Shown here piece after piece: positions 1 through 64,000 of a DNA stretch of 64,000 bases; position 1 is the first letter of the stretch; the number at the start of each line of letters is the position of its first letter. The stretch is from Magallana gigas (lineage: Eukaryota). The notes under the pieces were generated by a model that saw nothing but the letters and a program-made list of their open reading frames with translations, ran no database searches and was not told the DNA's origin. Position numbers and translations under genes: made by a program. The stretch is from NCBI RefSeq assembly GCF_963853765.1, contig NC_088854.1, positions 50,778,001 through 50,842,000 of the forward strand. The letters are read 5' to 3'.

Positions 1-151
1 GCATTTTTTTTCGAGTCAATACTATTTTTTTAAAAAAATGCCAAGCAACGACGAGGAGCAAAGAAATACATGTAAGAATACTTTATAGTCATACAATATT
101 ACTCGCTGATGTTGTTGATTTGTACTACAGTTAAATGATAAAAGATCTAAC

Positions 152-927
152 CGAATTTGGTAGACTTTGTAGGGGCTCCAGCTGACAATGAGCGCCAGGG
201 TCACATATCCCATCACTTTGGCAGACCGGATGTTTTTGATGACCTTCCGGTTTCGCTCGGTGTCTGGTCCTTCCGTCGCTTTTTTCAAAGATCTGGCATA
301 AATTGTTCTAGCTTTTCTGAGAATAAGTCCATAGAGGAACAGAGAGAAAGCCATGCAAGCGTATTCCAAAACCCCAGAGACCAGGTACAGCCAGGTGTTC
401 AATAGGTAGCCGAAGCTGCACCGGACCCCCGCCTCCCAGTTGTTGAAGTATACGAAGGGTAGACCGGCAAAAATGAAGGAATAAATCCACAAAAAGGCGA
501 TCAAAATGTTAACTACTGTGGTTGTCATCAGACGACTATGGTAGGCACTGTGACAAATGGCTAGGTAACGATCAAATGTCGTGAAGCCCGCTGCTAGCTG
601 GGATGCTAGTGTCATCATTGAGACAACTTGGTAACGCAGTAAACAACTGTAAATATTTTTGGACAAATCAGGGAAAAACAAGTAGAAAATCTGAGATCCG
701 GACGAAATTCCGACGCAGAAGTCTGCCACGGCGAGACAGAGGATGAACTTGGTTGTTGCAGTCATGGGTTTGATGTAGCGAACGAAAACAACCGCAACGA
801 TACCATTACCAACGCAAGCCATCACAAAAACCAACATCTGCAGGGAAGTGAAGACTATAAGGATGGAAGGAATCGGTCTTGATGATGTTGATAAATTTAA
901 GGTAGAATTTCCTTCAGTGGTATTCAT
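152..927 (-). CDS. Class A (rhodopsin-like) GPCR, main coding exon TM1-TM6; 3' part probably outside the window
   Basis: ORF 22-933 shows the TM1 GN motif (VGNGIV), TM2 LAVADF, TM3 FDRY, a TM4 Trp and TM6 SWSP, with N-terminal NTT/NST sequons. The ATG at 927 follows an acceptor (ttttccag) near 950. There is no NPxxY TM7; a possible donor CG|GTTAGA lies at 152/151. Confidence 0.85.
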
Positions 928-1872
928 CTTCACCAGGTGTTATTAGTACTGGAAAATCAATCAAAGATTAGCTGCAGTAAAGGTTTTACACTTTTTGAAA
1001 GACAGAGAGTTGACAATTGTCAAAGGCAATCTGTGAACGTTAAGCCTTTCTTCCCAATATATAGTCTTTTCATTTATAGAAAGGCGTGGTGTGTGATGAT
1101 AAACATTGCCTAGTCTGATCATACAGACTTATCGTAGGAGTGGCAATTTGTTCACTAGGAATGGTTAAAATTCTTATCATAAGCAAGGACAGTGAAGTAG
1201 ATTTCTGCGGGGAGAGGGGACTGAAATCTATGAAAAATAATCAAATCATATATTTGCTGATATGAGGGGCTAATCGACGTAAATACAACATGTTTATGAA
1301 AAAAATAACTTGCCTGATAATGTTTTGTTGGATACATGTATCTACATGAGATAGTATGCTCTAACAATTTTGATCATCTTTGATGATAATTTTATCATCG
1401 TGATGATTTTAATTATCCATAGTTTTTAAAATTTTCTTTCACAAATTAAAAGAAGTCGGAAAACTTTTAAATTATCAGTCTCATGTAATGAATCTTCGAC
1501 CATGAATTTTATATAAACCATTCCTACACAACTATTTCGATTTCTGTGACTATATATCTTATTATGCAAAAAAATGGTCATGAGTTAAAAGTTTGAGTAG
1601 TTGGTGAAATAAATCAGCAATTTTTAGTTTAAATATGTTATTTGTAAAACGAAGCAGGTGCATCACGCCAATTTCTAATGTTTTGTGTGTGTTGTTTTCT
1701 TTTTTTCGCAAAACAGCATTTATTTATGACATTTGATTATTAAGCTTTCTGCACTATGCTTACATGTATAAGTTTCTTAAGACTGTCATATTTTGGAAAG
1801 AAAGAAGCTTAAAATGACTGATCCGATATATTTTGTCAAATAGAAGCTACAATGTATTTACTTCTTCGTTTT

Positions 1873-4318
1873 TATGGAAGGGAATTACCGCCTTAATTCT
1901 ATGTATCTTGCTTTTATTCTTATTATGCTTACTTCTTTATTCTTCATTACATTTACACTTGCATGTCACTTTATTGTTTTCATATTCATGCTTATCCAAT
2001 TTCACTTTGATTCTCTTTGATCTTTCATTGTTTGCTTAATTCTATGTTGCAACATTCTCTTCTTATTCGTGTAAATTCTTTCTTCTATCTCTGTTACAAA
2101 CGTGAATTCAAACACGCAAACCATAAAGCACTTTCAATAAAGACGAATACAAGTTGCATGAATTTAATGCTGCATTATGCCGCCAGGCGGCAGTGTGCGC
2201 GCTACAATCGCTGCTCCCCGAAAAAAACCCAACGAAGCTAGCTAAATGTGGGATGTTTCGCACCATGACATTTCGCTCCAATGTTTATATGTTCAGATCA
2301 AGAAATGGAGGGGAGGTTAATGTACTAACGAAGGGATAATTTATAATTTTGTTTGCCGGGGAGGGGGTGGGGGGGGGGGGGGGGGGGAGTAGGTCGAGTT
2401 CTATTTTCAGTAGGTTTACTATGTGAATTTAAAAAGTTTGAATTTTCAAGGGTGGTGGGGTGACTGGACCCTCCTCCTAAAATAAAATAAAATTCTAAGT
2501 CTGTGCATCAGTTATATTTATGAGACGATCTAATCTTACAGTATTCATAATTAGCACCCGTATCATAATTATCATCATCACAAGCTTGATATGGAAGTCG
2601 GTCAATTCAACTATTCATTTAATCAAGACGACATGTATGAGGTTCATGTCTCTAAGTTACATGTATCATAGCCTAAACACCTTCAAATCTAAACATGGAC
2701 ATTCAGTTACATGTACATGATTTATATTAAAATAAACAAACCTACAATAAGCATGGCTGTGAGTGATACATACACATTTTTATCACTTCAAAAATCTGTG
2801 TAAATAAGAAGCATACATTATTAATGTTCTGTATTTTGGAGAAAAAAAAATATTTTATTTAGAACTTTATATAAGAATTTTTATTAAGATTTGATTTAGA
2901 TTTAAAACCAAAACTCATAAGAAGTCATATCACATACCGTATTTTAATCTCTTTGCCTGGTTTGTTTTCGTTTACTCATTGTGTAATTAATTCACTGATA
3001 ATTTAGATTCGTTAATTTTACCGCGTTTATTTCTGCGACTCCACCATTCTGTGCCGAATCGCAAGAATATAAAATCGCGTGCACCAAACTTAGTTTTCAT
3101 ATCACAAGTTCAAAACTTTTAGAAAAATAAGTGAGATTTTAAAACCTGCAGTTTTAAGTTTTTTAACCCGGAATTTCACGCGGATATTAATTCATCGCAT
3201 TTTATCAGGGATACACAGTACTGTAGCCTAACAAGAGGTAAATAGTGATTCATGCAAGTGATAATTTTCACACGTACTGGAGTACAAGAAAAGCTACTTC
3301 TTAGTATTTAGTACCCCAGTCCTTTTATTGTTTTTCAAAAACATCTTTAAATTTGGTTTAAATTTACTTCAATTTCATCTACATGTTCCACGGGTACCTG
3401 TGGACAGAACCGTGCATCACCCCACCTTTTTTCACCTCAAATGAAAATAAAGTCCTGTCGACAAGTACTTATGACATGTTCCACTTATAAAAATTAAGAT
3501 TCCTGCAAATAATTTGCAAATAATTTGTTACTGCATATATATACGGTACAACATTGCATTGCGGATCTAGAATGAGATCAGATCGACCCCCAATGGAAAA
3601 TTTACACTTATTTAACAACCAATAAAAATGTTACATTAAAAGTTTAAAATTTATCAATTTAAACTTAACTGTTATATAAACTGTTATAGTTAAGTTTAAA
3701 CTGATAAATTTTAAACTTTTAATGTAACAAAAACATTAATACAAAATTATCTCTCAGACCCCCCTTCTGATTTTTTTAGAACCGCGCGGAGGCATTTTAC
3801 ATGTACACAAAAAAAACCTCCGTATCTTTTTAAGTCTGCGTATATCGTGGCTTGTTAAAAGTTAATTATATTAACATGTATTTCATATTCCTATACTAAG
3901 CCCTTAATTTGAGATGCTTTCACGAATTTATTAAATTTATGCCATTTGTTAGTTTCGTTTTAATAAATCTTCGGGAGCAGCAATTGTAGCGCACACACTG
4001 CCGCCTGGCGTCATAATGCAGCATTAAATTCATGCAACTTGTATTCGTCTTTATTGAAAGTGCTTTATGGTTTGCGTGTTTGAATTCACGTTTGTAACAG
4101 AGATAGAAGAAAGAATTTACAGGAATAAGAAGGGAATGTTGCAACATAGAATTAAGCAAACAATGAAGGATCAAAGAGAATCAAAGTGAAATTGGATAAG
4201 CGTGAATATAAAAACAATAAAGTGACATGCAAGTGTAAATGTAATGAAGAATAAAGAAGTAAGCATGATAAGAATAAAAGCAAGATACATAGAATTTTGA
4301 CGGTAATTCCCTTCCATA
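1873..4318. mobile_element. Non-autonomous TIR element with ~350-bp TIRs, IS3EU-like
   Basis: 1873-2220 and 3971-4318 are highly similar inverted copies starting TATGGAAGGGAATTACCG. CGTTTT is directly repeated on both outer flanks (6-bp TSD candidate). No transposase ORF lies inside. Confidence 0.65.
3630..3728. repeat. AT-rich hairpin with 41-bp arms
   Basis: gttacattaaaagtttaaaatttatcaatttaaacttaact and its reverse complement differ by one mismatch. A single diverged arm recurs near 25269-25308. Confidence 0.85.
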
Positions 4319-7014
4319 CGTTTTATTGTCGTGTTTTCCTATTCTATTAAGACACGTATATCTATTTAACATAATCACGCAAGTTTCAATTTTAAAAGAA
4401 TGCCCAGAAACCACATGTTTTTTTTTAAATTTAGAGAAATTACCCAAACTTCTGATAAAGAAAATAAAGAAAATTGAATAAATTTTGTTCCGCTACATTT
4501 TCGTAGAGAAATTTAAATTATAAAAACTTCGATCACTGAACGACATACAGTGTCAGATGAAGAACTCATATCCTGTGATCCCAAATTAACCTTCAAGTTT
4601 TCACAACCGTTTCCTTTTGTATTTCCTCTTTCAGCCGACAGATCTATCCAAAATATCGAAAATATTAATTAGCAGACTTTTGATATGAGGGGCTCAATAT
4701 TATATCCATATCATATCATATCTTTATCAAAATTCCCCTTCATCTTCCCTGGGTTTGACATTTTGATATGTCGTTGAGTTCTTGTGATCTTTGTTTATGA
4801 GTTTAATATGGAGTTCATTTAAAATACCTTCAAGTCTTCAAAAACCAGTTCAGGTCCTTACGAGTATCACTGGGTTTTCTACTTCCTGTGTATATGCGTG
4901 GTAGCATCCGGTCATCATTGGTATCTTTCATCACCATGTAAATTTTTCTTTCGGTATTAATAAAAGCTGCGGATCGTTGTCTCAATAGGAAACTTTGGGT
5001 AGACAGATGGGCCCGTCAACCAGAGTTTCCCTAAGACAAAGTTATAGATCGGCAGCAAAGAATATGACGACTTTATTGCTAACCATCCTTTGACTTTTTG
5101 GTGAGAAGAGGAAGACAAAACTTTGGGTCACCACAGACACAATGTTATGAGAATATCTTGACCTTCGGAAAGCGATACAAAACAAGCACAGCAAATCAAC
5201 GCAATTATGAAGAACGAGAGATTATATAATGTCATATGGTTATTATTGAAAAGAATGCATCTCCAGCGTGTGTTGGTTACTAGAGTTTACAGTAGGTGGT
5301 ATCGACTGACTCCTGCTATTAAACAATTGTTTGATAAATGTATCAATATGACTCAGACAATTGCGAAACACCAGTAAGGGTATTTATTGGTTTGTAACAT
5401 TAATAAAGCCTTCCTGGAACGTACAAAGTTATACCATTTGAATACACTATTTTATTAGTGGTTTGGGATAAGAGAAGTCTTCATTATAAAAACATGAGTT
5501 AAAGAATACATTTTTTAATACTAAAAAAAATAACAAAGAAAGAAATAGGCAGACATTAATCTACGATTTTTTTTGGTCAAATGTGTGTCTACTCTCTTTT
5601 AAGGTAGAATAAATTAGAAAAAATTGAATACAATATAGACTAATTACGTAATTTTTACTTCTTTTTTTTAAATCAAAGAATGTGTTGTAGTTCTTATACT
5701 ATTTTCACCATAAGGTGTTGCAGATAAAATGGAATAATCACAAAAGTCACAGAATTCGATGCATGTATAAATCTTTTTTTTGCATGCAACGTTGTACATA
5801 AAGCGTGTCTTGAAAGTTTGTTAATCTTCTATAAGACCATGAAATAAAATTGAAAATGGGTACACATACAAATATGACAGATTTCACGCTTTATAACAGT
5901 GGAATCATCAATGCTGTACAGTGTAAAAAAAAATTGACTCCTTGAAACAAAACGTTTAGAGTAAGACAATTTCTTGAAACCTCTCCGAGTTTTGTTCCAA
6001 AAAGACATATCTTTTTTGGAAATTTTTCTTGGAAAAAAATCAATAATACCTTTGAAATCTAAGAACTCTGACTTAAATTTTCCCATAATAAGTCTTGGTT
6101 ATATTAGAGGAGTGGTTACGAAGTCAGAATATATTTTTACAAAGTCTCGCTTTTTTGATTGGGTACGAATCCCTGAACAGCTAGAATTGTTTATGCTTAT
6201 TTCTTTTAATCCTATTAAAAGGTAATGTACATGCATATAGATAATTTAAGAAATTTCAGAATAAATTTATTTAAACGTTTGTCAATATGATATTTTGTAT
6301 GCGCGTTGGGTTTTTTTCAAGATTACTTACTGTGTAAGGTCCCCTTTATAAACATAAATTATAAACATTTTCCTCTAAACGAGGGGATTTCAAAACAATG
6401 TACGCATCAATGTAGAAAGTTGGATTTTCCCATCTTGTCGTTTTTAAACATACATTAATATGTATAGGTTGATAAAAGCAAAATATTCGTTAAAGACGGT
6501 ATGAATCGGCGAAGAAGCAATAGGTAGATGAAAATATATGTAAGGATAAATTTGTTCTATTTTGTCATCTAGACTAGGCGTTTATCAAGATACTATTGAA
6601 ACATGCGATGATTATGACTACAATTCTGACGGTTTCTAAGAGCCTGATTAGATTTATTAATGAAACTCCAATAAAACGCCGGACAGAAGAAATCAAAAGT
6701 GATACATGTATATGCAATTACATCAAAATACAGAATATATGGACATATACCTAACTCTATTTATGAAAACCAAATGGTGGTTGCCGTGTTCGATAGAAAA
6801 GCGCGTAAAATGTTAGTGTATTTTGCCTACTTACGGGATATTCCTGCTATATATTTACATTTTTCAGTGTCTTTGCCTGTGATAACACTACGTATCGATT
6901 TTGAACTATACAGTCCAGCAACTTCAAATGACATAATTGGGGCGCCAGCGGGGTTTGCTTATTTATATTCAAATATTTTACCGCAAAATGGCTGAAAATT
7001 ATATAAATATAAGT

Positions 7015-7166
7015 AATAAGGAATCTTTATTCTTTGAATATTATGAGGTGATAATTTGGGTCGGTACGTGATCAAATCTATCATAAAGCCATCCGGGCCT
7101 TATTGGATTTGATCACGCCCTGACTGAAATTATCACCTCATAATACTCAAAGAATAACCCCTTATT
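7015..7166. mobile_element. ~150-bp foldback (palindromic) element
   Basis: aataaggaat..ttctttgaatattatgaggtgataattt pairs with aaattatcacctcataatactcaaagaat..cttatt. Related partial copies lie near 42545-42640 and 58385-58460. Confidence 0.8.
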
Positions 7167-10100
7167 TCTGAAGTAAATACTAGCACAGTCGTCTACATAA
7201 TGTGTCTATATTTAGATGTGACACTTCAAGCGTTACGAGTATTTAAAGGTCCTTTCCACGTTAGGGATAATCCCGCTTTTCCGCAACACTCTCTTTGTCT
7301 GTAACTAGTGATGTCCGAGACTTTTGAATTTCTAAACAGTGAAAAAAAAAACCTAAAATCAAAACTTCAGCAAGAGAGTTTAATACCGAACTCATTAATC
7401 AAGAGATATATAGTTCTTCGATTCTTGATTTCAGCTCAACAGACGTCACAAGGGTATGATATAAAGAGAGGATTGAAAGTGCACTCTATAATAGAATTCA
7501 CACTACCCACGTAAAAGTGCCCGCTCTTTTGATAAATGCGTATAAAAAATAATTTCTTTTTACCGAATCACTTTATATGAATTCTCACTTCTCTAATCTG
7601 TGGTGTGAGAATGAAGAGTAAGGTTAGGTCGTGGCCGATAGAAACCCTAGAATGCTTCATATTTCTCATCAGATGGACAGTAAAATTGAACTCATTACCA
7701 TAGAGGTGCTCCTTGTTCTACTAAATATCCTTAAAGCAGGGTACGTTAAAGAACAGAGCTAGCTAGATGTAAAAAGAACTGAATGATAGGTTCAAGGGTG
7801 AAGGGTTCTGCTAAGTGATATGTGCAAAATTACAAAGACACCCGACACGTAAATGGTACAGTCAAAGGTATGACATGTAAATAAACGATTATATAAGTTA
7901 CATGTGTCAGAGAGGGGTAGCCTTATGATAGTGTAATGTGTCAATTAGGCATGAAGCAGCTTGGTTGAAGGGGGGTGGGGAGGCTTTGCTTTTCCTATCT
8001 ATGGCAATCGATATTTTTTTTCTAATTTATTTATAAGAATGTGTTCTTTTAAGCCAATTGTATCCCCATACCCACTAAAAAGTTATTTTGAAGATGTTTT
8101 CGGTAGGTTTAACCCAACCACCTCCCCTTTTTATTTAATAAATTATGTCTGAGCAGGGTAATCAAAGAGGAGGGACATTCAAGAAATAATATTTCTTATA
8201 TTGCAATATTTTCGCGAGACACGGGTTTTGTGTCCATTGTGGAAGTAGAATTGACACGTACAAAACCCGTGGCTTGCGACGATGATATTGCAGTTTTGTG
8301 TATTAACATTTATAAAACATTTTTAAATGAAAGTATTATACAGCAATCGGTTTTTGTCTTATAATAACTGTCAGTAACCCGAGTCGTTTCTTATCTGTTA
8401 AAATGTGCATTAACATTTATAAAACATTTCTAAAAAAAAAATACTGTATCTGATAAAATATAAGTAAAATTGCTTTATATTTTGCAATTTTTTCTTTTTG
8501 AAAGGTGCCAGAAACCTAAGCACTTTGTTTTATCATCTGCCTACGCGGAGATTTCAACTCTTCACCTTTGATCTGTAGTCTTTAGTCATATCTATTTCAC
8601 CATAGCTGGTTCCGCTTGACTATTATCCGTACAATATCTGGGATTTTCCGACCATTTTCCAGCCACTCATTCCAATTGTTCTCATCCAAAAGACGTTTCC
8701 CGTTATTCAATTGTTACATATAATGATATGAAACAATTTTACTATGATATCAAGACATTTTTCCAAGGATCATTGCATTTTATCAAAGCTGAATTATATA
8801 ATGGGGAAAAAATCCGGTGAAGATTAGTGTACATCTTTTACTTAGTAAATCGGAGATTCGAACCCATATTTTACAACCATGGAGTACCGCTGTACCACAG
8901 AATACTACTGAAACAAAAGTCACTGGTGACTTTTTTGTTCTATTTTAATACTATAACAGCACTAATTTTTTTTTTAATTTGTACAATTTTTTATCAAAAG
9001 AAAAAGGATACCAATGATTGTCTGTTAGTTTAACACAGGATCAATCAGAAAGTTAAACCGTATTTTATTAAGTGTAAAATGCAACCATTATGATTGCTGA
9101 GATGACTAAAATCATTCTACACCTGTATAGTGCTATATTATTTTAGCCAGAATGCTGCTAATTTTAGTTCATCTTTGAAGTCAGTATAGATATTGGACAT
9201 CAAGTATTAAAAATTCTTAACGGTTTATCACGACTTCAGATTTAAGTTTTAATCTTTTAATAAAACCAACCAATTCTTTTGGCGTATCGGAGAGCTAAAC
9301 TTCTAATGATAGTGAAGTGTTAACAAAAACCAGACTAATACACCTGTCAGTTTTTTCTCATCCCCTTCACGTGGTTAATAAGAATCCGAGAATGCTAAGT
9401 TATAATCATGAAGTGGGTGTAAAAATGCGTTTTTCATTTTATTGTTCAACTTATTTTAGGTACATTTAGAGGATTACAATGTGGAGATACATATTTTGTA
9501 TCTGAACGACAACAAATGGATATATCATATACCTAGTAGTGTATCAGCCCTGATACACGTGTTTTGGACTAGGTGAGACAGCAACCGGAAACTAGGGCTG
9601 TATCGCCCTCGGGGCTGATATTTCTCTGTCTCAGTCCGTCGTCAAGGGGGTGTATTGCCCTCAAATTTGAAATCGATAATTTCCATATATATCTGGTTTA
9701 AATTAAGACCAGTTTGTGAAATAACGATAGAATTACGAATATATGATACAAATTATCACCTTACACGTCGGAATATTTTTATTTATTACCGAAAATTGAA
9801 AAATAATAATTCAAAAATACATGTAGCGCCAAAGAGTGATGTGTATCTATAAGTAAGGGGAGGTAATCTACATAACGGTTGTGTATTTAAAACAACAGCA
9901 CGCTTTATTTAATACCAATCAACATTTAAATTATGGAGGATATAGAGAAGGATGGATCGAGACTTAATCTTAGAAAACCAGAGATTAGACTGTAAAAATT
10001 AAGGGGTTAAAGTAAAGGACGCGCTTATGAACGTTCACAAACAACTTTCTATAGTTGCTATAACAGTACTAGTATGGCACTATGGATTTTTATGAATGGA

Positions 10101-10430
10101 ATCTGACGGGAAACTTACGAAATCCCAGTGAAAGAATTTGACACATAACGAAGCTGCGTAGGAGGGAAGTTTTCTATCGCGATGATTTTGACTTCTAAAA
10201 GATAGTGCTTCATTCCATACGACAGACTCCCTTCTACTGTATTTCAAATGACGATGGTTTGTCAACAAAGTCCGACAACTCTTACAGTTTTAACACATAT
10301 AAAAAGAAATAAAAACGAACAAATTTTGTAAATCCGAAAAAAATCTATAGCTTCTCCATGATTTATATTCCTTATTTGGAATTTAAATTCGAATTAAAGT
10401 CTTTGATTTTAGATATATGATATAAACAAC

Positions 10431-10567
10431 ATCACACCGTTGTTTTGATTTCGTCCCTGGTATGAGCCCTCTGATGGTATCGGCCCGTGCCCTTCGGGCT
10501 TGGGCCGATACCAACCGCTCGGGCTGATACATTTGTACCAGGGCCGAGATCAAAACAACTGTGTGAT
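10431..10567. mobile_element. Foldback element with gcccttcgggc apex
   Basis: atcacaccgttgttttgat..ggtatcggccc pairs with gggccgatacc..atcaaaacaactgtgtgat. Confidence 0.8.
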
Positions 10568-10626
10568 ATTCTATATGTATCGTATAGCCCGATCATACTT
10601 TGTCTAGTACATTCAGACAATAAAAC

Positions 10627-10718
10627 CTTGTACATTGAGTGCACAGTACAGCCAACACTTGTACATTGAGTGCACAGTACAGCCAGCACTTGTACATTGA
10701 GTGCATAGTACAGTCAGC
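10627..10718 (+). repeat. 31-bp tandem repeat, 3 copies
   Basis: The unit cttgtacattgagtgcacagtacagccaaca starts at 10627, 10658 and 10689, with no spacers. Confidence 0.9.
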
Positions 10719-10886
10719 TAGTAAGTGAAACACGGACTGACCGTAGACTTCCGAGCAGACTGTAGTTATCATGGCAACCTTCGCAAATAATGTTTAAATC
10801 GATGATATTAATATTAACGTAATTTTACTCACATTTTTATGAATATTTGATGGAGTGAATCAAAGGTAGATGTTAATATAAACAAC

Positions 10887-11032
10887 AAAATGCTTTCTTT
10901 AGTGTTTCATTCGAGATATGAAGGTAGCTAGCACTGCAGAAAAGATAAATTAACCTGATTACGGGGGTCATAAATATTTTCTGCAATGCTAGCTACCCTC
11001 ATACTCGCATGAAGCACAAAAGAAAGCATTTT
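10887..11032. mobile_element. Foldback MITE-like element
   Basis: aaaatgctttcttt..ggtagctagcactgcagaaaa pairs with ttttctgcaatgctagctacc..aaagaaagcatttt. Confidence 0.75.
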
Positions 11033-11663
11033 ATTTTTTTAAGTGACCAATTCATTATCTATTCCTTACACAAAGGGGCTCTATGGTTGAACTGAGTAGT
11101 GGGTCTCTTTTTCACCCCTGCGAATGTTAAAAAAAATTATTGTCATTTAAATTTTAGACCACGTGGTTTTATTTTACCCTTTCAGTTTCGCAGTAAAAAT
11201 CGCGCCTCGCGTTTATAGTCTATTTCACAGAATCTATAGGTACTTGTAGTCAAATATAAAATCTAAAGGTTTATTGATCTTAAACTTTATCTTCATTTAT
11301 TGGTGGATAAAATGTGTTATAAAAATAAATGTGACAATACAAAAAATAGTTTTTGTCTGCTGTTGCAACAATTAACATGCTTTGTAGAGATCCCCCCTGA
11401 GGATAAATTTTCGATCCGCGCCTGACCTAGTAATAGCATCAATAGTGAAACAGATTATACTATTTTTTGCAGAATGTTCCTTGAAAATGGCTCAATTTAC
11501 TAAGTTTTTATGCAAAACAGACACTCATTATTTTTTTAAAAACATGGTATTGCTCACCACAAGCATCAAACATGGCTATGATTTTATTATGCAACCCAAT
11601 GTTTATATTTTCAACCCACTCTACACGTGCTTTAACACGAACGATAATTCTGTTCTGAATATT

Positions 11664-12030
11664 TAAGGAATGAATTTAAGTTCTACCTATGTTATACGAT
11701 ATAACATAACTTGGGGCAGTTTACGCTTTATAAACCGCGAAGCGGTTTATAAAAAAGCGTAAACTGTTCCAAGTTAGGTTATACTCGTATAACATAGGTA
11801 GAAATTAAATTCATTCCTTATAATTTTGTTTTCTACTATTTAAATTAGATAATAAGGCCCATTAATTAGTTAAAATATGTTAATTTGTACAAAATTTAAA
11901 CGTAACGTCAAGCGGATTAATACGTTTCGATCGCGCGTCTTATTATGACGTAGGCAAGTTATGTTATACGATATATATGAATTTGTTTAGCCAATCAAAT
12001 GAGGCCTTACAATCAGAATTAAATTATTAT
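11664..12030 (+). mobile_element. Element with a 157-bp terminal palindrome (GCGAAGC apex) plus a ~200-bp body
   Basis: 11664-11820 taaggaatgaattt..aaaccgcgaagcggttt..aaattcattcctta is palindromic. The body ends in a ccaatca..aattaaattat motif. Confidence 0.7.
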
Positions 12031-12840
12031 TGTTTAATATAAATAACCGCTAGATGGTGAACATACACCTGAAGAGATTTTCATGTTTTAACATAAATCA
12101 AATTAGGATTTGATATGAAAAACGACCAGTACTTGCGTATTTTGAGAATATTATCCGAACAATTATACTTCCGCTCGAAATTTCACAGGAACCGAACACA
12201 TCTCGGTGAAGTCTCGTGAACTTTCACTCGAGCCCCACTGGATTTATTACATACTTACATATAGCATCGATAAAGAAAATATTCCGAACACATTCGCAGG
12301 GGTGTTTTTATCAATACAGAACTACCCATCTTAAGTGACCAAGATACACGAGATACCGTATTCCTTGCACCAAGAAGCTCTATGGTAGAACTGAGACGTG
12401 GGTCTCTTTTTCATTACAGAACTACTTTTGCTTGTAATGACATGCACACACTGCAATATCACCGAATGAATGTGTATTAATGTATCTTTATCTCTAATAT
12501 ATATAAAGATTTTCATATGTTATTAAACAATTGCAAGATATGTATTTTACCTCAGTAAATAGTTTCTCTCACTTCGTATTTATCAATCGATTGGACTTAC
12601 AGCGATACTGTTCTATAATAAAAGCATAGTATCCAACCTTTCATACAGTTGATTTTGTTTTAAAAAAACCAACTGACGAAAATTCAGTACTACGGAACCT
12701 ATAAATAAGCTTCTTATTAAATATCATGCATTTAAAATGAATTTACATGTAACACGTATATTCATTTTTGATTTAAAGAAATAGAAGTCTTTTGATTTTT
12801 AAAATCTATTTTATAAAATGTATCACAGTCGATCAGATAT

Positions 12841-13001
12841 CAGTAACATTACATGCTGTAAAATAGTTACATTACATCCTGTAAAATAATAACATTACAT
12901 GCTGTAAAATTGTAATATTACATGCTGTAAAACAGTAACATTACATGCTGTAAAACAGTAACATTACATGTTGTAAAATAGTAATAGTACATGCTGTAAA
13001 A
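12841..13001 (+). repeat. 23-bp minisatellite, 7 copies
   Basis: Consensus cagtaacattacatgctgtaaaa, contiguous, with point variants. Confidence 0.9.
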
Positions 13002-13445
13002 CACCACATTCACAATCAAATAAATTAAAAAATTCAAACACATGTACAAACTATGAATTCAAGCTTAATTAATTACATATATCAGAGAAAACATACGTTT
13101 CCTCCGAATTTCGACATTTCTAGTCACAGAATTTTGCATATATCAGAAAGCGGTAAGGCATTATACATGTACCAATTTTGTAGAATTCTGATAACAATAA
13201 CAAGTACATGCATGTATAAATTAGTTAAATATCTTTGACTGAAACATTCACATATCACACTGTCCCGTCTACAAAATTAGGTTAATCAGCACCTTGATTA
13301 AACATTCTAATTCAATCCCATTAACGTAGAAAAGTGATACCGTATATATATAAATATACAAAATGGTGTCGATATTTTGTTTGGAGGGGAATGGTGAGGG
13401 TGGAGTGGGTGGGGGTGGGGATAGTATTCTTGGGGTAGATAAAGT

Positions 13446-13607
13446 TCACATGTACTCTAAATGGGATGTGTATGAGGCGAGACTTAAGCTTCCGACATTA
13501 TATAACCGGTCCTGTTTGGTATGGTTCATCATATTCGTCAGAGTTCCACCAGGCATGCGCAGATTCATGTAATCCCACAACACCTTGTAGCAAAATCTGT
13601 ACTGGTC
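13446..13607 (-). CDS. Terminal coding exon of the RPTP (DQYRFCYKVLWDYM...EYM*), absent from the ORF track on this strand
   Basis: Acceptor ttttcag|GAC CAG TAC AGA TTT TGC TAC completes the D2 Q-loop/helix in phase 0. TGA at 13446-13448. Confidence 0.88.
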   Translation of the reverse strand, partial: DQYRFCYKVLWDYMNLRMPGGTLTNMMNHTKQDRLYNVGSLSLASYTSHLEYM

Positions 13608-16600
13608 CTGAAAAAGTTAAGAGTATTGCAATTGTTGAAACGTGTTGACTAATGATTTGCTTTTTGAATTGCATGGTAGTATGGTCACAACGAATTGTTT
13701 ACTTTACTGGTATATGAACCATTGTAAAGGTAAATAAACCCGTATTTTGAGATAGCCCCTAAAAAGAACCTCAGTGTAGATTTTCTTGTAGATTATCGAC
13801 ATTTTTAACAAGAATAAATAGGGGTTACCCCATATCCAATATATTCGAATTTTAAGGAGGTTGACTTTAGTTTTGATTGCGCACGTCTTTGCACATTCCA
13901 GTAAAATACAGTGTATCTATACTTTTTATGAAATTGTTTCGATGACATTTATTAGATTAAACACAATAAACAATATACAGATAAAAATATTGAAAATATT
14001 TAAAGGAAAAATTTTATTTTTAAACGATTTTCCGTTGTTTGGTATGTGAGCGTTTATGACGTTATGATAAAATGAAGCTTATAAGAAATAACATGAAAGA
14101 AAGGGTACAAATTAATATTATTAACCACGTATTACAATTTGAGGAAAATCGCTTTTGTGGCTTTTTTAAAAACTGCTTCGAAGTGCGGTGAATATCTTCC
14201 TATGGTAAATAAACCTGTATTTTGAGATGGCCCCTAAAAAAGAACCTCAAGGTAGATTTTCTTGAAACTTCGCAAATATACTGGACTTGGTGTAAATTAC
14301 TTGGTGTGCCATGGTAAAAAATAAAGAGTTTCGCGTAAGTAGTTTTTTCCGCAAAAAGAAAGACCCAATTCGGCCTCCTTAAACTACTTGAATGTTCACT
14401 CTGTACAGGTTTAATTTACAAAACTTGTGGAACTTTATTTTATCGCGACTTTACATTTGCATCCGTAATTATAACAAAGAGCCGTTTACGTGAGTGGGAT
14501 CAGAAATTGTAGCATGTGTTGCATAACTATTCCGTCATTAAAAAAAGAAAAAGAAAAACATACAAGTCTCATACACTAAGATGATTAATATTCTCTCAGA
14601 AGAGATTGTGTGGTAATTAACGAAGAATTATCAAGAAAGAAATATTATGATAATTGTTGTAATAATAGAAAAATATATTTATTAATAAAAAAAATGTCAA
14701 TCGAAGAATGGCTTATATTTTCGTGAAAAAGACTGTCAGAGGAGGCAGCTAGCGTGATAATACATGAATGAATACTTATTAATATTCCTGCATAAAAGGA
14801 AATTTTTTTACATTAATTTATGTTCATTTTTACTTTCCACGTAAACACCGAAATTCTAAACATTTAGTTGAAATGTTGTCTCTGCTGGTCATGAATGGAA
14901 CTATATTTTTCAGAGCAATTGTGTGAAGAGTACCTGGCTTTAGTAGATAGTAAGCACTGATCGAATATATTAATTGTAAAAATGAATAGATTCTAAATAC
15001 AGACAAAGGACTTTGGGAAGTTGTGTCATACAGCAATGTGACGTAGGCCAGTGTATTTCATATCTATATTGTTGGTCATTTGGTGGTGGCTCTTTGGAAT
15101 CCACCAGAATTGCTCTAATCTAAAGCTATGTCTACATTATGATAACCTGTGCATACATCATTTGAGATTAGCGTCATTTAAAGCTTTTTTATGCAAGAGG
15201 TATATAATTACACGAGAGTCAATGCGGCTCTAGTCTAACTTACCAGCGTGTCCACTATCTGCGGCCTGCGCTTCTTCATGTGCTTGACGTTATGATAAAC
15301 GTCTACGTCGTGGTCCATTTGCATGGCTTCACATATCGTCCACACCGCGCAGAATAGTCCACTGTGTGTAGCGCCATCTTTACAGTGCACCACAATGGGC
15401 GCCGTGTTCTCATTGGATTGTCTCTGCCAACTCCGGACCAAGTCAATGAGGTCCAGGAACATTGTCTTGGACTTTGGAACAAAGTCATTCTCGCTCCATG
15501 CATTGAACTGAAACTGGCGGACCTCCCTCGGGGTCGACTTCACCCTCAGCATGTTGTGGAGCTTGAAGTGTCGTATCGTCACGTTCTCTTGCTGCCAAAT
15601 GTTTGTGTTGTCCACGAAGAACGGTTCAAACTTCTTGATTTTGTCTTCCGGCCAGTACTCGGCTGTGGTGTCGTCCTCGCTTTGGAAGTCCTCCATCATA
15701 ACGATCGTCTGCACCTTGTGGTCGTACACAAGTTTCCAGAAATCTATCACAGTCGTGTGAAGGGGAGACTGTGTCACTATGAAATGGCTGTTCAGCTCAT
15801 GGCTATCCAGGAAGACGGCATTGATGTAATCTGTACGTTCGAAGCCACCGGGAGTTTTCAAAATCGGTCTGTAGTCGTTCGGGGGAACAACATCCGGAAA
15901 ACGATTCTTGGAATAGTTCATTGGAAGATGCGAAACTGAACACTGTTTTTTAGTTGGTTTCCTAGTGAACAATTGCAAAGATTTAAATTGGTCTCTGAGA
16001 AAAGAGTGTTTCGTTTTTGGATTGCGCATAGTCAAAGTGTGATATTTTTCCTTCAGGTCAGAACCTGCCCGCGTATCTCCTGCAACGCGAGCTTCGAAAA
16101 TCGCTTCGTATATAAATATATACTGTTTTACTGTCCGAACCATTGCTATTCTGTCCTTTCGCATTCTTCTTACAAAGGAATATACACTAATGATACCCTC
16201 TGCTTCGTACTGATCTATCAAGGCGTCGATTGCAATAAAGGTCCCCGTTCGGCTCACCCCCGTACCACAGTGTACCACTAGCGGGGACTTATCGTTGCCA
16301 TGGTACTCGCGCACTTTATGGCGGAACTCTAACAGAGGAATGGGGTCATCCGGTACACCATGGTCTGGCCAGGAGCAAAAATCGAAAATATGGACGACTT
16401 TTGTGTGAGCATCATGCTTTGTTTTGATCTTTACTGATCTTATAACAAAGTCCGCGTACTCTTTCTCGTCAATCAACGCGAGAGTAAAGCTACCATACTG
16501 AACTTTTCCCATCTCCGAGTCTGGCCAATATTTTGAGCATTTCACGATTTTATCCTCAACCACATTTGTGATCATGACAACCACTTTGATATTATACTGA

Positions 16601-19600
16601 AACAACATTCTCCAAAAATCTAACACCGTTTCTTCGTCGAAAGGGCTCTGAGCGGCTATGTACCCATGAGGCTTATTGTACCCCTTGACGAAGTTAGCGT
16701 TAATAAAATCTCCATTGGAGTTTTCATCGGGATCAAGAACTACTCTGGTGTGGTCGTACGGTAATAAGTGTCGAAAACGGTTCTTTCGGGTGTTTTTATT
16801 CCGGACCGCGTCATTCCAAGGCGCCAAAGGCTGGTGAGGAAGCTCGTGAAACTCTTGCTGGAATGTGACGGGTGCAGACGACATGTTGACTGGAATACTT
16901 CCGTTCAGAATGGTTCCGTGATATCCGTCATCCGGAACAAGATCGCGTCCAGAAATGATGTACCGACTCTCTCTCAGCGAGTAGATAGTGTTCCAGTGTT
17001 CGTGGGGATTGTATTCGTCGATAGCGGTCAGCTGAACTTTTTTCTCCTCCTCAAATGTGTCGTACAGAGGCGGAGAGAACCGGTTGATTCTGGATCGGAG
17101 GAATAGAATCAGGAGAATGATTGCGACCAGTAGAAGAATCAAAAGTATTATCACCACGGCAACAATGACCGGTGTGTTGTCTGAGGCGGTGGCGACAGGA
17201 ACCACCACCGGCGGCACAACGGTGGTCACTATCAAAACCGTGGTGGCTGTGGCGGACATTTTGGAATAATTGGTCTTGGTTTTTGTCCCCACAGTGCTAA
17301 CTATCTCATAATAAATGTCGTATTTTGTGTTCTTCTTCAGGGGAGGGTTTGACTTTCCGCCATATACGTTGCCGTCGCCGACAACAAAAATTCGACTAGT
17401 TTTGATGTCGGAGTCGGCGAACTTCGCCACGACGACCCCGGGAGGACCAGCGGCCTGCTGACGTCTACGTCGACTTGACGCAGGGAGCTCATGGACGTAG
17501 ATCTGGTAGGCCGTCAGCGGCCCCGTGTCGATTTTGAAAGGATAGATCTCAATAGTGATGGTCGACTCTGTTGTATTCTTCAACTGTGGAGCCGGCGGTG
17601 TTTCCGGGTCGCCCTGGTAGGTTCTGGCAAACGCTATGGCTGGGTCCCCAGTGCCCTCGTTGGAGCTGGCGGACACTTCCACTTTGTACTGGGTGTACAC
17701 TAGGAGCGCGCACTGATCGTGCGATGTGCCCTCGCTCTCGGGTTTCACAATTGTCTTGAAATCTATGACCAAAGTTCCATCCGTAGCTGAACTTGTGATC
17801 TGAAATATTAAAATTCAAGCTGGTCTAGGCACCCTCCGGCTATACAAGTTCAACATAACAATTGTCATGTATAGAATTGATTTCTTTTCTAAAAACATAA
17901 TATTAATTTTCTATCATGAGCTTTACAATTGATCAGATTTCTTTCTTTCAATACAGTATTAATAATACAATACTTCTAGTATCAAAAGATCTTTTAGTAA
18001 ACAGTGTTATAAACAAGTGTATTAGGACATATGGTGACGTTCAGATACCCTGTAACTATTGATGACTCCCCCTAGGAAGACGGGTGGGGCCCATGAGATC
18101 CTCAGACAGGTTTCATTGTGTGGAATCACGGTGACGTTGGAGGGTGGACCGGGAATCGCCTGTCTTGTCTGGGTCTGATTCACATCACTGAAGTTTCCCC
18201 ACAGCCCGGGCTTGGTCCTGGCTCGAACCTATCAATAAAATCAATTTTACCAGATATCCCCAAAAAGGAAGGAGATAGAAATGCTTTTAAAATATGCACT
18301 ATTCTAAATTCAACATCGCAGGAAAGACAACCCACCTTGATGTAGTAATTTGTGTACGGCGTCAGTGAGCTCACTGTTACAGAGTTATCTGCACTTGACT
18401 TGTGGGTGAAGTCTTTGAAGTCAGGGGTGATACTAAACGACACCTCGTATTCCCGGATAATCCCATTACTTGGAATTGGCACCGTGTATCCCACCTCAAT
18501 GCTTGTCACGCCCGGACTGATAGTGTTGATTACTGGTGCAGCCGGTTCTATTTATGGAAGTCAAAATTAAGAAAATAAATCTCGAAAATAAAACTTAAAA
18601 CAGCTCAATTTCCATTTCTATGCGTACAGTGGAGTAGTGAAAGAACTGCGAACGCTAACGCCCGCTTCCCGCCTACATTTATATCCAAATATTTCGGAAT
18701 TTCTGTCAGATATTCAAAAACTAAGTTTTCTTTTGAAAACTAAGTTGTCTACTAAAAAATATAATCAAATCCTAGTCAATTAATATCAAAATTAAATTTG
18801 TAATCAAATTATTTAAAAAAAAATTTAAACAAAAGTTTTGCTAACGCATGGTGTTAAAAAATTTCATTGAAATCGGTCTCTATGAGTGAGGAAAATATTA
18901 TTTAGCGGCCGATATGTGCATAAAAACTTAATCATCACATGTTTACGATGGATATTAAAGTAAATTTTCATTTTCATATGTGCATAAAAACTTAATCATC
19001 ACATGTTTACGATGGATATTAAAGTAAATTTTCATTTTAATTCATATTTGTTAATTATATTTTGAAACGTTACAAAGCAAAAATTTTGCTTTTTTTGGGA
19101 ATGTATTTTGGTCTGTACATTTTTTTTGTAGATATATGTCCCCCCCCCGTGACACAATAAACTCTTTGGTATAAATATGTTTTAAAAAATATGTAATTTC
19201 TATAAAACCCCTTAAAAGGAATTTTTGTTTCACGGGGGGGGGGGGGGGGGGGGGGGGGGCATGTTTTATAAAAAAAAATTCGTTTTCCGTTAGTTTCTAT
19301 TATGAAATGAGCTATTTTAACCCAAAATACATAGTTATCTCTCTTTTTTCTTTTTTTTTAAATAATTTATATTTAATGAAAACATACATTATTGTTTACA
19401 TTATTATGAAAAAAAATTTAATTAGATAATTATCAAAAAATGACCTTTAGTTAGGCGGCTAGATAATGCTATCGTTCGCAGTCCTTGGATCAAATGTAAG
19501 CTCGTCGAATTTTTGTGTCTCGGGTTCTGTTTTGTTTACCATTTTAATTTAATATGATATTAATTACGTCATTTTCCATACCTGCTTCGTCTGTGCGCAC

Positions 19601-22600
19601 CGTGAGGTATGTCTGGGGCCCGTCTCCGACGCTGTTTCTGTAGGACACACCAAACGTGTAACTACTGTACGGGGTTAACCCGCTAATCGTCACCCGGCCC
19701 CGTTTAACGGTCCCGTTAATGTCGTTAAGCCCGGTCCCACTTAGGGTGTAAGGGTACTCCAACAGATTACCTCCCCTGTCCTCACAAAGCGGGGGTTCCC
19801 ACTCCAGTGTCAGGCTTGTAGCGTTAAACCCAATGACACCCACGTTTCGAACAATTCCTCTTGGTCCTGAAGATAATTATTATATACATTGAAATGAAAA
19901 GTGTACTTATTTTGTGTCTAATTCTTACAACATTTTTGTACATACATGTAGCTTTAAAGGGGACCTGCAAGCCAACTGAAACTTTACTTTTGCCTATAGG
20001 CCCTATAATATGTACCTATGGCAAAAAGCCGCATCAAAATCGATGCAGTAATAAGGACGTAACGCCGTTTGAAAGTAAATTACACCTATTTAAATATAGG
20101 TAAATTGTACAAATTCAATGTCCTAAGACTTTTGACATTTGTAAAATACTTGTAAGACTTATACACTGACTTTCATCCTGAGTGGTGATATTCTGAGATA
20201 TGGTGCGATCGTTCTCTGTGGAGGTCAGGTTAAACACTTCGATAACGGCCTTGACATTGTACCGTCTGTAGGGCTTCAATCCCTGCACACTGAGCGACCC
20301 AGACCTCTCGACAACCCTGATGTGTGAAAGAAAAAACATATCTATCAGGCTTAAGGCATAGAGAGGAAAAACACAATGACATATTGGCAAAGCACAAAGT
20401 CGTGAATCGTGTCCGATAGTGTCAATGGCTTTTTTTCCCTCACCTCGTGCCCTCGACGGTCAGATTGAGGTCCCCGCAGTCTCCGATCCCGATAATTCCG
20501 TACGTTATGGTCACGTTCCCAAGGTTGTCGAAGTTTTTACCTGCCCACGTCACAGAAAGTACGTTGTTCACGGCGTCATAGCTCACCGAGAAACTTTGGA
20601 ATAGTGATCCTGAAACAGTCCATCAATAAACACAGTGTATATTTCTGTATAAGTTACTCCTATTTTAAATTGAGGAACAAAATGTACTGTTATACTTTCA
20701 TGTTAAATACTGAAATCTGATTGGTTAAAACGCAGTTCATAATCCGTTCTATTACCCTCAGCTTTAGCAACACACTTAGCAATGGGTAACATTAAAAATT
20801 GTTACATGCGCGAAAATTATGCGCGTACGGTTCGCTGTAGAATCACGTTATTCCTATATAAAAGCAGTAAAATTTTCTTACAAGTTAAGACATTCAGTAT
20901 AACACAATAAATAGTGCCTGTTTGGGAGGATAACAGTTGAAATCGACACTCCTCGAAAACCATTGTCAACCTCCGCTTCGCGTCGGTTGACAATGGTTTT
21001 CTCGGGCTGTCAATTTCAACTGTTACCCTCCCAAACAGGCACTATTTATATAGTGTCTTACCTGGAGGAGGGGTGGGGGCTGGTGTGGGGGGTCGCAGCG
21101 TGGTCGTGGTGGGCACTGAAAATGATATAAACTGTGTTAATTTGTGTGAGTATTTGATAGATAAATAAATATCCGCATTCATACAATGATTGCTTGTTCG
21201 ACAAGTCTTTGAATAGAATCCATTAATTTCAGTCAATGTCTGACGTGATACTGTTTCGATCTAACTTACCGATACACTGGGTGGGGTAGAATGGGCTACG
21301 GAACCCAGGGGTCCAGTCGGTCATTAGCTTCCCGCTCTCGTCGGCCCTGACGACGCTCACCCGGAAGCTGTAGAGAGCATCCACATCGAGGCCAGTAAAC
21401 GTTTCGATGACTCTGTCCGTGTTCACTACACTGTAACGTTTGACGACATTCCAGGACGCTGAGGGGTTTTGCTCAAGTACTTCCAACCTGAAAAAGGGGC
21501 ACATGGTTTATATAACCAAATCACAGATTGCTGACAAAGTACTCGTAAACTACTCGTAATCAATAAAGACAGTTTGTGTAGGAATTTTACACATTAACTG
21601 GAATATCAAAGTGCCAGCAAAAATGTTTCTTGGCATAGATTTTTATGTGTGTGGTTTGTTTTTTTTAACTATGGAGAGAATAATATTAATATACTTAGAG
21701 AAATAAATTCCCGTTTATAAAGGCAGTTTTAAATTGATACAGAAAGTGGACATCTTTTCACATTGAAAAACGATTTTGGGGGATAGGTATTTCCCTTTCT
21801 TTTACTAAAAACAAATGGGTTTGTGAATTGAAAAATCATCGTATTCAACAATAGCTTTGTGCATGCTGTAAATCATTTCTCATCTTACTAAGCTTAATCA
21901 GGAAATCAGTTATATCCCCTAAAGCATCAAATTATAACATGGAAACCAATCCAAGAATAATAATCGTCTGGGTGAGCTCTGATTATCAAATGGCAAGAGG
22001 ATTTATTGCTGTTGTAAGCAGAGTGCCAGTACAGAGTGTAACCTTAAATATTGTGTGTGTTAATTGAAGTTAACCAAATAATATTTGATATCAATTTCAC
22101 AACTATGGGTAGAGGAAAATTACATACAAATTCTGGACCGTAACTTGAGTCGTTTACGGCTTTGGCTATCGGGCCAAATTCACAAAAGTCATCCTATATA
22201 GCTATGTAAGTAAAATCTTTGCATATTAAGGACGGTTTGTCCTGTGTGTACAGGTACCTGTATTCTCCTATGGGACCGTCTCCTATGTCAAGGTCCTTGA
22301 CCCATTTTTGGAAGGTCACGGTCATATTGCCACACACGTTGTCACTGACTTGCGGCGGGTCTTTCAGTTTTGGCAGCACTGTAAGATCGAATTGAACACC
22401 AATTGATTACTGGTAAATTATGAAACTGTCTAATCTTTCCTTCTGAATAATTTAGAGAGAGTCATGAAATATGATTTGAGTAGAGTTATGGACGTACGTC
22501 TTTGACATCCTGGCCCTCCATACTCTTCGTGGCAGTTTCCTGAGGAGCACAGACCGTTGATGTTACTACATGTGTCATTATCTGGACAGTGGCATTCAAA

Positions 22601-25532
22601 AGCACAGTTCTTTCCGAAAAAGTTGGGTTCACAAGCTGTTAAAAATTAAAAAAAGGATTTTAATACACAATGGTACAACATCTATATGAATTTTTTTTCA
22701 TACACCTTGGTATATTAAATTGTTTCCTTCGTTTACAAAATAAACATGCATAATTTCACTAGGCCGAGAACTCACGCGTTTGACAATAAGGTACCCCGGA
22801 CCAGCCCCATTCACAGGTGAAGGACGTGCAGAACCCGTCTGTCTTTCTGCAGTCATCCGCTCCGTTCAAACAGTGACAAGTTCCGGTGCAGTTTACTCCG
22901 AACTTCCCATCTTCACAGCCTGTTTTAATGATAAAAGTGAAGGGAAAATTAAAGTAGTCCAATTAAGTCACTCTTTTAGTGTTACGTTTTATTTAAGACA
23001 GAGGGAAACTTACCTCTACAGATGCCACCCACAGGGTAGAACCCTGCAGAGCACGTGTTGCAATTCTCGGGACCTGCTGATGTGCAACCATCACACGCAA
23101 TGTTGCAACCTTTAGAAATTAAACATAAGACTCTTATTATGCCAATAAAATAAGGGGTAAATTTGATTGCCTTTTTCAAGAACCTTTCCTTAGATTTTAC
23201 TTTAAAGCAGTGATCGCAAAAAAACATGATTCCTTGGTACGAATAAACTTTAACAATATGTAAATATGTAGTTGCGTACCCCGGCATGTTGTGCCAACTC
23301 TGTAGAACTGGTCAGCACAGTTCACGCATGCGTCAGGCCCGGGACCTGTGCACCCGTTACACGCTACATTACAGGCTGAAATGTAGAAAACACACTCAAA
23401 GCCCATCCTAATGAATTGGTATTCATACAATAGCAAAACTCAAGAAATATATAACACAGTGAGAGTCTTTAATAAAGAAAACGTTCAGTATTGAAATAAT
23501 TGATTTAAAGATTATTGACAACATTGATAAAACATTCTTTTTATAGAAATGACATTCTCCTGTAAATGTACATAACAGACAGCTACGTATGTATACACTG
23601 TTTGGATGATATGATGTAATTTTTTTATTCCGAAAGTGTTATGTTGTTTTAGTTAGTCATGACCCAAAGAATTCGGGGCCGCAAAACGTAGACAGTGTCC
23701 TTTTGAATCTAATATCACCCAGTTAAAAAGGAGCTGATATCGTTTTAAGGTCGCGAGCATGTCTAGGGGATAAGTATACGCTGATGTACACTTAAAATTT
23801 GACGACTTTATTTTTATGAAATGGTATGCGTAACTTTTAAAATAAACCCATTTTTATGGTGGAAATTGCATTCACCGGGGTTTAAGTAAATCTGGCGAGC
23901 ACACGGTGCCGCGTTCTTTGGAGTATTATATCCCGACAAGTCTGGCTTTATTACCTCATGGTGCGTGTTTGGTTGGGATTTATCTAGGCTATAAAGAGAG
24001 AGTAAACATACACACCCAGACAGACTGGTCCCCCGCCCTCCGTACTGTTTCCGCAGTACTCCGTGGGCTGACATCGAGGGAAACAGGTCTGGGAAACTGA
24101 AAGGTGAAAGATTTCAGTGAATATAAATACATAAAACTGGTTACTGAGCCCGAGTTATAAAATGTAACAATTCGTGTTCATAGAGATATAAACAACATTT
24201 TTTGAATTTCTGTGCTATGGTTTAAATGAAAAGATAACACGTAACCAAACAACATATATAATATATATGTCGTCAATACTCAAATCCAATAAAATTCTGA
24301 TAACCTAATATCAATATTCCAAAAGAATACCAATTATCTGTATCAGTCAGTGGAAAGATTAGGCGGTATACAATCCAACACTCAGCAGCAATTCTTAAAT
24401 ACAAAGAAATTCAATTTCTAGCAATATATAATATTAAAGCTGCACCGTGTAAAGATCAGGCAAATATCATCACCACCCCCTCCCCCCAACCTACACCACT
24501 TTTTTCGACATCAGAGATAATTTCAACATACATGTATATAAAATTAAATAATGAAGGAAATAGCCCCCCCCCCCCCTTTTTTTTAAAGAGTATATAAAAA
24601 TTCTTGCTTGTCAAGTTTAGTGCCCACCCTCAACTCCCACCTTCGAAAACAATGTTGCATGTTGTTTATATATCTGCACGTGTAAAATACAAGGCATGTT
24701 GATAAACTACATGTATCAATCTAATTAAAATTAAATCCTTCACCTCACAGCCACGTATCAAATACGGGAGCGTGAAGGATTGATAAAATATGTATATGTA
24801 ATTCAGACGTCTTACAGTTTGAATAACTATATAAAATAATTGCATGTTGAATTAATTCTTATAAAAAAAAAAAACACGTTATCAGGGGATAATTTTCAGT
24901 GTTTATTTATAGCAATTGTTTTCTCAAGTGACTCCTCTTATAATATGAAATAAATATTTGGTACGACTGAAATAAATTTAATTTTCACGTAGAAAAAATA
25001 CACGCTGGTTTTTCTTTTTCTTGCATTCACATTTGAATGGTGGAAATGTTACTTTTCATTGTATAAGGAAATTCCATTATTTGAAAATGTAATAAACATA
25101 CGTAAAAAATATTTTATATTAATGATATACAAAAAATGCAGTATTAATTCACAGGTATATAGAGTAAGTATGTGAGTTAATGACTACATATATAAGTAAA
25201 ACTTTTATTATGATATATCTGTGTAATAATATACTCTCATATTATATATATACATGTATATTCATTTAGTTAAGTTTAGATTGATAAATTTTTAACCTTT
25301 AATGTAACATAATTAATTGAAAAAAAAGTAAATAAATATTCCTAAAATATCATCGCGATATGCTACGAACGTGTATAAACCAAAGCCATTCACTCGAATG
25401 CCAATATGCTCATATCAAAGTCTGTTAAAATTATTATTTTTTTTTAAATATGTAAATGTATCTACCTGTATACAATGGGAAAGAGATCAGTATTATTGCT
25501 GAAGTGAGGAAAAAGGTAGTAGGAATTGACAT
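13446..25532 (-). CDS. Receptor-type protein tyrosine phosphatase: signal peptide - EGF-like - 2 furin-like Cys repeats - 2 EGF - about 5 FN3 - TM - PTP D1 - PTP D2 (1573 aa, 16 coding exons)
   Basis: Exons: 25466-25532 (MSIPTTFFLTSAIILISFPLYT), 24016-24096, 23280-23375, 23014-23109, 22776-22919, 22498-22635, 22258-22378, 21270-21487, 21062-21115, 20444-20609, 20171-20316, 19582-19866, 18336-18547, 18049-18228, 15244-17799, 13446-13607. All junctions are GT/AG with compatible phases; total 4722 nt. Motifs: KNRF, DFINA, WPDHGVP, HCGTGVSRTG. Confidence 0.9.
15244..17799 (-). CDS. Giant exon 15 of the RPTP (FN3, TM, D1, most of D2)
   Basis: Open 852-codon exon bounded by acceptor tttcag|ATC (17799) and donor CTG|GTAAGT (15244). 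It corresponds to ORF-track entry 15235-17772. Confidence 0.92.
18912..19038 (+). repeat. Perfect 63-bp tandem duplication (period 64) in an RPTP intron
   Basis: atatgtgcataaaaacttaatc..taaattttcatttt occurs at 18912 and 18976. Confidence 0.9.
20690..21049 (-). mobile_element. ~360-bp element with a 143-bp terminal palindrome; second copy at 52833-53193
   Basis: The palindrome 20907-21049 (ataaatagtgcctg..cgcttcgcg..caggcactatttat) plus the body aligns in opposite orientation with 52833-53193. Confidence 0.85.
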
Positions 25533-26142
25533 TTCTTCTCATCAAACTCAGTCATACCGCTCCTGACCTGCAATAGATTACACATGTACGTTGTAGAAAC
25601 GTGTGTACACATAAAACAAAATAAGCTCGGAAGATTTAAACCTAATTTGCGCAGTTAATAAATACCCGAGTATTTGATAATGATCATTTCAATGAGTAGT
25701 GCATGGCGGTCACAACTGGAAATTTAACCATGTATATTACGCATTAAATAAATCAAGAACATTTAGCACTCTAATTTGAATAAATAGGCGTGAATGAATT
25801 TAAATGCCCGGCTGGGTACTGACTTTGTCCCTATCTAAAACGTAAATAAGCTACACGTACCTGTATCGACATGTATCGCTAAATATTTATTGTGAATTCT
25901 AAATAATTCTTATTCATTCCTAAACATAAGCGATATCGTTTCTTCTTTTTTTATAAAGTCGAAACTATTATACAAGCACATGCAAAAGATAAACCTACCT
26001 ATGTATCATTCAATGCACTTAGGAGACATAATTATTGTACATAATCAATATGCTCACGGGGGCCGCCATATTTTTGTCACGCCTTTTTGTTTACAAACGT
26101 TACTAAGGAAATGGAAACGTTACACGACAGGCGCGTGCTTAC

Positions 26143-26204
26143 CTGCGGATTTTTGCGAAGCGGGCTCCTCAAAATGTCCTCATCACTGTCTGCTTTTTAT
26201 ATAA
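26143..26204 (-). promoter_or_regulatory. Candidate TATA box and non-coding first exon of the RPTP
   Basis: TATATAAAA lies on the minus strand at 26195-26203, with a strong donor CAG|GTAAGC at 26143. The matching acceptor ctattgcag|G at 25567 precedes the signal-peptide exon. Confidence 0.55.
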
Positions 26205-27006
26205 GGTTGATGTAACTTTGTGAATGCAGGTATTGATCACTGGTAGAAAGACATTTAACAGTTGACATCTAACTGCGCATGTGTCAGAGAAAATCCGACC
26301 GGCAGTACATAGCTATTCCCTAAGAACTAATCAATAATTCATCCAATATGTTCACCTTTGTAAAGGATATTGACACCTTCGATAACGAGTAATAATGAAG
26401 CATTGACTTAATGTTAGAATGAATCAAAAAATGAAAATAAGTCATTTAGCTATTTATTCCAATTACCGCCAATTAAAAAAATGGAACGACTTTACTTTAC
26501 CGGTCCCCATAACGAAGGGCCAAAATCAGTGATGTAATTCTTTTGGATATGTACATTGCATGACTATGTTTGTTTGTTCAAATTTTAAGTTTACAATGTA
26601 ACCACACCTAACAATCGGTTTCAGTCTATGAGCAATGTTATAATCAATAAAATTACATGTTATTGTCATGCCATGTGTAGTCTTGTTCATTGTAAACATA
26701 AACATATGAATTGATAGCATCTTATAAAATCATGTTCTTTGATGTTGTACACCCTACAAAATAGGTACACGTCATTTCGCTTTATCATTTGCATATTTTT
26801 AAATGTAAATCATCACACAAAAATGTGTCGTAATTTCCATCGGGATCGGAGACAAGAACCGTGGGTCGTGCTATTGTTTACATTCGTTACTAAGGTATTG
26901 AAACGTGAAAGTGCGTTGACTTTACAATGCTTATGATCATACAACTTTGAGATCCTGACTGGAGGTTTATGTTGGGACTTTTAAATCTTCGTAATGAAAT
27001 AGAATT

Positions 27007-27014
27007 TATAAAAG
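27007..27014 (+). promoter_or_regulatory. Candidate TATA box of SRCR-ZP gene 1
   Basis: TATAAAAG lies about 110 bp upstream of the ATG at 27121. Confidence 0.4.
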
Positions 27015-27120
27015 GTTCTGTTTAATGCGCATGTGTAGCACTGTTGACAATTCTGAAAGAGTAGGATTATTGATATGATGTTGCAGCGTGTTTCCGTGTT
27101 TTCGTCAAAATATTAACGAG

Positions 27121-33473
<6,353 letters not shown>

Positions 33474-33989
33474 TGATGACGGTTTTATTTGCATTGATAT
33501 TTTTAGGAATAGTTTTGTGATTTGTACATTGAACTTTCTACATTCTATATCCTCTGATTTAGTGGTATTTACCTTTAATTACTGCAGGACAGGTGTTCAT
33601 TTTCTGGCTAGATTGCTAGCGTATTCTAAGTTTACATCTACGTCCATGCCCAATATACACCGAGTCTTGCTTAGAATCATAATCAAACTTCAGACAAAGC
33701 AGAGTTAAGCTTAATACAAATTTTATAAATTATTGTCGTCCTGTTTTAAGAATCTAAACACAAGGCTAAGTTATATAAATGCAAAACATTTGTTCACCAA
33801 ATACGAAATAAAAATCACAATTATGTCTATTTTAGCCTCGCTCAGTTGATAACTCTGATTTGATTTGAACTTATCTTAACGGTACTAATGTACAACTGGA
33901 ATAAAACACACGTTTTTTTTAACTTAGATCGTCTTCCTAATCTTTTACGGTAAACCACTAAGGGTTATTTAGTAGGAGTAATCTTTCTT

Positions 33990-33994
<5 letters not shown>

Positions 33995-34068
<74 letters not shown>
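33995..34068 (+). repeat. (TA)n microsatellite
   Basis: Pure TA run. Confidence 0.95.
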
Positions 34069-34072
<4 letters not shown>

Positions 34073-34380
34073 AATTCATAGCTCTGTAGAAACTGACAGG
34101 ACTGAAATCTCTACAGGCTCCGTTTATCGATTGAACGAAACATTTATCGACCTAGCTAAGAAAAATCCACGACTGCACGAAAGAATCTTGATGATGTCAG
34201 ACTCGACCTTCCAATTTAAGACGACTTAGCTTTTCCGTTTATTTAACGCATTGATGTTCATTACCAATGATTTAGTTAATTTTACTTACGACCAATCCAT
34301 TAATTTATTTAAAGAAGGATATAAATATAAACAATAAAATACTTTCATTGATGATTCATGCGGGTTATAAGCGACCATTG
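34068..34380 (+). repeat. Dispersed repeat; second diverged copy at ~62154-62370
   Basis: Shared blocks: attgtaattca.agc.ctgta.aaactgacaggactga, ctaagaaaaatc..gactgcacga and ttgatgattcatgcgg. Confidence 0.7.
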
Positions 34381-35059
34381 AAGAAGGGCGTGATTTGCTA
34401 TAATTTTATTTTTTTTATTTATTTATTTTTTGCAATGTTGCCACCTTCATACCGTGCATGAATAACCAGAGGAAGCATTTAATTGTTTGATTTGCGCTTA
34501 TCATACACACCCAATTTTGCCCCTCCAATTCATAAGAAAAACAAGTGTTTCTATAGAAACTGACAGAGCTGAAATCCTCACGATCCATTTCAGACATTAA
34601 ATCGATCGGTCGAAAAGAAATCATAGGCAGAGATATAAAAAATATGCGCAAAAAGTGAGATTTAGCGCATTTTCAACAAATCCAATAGGGCCTAAGTACA
34701 TATTATCTAAACTAAGGACAAATTAAACATTACAGGTATTTACCGGATCGGTGAGATGTGTGCAGAACTGCAGACATTTCATCTGTCTTTTTTTTAAACA
34801 GATTTTTTACTGTGTTCTTTTCAGCTTGTTCAACCAGAAATGTTTCTAGTTACTGCATTTTTAATAATCGATCAGTAAATGATTTAGGAAAAAAAGTTTA
34901 TAGAACATGTATATGCAGCATAAATTAAAAAGTCGTACATCGTTCAAACAATACTGGCAACGGTACTTGCTGAATTAAGACGATACATGTAAATGTATTC
35001 GTTATGTTCATTTTTTTTTTTTTTTTTTTTTTTGCTTTCTTGATCAACGCACTATTAGC

Positions 35060-35262
35060 GTAGATTCCTATTTAAACGCGAGAAATTGATATCGGGAGAA
35101 GCGCATTTCGCGAATTTTAAAATCTCGGTTTTTTTTTACATATGTAACCTACATTCAACTATAATAAAAAAATTCGGCATTCGCGATTTTAGGTTCTCGC
35201 AATTTGATGGAAACTGCTGAATCGCGGAATTAAGTACTCGCGTAAAACAAGGAATCTACAGT
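35060..35262. mobile_element. Small TIR MITE (..tagattcc / ggaatctacagta type)
   Basis: tagattcctatttaaacgcgag pairs imperfectly with ctcgcgtaaaacaaggaatcta. Confidence 0.55.
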
Positions 35263-36189
35263 ATGTGGTCTGAATAATGATTTACTATCTTTAAAATAAG
35301 ATTATTTTTTTTATTTGTGATGTAAATATGTTAATATCAATGCGCTGTAAAAAAAAAAAAAAAAAAAAGGTGAAGCTGACACCTAAAATTAATAGCAAAT
35401 TAATAGCAAAAAATCATAGCCAATTTGGAGCATTGAGCGAATATCGGGAAAAATAGAAATACATGTAGTTAATTAAATTTGTGTGCCAATTAAGTATAAT
35501 AAGAGATTATTTGAAATTTAAATTAATATATAAGCTCGACAAATCTATATTCATCTCCATTTACCTCAAGAGCCTTTGAATTTATCTAAAAAAACAATTG
35601 TGCACGATCAATTTCAAATTCGGTTCCAGGGTCTAAACTATCAGCTCCCCCCCCCCCCCCCCCCAATAAAAAGGCATAGGCGTTAATTTCAAATCAATGA
35701 CCAAATTATCTTTATTTGTGACCCAATGCAATATAAAAACAAAAATTTAATTCCTGTTCAACAATATGATTTTTCGAACAGAATTTTCGTAGAAAATATT
35801 TGTATTCAACTTAGGAAGAAAAAAAAAATAGATAGGTTTGCTGCAAGAGTTATTTCCTGTTGATTGCCGAATTGCAAATGAAGAATGCCAGATTCCATCT
35901 TTTACAACCAGTTTAATTTTTCATACTTGGTATTTACAAAAAATTGTTTATTTTTATAGAAATTTTGATAATTCATACGGGTTTCGTTGCATGTTTATCG
36001 TACAGGATATTTTTTTTCCCTTAAGAATCAATATTTTCCGAAGATAATAATTTTTCAATAGTTTACGTCATTTTACGGTGGAAACAAAGTCAACGAACAC
36101 TACATCCAATAAAAATTTCCTTTAAAGTAGGCACATAAAAGCTTTTAAGAAATTGCGCGTTAACCGTTTGCAAAATCCCACAAACCCAT

Positions 36190-37000
36190 TCAGTAATACA
36201 ACGACAATAACATCTATACCTACCGCAACAAGAACACAAAAACTATATAACCTCAACAAAAATTAATATTTCAACACAGAGACCTACTAAATACTAAATA
36301 GGCAACAGCAAGAACATAGAGATCTGCCACATAGACAACAACAACAACGTAGAGACCTGCCACATAGACAACAACAACAACAACGCAGAGACCTGCCAAA
36401 TAAATCAGCTTTGAAATTCAAACATGTTCCTATATATTTATAAATACAGAGTTTCTCGTCTAAAAGAGGTGTATAGCCTTAAAAATGGCCACAACCATCG
36501 AACCCTCTTGGCCACTTACACAAATGTTACAGTTCAAAAACCAACGCCAAATCTGGCAACGACAGTGAAAGTTTACACAATGACAGTTTTTCCAGCACGT
36601 GATGACAACTTCGAAATTCAGGGAACCCTATCAAATGTGATCACCCTATCTCTTCCAGTTTGTCTGGTAGAGGCACGAAGCAGCGCAGCGTGGGAAGGGG
36701 GATGCCTCCCCCTTCCCACCTTTTTCTCACAGCAAATATTTTTTTTAATTTGCATACGAAAAAAAACGGATTATAAAAGAGCTGTTCCATCCCACTTTTT
36801 GAAATTAATAAAATTAATAATTGAAATAACAGAATTAAATCTAAAGGTACATGTATAAAATTGAAGTTCTGAATACAACGCACTGCTCCCCCTCCTTTCT
36901 CATTCCCCATCCTACGGATTTTAAATTTTGAACACTCGAGAATTTGGTCTGTATTTGTTAATTGTCGTTTTTAAGTTTTATCTTTTATTATCCATCATTT
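36190..37000 (+). pseudogene. Decayed copy of the Thr-rich terminal exon of the SRCR-ZP gene, interrupted by an insertion at ~36670-36905
   Basis: Reads TTTT*RPAT*TTTTTTQRP (CAG>TAG relative to TTTTQRP), QKPTPN..TVFPA and DHPISSSLS, versus QKPKPN..TVVPT and DYPISSGLS in 32932-33473. Confidence 0.7.
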
Positions 37001-38840
37001 GATTTGAATTATTTTACTCAAAGTTTAGAATTAAGCAACTGGTAAGTTGGCATTGTACTTCTTTTAAATGGCCCTAGTAAACTTCGGTAGAGGGAAACTT
37101 CATCGTTTCGTCTAAATAAGGTTCTTGTGGACAAAAACAATAATTTAAGGAATTCACTTAATTTACATGTACATGAATGAACGAAAAGAAAGACACAGTG
37201 ATGTTTGATATGTTCAACTGTCAAATATAGTCTTTGGTTGTTAGGCAATTTAAGTGTGGCCATAATTCCAAGAAAAACACGACTTGTCATAAGTTAACTT
37301 GATTAAATGTTTATTAAATCAAGATGAAAGGAAAATAAAAATATCATTTTTTGGTTTCATTTTTTTATTATACAAGTTGAATTAGAAATAGTAATCAAAG
37401 TTTAGCATCTAACAAGGACTATATTTTTGGCGGAACATTGGCGTATGAAAATATCGCATGCTTTTGCAATTTAGAATTTCTGTAGATTCATGAGTTTATT
37501 TATCATTTTTAAAACAATAACATTAATGTTGGATTTTTTAACTCATGTGAACCACTGATATGGTACTTTGGTTTCAAAATGTATTTTTAAATTTGATGTG
37601 CCTATCATGTTACATTTCCATAAGCTTTTATTAACCGCTTATTCTATGAAAGGTTTGTGTGAAAAAATCACTTAAATCAGATTTTCTCTCTTACTAAATG
37701 GCTGATATATAAGCTTCTCTGTCCATTTATATCTTTGTGTAAGATCTTCACTATGTGTTCTAATAAAAAAATGTTACATTGGAAGCAGAGAAAAATAATT
37801 AAAATATCTGCAAAAGTTCAGAAAATTAGAGGAAATGCGGGCTAAGCAATAACAATTTTAGTTTAAATATTTGTTCCAATTAACGTGAGTAGTATGAGCT
37901 GATAGACATTCTGATATTTTACGTTTTATTGAAGATTAGAAACGTTATATATTAAACAGATATCTACATAAGTGCAGATAATTACATTTATTCTTCTTAT
38001 CCTTTTATTTCAGAAAAAAGGAAGTGAACCTAGACCTGACCTGTCATTTGGTTATATGATTTGTTTGACTGTGTACAAAAAATCTGGAATTTTTTTTTTA
38101 TAAGAAGTATGTCTGATAACGAGAAGACTCCTTCCTTTACGAGTTTTACTTTTTCTGAAATACAATGCAACTTATACCTTCGTGTCCAAATTACCACTAG
38201 AGACATCTTTGGATTAAAGGTTATATCGCACAGGTATAAAAAAAAATTGCATTAAAATTAAACTCAAGTAGAATAGCTCAAGAAGCTTAAATCAAACTGA
38301 TAAATGAAAAATGTTAAACTTTAAAAAAAAAAGAAAAAGGAAATTGTAGCACAGAGGAAATTACTTACTAGTACATCAAAATCAGTTTTGTCATTGACCT
38401 ATTTCCATCATTCTTGTCTGTGATTTATTGTGTAGGAGAGGAGAGGAGTCTGCTTTAGTGTCTAACCGCTGCTAAGATATCCAATGTACAACGAGTGAAG
38501 TGGCATATTCTGTTGAGGAGTTGTAAATTACTATGTTTATAGTAACTCTGAAATGAGATAAGGTTATGCAATAATATGGACATAGTAGAAGTTAAATCTG
38601 TTATTTGCATTCGCGTCAGAAGAGTTTTTAACAGTATTTTAAAATCGTAGAGTGATAAATTCTGAATAGCCTTTAAAATATAAACTGCGTACATGGTTTT
38701 CAGCTTGAGGTACAATTTCATTGTCTCCCTAATATCCATAGTAATAACTTCATCTTATAATTGCAAATTCTGAAATGAAAAAGAAAAACATACTGTTATC
38801 ACACAATTAATATTGTTATATATGAAAACCCGAGATTTAA

Positions 38841-39330
38841 AGGGGCATGGTCACGATTTTGGTTAATTCTCTTTTTCTGTTTTTATTATTTGCCATGCTC
38901 TAGGAATGCATTCATGATAATCATATGAAATTTGAGAGTCAGTCGTAGAGTTATAATAAGCAAGATACAGAGCTCACAATTCTTTGTTATGTAAACATGT
39001 AAACAAGACTCGTGCCCTGTTTTTGTTTACACAGGTTCAATATACCAGTAAAAAGTCTTTTTCACGCTGATTTGTATATCGTTTTATTCATTTAAGCATA
39101 AATAAACTGTTTCTAACCTTTTACACATTCATTTTAGGTCCAAACTGGAATATTCACTTCAACATTCAAAATGTAAACCAAAAGCTTTGTTTACATAGCG
39201 AAAAATTTTAAGCTCTGTAACTCGCCTATAGCTAAAAAAATTTTTGGTTGACTACTTAAAATACCTCAATTAAGTTGTATACATTAAAATCGAAAAAATA
39301 TTTTTCGACAAAAATCGTGACCATGCCCCT
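38841..39330. mobile_element. TTAA-type (Kolobok-like) MITE, 490 bp
   Basis: TIR aggggcatggtcacgatttt, with TTAA on the left and TTCA on the right. A partial right-end copy flanked by TTAA ends near 40510. Confidence 0.8.
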
Positions 39331-41473
39331 TTCAGTCTTGTTGTCATAAATAAAGAACGAGTTATGGTGACAGTTGAAGCAAAATAAACGAGTTTAATAT
39401 ATCTATATTTGGGACGTGTCTACAGCTATATACTTTGATGCCGTATGGCATAGGCGTCAGAACCAGGAGGCTAGGGGCTAAGCCCCCCCCCCCCTACTTT
39501 TTTTTGCAAAGTTATATATAACCATAACCGAAGACCATTTTTTTGGGCTTGTCAAGATTTTTGATAAGTCTAGCCCCCCCCCCCACTCCCCTTTCAATTT
39601 GCTTCCGACGCCACTCTGTGGTATGTCGTACATCCATACGACATTTCTCATTTCTTTGAAGTTGGTAAAATTATTTAATTTGTTCAAAGGTAAGACAATT
39701 CCATGACATTAAACATCCTGTCCAGTAATTAACACAACAGGTTCAATAATAATTTTAAAATATGAAAATAAGAAAGTGGTTTTAGCGAGTGTAAAAATGA
39801 TGGCATTATATAGAAATGGGAAACTTTTACGAAAAAAATTAATTGCAAGTCATTAAGTTTCTACTGGAATTGCAATATGTGTAGTGTTTATTTCTAGCAT
39901 TCTTTGTTGTTTAATTGCTCAATATATTTTAATGATATTTTAAAAATATTAGTATTTTAATTATTGTAGAATATAAAAACATGATAACACAATTTAAAAC
40001 ACAGATGGATAACATTTAGGGTAGGCATACAAACAAGTTAATACAAAGTTATATTACTAAATTATATAAATAAAATTATATACATGTAAATGAAAATAAT
40101 TTACTAGAAATTAAAAAAAAACAGAATAGAAATTTAGGTATACAAAAACATCGCTATAAACCAAATTATCCAATAAAATAGCGATAACAGTTGATTATGT
40201 TTGACAAATTTTATCACAGCCACTCCACTGACAAGGTTGACCTGTTCTTGTTTGGAGAGTTGGATATCCTTAAGATGAGTCAACATATGGAAGTGCACTA
40301 ATGAACAGAGTCATCTTTGTTACCGTTATCGTTCAAACAAGGTATGGGGCAAACATGAATAACTTTGTTTACATAGCAAAGAATTGTAAGCTCTGTATTT
40401 CGCCTATAACTCAAAAATGTGGTTGCCTATTAAAATACCTCAAAAAAGTTGTATACATAAAAATCGAAAAATTATATTTTTGGACAAAAATCGTGACCAT
40501 GCCTCTTTAAGTCAGTCTTGTTGTCATAAATAAAAAACGAGTTGAAGGAAAATAACATGGTCTAAACGTGTTTAATATATGTTTGTGGCGTGTCTACAGC
40601 TATATACTTTGATGCCGTGTGTGGCATATATGTCAGAACCAGGAGGCTAGGGGCTTAGCCCCCCCCCCCCCCTCTACTTTTTTTTTGCAATGTTATATAT
40701 AACCATAACCGAAGACCAATTTGTTTGGCTTGTCCAGATTTTTGATAAGTTTAGCCCCCCACTTTCAATTTGCTTCCGACGCCACTCTGTGGTATGCCGT
40801 ACATCTATAGAATTTTTCATGACATTTCTCATTTCTTTGAAGTTTGCAAAATTATTTAATTTGTTCAAATATGAAAATAAGAGAGTGGTTTTAGCGAGCG
40901 TAAATGATGACATTATAAAGAAATGGGAAACTTTTACAAAAGTTTTTAATTGCATGTCATTAAGTTTCTACTGGAATTGCAATATGTGTAGTGTTTGATT
41001 TCAGGCATTCTTTGATTGTTTTTTAATTGCTCAATATATCTTAATGGTATTTAAAAATATTAGTATTCTAATTATTGTAGAATATAAAAACATGATAACA
41101 CAATGAAAAACACATATGAATAACATTTAGGGTAGACATACAAACAAGTTAATACAAAGTTATATTACTAAATTATATAAATAAAATTATATAAATGAAA
41201 ATAATTCACTAGAAATGAAAAAAAAAACCAGAATAGAAATTTTAGCTATACAAAAAAATCACTATAAGCCAAATTATCCAATAAAATAGCGATAACAGTT
41301 GATTATGTTTGACAATGTTTATCACAGCCACTCCACTGACAAGGTTGACCTGCTCTTGTTTGGAGAGTTGGATATCCTTAAGATGAGTCAACATATGGAA
41401 GTGCACTAATGAACAGAGTCACCTTTGTTTCCGTTATCTTTCATACAAGGTATGGGGCAAACATGAGTAACTT
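39184..41473 (+). repeat. Tandem duplication of a ~1.15-kb unit (39184-40364 and 40362-41473)
   Basis: The units are collinear: MITE right end, a GGCGTC..GACGCC C-rich element, an AT-rich block and the block cacagccactccactgac..ggtatggggcaaacatga. Confidence 0.9.
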
Positions 41474-43375
41474 GATAGATAAATAATGCATTGTAACATT
41501 AACCTCAAAATAAAATCAAAGTACTGAAGTACTGGCGGAAGTTGATTTAATCAGTTATTAATTATTTTAGAATTCAAGGATTTGTAATTTCGCATGGCAA
41601 GTGCTTTCTTAGCTTCATTTGAATAATTACGCACATTTTTTCTGAAATGAACTCTCGGGCCTTTCCTACAAGATTTCAAGCTATAGCCGGAAACCCCACA
41701 AGAATCACATTGTGTGATATTTAAAGATAAATTTAACACCATCAAACCTAAAGATGCATTAATTTTCAGTAATCGAAATATTTATCGAAAATTGTATCCA
41801 AGCAATTTTAAACAAAGAAATTATAAGTCTTGTCTAATCAGTATTGGTTTTATCTTTTATTTGATGATATTCCATTCATTCCAAACGCTACAACTGTAAA
41901 TATATGGGCGTTTTGGTAATATAATCGAACTATGGCGTAGGAATACATACGAATACAAAAATATCTAAATTGTTCGTACTATATACAATATTACTACTTT
42001 CAAGGTATTTATAAATAAGTTTATTTGAAGAAAACAGTGCTTCTAAATACATCGATTACATTGTATCTTCAAAAAACTAATCTTATCAGCTTATCAGCGG
42101 TAATGATTTGTGCTTAGGTTGAGACACTGTTTCACTTCCGTTTTACCGATGTAACTGCAGAGCAGAGTTGATTAAAATCAACTTCCAATAAACGATTGAA
42201 GAAGTCGGAAAAGTCGGAAGGCAAGATTAAGATTGTTTAAAATTAATGACATACCCCAATGCGTCATCGAAAAAAACCCAATACTGATAATCTAAACAAA
42301 ACATACTTGGTTTGTTTTAACGATCTATCTAGATATTCTTTAAAATACCTTATTGTGAATTGTCTCCCTTTTTGTGTTTATATGTTTTAGGGTAAATTGT
42401 CATTCTAAATTCCAAAACAAGTTCGTAAGCAACGTTTGGAATGCAGAATAAATAAATAACGACTTTTAAACATTTACCGATATTCAATGTACTAAGTTTA
42501 ATGAACTAGAATGTATTCCCTCACAAAGTGTTTAAAGGATCACCGGGATATAATCTTGGTTGGTCACGTGATCAAATCCCATGAAGACGAAAGTCTTTTC
42601 AGAGGAATTGATCACATACCAATCCAATCATATTGAAGTGATATTGTATGCCAAAACACAACACCCACCTCCGCCCCGTCTGGGGCTTGGACTCACAACC
42701 TCTGGAACCCACTCTCCTTGCAGTTAGCGTCCATCGCGCTAATTACTCGACCATATAGGCAAGACACACACAGATATCATATGTTCGTGAAGCAAACGAG
42801 AGTTGCATTCACAGCTCTCAGTAAAATACACATAACCCATTTCGGAAACGTTTGATATATTGCAATAGTATCCATGTATTGGACAGTTCTACTGCAACAT
42901 TCATGACAACGAATACTGAAATTGCCTGTTCAAGAAACTTTAGCTGACATCTTTGACACAAATATGCAAATAAATTTTGATAATAAAATGTATAATATAA
43001 TACATTTGTACAACAACGTTTTAAAATTTTCATATTTGAATTATCAAATTACAGCAAACTAAGAGCAATATTTAAAGTAAAAAGAAATATTTACGTATAA
43101 ACAGTGTATTCTGAGAAGCCTGTAGTATATGATCCATCGGCGCCCACTTTCCAGTACTTGTTTGAGCTTGCCCTAACGGATAGGGGATAAATCGCTCTTG
43201 TTTCAAACCGTTACTAAGAAAGTACAAGATAGTGCGTCAGCACATAATTCAGAAATCCAGACTATGTTGGGACATTTAAATCCCAAATTTTGAATGCGCA
43301 TCTGCAGGTTTGTGGACATCTTTCTAAAAACATAAGACTGATTGATGACCCAGCGCAACAAACAACATCGAGAAA

Positions 43376-52309
<8,934 letters not shown>

Positions 52310-52832
52310 GCAAGAGATCAATATTTTAAATTTTAGGTATTGAAAACTGCTTTTGGAAAGTTTTCTCTCTTCTTTCTGTAAGTGTTGACTTTTTTTTTTT
52401 CTTTTCTATGCATAGATTTATTTTTTTCTTTTAGGAATAGTTGCTAGGTTCACTTTTTTTTTCAATCTAAATTTCAAGCAGTCTTCGAGATGTCAGCATT
52501 ATTAATCAAACAAAAAAACCCGTTTTAAATCATCAATTGGCAGCACTTAAATACTTCACTGTTTAAATATTGATGTATTTTAGTGCTTTATTAGTCATAA
52601 ACGGATTTCCACGAGCCTTTTGCGCATATTGTAAAGATGAGGGGGCAAAACTTATCCTTAAACATACATTTAGTGGGGTGAGACACTTAGCGCGCCTTAC
52701 TCTAAATTCAGTAAACTCGTATCTTTAAATTAATCCTACTTATCATTTTTACGAAATTCTTATATATTTATGAAAACAATACTGCAAAAACATGTACTTC
52801 AAAATTTTTCTGAACACACAAAATGCCCTTAT

Positions 52833-53193
52833 ATAAATAGTGCCTGTTTGGGAGGGTAACTGTTGAAATTGGCATCCTGAGAAAACCATTGTCAACCGAC
52901 GCGAAGCGGAGGTTGACAATGGTTTTCGAGGGGTGTCAATTTCAACAGTTACCCTCCCTAACAGGCACTATTTATTTTATCATACTGAATGTCTTATTTT
53001 TAAAGAAAATTTTACTGCTTTTTTATAGACATAAAGTAAATTCTACGGCGAACTGTACACGCATAATTTACGCGCATGTAACAATTCGTTGTGATACCCG
53101 TTGCCAAGTGTGTTGCTAACGCAGAGGGTAATAGAACCGATTACCAACTGCGTCTAAACCAATCATATTTCAGTATTTAACATGAAAGTATAA
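52833..53193 (+). mobile_element. Second copy of the 20690-21049 palindrome-headed element
   Basis: Palindrome 52833-52975 with apex aaccgacgcgaagcggaggtt. The body ends aaccaatcatatttcagtatttaacatgaaagtataa. Confidence 0.85.
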
Positions 53194-53249
53194 TAATAAA
53201 TAATATCACACTTATTGAAATCAACGTACATGTTCTACTGCATAAAGAA

Positions 53250-53650
53250 TATGTACTAAGAAAGAACCAACTCGGATACAACATCACAGAAACCAACTAC
53301 ACCTTAGATAAAGCTAACACAAGATGTGTCCTTATACCATCACAACACTGGAAAACCCCTTTTCTAACAACGTTAACAACAAAACTATGCAGCTTAGAAT
53401 AAAAGAACAGAAATATCTTGAATAAAGAATAGTGACTGTCTTTGCAGCATAAGAAAAAGGAACAGAAACTGTCAATGAACAGATTTTCGGATGATCTGTT
53501 TCTACCAGGCATTCTGGTAAATAGAAAAAATAATATATCACATTGTTACAGAAGCTTTTATCTTTTTAGTTTATGTACATTTATTTATTTGTTATTACTG
53601 TTTAATTTATATAATTCAAGAAATATCATTATTGTCTATTCTTTTTAATA
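53250..53650 (+). pseudogene. Possible second decayed terminal-exon copy downstream of paralogue 2
   Basis: Broken frames give TTSQKPTTP*, IVTVFAA* and NRFSDDLFLPG followed by a hydrophobic tail (LFSLCTFIYLLLLFNL). These resemble QKP, VTVVPT, NKFSDYPISSG and LFNFILCQFSLFNL of paralogue 1. Confidence 0.45.
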
Positions 53651-55480
53651 TATACATGTATAACTTATATTGAAATTGTGTGAAATATGCTTCATAATAT
53701 CGAAATCATCGTGATTTGTAATTTAAAATATTTTTCTGTGTACTTTCTTTCTTGGTTGAATTATACGTCTTCCAATTTGCAAATATCCGATAGATTGTTA
53801 AGGTTACCTGAATTTACGATCAATCAATAAAAAGATAACACCTACGAAACTATTCAGGTTTTTGTTCAAGTGTTTGCTCTCAAGAGTTACGTCTGAATCT
53901 ACAATCCAAAGCAGAAAAGACAGCAAATCTAGTATCATGGTGATGTTCTGATTCATAAAACATATAAAGGTGGTCATATGACTGAAATACCCGGCGCATG
54001 AAACCTCAATCCCTCTATCCCAGGTAAGTTTTGAGTGAAACCATTACTCCTAGTGCTCAATCTGGCATGTGTATGCTTCATAAAATGAATATTTTTTCAA
54101 CTTCTGAGTACAAATTGGAAAGGATTTATTTATAAAATAATATAATAATTGTAATATGCAATGTCACAAACATTCTCAATATATCAATTGCAATATAATC
54201 GTTTTAAATAAAGTAAATGGTTTTCAATACATCAATAAATTACCAACATAACAAGCATGGTTACTAGCGAACAGAGAATTATTGCGTGATTACATAACAT
54301 TCCATTTTACCTTTCGCTTTAGATTCCGAAATAGGTATATCTCAGGGTTAATCAAGGTCCTCTGGATATTGGTCAAGGGTACTGTCTTTCCACAAATTTA
54401 TTCAAAAATTATATTTGTTGTTAATATGACTACTTCCTCCATTAATGTATCTCAATATATGACCATTTCTCTTAGCATTGCACTGATGAAATGCATACCA
54501 CGGGTTGTCTTTGTAATGTACAACAGTGATAACTATAAAGGCAATTTCATATATAATTTTACGGTTTTACCACACTGAACAAAAGTGTTAATTTGTTCAA
54601 TTATATAAAGGTTGACTTTTCAGTTTAAAAAAAAAGTTATAACAAGCATTTCTGATAATAACCAATCAAAAAAAGTGGTTGTAAACAGAATATATTCGAC
54701 AAATCTATGTAAAACTCCAACTCTAAATTATTTCGAAACTCCTTTTTACATTAAGATTGACATACCCATGAACAAATATTTTTTTCTTAAAAATTCTTCA
54801 AAGAGATAATATTTTATATACTGCAGGGGTTTAGATACTAAATTCATAGCGTAAAAATTATATTCTAGGAAGTTTAGAAAAAGACAGGACAGGTTAAATA
54901 GTAATGATATAAATTCATGACGTTTTATCTCCCATACTTTCTCTGTTACATGTATAAATAAAATAAACCCACGTTTTGCATTAAAACCACTCATTGCATA
55001 CACGTACAAAGGCTTTTTACGCATCTATATTTACGGTGACTGTTCATATGTATGTCAACAGTGTACACATCTATACCTGTTAGTATAACTTTAATATGTC
55101 TTCACAGTGTGTTTTAATATATTCAATGACAAATTTATAAATCTATGTACAGTGCATACTGCTGACCAAGGTAAATATACATGTACATGTATGTCTACAC
55201 GTGCATATGTAGGTACAATTAGGAACATTGTTTATCACATTATGATAATAAATAGTGGGTACCCATTCACACATACACATAGCATCAGTGTCGTAGGTGA
55301 TTTGGTTTACAATAAAATGGCGTTCATATTTACTCCGGTTACCCCTACCACACATACTCGTGCTTTCAATGTCATGTTGCTCTGGTTTTGGAATAAAGAT
55401 GTGGGAATTAGAACAATGATCTCAATGGGTTTGCATTCGTTGTCTTGCATCACGAATGTCTGACGGTGCCTCCCCGGGGG

Positions 55481-58400
55481 TCAGCCCTGGCCCTGGGGCT
55501 GCGCCATGTCGTACAGTGTTAGGGCCTGAATGATGGTGGGGTCTTTCTTTGAACCTTCTAAAAACTCGTCAAAGGTAAGCTTATCATCACGATTCTGGAG
55601 GAGAAAAACAAAATCATAAAAATACTTTCCTGATACACATTTTGACGCAAAATCAACAAAACAGAAAAAGTGATATATAACTTCGACTAGGATACTCTCT
55701 AGCGTCCATTCATCACTTATCCCCCTTTTTCTTATGATATTGATATGTACATGTACATGTAGCATTCGTTATGTACAAATATCTAGTAACCATAATACCA
55801 AGCAATCGCCATTAATGAATTTATGAGTTAATGTTTACCTTATCCATAATGTCAAAGATTTTGTTCACTCTCTTCTCAGGAGTATTCTCTTCTTCTGGGA
55901 GGTTTACCATGCTTCCCTGCATCAAATAACACACGCATAATTTAACTATAGGCTAATGCTAAACCGTTCGACAATCTATTTGTAACAACAAAAACTAAAA
56001 AATACCAAATTTTCTAATAATTCTTTTACAAAGGAGAGAAAATATTAAACAATCTTACTCCAACTGCATTAACATGTAATAAAAAAAGAATACTAACCAC
56101 CATCTTGTAAATGGCGTCCACGATATCCAGCAGTTCTTGTCTGGTAATATAACCGTCATTGTCTAAATCGTACAATTTGAAAGCCCCTACGGAAAAAAAA
56201 GATAAGAGATAAATGGAATGCAGTAAACGATTTAATTTGAAAATCCAAATAATTATAAAACATGTACATGTATTATTGACTGGTTCCAAACAAGTTGTAA
56301 CCTAATTTTTATTTTTGTTTTTAATTTGCTAGGAACACGGATGTGACTGTATTAATTCAATTAATGTACATGTATCAAACAGTCAATTTTTTTTTATTTT
56401 ATCCCAGTGCCATAAACATCTATAGTTATGTATTACAAGACAGTTGCTTGCTCCGGTCAAGTAAAATACTCCATAATACCTGTTTTTGATATACACTAAA
56501 TATTTTTTCCCTTGAGTCTTATTGTATTATTTAGCACAGATAACAGATATTTAATTATGAAAGTGCTACGTGCAGAATCCATGTGTACTTTTTAATTGAT
56601 TGATCCATTGTTTCCGACGTCGGTTTTAAAAAAGTGATGACGTAGATGTCAGAACAATCATGTCAGTTTCCATCTTTTTTATACATAGTAGGAATCAACC
56701 AATTATCTGTTAAAACGTCTGTGTCCGGAAAAATCGGTGGTTTATTCGGTTTGCTGGCAAAATTTTCCAATCTGGTTTTTGTTTTCCTCCTCCCCTTACT
56801 ACGCATGTTCATTCAAAATACATTCACCAGCTTTTTCCCTGTGAGAGCAATAAGGACATTTGCCAGACTTAAAATCTTTCGATCCAAGATTTATTCAATG
56901 GGTTACACCGTTTTAACTAAGATAGTTAATACTAATAGTTATGTTCCTTTTTAAGTTCAATTTCAAAATGTGTGATTATGTATATTATTAAGAAGAATAA
57001 AATTTGTGTTAAGGAAAACAAAATTTTAAGTCTGAATGCATCCATGATCTATTTAATTGAAGTGCTCCTCCTTATAAAGAACTATAGAGTGCATTGTGTA
57101 TGTGTTTTTTGACTAAATTAGTGGTGAATTATTAAATACATTTTTTATCAGATGGATACCGGTATTGTGTTATACAATCTTACATTTAACTCATATGATG
57201 CACTGGTTCTACTTTAAAGTAAATTGTCCCTTTCTAAAATAATCTTGAAGTCATCGAATATAGTAAATTTAAAGGTTTGAGTAATGTACAATATAAAGAC
57301 CACATACGTCATCAAAATATTTTAATAGAACTAATTGCAGCGATACAGGGTATATATTAAACGACAGATTTTCTTTTCGGGTTATGGGTGATTTGTTGCA
57401 ACAGTGAGTCCATATTAAGGTGTACGTACCTCAAAGTTCCATGCAAACATTTGTTTTTGCAATTTGCATATCTATAAGCTACATGTAAGACTGTATGACA
57501 TTAGTATGAAAATGTATTTCAGAAATTACTATAATACAGGCAAAAATCTACCAAATGCGCCTTGTCTTTTTACAATATACGTTGCTTTGGTATGATGAAC
57601 AATGTAAAATGGGGGAGGAGGTTGAAAAGCACGAATATTTATTTATATTCACCTGAAGTTGAGAGCCAAATTCATATTATACAATGGTTTGATTTACTTA
57701 ATATTTAAAAAAAAAATCGATACACATTTGATTTAATCATTGCACTGAAAGTTCCGCCAAAGGCATTTGTATATGAATTGCAAATCATGGCATTACTACA
57801 AATAATTCGTTACAATAAATCTTCAGAAAACATCCTAAAAGCTGAGGCAGAGTGAGCGCCATAGACTTCGTAATAAAAATAACAGCATTCTCAACAGCCT
57901 CTCTGCACATCACCAGCACCCAAGACATGATGTCGGACAAAGTGTCAAATATAACTGCCCAGAAGCGAGAAATCTGACAAACGGTCATAATGCAGAGTTT
58001 GTGGTGGGAGACGGGGGAGTACCGGAGCAGCCGACGTGATGGTAATCTACGGTAATGAAGAGCCACCGCTGTCTCATCATACGTCAGACAAACCGTCAGA
58101 AAACAGCGAATGGCAATTTCATTGGGATGTAACCAAAGTCGACACTTACAATCTGTTTTATTTTGCGGCAAATGCCAATGATCAATTACAACTTAACGAT
58201 TCAACAGCAGCCATAAATATACATATATGAACGCGAACCAAATAAACTTTCGAGTGTATTAAGAAGCCAAAGTATATACTTGTCAAGTACCGCCATGTAT
58301 CCAGTGGTGTTCATAGCTTTATACTGTATTTACGTACGATTCAAATTTGTAACGTATAGTCCAATACATTTCATTAACATTTCAAATCTATCAATAAGTC

Positions 58401-61400
58401 CTTCGGGCTTGTTTAGATTTGATCACGCCCTGACCAAAATGATCACATCATAATCCTCCAAGAATGATTCCTTATTCCTTATATATATACCGGTCACGTA
58501 ATCATCAGTTTTATGCATGTGGTTCATGTATAATACACGTGTCTATCGACTGAACATGTACATCTGAAGTATGCGGGGTTGGGTCTGTACGGATAAAGCC
58601 AAACAAAGGTTAAATTGGGAAATGTCATCTTACCATGGCAGGGTTTGCTCAAATACAAGATATTCAGTTTAATATGATTATGACTTTGATACAATGTATA
58701 CGTACGTCATAGATTGTCACCAATGACTAAACACTAGATCAATAGATCAATGGATCAATTTGATTGTTCCAAGATATTTTCGGGGTTAGATAACAGACAG
58801 TCTAGATGGTCTTCGCAGATTTTTATGAGCATGTTTGAGACTTTTACCGGCGATTATACTTACATTTTAGTTTCTCCTGCACACTTCCTCTAGACGTTAC
58901 AGATAAGGCCGTTAAAAATTCATGGAACTCTATATATCCATCTCTATTCTCATCGAATACATTGAACACAAAGGATGCAAATTTACTGGGATCTCCAAAG
59001 GGAAAGAACTGCTTGTATATCTTGGTGAATCCCTGAAAAAGAACATCTATAAATAAATTTCGTCATCAAAATGTTTCAGTGTTTACAAATTTTCTTTGAA
59101 TACAGGCTACTGACTTTCTAAAGAATTAATATTACTTAATGACCTGAACCTGTTGGAAAAAATGAAATTGTATAAACTTATGATATTATCACCTAACAAC
59201 TAACTGAGATACAAAGATTGCTTCTTTAGTTACTTCTTAATTTTGGCTATTTTGTAAAGTATTATTTCTTCATAGAGAATATATTCGACCATATGTTAAA
59301 CAATTGTTCCAAAAATCACCAGAGAGATGTGTAATTGAGGACATAAAAACAAAGCTTTTTCTTTGAATCTTAGTTCTTTTGAAATGATGTTAAAACAAAG
59401 TAACAGTATTCATGGACATTGCTCGTGTTTCCATACTTTGTTCTCTGTGAAAATTGTTTGTGTAGAAGATGATGATCAAAAGACTAAAATTCCGTCTCTT
59501 GAGAAAAAAAATGTTCTCTTTTAAATGAGAAGGAATTTTTATCGCTCATACTTGTTGAAAGGTGAACACATTTTCACCGGGTGATATCTTAGTCTCCTTC
59601 AAACAAAAACAAAAGCAGCAAAAATGGGGTTAAATAAACATTTATACCCAAGTTAAACTAATCGTTTTAACTAAAAATACAAAGACTGTATGAGCAGTAA
59701 TTGTCATTCTTGGAGCAGAATTAATACTTTTGTCCATTCTATCTTCCTGTGTCTGTCAGACATCCAAAGTTTATGCCGAGATATACCAGCAGTGAAACTG
59801 ACATAGCACACGTGGCTCTCCCAGACAGGAGAAGCTGGCGGGCCGTGATAAGGAGATCAATTGCTTATGACATATTTGCAATATACGTGTGCTGTTATGA
59901 AGATTGCTATAAAATTGGTTTAACGGGGATTCGCCTATCAACTGTCACTCCGGTCCGATTTCGCCGGAGTTTAACTAGTAATCATGGAACAATACTCTCG
60001 TGGGATTTCCAAAGCTTATAGAAATTTCACTCGAGTATAATTCAAAAACGCTAAATATGCCTTAGATCCAAAACTTTAAAATACGATTGGGACGTTTGGA
60101 CAGAATTAATTTCATGGTGGTGCAGGAATCAAGTATAATAACATCAGTACCGCTTATTATATAGGTGTCCAGGGCTCCTTCCTAAAGCATTTAGCTTTTA
60201 TGTAGCGAGGTAATTGGTAAATAAACAAATTAGGTTGTTGATATCAACACTTGCAATATATAATATTATGCATGAACATGGTGTAAGGACGAAAAGTCTC
60301 ATTTAAAACATTTTTTTTCAGTTAAAAATATCATTTCCTTGTATAAATACAATGTAACCCCATGAAAAAAACTATTACAAATGCCAAAAGATAAAAAGAT
60401 TTTGAAAAGTTAGTATAATTTCTTACATATTTATTCAAACAAATCAGCAACGTCCATTTGCTGGCAAAGGAAATTAAAAATTTCAGATATGATTCTAAAA
60501 GGTTCGGGAATAGGGTTGTTACCCGGTCCATCTCTCTGTCACACTCTAGCCTGCTATTTAATACGTTTTACACTTTACTGTGAGTAAACAGTCCATTTTG
60601 ATTTGATTGATGGTACTAGTATCTTATATGTAAAATGATGTTTCAAAGTTTTTGTTTCGTCATTTTGGTTGGACATAAATCCCAATATTTTACGATAGCT
60701 GATCGCTGTTGATCTATCCAAATTGGTGACAATATGGTCAGCAATGCAAATAAGTCAAGACCGAGTATGGTGTCTTGTATCAATAAGTTTTCGGAAGTTT
60801 GGATCGACTGGATATTATGAAAACTAGTTTTCGGTATTTTATTTGATTCACAAAATGTATAGAAAACTTCATAAATCTGTTAATTATACATATTTTATAA
60901 ATTTATGATCTTTTTTACACGAACTGCATACGTAAATATTATATATATCCTCCATAGATCTGCAATTCATACAGAAACCCATGATATGTTGCTTTTACTC
61001 TGCAGTTTTCTGGTAGATTAATAGAAAATACAATGTTTCTATACATGATTAAAACCGAATGTTGCTAGTGTTGTGTTATCGGCGATAACATTCGTTGAGA
61101 GCGTTTTATCGTCTGTGTGTTTAGGCAGTGAACAGCCTTCCTTCTGTCTGACTTTGATGATTTGGCGTTAACCTTAATCTATAACTATACTTACCTCTAA
61201 TGTTAGTTTCCCATCTGGACAATCCTTCATGAAGCCTTTGTACCTGTAACAAATATTTAGATTACTTGTACAATGTATTGTCAAAAGGAACAATATGTGT
61301 TATCTATGACGTAAGAAAAAGAGGTAATTAATAATGAAACAAGAGTCAGACGGGTTTTAGTGATTTTAAAGATGACATATTAATGAAAATGATTATCTAA

Positions 61401-61750
61401 ACGTTATTTCATATATTTAATACCCCAGATAGTCTAATGATCCGAAAAGTTTTTGAATAGTTTCGTATGTGTTGGCAGGCTACTGGAACACTGTTCTTGC
61501 TATTGTCTTCATTTGTAATCAACGAAGCTTATGGTGACTGAATAATGCTCGTACACATATCACTTCAACATAGTATATACAATGTAGTACAAATACAAAT
61601 CCACTTTGTTCATTAAAATAGCTAGATAAGTCTAATTTGTCAAAGGTTTGACCGTTTTGACAGCTAGCATTGATAGTATTTTACTAGATTTGCACATAAA
61701 AACTTTGCAACTTTGAAAAACTTACCAATTTTGAATTTCTTTTTCCGTAA
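55481..61750 (-). CDS. NCS1: Neuronal calcium sensor 1 / frequenin homologue (first coding exon outside the window)
   Basis: Exons 61726-61750 (TEKEIQNW), 61195-61243 ([16 protein letters not shown]), 58864-59032 ([43 protein letters not shown]), 56098-56186 ([17 protein letters not shown]), 55839-55916 ([12 protein letters not shown]) and 55481-55594. EF-hand loops are intact and phases are consistent. Confidence 0.93.
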
Positions 61751-62457
61751 CTGTAAGAAATGATATAAAAACAAATATAGAACAGTAAATATAAAATTAT
61801 AAACATGGTGTATCAATAAAAATGTATATTGTATATTTAAATAATAGCTTGCACCTACATTGTATCTCGTGACAACGTGTTTTATAGGTTACATAATATC
61901 TTTTTAGGAGGTTTAGGTTTGTGATTTTTGATCATGATTGGTGCACGTTTCAGCCCATTTAATTTTGTTAATAATAAACTATGTGCTATTTATCATCATT
62001 TGAACTTCTTGTTTAATTGAGTTAATATTTGAAATAGAAAAGGATTCCTACAGGCCCAAAGTATCATATTTTTGGCCAGACAACCTGCCTTCAATCCTCT
62101 ACATTATCATTTACTGTGTATTCTCCTATGTATTAATTTTCTTAAGCAAACCGATTGTAATTCACAGCGCTGTAAAAACTGACAGGACTGATATCTACAC
62201 GTCCGTTTATCATATTGGTCGAAACCTTCCACATTCTAAGAAAAATCATGGACTGCACGAGTAATCTGATGATGATGATTATTAATAATTAAATTATTTA
62301 TTACAAGAAAGATGTAAATATAATTAAATGATACAATGTTATCGTTGATGATTCATGCGGACTGTGAGGGTATAGGTTTTTCCTGCAATGTGGCAAAGAA
62401 GAGTACTAACGTGGCGAAGCTCACTTCATTGCAGCATACCCTATGTAATTAATATAT

Positions 62458-62945
62458 GAAAAAGGGGCCAATCGGCCATATCACTCATCTAAGCAACCAT
62501 CTTTTACTCTAACCCGAAGTAATTAACTAATTTGAAAAAAGTTCCATCCAATTAAAATATCGCGTTTCTAATACAGCAATTATGTAGCATTTTCTTTTTT
62601 AATTTAATGATTAGTTGGGTCGTGGTTTAAACAAGCTTGAATTTAACATATATCTGAAGTAATACTAGTATGTAATTGAGCTGATGCAGCATGTACATGC
62701 TATTTGGCTCTGGAGAAGAAGGTTTAAAATTACTTAGCACTATCGCTTTTATTTTTTAATTATCTCCCCTTTAAATTGCATTGTCCTTTAAATCTATTTG
62801 TAAATTTTAGAACGCCCTTAACCTAAGAATGCTTATGTAAAATTTAATATAAATTAACACGTGGTTCTGGAGAAGAAAAGAAAATGTGAAAATTCTACTC
62901 ACTACTAACTTGACGCTTCAACTTTAATATAGTAAAGCTAAAATG
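62458..62945 (+). mobile_element. Degenerate Helentron-associated element carrying a Cg170-like satellite monomer
   Basis: Two (g/c)tctggagaagaa blocks ~165 bp apart with attatctcccct between them; the 5' end is ggccaatcggccatatcactcatct and the 3' end is agctaaaa. It resembles the oyster 166-bp satellite family as I recall it; no database check was run. Confidence 0.55.
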
Positions 62946-64000
62946 AAAACTTAGCCAGTGGTAGAGAATAGTATGTGATCTACAGAAAACAGAGCCAATA
63001 CGGTAGTATGGGGGTCACGGCGGGTCAGTTTTGAAGTTGAGGGTCCCGTACGGATATAATTTTTTATATTGAGTTTTGTACAATGTCAATGTATTTACAC
63101 GTTTGATAAATTTGTTTGAATTGTATCAATATTTCAGTTTGGGAGTACGATATATCATACTCATGTTATTTGAAAACTGAAAAAAGAACCACTTTAACAA
63201 GTGCATGGACTGTGGGTATAGTACTTGACAAACTCCGATTTGATGAATGCGGCGTCTACTCATTGGTAACTACTCAGTCATTGGTTAATAGGTATGAATA
63301 CATTAAACCCAATGACACTTGTACAACTTCATCTATTGCTGTATACTTTAAATGATTTCACACAATAAATAGCAGATATTTGAGAAAAAAAACTTTCAGA
63401 CTTCGACAGTTTATGAATATTGATTAGCGTTTCTTAGCAAATTAGAAAGAAGTGACTCAATATTTGACATCTTGTTTTGATGAGCAAAATATAAGAGATA
63501 CAAGTACATATGTCGATAGACCGAGCTTAGAATGGTTCTAGCTGGTGGGATTAAGTCTTTTTAGCTTTGTTGGTTCATATACGTTCATCCAATGCTTAAA
63601 AGGATAATATTCCATTATTAAATAGATTTCTGGGACAGATAGGATCCACAAATAAAAGTAAGATTATGTTCAATTAATTTCATTTGTGAATCTTTGGTCA
63701 GATGGTTGGTTATCATATATAAGTATGTATAATTCCCCAAGATGTAATGAAATATAATATCCTAAGATAATGTCGAAGATGTTCCCATTATTTTCCTGGA
63801 AGTATACACTCTAATATAAGTAATCGGATGATATGACTATAGTTTATGGTTAAGTCCATCTATCAGTATTGCAGCAAAAGGGAGATGGCATCTATGCAGT
63901 TTTGGTGCGCGGTAAATGACGTATACCGCATATATTGGAGAAACCATCATCTGTCCAAGACCAGAAGCCGTTGATTGTGTAACAGAACGTTTTTATGATG

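What the first reader, a model, noticed from the sequence alone, without database searches (positions are those of the whole stretch)
13446..17799. Whole TM + D1 + D2 region is intron-free, but the last intron is retained
Seen: 14 ectodomain exons of 54-285 nt, then one 2556-nt exon, then a 1.6-kb intron inside the D2 Q-loop (IVDTL|DQYRF) and a 162-nt final exon. Established: tandem-domain RPTP genes normally split D1/D2 over many small exons. As I recall, vertebrate LAR-type genes have an intron at this same QT(E)|DQY position. Inference: a block of ancestral introns was erased in place by recombination with a reverse-transcribed cDNA whose tract stopped short of the last intron. This is not a plain retrocopy, and it departs from the expected 3'-anchored loss.
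Basis: partly seen in the sequence, partly recalled or inferred. Interest (0 to 1): 0.75.

Follow-up and report, generated by a model that had tools for sequence, protein, structure and literature searches.

The report
Ancient giant exon in oyster phosphatase gene
The 2.6-kb exon that holds the membrane anchor and both phosphatase domains of this oyster receptor gene is real and expressed, but it is an old feature shared by molluscs, a brachiopod, a ribbon worm and probably annelids, so it is a well-dated textbook case of block intron loss rather than a recent oddity.

Summary
Observation confirmed. On the minus strand a 2556-nt exon (15244-17799) encodes the last FN3 domain, the TM segment, D1 and most of D2. 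A 1636-nt phase-0 GT..AG intron (13608-15243) and a 162-nt last exon follow. RNA contigs from three studies and raw polyA reads join the exons exactly there and show no splice inside the big exon.

Interpretation partly supported. An intron-rich paralogue in Patella and a hemichordate R2B-type gene each have 20 introns in this interval, 17 at identical column and phase. All 20 are missing here. The flanking introns, including the last one, sit at ancestral positions, so this is in-place block loss.

The structure is not local. The same exon and the same last intron occur in Pinctada, Argopecten, Lottia and Lingula. Uninterrupted ORFs of the same extent occur in a group that includes Capitella. 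Lineus has a shorter giant exon and keeps three 3' introns. The loss therefore predates the mollusc-brachiopod-nemertean split and took at least two steps.

Retention of the 3'-terminal intron after internal block loss is already described in the literature.

Verdict: a new, well-dated member of a known kind. The cDNA mechanism is inferred, not shown. The scan had noted this same stretch before (s1-375693, s1-375799).

The parts
13446..13607 (-). Last coding exon (162 nt with the stop codon): DQYRFCYKVLWDYMNLRM...SHLEYM*. It holds the end of the D2 Q-loop and the C-terminal tail. The 3' UTR continues below 13446.
   Evidence: RNA contigs run on to 13300 and beyond.
13608..15243 (-). Retained last intron: 1636 nt, phase 0, GT..AG. 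About 70% of it is dispersed repeats.
   Evidence: Junction by exact mapping. Spliced out in 4 RNA runs. Repeat copies elsewhere in the genome at 71-79% identity. Same site and phase in 7 other genes and in the LAR-type paralogue.
15244..17799 (-). Giant exon, 2556 nt (852 codons): last FN3 and Fn3_PTPRU domain, TM segment, juxtamembrane region, D1, and D2 up to ...IVDTL.
   Evidence: Single RNA contig piece without internal joints. 20 ancestral intron positions fall inside it.
17800..18048 (-). Intron at the 5' edge of the giant exon: 249 nt, phase 0, at an ancestral R2B position (...SYR|ITSS).
   Evidence: Joint seen in 3 RNA runs.
18049..18228 (-). FN3 exon of 180 nt. It corresponds to two exons (66+111 nt) of the intron-rich relatives, so one further ancestral intron (phase 1) is lost here.
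   Evidence: alignment column 101.
18229..18335 (-). Intron of 107 nt, phase 0, at an ancestral R2B position (YYIK|VRAR).
18336..23373 (-). Upstream ectodomain exons (Cys-rich repeats, then FN3 repeats) traced by homology. The 5' end of the gene was not defined.

Best explanation
The gene is a receptor tyrosine phosphatase of a family known only from lophotrochozoans. The family branches inside the R2B (PTPRM/K/T/U-like) group. Its ectodomain has Cys-rich repeats and FN3 domains but no MAM or Ig domain.

In the stem of this family, before molluscs, brachiopods and nemerteans (and probably annelids) parted, a contiguous block of 18 ancestral introns was deleted precisely and in place. The block ran from the last FN3 domain through TM and D1 into mid-D2. 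The next two introns downstream were lost later, in the mollusc line and in the brachiopod/annelid line. That left one 2.5-kb exon bounded by ancestral phase-0 introns.

The most likely mechanism is homologous recombination (gene conversion) between the gene and a reverse-transcribed spliced mRNA, with a conversion tract that lay inside the gene. This step is inferred. The last intron is an old metazoan RPTP intron that was never removed. In the oyster it has been inflated to 1.6 kb by repeat insertions and is spliced normally.
For: Shown:
- Exon structure and splicing.
- Giant exon plus last intron at the same L|[DTE]QY site, phase 0, in Pinctada (2565+159 nt), Argopecten (2493+159), Lottia (2517+156) and Lingula (2508+285).
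- Lineus has a 2166-nt exon and then three introns at or within 3 codons of R2B positions.
- Unnamed ORFs of 805-942 aa on genomic contigs end their alignment exactly at the last residue of the giant exon. Two of them were checked as gene calls and each is one uninterrupted ORF. Capitella teleta nests among them.
- Patella paralogue P0163 and hemichordate P0182 each have 20 introns in the interval: 17 at identical column and phase, 2 more within two columns.
- The giant-exon genes form one clade (SH-aLRT 99-100) nested among intron-rich R2B-like genes.
- If 3 of 24 ancestral introns were kept at random, a run of 20 or more losses would arise in 16 of 2024 arrangements, 0.8%.

Inferred: the cDNA mechanism, from the precise, contiguous, in-place pattern. 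That pattern is the stated prediction of the RT model (PMC3652778).
Against: No trace of the event can survive after more than 500 My (no poly-A remnant, no polymorphism), so the mechanism is untestable here.

The classic poly-A-primed model predicts loss from the 3' end, and the 3' introns were spared.

A long stem branch could also have hosted many separate precise deletions.

The two-step history rests on one nemertean gene model. The AU test for the placement that would allow a single second step is only marginal (p 0.036, group named after seeing the tree).

Annelid loci could not be read as DNA, so their last intron and last exon are unverified.
Confidence: 0.7

Rival explanations
1. Piecemeal loss: the 18-20 introns were removed one at a time by independent precise genomic deletions or break repair along the long stem branch, without a cDNA template.
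For: Two further introns next to the block were lost later and separately, perhaps twice. A lone intron one exon upstream (alignment column 101) is also gone. Single precise losses therefore do occur in this gene. Microhomology-mediated single-intron loss is documented (PMC3698931, abstract seen).
Against: All 18 are absent in every sampled lineage, with no intermediate. The three flanking introns and the ectodomain introns then stayed put in all lineages for over 500 My, which implies a burst rather than a steady rate. The clustering has a chance of about 0.8% under random retention.
Confidence: 0.15
2. Chimeric origin: the family arose when a retroposed, incompletely spliced transcript or a partial retrocopy of an R2B-type gene supplied the cytoplasmic part, which was then joined to intron-bearing ectodomain exons.
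For: The family is a paralogue that appeared by duplication in the lophotrochozoan stem. Its distal ectodomain (Cys-rich repeats, no MAM or Ig) differs from R2B.
Against: Introns on both sides of the block sit at R2B positions and phases: two upstream inside the FN3 region and up to three downstream. A retrocopy would have to carry those unspliced while all 18 in between were spliced. The block's 5' edge lies inside the conserved FN3/Fn3_PTPRU module and not at a domain junction.
Confidence: 0.1
3. Recent, lineage-specific event in this oyster or in bivalves.
For: None beyond the structure itself.
Against: The same structure is found in a limpet and a brachiopod, and a related one in a nemertean.
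Confidence: 0.02
4. The giant exon is the ancestral state, and the other RPTP genes gained their introns.
For: None found.
Against: 17 introns are identical in position and phase between a mollusc and a hemichordate gene, so they predate the protostome-deuterostome split. The giant-exon clade is nested inside the intron-rich genes.
Confidence: 0.02

Closest known systems
mRNA-mediated (reverse-transcriptase model) loss of adjacent introns that produces extraordinarily large internal exons (Niu, Hou & Li 2005, as cited in PMC3652778 and PMC2395259; Roy & Gilbert pattern of adjacent loss)
   Same: Precise, contiguous loss of many introns. The large exon lies inside the gene. Flanking introns are kept.
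   Different: The scale (18-20 introns in one block) and the dating are unusual. The event is shared by at least three phyla, with a surviving intermediate form in a nemertean. The mechanism is not demonstrated here.
Internal intron loss with retention of the 3'-terminal intron, as described in Cryptococcus (Sharpton et al. 2008, PMC2395259)
   Same: Adjacent introns are lost in the middle of the gene, and the last intron is rarely lost. The explanations offered there are internal cross-over points, self-primed reverse transcription, or later recombination with a wild-type allele.
   Different: That work concerns recent losses among close fungal relatives and has population data. This is a single ancient metazoan case.
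R2B receptor tyrosine phosphatases (PTPRM, PTPRK, PTPRT, PTPRU)
   Same: The cytoplasmic region is about 40% identical. A membrane-proximal Fn3_PTPRU domain is present. The gene is placed in the R2B clade and shares intron positions at the edges of the block.
   Different: There is no MAM and no Ig domain; the distal ectodomain has Cys-rich repeats. 20-21 R2B introns are missing. D1 has Q-loop MVRT and D2 has His in place of the C(X)5R arginine.
LAR-type (R2A) RPTP gene of the same genome (G000:C7, about 13.948-13.952 Mb)
   Same: Tandem D1/D2, and a phase-0 intron at the same D2 Q-loop site, MVQTE|DQYQF.
   Different: D1 and D2 are split over about 11-12 small exons. It falls outside the R2B-like clade (fly LAR used as outgroup).

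Membership tests
R2B RPTP (PTPRM/K/T/U) | N-terminal MAM domain followed by an Ig domain | tested here: not met
   No PF00629 or Ig family in the full-length orthologues P0110 and P0144 or in the precomputed lists for the clade. The vertebrate R2B hits carry PF00629.
R2B RPTP (PTPRM/K/T/U) | FN3 repeats with the membrane-proximal Fn3_PTPRU module, a TM segment, and tandem D1 and D2 | tested here: met
   PF23144 plus two PF00102 stretches.
R2B RPTP (PTPRM/K/T/U) | Phosphatase region groups with R2B rather than with LAR, PTPRC or PTPRG | tested here: met
   Trees. The clade containing R2B and the giant-exon genes is separated from the outgroups with SH-aLRT 100.
mRNA-mediated block intron loss | Introns removed precisely, with the reading frame and flanking residues intact | tested here: met
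   Gap-free alignment across most of the 20 positions.
mRNA-mediated block intron loss | Adjacent introns lost together while neighbours stay at ancestral sites (in place) | tested here: met
   18-20 contiguous losses, with retained introns at alignment columns 77, 137 and 1064. Chance of such a run is 0.8%.
mRNA-mediated block intron loss | Bias of loss towards the 3' end (poly-A-primed version of the model) | tested here: not met
   The last intron is kept in all species and the last three in Lineus. The literature reports this bias as inconsistent (PMC3652778, PMC2395259).
mRNA-mediated block intron loss | Germline expression of the gene and reverse-transcriptase activity at the time of the event | not testable with these tools
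   The event is older than the split of the phyla.
Processed retrogene | All introns of the parent absent, new locus, poly-A or target-site remnants | tested here: not met
   At least 12 introns are kept, three of them mapped to ancestral positions. Remnants cannot be tested at this age.

The most novel reading that the evidence does not exclude
The family preserves a two-stage record of giant-exon growth. First, a stem-lophotrochozoan conversion removed 18 introns. Then the same two introns adjoining its 3' edge were lost independently in molluscs and in the brachiopod/annelid line, while the terminal intron was never lost in any lineage. This would point to a directional process (introns next to a giant exon are preferentially lost) together with a selective need for one terminal intron.
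Probability: 0.25. Interest if true: 0.45.

Novelty: new member of a known kind. Interest (0 to 1): 0.3.

Why it matters
The case is clean and datable. About 20 introns that are conserved from molluscs to hemichordates are absent as one block from a gene family found across at least three phyla. An intermediate form survives in a nemertean, and the terminal intron has been kept everywhere.

It gives a structural marker, the giant exon, for recognising this lophotrochozoan RPTP family. Public annotation names the family inconsistently: kappa-, T-, epsilon-, F-, S-, delta- and alpha-like.

It is also a useful example for models of internal block intron loss. It does not reveal a new mechanism and says nothing specific about this oyster genome.

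Tried and rejected
- Look-ups of Lineus isoform X2 (P0148), Osmerus PTPRM (P0161) and Sycon PTPRD-like (P0041) found no gene on record. Lineus was recovered through its longest isoform, P0203.
- Two annelid-like ENA loci (P0149, P0151) came back without DNA. Only their gene-call coordinates were available. These show one uninterrupted ORF each; the last intron and last exon there are unverified.
- The AU test of Lineus as sister to all other giant-exon genes gave p 0.036. This is too weak, and post hoc, to settle whether the second step happened once or twice.
- Literature searches for this gene family's exon structure found nothing specific.
- The idea that the last intron holds something functional was looked at only by a repeat search. 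It is mostly dispersed repeats, and its length ranges from 131 to 1636 nt among species, so no conserved element is suggested.
Full report
**The observation**

The minus strand of the window carries an 845-aa open frame at 15235-17772. Pfam finds a membrane-proximal Fn3_PTPRU domain and two tyrosine-phosphatase domains in it.

A transcript-derived protein from public assemblies, P0001, is 1348 aa and 100% identical over this exon. It maps collinearly on the window:
- The large exon runs from 17799 to 15244 (2556 nt). It is preceded by AG and followed by GTAAGT after ...RRPQIVDTL.
- A 1636-nt phase-0 intron occupies 13608-15243.
- The last exon, 13607-13446, encodes DQYRFCYKVLWDYMNLRM...SHLEYM and the stop.

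I did not define the 5' end of the gene.

**RNA evidence**

RNA runs hold 0.56-0.69 of the sampled words of 13300-18300. That is close to the exonic share of the stretch.

When the runs were laid on the stretch:
- Contigs from three RNA studies and three raw polyA reads carry the joint that skips exactly 1636 nt, reading GT..AG on the minus strand.
- Three runs carry the joint 17799->18049.
- In each contig run a single 2558-nt piece covers 15243-17800.
- No joint inside the giant exon is listed in any run.
- The direction of the raw reads fits transcription from the minus strand.
- Low-depth pieces across the intron borders look like a few percent of unspliced precursor.

The limit is short-read and contig evidence.

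**Own genome**

The window lies in a 564-Mb assembly. RNA runs that hold the stretch carry an oyster label, and the nearest named orthologue is from Pinctada. I therefore take the source to be an oyster; this is an inference.

The giant exon is single copy. Every other phosphatase-domain match in the genome is an exon-sized piece.

The LAR-type gene of the same genome (G000:C7, about 13.948-13.952 Mb) has D1 and D2 split over roughly a dozen small exons. It has a phase-0 intron at MVQTE|DQYQF, the site homologous to IVDTL|DQYRF here.

**Orthologues**

I mapped annotated proteins exactly onto their own loci.

| Species | Giant exon (nt) | Last intron (nt, phase 0) | Last exon (nt) |
|---|---|---|---|
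| Pinctada imbricata | 2565 | 830 | 159 |
| Argopecten irradians | 2493 | 340 | 159 |
| Lottia gigantea | 2517 | 345 | 156 |
| Lingula anatina (brachiopod) | 2508 | 131 | 285 |

In all four the intron lies between the residue aligned with L and [D/E/T]QY.

**A probable fourth phylum**

A group of unnamed ORFs of 805-942 aa sits on genomic contigs of up to 2.9 Mb. Their alignment to the query ends at the very residue where the giant exon ends.

Two of them were looked up and are single uninterrupted gene calls of 2814 and 2715 nt. Their DNA could not be fetched.

Capitella teleta protein P0212 nests inside this group (SH-aLRT 100 with P0145), so the group is most likely annelid.

**The intermediate form**

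The Lineus longissimus (nemertean) gene, P0203, has the same 5' boundary intron and a 2166-nt giant exon. It then has three introns:
- one phase-0 intron, 3 codons from an R2B phase-0 position in a variable loop;
- one at the VHC(I/M)|(D/N)G site, 2 nt from the R2B position;
- the shared last intron before DQYRF.

The original block loss therefore covered 18 introns. The next two were lost later.

In the trees Lineus groups with Lingula and the annelid-like genes (SH-aLRT 95-96), not at the base of the clade. Forcing Lineus to the base costs 7.4 log-likelihood units (p-AU 0.036). This is a weak, post-hoc hint that the two extra introns were lost at least twice.

**What the ancestral structure was**

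Two intron-rich relatives were mapped:
- P0163 from Patella caerulea: 33 exons, with Kringle and FN3 domains.
- P0182 from the hemichordate Glandiceps talaboti: 36 exons.

On a common alignment each has 20 introns between the 5' boundary intron of the giant exon and the last intron:
- 17 are at the same column and phase;
- 2 more are within two columns with the same phase;
- one pair has the same phase in a poorly aligned juxtamembrane stretch.

None of the 20 exists in the window gene.

The window gene's two introns just upstream (YYIK|V and SYR|I, both phase 0) and its last intron coincide with introns of both relatives. One further R2B intron, at alignment column 101, is also missing from the exon at 18049-18228.

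The giant-exon genes form one clade (SH-aLRT 99-100). It is nested among lophotrochozoan R2B-like genes, which in turn group with tunicate and vertebrate PTPRM/K and the hemichordate gene.

The intron-rich state is therefore ancestral, and the giant exon is derived by loss in place.

**Mechanism**

The following is shown: the removal was precise, contiguous and in place, and it happened on one stem branch. Hundreds of millions of years followed in which the flanking introns stayed in every sampled lineage.

If 3 of the 24 ancestral positions in the aligned region were retained at random, a run of 20 or more losses would arise in 0.8% of arrangements.

This is the pattern the reverse-transcriptase model predicts for recombination with spliced cDNA (PMC3652778), and I take that as the most likely cause. 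No direct trace can remain at this age, so this step is inference.

The sparing of the 3' end does not argue against the model. Sharpton et al. report that internal losses predominate and that the 3'-terminal intron is rarely lost. [quoted passage not shown] They list three explanations: internal cross-overs, self-primed reverse transcription, and later recombination with a wild-type allele (PMC2395259).

Rivals:
- Serial single deletions remain possible, because single losses clearly did occur in this gene.
- A chimeric retrocopy origin is unlikely, given ancestral introns on both sides of the block.
- A recent event, and an ancestral giant exon, are both excluded.

**Classification**

By its phosphatase domains (about 40% identity), its Fn3_PTPRU module, its tree position and its edge introns, the gene is R2B-like.

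It lacks the MAM and Ig domains that define R2B. It has Cys-rich repeats distally instead.

I therefore call it a lophotrochozoan R2B-derived paralogue family, not a member of R2B proper.

**Verdict**

The event is ancient, shared across phyla and stepwise, and its 3' pattern has precedent.

It is a good, datable example of a known phenomenon, and interest is moderate to low.

The scan had noted this same stretch before (s1-375693, and s1-375799 on the active sites).

Noticed in passing
window 13608-15243: About 70% of the last intron consists of two dispersed repeat families, with dozens of copies at 71-79% identity across the genome. One piece near 15029 reaches a depth of 982-5273 in RNA contigs, presumably from copies expressed elsewhere.
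   Followed up: partly
window 15244-16800 (D1 and D2): D1 keeps the Cys and Arg of C(X)5R (HCGTGVSRTG) and the WPD loop, but its Q-loop reads MVRT instead of MVQT in molluscs (MIRT in Lingula). D2 reads HCKDGATHSG (Arg to His) and has no WPD. Lineus and the intron-rich R2B-like genes keep the D2 Arg. This bears on the sister note about a pseudophosphatase: D1 is not obviously dead.
   Followed up: partly
window about 28100-33500, + strand: ORFs with SRCR-like repeats, a ZP-like stretch and a Thr/Pro-rich mucin-like ORF suggest a neighbouring secreted or membrane glycoprotein gene.
   Followed up: no
L008 (G000:C7:13945500-13952500, minus strand): The LAR-type RPTP gene of the same genome has a phase-0 intron at the D2 Q-loop (MVQTE|DQYQF) but none at the equivalent D1 site. 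The R2B-type genes have one at both.
   Followed up: partly
P0001 against window 15244-22307: The transcript-derived protein differs from the window at a few residues (for example I/V in D1, and several in the FN3 exons). RNA runs show many single-base differences. This fits the high allelic diversity usual in oysters.
   Followed up: no
source names of orthologues: Orthologues of this one family are named kappa-, T-, epsilon-, F-, S-, delta- and alpha-like in public annotation. The names are not a guide to subtype.
   Followed up: no
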